NCBI GenBank assembly: GCA_910584305.1
Contig: CAJTZW010000001.1
Span: forward strand, 78,836 to 142,835
Reading direction: 5' to 3'
DNA: 64,000 bases
From: an uncultured Bacilli bacterium
GTDB taxonomy: Bacteria > Bacillota_I > Bacilli_A > RF39 > UBA660
Shown: positions 1-64,000 of the stretch, in pieces
Numbering within the stretch: the stretch's first letter is position 1
How the letters are laid out: every line of letters starts with the position of its first letter
Program-made: the position numbers and the translations under genes
The notes under the pieces: model-generated
Seen by the model: only the letters and a program-made list of their open reading frames with translations
What the model was told of the DNA's origin: nothing
The model's database searches: none

Positions 1-43291: not shown

Positions 43292-44851
43292 ATGCAAACA
43301 AGAAAAATGTATGAAAGAATAAGCTGGTATAAAAAGGAATATGTACATGAACAGTATTCTAGAATAGTTGAACATTTTAAAGATTATGATAAAATCACAA
43401 AAAAGAAAATGTTAGAAAATATATATAAAGTCTATAATGATTTTAATAATATTATAGATATTTGTACTACTAGAGAATTAAAGTATTTAAAAATGTTACT
43501 TGATAAAAGGAACAATCTGAAAGATTTATTAGATGATAAATATGAATGGGAAAGAAAGTTACTTAGAAATAAATTTTTAGTTCAAGATGATTATGATCAG
43601 GTGTTTATACCAGATGAGATAATTGATAAGGTAGAAATTGCGATAAAAAATGTTAATTGGAATATAACGAAAAAATTAGATGATTTAAATGAAATATTAG
43701 TAAGTTATTGTAAAATACAGGCATCAGCACTGCTTAATAGTGTTTGTTCTTTTGCATCAGGTATAACAGGCATAAATGAAAATTTAATTTGGAATCATAT
43801 GTTAAACAATAAATTATTTAATTATTATGTGTTAGTCTATACTAAAGATTTTGGAACGATTGGAAATGACATACCTGTTGCCTTATATCAAGATTATTAC
43901 TATATTGAAGAAGCGCTAGAAGAAGAAAGAAAAAAACAAGGTCTAGCAGGATCTCTACCAATAGATTTAAGAATTTATAAGACACTATTTTATAATGATT
44001 TTGATATTAATAATAAAAAAATAAAAAAGTTTTTGGATGAAATAAAAAAGCTACCATTTTTCTGGTTTTCGGCACTTGATGGTATTAGAGAATTTGCAGT
44101 ATTAAATATAGATAGGGCTCCTTTAAAGAAATCAATTGAAAGTGTTCCGGCTTTAAAAGATTATGATTTAACAGAGTTTTTTAAGATATTAGATGAAGCT
44201 ATGGATGAGATGCCTTCTGGGGCATTAAATGGATTTACTCCAAATCAGGCAAAACAATTAAAGATAGAAACAGAAAGACTTAAATATGAAAAGGGAAAAA
44301 AGTATACTGAACAACAAAACGCTTGTTTATCTAGAACGGATGCAAAACTCTTTTATAAAATCTATTTTGGGTTATTAGAATTTACTAACAACAAATATAA
44401 AATTAATACAAAATTAAAGGTATATAATAAATTAGGTATTAATCCTTATGAACTAAAAGATATAGTAGAAAAGTTTTGGGAAAATAAAGATGCTATTGTA
44501 CTAGAATTTTGCATGGGTAATCCATATAAATTTAATAAAGAAGAATTAAGTATTACTAGTGAATTTAAAAAAGGATTTAGAGATTTAGTAATAATTGCTA
44601 AATATGAAAAAGAATATACTGCCGTTATGAATAAAGATAAGACATATATGATTAAGGGATTAAATGATAATATAGATAATATTATTTCTTATCAAAAATT
44701 ACCTCAACCTGTAATGACATCTATTATTCCATTTAAAAATGTTTTAATTTATGATGGATTATTAATGGAATTAGGTATAAAGATGGGAAATGGTTTTGAG
44801 AAAGTGGTTTTAGAAGAATATTCTAAATCAATGAAATATTATCACTTATAA
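43292..44851 (+). CDS. hypothetical protein, 519 aa, no recognisable family
   Basis: A long ORF with an RBS (GTGAGG). It lies inside the defense-cargo region of the element. Confidence 0.5.
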   Translation: MQTRKMYERISWYKKEYVHEQYSRIVEHFKDYDKITKKKMLENIYKVYNDFNNIIDICTTRELKYLKMLLDKRNNLKDLLDDKYEWERKLLRNKFLVQDDYDQVFIPDEIIDKVEIAIKNVNWNITKKLDDLNEILVSYCKIQASALLNSVCSFASGITGINENLIWNHMLNNKLFNYYVLVYTKDFGTIGNDIPVALYQDYYYIEEALEEERKKQGLAGSLPIDLRIYKTLFYNDFDINNKKIKKFLDEIKKLPFFWFSALDGIREFAVLNIDRAPLKKSIESVPALKDYDLTEFFKILDEAMDEMPSGALNGFTPNQAKQLKIETERLKYEKGKKYTEQQNACLSRTDAKLFYKIYFGLLEFTNNKYKINTKLKVYNKLGINPYELKDIVEKFWENKDAIVLEFCMGNPYKFNKEELSITSEFKKGFRDLVIIAKYEKEYTAVMNKDKTYMIKGLNDNIDNIISYQKLPQPVMTSIIPFKNVLIYDGLLMELGIKMGNGFEKVVLEEYSKSMKYYHL

Positions 44852-44888
44852 TTCCATATGGAATATGTGATTCTAAAAGGCGGAAGGT

Positions 44889-44926
44889 TTCGTTACCATT
44901 GTTAGATTTAATTGGGTATTTAGGCA
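44889..44926 (+). repeat. 38-bp near-perfect direct copy (37/38) of the element's left-end sequence at 40887-40924
   Basis: GGTTTCGTTACCATTGTTAGATTTAATTGGGTATTTAG here against GGTTTAGTTACCATTGTTAGATTTAATTGGGTATTTAG there. The upstream bases even re-encode a GGRFRYHC* tail like the GGRGFSYHC* at the first junction. Confidence 0.8.
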
Positions 44927-45081
44927 ATCATATGTGAATTAAATAAAATGTACGATTAATCAAAAAAAATATTTTGAGGACAAGAATAGTCCTAAGATTA
45001 GATTTAAAGCACAAATTATCTGAAAATACTAAGAGAATATCTGAAAATGCTATAATTATAAGCAGTTAGGAGGTCTAAATT

Positions 45082-45930
45082 ATGAGTGAAAAAGAATTGG
45101 ATTCAAGCGTTAATAAATATGAAGAAGAATACAAACCTAATAACTATGTTAAACAATTACAATGGGATATGGCTATTGGACTTCAAGAAGTAGATAATTT
45201 AAAACCTTCTAAATATCTTAAAAAACTATTAGAAGAAAATGTCACTGGTGAGATGACTATAGAAGAAGTAGAAAAAGAGTTGAGAGAATATTATATTGAA
45301 AAGGAAAATAAAAATGAACTTAATCATAATGAACTAGAGTGTGATTTTGTATCTACCAGAATAGTTGAATTATTACAAGAGAATAAGTTTGAATTATCAG
45401 TAGATTATTTAAAATATGTTCATAAATATTTATTTCAAGATGTTTATGAATTTGCTGGTGAATTTAGAAAAATAGATTTTTCTAAACATGAGAAAATATT
45501 AAATAATGATTCAGTAGCTTATGGTGATTGTAATACCTTAACTGAATCATTAGAATATGATATATCTTTAGAAAAAGGAAAAAATTATAAAGAAATGAAT
45601 ATGGTTGGAGTTATTAACAATATTACTAAATTCTCATCTAGTATATGGCAAGTACATCCATTTAGAGAAGGTAATACTAGAACAACAGCTTTATTTATTG
45701 AAAAATATTTAATTAATTTAGGCTATAGTGTAGATAATAATTTATTTAAAGATAAATCAGTGTATTTTAGAAACGCATTAGTAAGAAGTAATTACTTTAA
45801 TAATTATTTAAATATAAAAGAAGATAGTAGTTATTTAGTTAAATTCTATGAAAACTTGTTATTAGGTAAAAACAACAATTTACATTCACAAGATTTAATT
45901 GTTAAAGAATTATTTGATAAGGGAGATTAA
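45082..45930 (+). CDS. Fic/DOC-family protein with a divergent active-site motif
   Basis: It has HPFREGNTRTT where the canonical Fic motif is HPFx(D/E)GNGRxxR. Confidence 0.6.
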   Translation: MSEKELDSSVNKYEEEYKPNNYVKQLQWDMAIGLQEVDNLKPSKYLKKLLEENVTGEMTIEEVEKELREYYIEKENKNELNHNELECDFVSTRIVELLQENKFELSVDYLKYVHKYLFQDVYEFAGEFRKIDFSKHEKILNNDSVAYGDCNTLTESLEYDISLEKGKNYKEMNMVGVINNITKFSSSIWQVHPFREGNTRTTALFIEKYLINLGYSVDNNLFKDKSVYFRNALVRSNYFNNYLNIKEDSSYLVKFYENLLLGKNNNLHSQDLIVKELFDKGD

Positions 45931-46127
45931 TCGTTAGCTCTTAGTCTTGCTTTTGATATATGGGAGTTATGCAAGGAAATAATCAAATTATTTATAGATG
46001 GAGTCTATTTTAGGATAAAACTCCATCTTTTTATTTATTTTAGAAATGAATTTAGTACCAAAGCCCAAAAATTGTCAATTTTTGTGATATAATTTTGTAT
46101 ATAAGTGGCTTTGGAGGTAAGTGAAGT

Positions 46128-47624
46128 ATGAATGATAATGAATTAAAGAGTATCGAAGATAAATTATGGGCTTCAGCGGATAAGATGAGAGGTGCTGTTT
46201 CAGTATCTGATTATAAGTTTATTGTTTTAGGTTTAATATTCTTAAAATATATATCTGACTCTTTTGAAGAAAGATATAAAGAATTAATCGAAGAAGGATA
46301 TGGCTTAGAAGAAGAGAAAGATAGCTATACTGAGAAGAATATCTTCTATGTTCCTAAAAATGCTAGATGGAGTTATCTTGTTGAGCATTCTAAAGATGAG
46401 AATATTGGGGAGGTTATTGATGATGCTCTTACTCTAATTGAAAAGGACAATTCATCACTTAGGAATGTTTTACCTAAAGACTATAATAGTCCTACTATGA
46501 GAAATGTTAACTTAGGAGAATTGATAGATTTATTTACTAATATTAAGGTGGGAACTAAAGATGCCATTGAAAAAGATATACTTGGAAGAATATATGAGTA
46601 TTTCTTAGGTCAGTTTGCTAAGAATGAGTTACAAAAAGGTGGAGAGTTCTATACACCTGCTTGTTTAGTTAGAACAATGGTTGAATGTATTGAACCATAC
46701 GAAGGCAGAGTTTATGATCCTGCATGTGGCTCTGGTGGTATGTTTATTCAATCATTGAAGTTTGTTCAAGAACATCAAGGAAATATTAATAATATTGGTA
46801 TTTATGGACAAGAGAAGAACCCTACTACTTGGAGACTTGCTAAGATGAATCTGGCTATTCGTTCTTTAAATGGTAATTTGGGTAAATATGCTGCTGATAC
46901 TTTTACTGAAGATTTGCATAAAGACTTGAAAGTTGACTTTGTTTTAGCTAATCCACCATTCAATTTGGAATGGGATGTTGATAAGGTTTCTAAGGATCCT
47001 AGATGGAGATATGGTTTAGCCCCAAAGAATAATGCTAACTATGCTTGGTTACAGCATATGATTTCTAAGTTATCACAAAATGGTAAGATGGCTTGTATTT
47101 TAGCTAATGGTTCTTTATCTGCTGGTGGACAAGAAGGAGAGATTAGAAAGAAACTGTTAGAGAATGATCTTGTTGATTGTATTCTATCAATGCCTTCTAA
47201 CCTATTCTATACGGTTACTGTTCCTTGTTCTATTTGGATTATTAATAGAAATAAGAAACAAAAAGGACATACTTTATTTATCAATGCTAGTAATATGGGA
47301 ACAATGGTTACTAGAAAATTAAGAGAACTATCTAAAGAAGATATACTTAAGATAGCTGATACTTATCATAGTTATCAAAACGATACTAATTATGAAGATG
47401 TATTAGGATATTGTAAGAAAGCTACATTAGAAGAAATTCAAGCAAATGACTGTGTATTGACTCCTGGTAGATATGTAGGAATAGAAGAACAAGAAGATGA
47501 TGGTGTTCCTTTTGAAGAGAAGATGGCAAGATTGACACGAGAACTATCTAAACAATTTGAAGAGTCTCATAAGTTAGAAGAAGAGATTAAGAAAAACTTG
47601 GGGGCTATTGGATATGGAATTTAA
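46128..47624 (+). CDS. hsdM: type I restriction-modification system methyltransferase subunit HsdM
   Basis: It has the N6-adenine MTase motif IV NPPF (LANPPFNL) and motif I VYDPACGSGGM. HsdS and HsdR follow. Confidence 0.9.
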   Translation: MNDNELKSIEDKLWASADKMRGAVSVSDYKFIVLGLIFLKYISDSFEERYKELIEEGYGLEEEKDSYTEKNIFYVPKNARWSYLVEHSKDENIGEVIDDALTLIEKDNSSLRNVLPKDYNSPTMRNVNLGELIDLFTNIKVGTKDAIEKDILGRIYEYFLGQFAKNELQKGGEFYTPACLVRTMVECIEPYEGRVYDPACGSGGMFIQSLKFVQEHQGNINNIGIYGQEKNPTTWRLAKMNLAIRSLNGNLGKYAADTFTEDLHKDLKVDFVLANPPFNLEWDVDKVSKDPRWRYGLAPKNNANYAWLQHMISKLSQNGKMACILANGSLSAGGQEGEIRKKLLENDLVDCILSMPSNLFYTVTVPCSIWIINRNKKQKGHTLFINASNMGTMVTRKLRELSKEDILKIADTYHSYQNDTNYEDVLGYCKKATLEEIQANDCVLTPGRYVGIEEQEDDGVPFEEKMARLTRELSKQFEESHKLEEEIKKNLGAIGYGI

Positions 47625-48777
47625 GAAAGCTAAGTTATATGAAATTGGTGAAGTTGTTGGAGGATCTACACCTTCAACAAAGAAACCAGAATACTATGAT
47701 GGTGATATGCCATGGATTACTCCTAAAGATTTAGCTGGATATACAAGTATGTACATTTCTAAGGGAGAAAGGAATATTACAAGAGAAGGATTTGATAGTT
47801 GCTCTACTAAAATGCTACCTAAGAATAGTATCTTGTTTTCATCAAGAGCCCCAATTGGATATGTTGCTATAGCAGAAAATGAATTATGCACAAATCAAGG
47901 TTTCAAATCAGTAATACCTAATAATGATATCGATTACTTATTTCTGTATTATTTGTTAAAGAATAATAAGGATTATATTGCATCTCTAGGTAGTGGTTCA
48001 ACGTTTAAGGAAGTATCTGGAAGTGTAATGAGGGATATTGAATTTGATATTCCAGTTAGTAGGGATGACCAAATTAAGATATCAAAAGTGCTATACTCTA
48101 TTGATTGTAAGATTGAATTGAATAATCAGATAAATAATAATTTGTTAGAGTTAGGGCAGCAATTATTATTACAAGATTTGAATGATGAGAAAAGCCAAAT
48201 ATATAAAATGGACGAAATATTTTATCATATATCTCCAGGTACCAATTATCAACCAGAAAGAGTATCTGAGGGTCTTCCTTTTCTAAATGTAAAAAATATA
48301 AATAATGGATATATCGATTGTAGTGACTCTAAATTTATATCTTTGGATGATTATAATAAAGTACATAAAACGTGGAAACCAGAGGAGAATGATTTGCTCA
48401 TTTCAAGAATTGGAACTTTAGGATTAGTTGCTGTAATACGAAAGGAAGATTTGCCATTAGCAGTACATTATAATTTTTTAGATTTGAAAACAAACAAGAT
48501 TCCTTTTGAATTTGGATACTTTCTTTTAAAATCAGATTATTTCCAACAAAAGTATAAGTTTAATATTAAAAATTCTGTTCAAGAGTACGTTACAGTAGAT
48601 GATATTAGAAAAATTGAAGTTAGAATACCTTGTGCTGATAGTTTAAAAAAGTATAAAACTATATATGATAAAATACTTAATATACAGAGGGAGAGCAGAA
48701 CATTAGAGCAACTACGAGATACACTACTACCAAAGTTAATGAATGGTGAAATAGACCTAGAAAACATAGAAATTTAG
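47608..48777 (+). CDS. hsdS: type I restriction-modification system specificity subunit HsdS
   Basis: Two target-recognition domains with conserved central and C-terminal coiled repeats. It overlaps the hsdM stop. Confidence 0.85.
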   Translation: MDMEFKKAKLYEIGEVVGGSTPSTKKPEYYDGDMPWITPKDLAGYTSMYISKGERNITREGFDSCSTKMLPKNSILFSSRAPIGYVAIAENELCTNQGFKSVIPNNDIDYLFLYYLLKNNKDYIASLGSGSTFKEVSGSVMRDIEFDIPVSRDDQIKISKVLYSIDCKIELNNQINNNLLELGQQLLLQDLNDEKSQIYKMDEIFYHISPGTNYQPERVSEGLPFLNVKNINNGYIDCSDSKFISLDDYNKVHKTWKPEENDLLISRIGTLGLVAVIRKEDLPLAVHYNFLDLKTNKIPFEFGYFLLKSDYFQQKYKFNIKNSVQEYVTVDDIRKIEVRIPCADSLKKYKTIYDKILNIQRESRTLEQLRDTLLPKLMNGEIDLENIEI

Positions 48778-48807
48778 TCATACAAATAGTTATTTATAGG
48801 AGAACAT

Positions 48808-49650
48808 ATGAATATTAATGATTATTCTTATAAGTTTAATGAAAATATAAATAGGATTTCTAAATCAGATGCTAAAAACATAGTTGATTTAACAATAAAA
48901 AATTATGCGATATATAATTCTTATTTTGTTGAATTGCAAGAAATGCTATCAACTGATGGTAATAAATTGAATATTAAATTAAATGCTTTAAATTTTCTTT
49001 CAATGCACTCAACTTTTATGTTTAATAGTTTTATAAATGATCTAATTTCTAATAATTATTTTTCCACCAAAATCAATTTAAGAGTCATCATTGAATTTTA
49101 CTTTAAATATTTATTTTTGTTATATAGTGATGATTATGTATCAGAATTATATTTAAATTTTAATGATATTTATTTATATAACTTATCTATGAAGTTTAGT
49201 AATATATTAAAAATGAAAAAAAACGAACAAGCAAAATTAAAAAGTAACTATGAAAAAATAATAAAAAAATATAATTTAAGTAATAATGTAAAAGAAGATT
49301 ATTGGGTTAAATTAGCTCTTGAACATAATACCGGAAACAAGAATAATAAAAGTATTCAAAGTATTATAGGATGGTTAAAAGATAATAAAATGATTGAAGA
49401 CGCGATTATTATTTCATATGAGGATAATTGTGATTATAATCATTGTGGAATAGGGTCACTTAATTATCAACAATTAATTGCTTTATATGATTCTCAGAAT
49501 AAGTTTTATGATATGTATCAACCTATATTGAGTGAATTTAATTATATATTATTCAATATTGTCAATAAATTTATGAAAAAATATAAAGAATATTCCAATC
49601 AAGAAGTTATTGAGGTTATGTTAAATAATATGAATGATATTTTAAAATAA
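48808..49650 (+). CDS. hypothetical protein (280 aa) embedded between hsdS and hsdR
   Basis: An ORF with an RBS (AGGAGAA). It is AT-rich and Asn/Tyr-rich, and no family was recognised. Confidence 0.45.
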   Translation: MNINDYSYKFNENINRISKSDAKNIVDLTIKNYAIYNSYFVELQEMLSTDGNKLNIKLNALNFLSMHSTFMFNSFINDLISNNYFSTKINLRVIIEFYFKYLFLLYSDDYVSELYLNFNDIYLYNLSMKFSNILKMKKNEQAKLKSNYEKIIKKYNLSNNVKEDYWVKLALEHNTGNKNNKSIQSIIGWLKDNKMIEDAIIISYEDNCDYNHCGIGSLNYQQLIALYDSQNKFYDMYQPILSEFNYILFNIVNKFMKKYKEYSNQEVIEVMLNNMNDILK

Positions 49651-49654
49651 GGAA

Positions 49655-52600
49655 GTGATAACAATGTTCAATGAAGAACAATTAGAAGATATGACAATGT
49701 CGTTACTACACGACTTAGGTTATGATTGTAAAAATGGATATGATATTGAAAGAGATTATCATAGTGTTTTTAATGAAGATAGCTTATTTGATGATCTAGC
49801 TAATATCAATAGAGATTTTACTGATGATCAGATTAATGAAGCTATTCGCATTATTAAGAATCTTAATCAAAGTAATGTAGTTGAAGATAATAAGGAATTT
49901 ACCAAATATTTATTACAAGGTGTTCCTGTAGAGGTTAAGACTAGCTCAGGTTATGTATTCAAGAATGTTAAGTTGATTGATTTTGATAATATAGATAATA
50001 ATCACTTCCAAGCTATTAATCAATTTACTATAGTTGAATTTGAACAAAAAAGACCTGATATAATTATTTTTGTTAATAGTATTCCTTTAGTAGTTATTGA
50101 GTTGAAGACTGCTACTAATGAAGATGTTAAGTTAGAAGATGGGTATCTTCAATTACACAAGTATAGAGAAATCTCTATACCTACACTATTTAGATATAAT
50201 CAGTTCCTAATTGTTAGTGACGGTGTTACTGCTAAGGCAGGAACTATTACTAGTCCATGGAGTAGATTTAGTGATTGGAAGAAGATAGAGGATACTGATT
50301 TAGTTACTGAGAATATGCCAACGCATGAAACACTGTTCAAAGGAATGCTAAGAAAAGATAGATTGTTAGATTTAATTGGTAATTATGTTCTTTATAGTAG
50401 TGATTCAAAGATACTTGCCGGATATCATCAATATTTTGGGGTTAAGAAAGCAATTACTTCAACTGTTACTAATGGTGCTAAAACTGGTAAAGCTGGAATA
50501 CTTTGGCATACTCAAGGATCTGGCAAATCTTTCTCTATGGTATTCTATACTGGTAATATGATTAGGATACTATCTAATCCTACCATTGTCGTTGTTACTG
50601 ATAGAAATGATTTAGATAATCAATTATATGAGACTTTCTATAAATGTTCTGATTATTTGAAGCAAAAGCCAGTACAAGCTGATAATCGAGGCGATTTAAA
50701 AGAACTACTTAAGGATAGAGTTGCTGGCGGAATATTCTTTACTACGCTACAAAAGTTTGAAGAAGAATCGGGTTTATTCTCCGATAGAGATGATATTTTA
50801 GTTTTAGTTGATGAAGCCCATAGAAGTCATTATGGTCTAGAGGCATCAATGAAACTTAATTTAGAAACTATGGAAGCTTATAAAAAATATGGAACTGCTA
50901 AATATTTACATGATGCACTTCCTAATGCTATCTATATAGGATTTACAGGAACACCTGTAGAGACTAAAGATAGATCAACTTCTTCTATATTTGGAGATGT
51001 CATTGATACTTATGATATGACGCAAGCTATACTTGATGGGGCTACTGTTCCGATTATGTATGAATCAAGAATGGCTAGAGTTGGACTTAATCAGAAGATA
51101 CTTGATGAGATTGATAATTATTATAAGTTTGTTGAAGAGTCAGGAGTAGCTGATGATTCAGCAATTAACAAATCTAAACAAATGATGGCTCGTATTTCAC
51201 AAGTTATAGAGGATCCTGATAGATTAGAGTTGATTGTTAAAGATATTATTAATCATTATGGAGAACGAAAGAATATGACAGCTAATCGTGCTATGGTTGT
51301 TGCTTATTCTAGAAAGAGTGCTTATACGATGTATAAGAAGTTCTTAGAGTTACGACCTGATTATGAGGATGTTGTTAATATGATTATTACACCTAGTAAT
51401 AAAGATTCTGAAGAGATGCAACACGCTATAGGTACTAAGAGTGATAAGAAAGAACTTGAAAGAAAATTTAAGAGTGAGGATTCTAATGAGAAGTTTAGAA
51501 TTGCCATTGTCGTAGATATGTGGCTTACTGGATTTGATGTTCCTTCACTTGGTACGATGTATATTGATAAGCCTATGAAAGCCCATAACCTAATGCAAGC
51601 TATTGCAAGGGTTAATCGTGTTTATAAAGATAAGACTGGTGGTCTTATAGTAGATTATATTGGATTAAAAGGTTGGTTATTAGATGCACTTAAAACTTAT
51701 ACGACAAGGGATCAAAATAAGATTGTTGATAATGAGGAATTAGTTAATGCTTTACTCGATAAGTTAGAAGTTATTGATAACATGTTTAATGGTTTTGATT
51801 ATTCTAATTTTAAAGGGTTAGATAATACTGGTAAGTATGGATTAATTAGAGATGCTGCTAATATAATGTTATCTTCTGAAGATTCAAAAAGAAGATATAT
51901 GAAGCATAGCCAAGATGTTAAGAATCTATATACTTTATGTAATGGTATATTAAATGATTCTGTTAAGGATAAGTGTTTGTTTATTATTTCAGTTAAGTCA
52001 TTTATTTCTAAGATTACTAATACTGGTAAGTTGGATGTTACAGAGATTAATTCTACTGTTGGTAGAATGCTAGAAGAATCAATTATTGAAGATGAACTAA
52101 TTAATCTTGGGGAATTAACAAGAGGTAACAGTTTAGAATTGCTTAGTGATACTATGTTAAGTAAGTTAAGAACTATGAAAGATAAGAATGTTGTGGCCGA
52201 AGTATTATCAAGAGCTCTTAGGACTACTATTAGTGATATTGGAAAGATGAATTTAACATTGCAAGAAAAATTTTCTACTAAGTTTAACAAGATAGTTGAT
52301 ATGTATAATGAGAGAACAGATCTTGCTGATATTGAGAAGATTATTGAAGAAATGATTATGCTTAAGAAGGAAATTGAAGAAGAATTTGCTAGCGGTAATG
52401 AGTATGATTTATCCCCTGAAGAGAAAGCTTTCTTTGATGCTTTGGGTGCTGATCCTGAGATTAAGGAGTTAATGCAAGATGATACATTGGTTCGGATTGC
52501 TAAGGAATTAGTTGAGTTGATTAATGAAAATCTTACATTGGATGCATTTAAGAGGGAGGATGCTAGAGCAAGAATAAGAAGTAATATTAGAAGATTGCTT

Positions 52601-52693
52601 ATTAAGTATAACTATCCACCAATTAAACGTGAAGGTGCTGTAGATAAAGTTATTAAGCAAGCCGAACTTAAATATCAGAATTCAGAGATGTAG
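49655..52693 (+). CDS. hsdR: type I restriction-modification system endonuclease/helicase subunit HsdR
   Basis: It has an N-terminal nuclease region, helicase motifs (Walker A GSGKS, DEAH as VDEAHRS) and a C-terminal domain. It is 1012 aa long. Confidence 0.9.
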   Translation: MITMFNEEQLEDMTMSLLHDLGYDCKNGYDIERDYHSVFNEDSLFDDLANINRDFTDDQINEAIRIIKNLNQSNVVEDNKEFTKYLLQGVPVEVKTSSGYVFKNVKLIDFDNIDNNHFQAINQFTIVEFEQKRPDIIIFVNSIPLVVIELKTATNEDVKLEDGYLQLHKYREISIPTLFRYNQFLIVSDGVTAKAGTITSPWSRFSDWKKIEDTDLVTENMPTHETLFKGMLRKDRLLDLIGNYVLYSSDSKILAGYHQYFGVKKAITSTVTNGAKTGKAGILWHTQGSGKSFSMVFYTGNMIRILSNPTIVVVTDRNDLDNQLYETFYKCSDYLKQKPVQADNRGDLKELLKDRVAGGIFFTTLQKFEEESGLFSDRDDILVLVDEAHRSHYGLEASMKLNLETMEAYKKYGTAKYLHDALPNAIYIGFTGTPVETKDRSTSSIFGDVIDTYDMTQAILDGATVPIMYESRMARVGLNQKILDEIDNYYKFVEESGVADDSAINKSKQMMARISQVIEDPDRLELIVKDIINHYGERKNMTANRAMVVAYSRKSAYTMYKKFLELRPDYEDVVNMIITPSNKDSEEMQHAIGTKSDKKELERKFKSEDSNEKFRIAIVVDMWLTGFDVPSLGTMYIDKPMKAHNLMQAIARVNRVYKDKTGGLIVDYIGLKGWLLDALKTYTTRDQNKIVDNEELVNALLDKLEVIDNMFNGFDYSNFKGLDNTGKYGLIRDAANIMLSSEDSKRRYMKHSQDVKNLYTLCNGILNDSVKDKCLFIISVKSFISKITNTGKLDVTEINSTVGRMLEESIIEDELINLGELTRGNSLELLSDTMLSKLRTMKDKNVVAEVLSRALRTTISDIGKMNLTLQEKFSTKFNKIVDMYNERTDLADIEKIIEEMIMLKKEIEEEFASGNEYDLSPEEKAFFDALGADPEIKELMQDDTLVRIAKELVELINENLTLDAFKREDARARIRSNIRRLLIKYNYPPIKREGAVDKVIKQAELKYQNSEM

Positions 52694-53097
52694 TCAATAT
52701 ATTAATAGGGGAAAGATATTAAAAATAACAACATAAAAGAAAAAAGGGGAATTAAATTATTGACTATAATAAATGAGTGATAGAATATAGTAAAATAGCA
52801 ATGTTTATGAGAAGACTTAGGTTTTCTTTTTTCTTTTTTAAAGGAGATGATGTTTATGATAAATGTACGAAAAAATATCAATAATAAATAATTTAAACAT
52901 AAATTTAAATAGGTGGTTTAATAATGGAGGAAGCAATCACGAATAAAATTTCATTTAAAGATCTTATTTTAAAATATCTGATTGAAGAGATAATAAAGGA
53001 AGAAAAAGGGGATTCATCCAATTAATGATTTGCAAATCTAATAAGATGATGCTATCATGGATGAGTCTTAATACCCGATTAATAGAAGGAGGTAAAA

Positions 53098-64000: not shown

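Follow-up and report, generated by a model that had tools for sequence, protein, structure and literature searches.

The window, a stretch of 64,000 nucleotides from an uncultured member of the Bacilli, carries a type I restriction-modification (RM) operon in which an additional gene, here termed ORF X, lies between the genes for the specificity and restriction subunits. The features on which the analysis turns are the following:

45082..45930, + strand: Fic-domain gene directly upstream of hsdM, a candidate defence gene (Pfam Fic, 2.4e-11; PADLOC PDC-S72, 1.3e-80)
46128..47624, + strand: hsdM, type I RM methyltransferase subunit, 498 aa (Pfam N6_Mtase, 2.7e-112, and HsdM_N, 2.2e-26; PADLOC MTase_I, 8e-194)
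47614..48777, + strand: hsdS, specificity subunit, 387 aa, overlapping the end of hsdM (Pfam Methylase_S, 2.5e-41, in two stretches)
48798..48803, + strand: AGGAGA, a Shine-Dalgarno-like site 4 nt 5' of the ORF X ATG (direct sequence reading)
48808..49650, + strand: ORF X, for a predicted soluble protein of 280 aa, all-helical and a divergent member of the DUF5677-like family
49000..49482, + strand: the part of ORF X (about residues 65-225) that matches DUF5677 in its relatives (hmmscan envelopes mapped through alignment A2)
49081..49107, + strand: motif R92-x3-E96-x3-K100 on one face of helix 4 (model helix 84-106), in 17/18 family members
49417..49443, + strand: motif Y204-x3-C208-x3-H212 on one face of helix 10 (model helix 198-211), in 17/18 members, absent only from P0041, by deletion
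49650..49655, + strand: AGGAAG, the hsdR ribosome-binding site, overlapping the last base of the ORF X stop codon, 8 nt before ATG 49664 (direct sequence reading)
49664..52693, + strand: hsdR, restriction/translocase subunit, 1009 aa (Pfam HSDR_N, SWI2_SNF2, ResIII, T1R_D3-like and T1RH-like_C; TIGR00348, 571 bits)
53098..54759, + strand: large serine recombinase downstream of hsdR, a mobility marker (Pfam Resolvase, Recombinase and Zn_ribbon_recom)

The RM system is complete: HsdM (N6_Mtase and HsdM_N), HsdS (two target-recognition domains) and HsdR (a nuclease N-terminus followed by an SF2 translocase) are encoded by three uninterrupted ORFs, and the closest solved structure to HsdR is that of EcoR124I HsdR, a type IC enzyme (E 2e-37). 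Domain matches and ORF coordinates agree with the original prediction, made from the letters of the sequence, of an unfamiliar 280-aa gene between hsdS and hsdR of a type I operon; the ORF coordinates given there, all on the + strand, also hold, with the starts of hsdS and hsdR since refined. The former most likely begins at ATG 47614 (387 aa) rather than at TTG 47608 (389 aa), since gene callers chose the 387-aa form in identical contigs, and the latter most likely begins at ATG 49664 (1009 aa) rather than at GTG 49655, because AGGAAG lies 8 nt upstream, the resulting N-terminus (MF[NT]EEQLE) is common to most of the homologous HsdRs compared, and the gene callers made the same choice. The gap after the ORF X stop is therefore 13 nt and not the 5 nt first proposed; the tight packing and separate ribosome-binding site (AGGAGA) ascribed to ORF X are borne out. 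The order hsdM-hsdS-ORF X-hsdR runs on one strand with gaps of 30 nt (hsdS/X) and 13 nt (X/hsdR), and ORF X and hsdR are each preceded by a ribosome-binding site of their own. No terminator-like sites were found between the four genes, and promoter-like sites (62, versus 56.7 +/- 7.2 in shuffles) were not above chance. As judged from these predicted signals, ORF X is packed both transcriptionally and translationally with hsdR.

ORF X was judged to be a real gene because 37 full-length homologues were retrieved by homology search (46-74% identity), dN/dS was 0.12-0.14 (in pairs with dS below 0.6, which are unsaturated), and its structure was predicted with confidence; it is a genuine gene under purifying selection. 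Its product is rich in Asn and Tyr, as originally described (15.0% and 8.9%, respectively), with a pI of 6.8 and a net charge near 0, in a family whose pI spans 4.8-9.0. A membrane protein was considered and rejected on a GRAVY of -0.39 and a by-eye reading of the sequence that revealed no long hydrophobic segment. The gene has a GC content of 19%, low mainly through codon positions 1 and 2; foreign origin was considered on this account, and the difference in GC3 (0.16, versus 0.20-0.21 in the hsd genes), at about two standard errors, is not decisive.

The operon forms part of a chromosomal defence island, extending over about 35-56 kb of the window, in which AbiD, AbiE, the Fic gene and the serine recombinase stand alongside the RM genes. 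This richness of the neighbourhood in defence genes was counted in support of the immunity reading developed below. An integrative and conjugative element or conjugative transposon was rejected as the setting, the upstream genes being housekeeping genes for SecY, RpoA and ABC transporters. A related operon (L019) is likewise flanked by a recombinase, 63% identical to that of the window.

Searched alone, ORF X matched nothing in Pfam, PADLOC (E<=0.1), NCBIfam or PHROGs, nor did it match the DUF5677 HMM (PF18928) even at E<=5; its closest relatives were similarly without a match to that model. The original statement that it resembles nothing recognisable thus stands for ORF X itself but not for its family, which can be linked to DUF5677. 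Five diverged relatives, 23-46% identical to ORF X, exceed the curated gathering threshold of that model (27.1 bits): P0044 (41.1 bits), P0042 (31.0), P0038 (30.6), P0036 (29.3) and P0045 (28.0); three others reach 22-24 bits and remain below it. Because these five pass, we place ORF X, by sequence and predicted fold, as a divergent DUF5677-like protein. Its homology to DUF5677 members is traced by transitive full-length alignment (A2), shared motifs and a shared predicted fold, and the family profile retrieves P0042-P0045 at E 1e-37 to 6e-23. In the relatives, the match falls on the central helices, with hmmscan envelopes over residues 65-225, 73-225, 77-212 and 86-219, corresponding to profile positions 14-164 of 166, and the ORF X family has extra N- and C-terminal helices outside this 166-position domain. 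A profile search of 1.84 billion representative proteins places the family in 16 clusters; neither word-indexed homology searches nor an exhaustive profile search reached the bulk of DUF5677, and the genomic contexts described below are those of the X branch and not of canonical DUF5677 genes. That branch is, by these sequence comparisons, small and apparently fast-diverging. DUF5677 has no known function; the link therefore supplies a family name but no explanation.

The AlphaFold (AF2) model of ORF X (pLDDT 90.3, pTM 0.88) is all-helical, with 13 helices, and the model of P0044 (28% identical, pLDDT 79) has the same 13-helix layout. Two family consensus motifs, R-x3-[ED]-x3-K and Y-x3-C-x3-H, are each present in 17/18 members and each line one helix face; K100 is invariant in alignment A2 and R92 at least 90% conserved. 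They soften the earlier assertion that no obvious catalytic motif is present. Pfam, PADLOC, NCBIfam and PHROGs recognised no effector domain (nuclease, NTPase, TIR, HEPN or other). In the structure search that had been proposed as a route to identification, Foldseek returned zero matches at E<=0.001 for the models of ORF X and P0044 against the PDB, or for ORF X against BFVD, and the top rows above that value were generic helical bundles and GPCRs. A profile search of PDB sequences yielded nothing below E 0.8.

PrrC-like anticodon nucleases and Abi proteins had been named as examples of what genes embedded in type I RM operons often encode, and the order of a prrC locus, hsdM-hsdS-prrC-hsdR, is indeed the one seen here. 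An anticodon nuclease of the PrrC/RloC type, or some other HEPN-type RNase too divergent to recognise, would further accord with the predicted all-helical fold of ORF X and with an Arg placed five residues before the conserved His in 2/18 members (RNCDYNH in P0038, RYCGFTH in P0050). We nevertheless consider this identity very improbable, and largely ruled out by sequence: Walker A is absent from 18/18 members, whether sought as G-x4-GK[ST] or as the looser [AG]-x4-GK; R-x4-6-H occurs in only 6/18, at positions that do not align; and no HEPN, PrrC or Abi model in Pfam or PADLOC matches even at E<=5, nor any P-loop model in Pfam. When all 18 members were compared with PADLOC at E<=5, no family recurred, three unrelated models being matched by one member each. 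The Foldseek result against the PDB, for both models, likewise contains no HEPN structure at E<=0.001, and at 280 aa ORF X is smaller than PrrC, a protein of about 400 aa with two domains. PrrC-like or HEPN identity was accordingly dropped on the missing Walker A and conserved HEPN motifs.

The genomic contexts of relatives form the chief finding. The order hsdS-X-hsdR was found in every relative at least 36% identical whose contig was long enough, and was seen in nine loci with differing flanks, among which HsdR proteins are mutually 62-91% identical and X proteins 36-87%. These flanks include an IS91-family transposase with a tyrosine integrase, a prophage-like region with an integrase, an hsdS shufflon with GmrSD, and a serine recombinase. 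P0045, only 23% identical to ORF X, likewise sits between hsdS and hsdR, here in a type I operon of unrelated origin, whose HsdR (44-47% identical to that of the window clade) is as distant as that of an operon from Mesobacillus lacking X. P0050 (22% identical) shares 11 nt with the 5' end of a type II restriction endonuclease (REase) gene (PADLOC REase_II, 9e-24), after which a C5 methyltransferase follows. In all, three unrelated RM lineages have a family member immediately 5' of a gene for a restriction nuclease. Co-occurrence of homologues with type I RM loci, which had been proposed as a check, is seen in the nine loci and the P0045 operon. No relative carries a housekeeping annotation, and X is kept in all nine of the related loci seen, so that neither of the outcomes named beforehand as refuting the idea was observed.

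Other contexts point elsewhere. Genes for Flg_new surface proteins lie upstream of P0044 and P0041, which belong to separate clades; P0042 comes after a cluster of the LicD/teichoic-acid type, and P0038 and P0039 are not flanked by hsd genes. Of the family's independent contexts, about half lack an RM link. Moreover, most RM-embedded instances come from one operon lineage (HsdM 82-88% identical), so that much of the synteny could be plain inheritance. The family is also sparsely distributed in the collections scanned, with one locus in 185,579 species genomes (a Bacilli MAG), two in metagenomes, and none in viral contigs, phage records or plasmid records.

The RM core can do without ORF X, as is seen from related operons that lack the gene: hsdS and hsdR are directly adjacent in Mesobacillus. 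The slot holds a 67-aa ORF in C. estertheticum and a DUF3800 gene in L. cremoris, and two further genes in the P0036 loci. Variants in which hsdR is frameshifted retain an intact ORF X, which is therefore at least not lethal without full-length HsdR, unlike a toxin strictly masked by that subunit. ORF X has been kept within the operon under purifying selection through saturating synonymous divergence. Its alleles do not diverge in step with their partners: between loci L009 and L017, X is 45% identical, HsdR 87% and HsdM 89%; between L017 and L018, X is 87% identical and HsdR 81%. Such discordance suggests allele shuffling or diversifying pressure. A mirror-tree comparison of X and HsdR gave r = 0.71, a value driven by one outgroup and by non-independent pairs and given no weight.

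The recurrent proximity to nuclease genes raises the prospect that ORF X modulates restriction, binding or acting on the nuclease subunit (in type II relatives, the REase in place of HsdR) so that restriction sets in later or stays limited during the period in which an incoming RM system methylates the host it has just entered, by a logic like that of C proteins or restriction alleviation executed by another kind of protein. The neighbour in all three RM lineages is the nuclease gene, on its upstream side, and not the methylase gene; ORF X is tightly coupled to the start of hsdR; and all of the operons occur in mobile contexts with recombinases or integrases, just as the non-RM relatives occupy conjugative-element-like clusters, where control of restriction matters. 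P0050, the first gene and overlapping the REase gene, occupies the usual position of a C protein. A C protein has an HTH and a length of roughly 80-100 aa, and its gene usually comes first and overlaps the REase gene. The likeness is positional only, a family gene immediately preceding the nuclease gene and either coupled to it or overlapping it, whereas ORF X encodes a predicted helical protein of 280 aa in which neither an HTH nor any other DNA-binding domain was detected (a single family member gave HTH_52 at E 0.11). An ArdA/Ocr-type DNA mimic was rejected, the charge not being conserved across the pI range given above, the net charge of ORF X being near 0, and no PDB or BFVD structure matching; a paralogue or competitor in assembly was rejected because no HsdR, HsdM or HsdS module resembles ORF X (hhalign probability below 1%). 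X alleles that differ by 55% where HsdR differs by 13% would be odd partners of a conserved HsdR, and related operons manage without X. Taken with these points, a modulator of restriction appears unlikely.

The non-RM contexts invite a different view, that ORF X is unrelated to restriction or phage defence and is a mobile-element gene with another role (e.g. in anti-defence, maintenance of the element or surface-related biology) that came to rest in an intergenic site tolerant of insertion and has since been passed on with the operon. Relatives downstream of Flg_new genes in two separate clades, and one after the LicD cluster, fit this view, as do the many unrelated genes that the slot accepts and the failure of PADLOC models to match ORF X. 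In addition, the sole DUF5677 ORF assayed alone, in E. faecalis against six phages, was outside the five ORFs reported as protective (PMC12632615), so that no defence phenotype is reported for it. Against this stand the adjacency to nuclease genes in three unrelated RM lineages, the purifying selection on X within the operon, the family's absence from the phage, viral-contig and plasmid collections scanned, and the nature of the characterised occupants of the slot, which are defence systems; this view seems quite improbable to us.

The hsdS/hsdR junction is a published hotspot for defence cargo, including PrrC, DarTG2 and the RloF gene (PMC12707154, PMC12255303, PMC11411939). PrrC is embedded in a type IC locus, for which a guardian logic has been described (PMC12707154), and embedding of defence systems in general is covered in a preprint by Payne et al. 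(10.1101/2024.01.29.577857). According to that preprint, no role has been assigned to over half of the genes found embedded in type I RM, BREX, DISARM and Hma loci, and such genes are considered a reservoir of undiscovered immunity functions; the portion of its supplements considered here does not mention DUF5677. In Bacillota defence contigs, DUF5677 was reported to be enriched near serine recombinases (PMC12632615).

Our preferred reading, to which we would give a probability of about 0.5, is that ORF X travels as a passenger at the hsdS/hsdR hotspot of a mobile type I RM operon, an accessory immunity module probably co-expressed with the restriction subunit. Counted against it were the E. 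faecalis result, the lack of an effector domain or fold match, the half or so of contexts that are not RM-linked, the single operon lineage behind most RM-embedded instances, and the hsdR-frameshifted variants in which X stays intact. Because relatives also adjoin other restriction-nuclease genes, we regard ORF X as a credible, if putative, accessory immunity gene. Made together with the restriction subunit, it would add a second layer to restriction, either (i) as a guard-type sensor or effector that acts when restriction is blocked or bypassed, or (ii) as an effector that complements restriction but works on its own. A candidate active or ligand-binding site would be formed by the conserved faces of helix 4 (R92/E96/K100) and helix 10 (Y204/C208/H212) together.

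Known embedded systems offer instructive comparisons. PrrC, the RM guardian of the EcoprrI type IC locus, is a latent tRNase, silenced by the RM enzyme and released once restriction is inhibited. Like PrrC, ORF X is a single extra gene between hsdS and hsdR of an otherwise complete type I operon, in this instance one whose closest solved HsdR is the type IC enzyme EcoR124I. Unlike PrrC, it lacks an ABC-ATPase/P-loop module and a conserved HEPN motif, matches no PrrC model in PADLOC, and is smaller and single-domain; PrrC is moreover described as "almost exclusively" RM-embedded in the preprint by Payne et al. (10.1101/2024.01.29.577857), unlike the X family with its mixed contexts. The same arrangement and hotspot are shared by DarTG2 (EPEC RRDM island), the RloF gene (Campylobacter) and "guilt-by-embedding" PDC candidates (PMC12255303, PMC11411939, 10.1101/2024.01.29.577857), and in V. 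cholerae VPI-2 a type I RM cluster similarly harbours TgvAB. As with embedded systems, ORF X lies in a defence island beside a recombinase. DarTG2, RloF and similar systems differ in having recognisable domains (DarT/DarG; DUF262/DUF1524 of GmrSD) and experimental phenotypes, neither of which ORF X has, and ORF X is absent from the PDC models of PADLOC v2, one of which, PDC-S72, the neighbouring Fic gene matches.

A bolder proposal, which we offer as a long shot, is that the X/DUF5677-like family constitutes a new class of restriction-nuclease companion: a helical protein containing Cys and His that would physically monitor the nuclease subunit in RM systems of both types I and II, or be under its control, and would mount a second-line, guard-type response when restriction is inhibited, with a fold and chemistry unrelated to those of PrrC or PARIS.

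Should ORF X do nothing measurable, it would be one more uncharacterised passenger in a known hotspot. The family is nonetheless a useful one, comprising a compact single gene with a confident model lacking any solved relative, two conserved motifs on helix faces that lend themselves directly to mutagenesis, and a repeated adjacency to the restriction-nuclease genes of two RM types. If ORF X senses or modulates restriction, DUF5677 would acquire a function, and a new type of protein would join the few guardians or regulators of RM systems.

The predicted type I restriction-modification (RM) operon that carries ORF X (280 aa) between hsdS and hsdR was recovered as four same-strand genes across 46128-52693, although the start codons originally proposed for hsdS and hsdR need moving. 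HsdM contains N6_Mtase (2.7e-112) and HsdM_N domains, HsdS matches Methylase_S in two stretches, and HsdR combines HSDR_N, SWI2_SNF2/ResIII, T1R_D3-like and T1RH-like_C domains, scores 571 bits against TIGR00348 and has the type IC enzyme EcoR124I as its nearest solved structure (E 2e-37). The most likely starts are ATG 47614 for hsdS (387 aa) and ATG 49664 for hsdR (1009 aa), both chosen by gene callers on identical contigs; the latter is preceded by AGGAAG (49650-49655), and an MF[NT]EEQLE N-terminus is common to most homologous HsdRs compared. X (48808-49650, + strand), with AGGAGA just 5' of it, is co-located, co-oriented and tightly spaced with hsdR: it follows hsdS by 30 nt and precedes the revised hsdR start by 13 nt, rather than the 5 nt first measured. 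No terminator-like sites were found between hsdM, hsdS, X and hsdR, and the count of promoter-like sites in the operon was not above chance; together with the short gaps, this fits a single transcription unit within which X is translated directly before HsdR.

X is a real gene. It has full-length homologues (n=37, 46-74% identity) and is under purifying selection (dN/dS 0.12-0.14 on the unsaturated pairs L017/L018, L017/L019 and L018/L019, loci carrying X relatives). An AlphaFold2 model built from a 15-sequence alignment (pLDDT 90.3, pTM 0.88) comprises 13 helices and zero strands, and a GRAVY of -0.39 marks the protein as soluble, while its pI of 6.8 is close to neutral (4.8-9.0 over the family). 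The very low GC content of X (19%) lies chiefly in codon positions 1 and 2 (GC3 is 0.16, vs 0.20-0.21 for the hsd genes) and results from a composition rich in Asn, Ile, Lys, Leu and Tyr, in keeping with the Asn/Tyr richness noted at the outset.

The statement in the original prediction that X matches nothing holds for X alone, which has no match in Pfam, PADLOC, NCBIfam or PHROGs, but fails for its relatives, which reach Pfam DUF5677 (PF18928). Five family members lie above the 27.1-bit gathering threshold:

P0036 (46% identical to X), 29.3 bits
P0038, 30.6 bits
P0042, 31.0 bits
P0044, 41.1 bits
P0045, 28.0 bits

Three further relatives score 22-24 bits. In the 18-member family alignment, seven members match DUF5677 and no second family is recurrent; the corresponding region of X spans about residues 65-225. 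The family is small, with 16 clusters among 1.84 billion representatives in an exhaustive profile search and an occurrence in one of 185,579 species genomes, an uncultured Bacilli MAG; it was not found in viral, phage or plasmid collections. The structure search suggested earlier, Foldseek on an AlphaFold model, returned zero matches at E<=0.001 for X against PDB and BFVD, and likewise against PDB for the model of P0044 (pLDDT 79), whose helix layout is identical to that of X; nor did a sequence profile find a relative in PDB. In the literature searched, DUF5677 itself appears in just two papers.

Two helix-face motifs, R92-x3-[E/D]96-x3-K100 on helix 4 and Y204-x3-C208-x3-H212 on helix 10, are each present in 17 of the 18 aligned members, and K154, Y155 and W166 are likewise invariant. 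Judged from the alignment, these residues are the sole hint of a possible active or binding site in X, and could equally be structural. The Y-x3-C-x3-H motif is deleted in P0041. The family lacks a P-loop and a conserved R-x4-6-H motif, for which reason the PrrC-like comparison drawn originally was not upheld and a cryptic PrrC/HEPN nuclease is a highly improbable identity for X.

X is conserved within the window's RM lineage, the order hsdM-hsdS-X-hsdR occurring in every locus long enough to judge. The surroundings of these loci vary:

L001-L006, the window's own island
L007-L011, flanked by an IS91-family transposase gene and a tyrosine integrase
L012, flanked by a prophage-like region with tyrosine integrase
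L014 and L015, with an hsdS shufflon, and GmrSD downstream
L017, from a Bacilli MAG
L018, with the hsdM-hsdS-X-hsdR order
L019, with a serine recombinase upstream
L025-L027, with X 36% and HsdR 62% identical to those of the window

In the P0036 lineage (L007-L011) the hsdS-hsdR slot holds three genes (3891-4775 in L009), P0036 being accompanied by a DUF1413 gene (78 aa, 8.6e-20) and a 202-aa orphan ORF with no Pfam or PADLOC match. In L038-L040 the hsdS-hsdR slot is taken by P0045, a member of the other deep clade with 23% identity to X; HsdR there is only 44-47% identical to that of the window's clade and so no closer than the HsdR of an X-less Mesobacillus plasmid operon (47%). The 3' side of related RM operons is another cargo site: hsdR is followed in L038 by a KAP NTPase (9189-10496; PDC-S20, 5e-47), in L014 by GmrSD (11896-13716), and in L012 by a HEPN_Swt1-like match (weak, below the Pfam threshold), a Schlafen-group helicase and MazG (13544-16590).

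Identity to the window ranges over 82-88% for HsdM, 62-88% for HsdR and 36-71% for X. Between L009 and L017, X is 45% identical, vs 87% for HsdR and 89% for HsdM; between L017 and L018 the figures are 87% for X and 81% for HsdR. Such discordance departs from a uniform clock; it looks as if related operon backbones have swapped X alleles, or as if divergence sped up in particular lineages. Over eight lineages it is suggestive only, fitting diversifying pressure on X better than a partner fixed to a conserved HsdR surface. In two metagenome samples, L007 (9036-9176) and L010 (6690-6830) share a 1-bp deletion relative to L009 and L011 (GCTATT to GCATT, outside a homopolymer) that breaks hsdR in two around helicase motif VI while P0036 is intact; these natural r- variants keep the X homologue, which is thus tolerated without full-length HsdR.

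Genes upstream of about 35 kb in the window are housekeeping (SecY, RpoA, ABC transporter), and the operon lies within a defence island of about 35.4 to 56 kb, whose other genes, and the tRNA to its right, are:

35447-36379, + strand, AbiD/Abi_2 (PADLOC 7.6e-61)
between AbiD and AbiE, HtrA, a 555-aa ORF and a sortase
41183-42824, + strand, AbiEi-like gene, AbiEii (PADLOC 6.6e-101) and DUF6429 gene
43292-44851, + strand, 519-aa orphan ORF between the AbiE module and the Fic gene
45082-45930, + strand, Fic-domain gene (PADLOC PDC-S72, 1.3e-80) directly upstream of hsdM
53098-54759, + strand, large serine recombinase
54829-56049, + strand, 406-aa orphan ORF beginning 70 nt after the recombinase
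57810-57880, + strand, tRNA-Trp (Rfam 63 bits, ARAGORN call) just right of the island

The 519-aa ORF, 100% conserved in identical island copies, has no Pfam, PADLOC or NCBIfam match, and its PHROGs matches are no better than marginal (best E 0.005). The Fic gene is itself a defence candidate under 'guilt by embedding', a proposed discovery principle (10.1101/2024.01.29.577857), and may share a transcription block with the RM operon. The island fits a recent report in which serine recombinases flag Bacillota defence regions, and co-transcription with them has served as a criterion for nominating defence genes (PMC12632615), a pattern shown by the 406-aa orphan. This ORF matches nothing convincing in Pfam, PADLOC, NCBIfam or PHROGs (marginal matches, E 0.04-0.07); by eye, a D...LIEIK stretch in its C-terminal half is reminiscent of PD-(D/E)xK nucleases. 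DUF5677 is among the domains enriched in those Bacillota regions, and a DUF5677 ORF expressed alone was outside the five ORFs for which protection of E. faecalis from six phages was reported (PMC12632615). Two intergenic copies of a 60-nt direct repeat (40879-40938 and 44886-44945) precede the AbiEi-like gene and the Fic gene, respectively; they are 83% identical, share the 23-nt identical core ATTGTTAGATTTAATTGGGTATT and enclose 4 kb running from AbiE through the 519-aa ORF. The repeat could be a shared operator/promoter or a module junction. An Amidase_3 N-terminal motif occurs twice, at 34773-34832 (full ORF 34663-35328) and 40631-40690 (a truncated copy near 40.6 kb), and the duplicate may be a trace of the assembly of the left part of the island. 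The tRNA-Trp overlaps the 3' end of a minus-strand Hydrolase_2 ORF (57307-57855).

Not every family member is RM-linked: co-occurrence with type I RM loci, raised in the original prediction, was seen for the window's lineage and P0045 but not for P0044, P0041, P0042, P0038 or P0039. P0044 and P0041 come from different clades, and each is found immediately 3' of a gene for a Flg_new-repeat surface protein (L020 6576-8822 and L032 921-3616), a second recurrent context of the family. The P0044 cluster contains a sortase, a SpaA protein, TrbL_4 and Imm51; P0042 comes after a LicD/HAD/racemase cluster; and the short flanks of P0038 and P0039 are devoid of hsd fragments. The RM core dispenses with X, and the hsdS-hsdR slot is promiscuous: hsdS and hsdR overlap in the Mesobacillus operon, in C. 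estertheticum the slot is filled by a 67-aa ORF while a PDDEXK gene separates hsdM from hsdS, and L. cremoris has a shufflon and a DUF3800 gene there. According to the literature, this junction is probably a hotspot where defence systems recombine in, harbouring DarTG2 and an RNA-binding-protein/ATPase gene pair (PMC12255303), RloF (PMC11411939) or PrrC (PMC12707154), and TgvAB of V. cholerae is likewise embedded inside a type I RM cluster. The arrangement, an embedded gene at the hsdS-hsdR defence hotspot, is already known; the X protein is new to it, being absent from the PADLOC v2 models and having no solved or viral structural relative. That X rides in this slot as passive, non-defence cargo seems unlikely.

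P0050 (22% identical to X) is the first gene of its operon (L034 82-4474) and runs 11 nt into the gene of a 470-aa type II REase-like protein (PADLOC REase_II, 9e-24), after which come one gene with HTH_17 and C5 DNA methyltransferase matches and then an Mrr_cat/NERD gene; three unrelated RM lineages have an X-family member next to a nuclease gene. A position upstream of the nuclease gene, that of P0050 above all, would suit the main rival explanation, in which X modulates restriction and lets a mobile RM system establish safely. The absence from X of a DNA-binding domain, of DNA-mimic character and of similarity to RM subunit modules argues against such a modulator, as does the discordant divergence of X and HsdR, and we regard it as rather unlikely. 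We favour, with a probability of about one half, an accessory immunity module produced together with the restriction subunit, guard and stand-alone effector being taken jointly. As a guard, X would act once restriction is blocked, as PrrC does; standing alone, it would be a complementary effector, as with DarTG2 or TgvAB. The narrower proposal, a new family of guards watching over restriction nucleases, is doubtful. The new point is a modest one: in type I and type II systems alike, DUF5677-like genes are repeatedly found beside the gene for the restriction nuclease.
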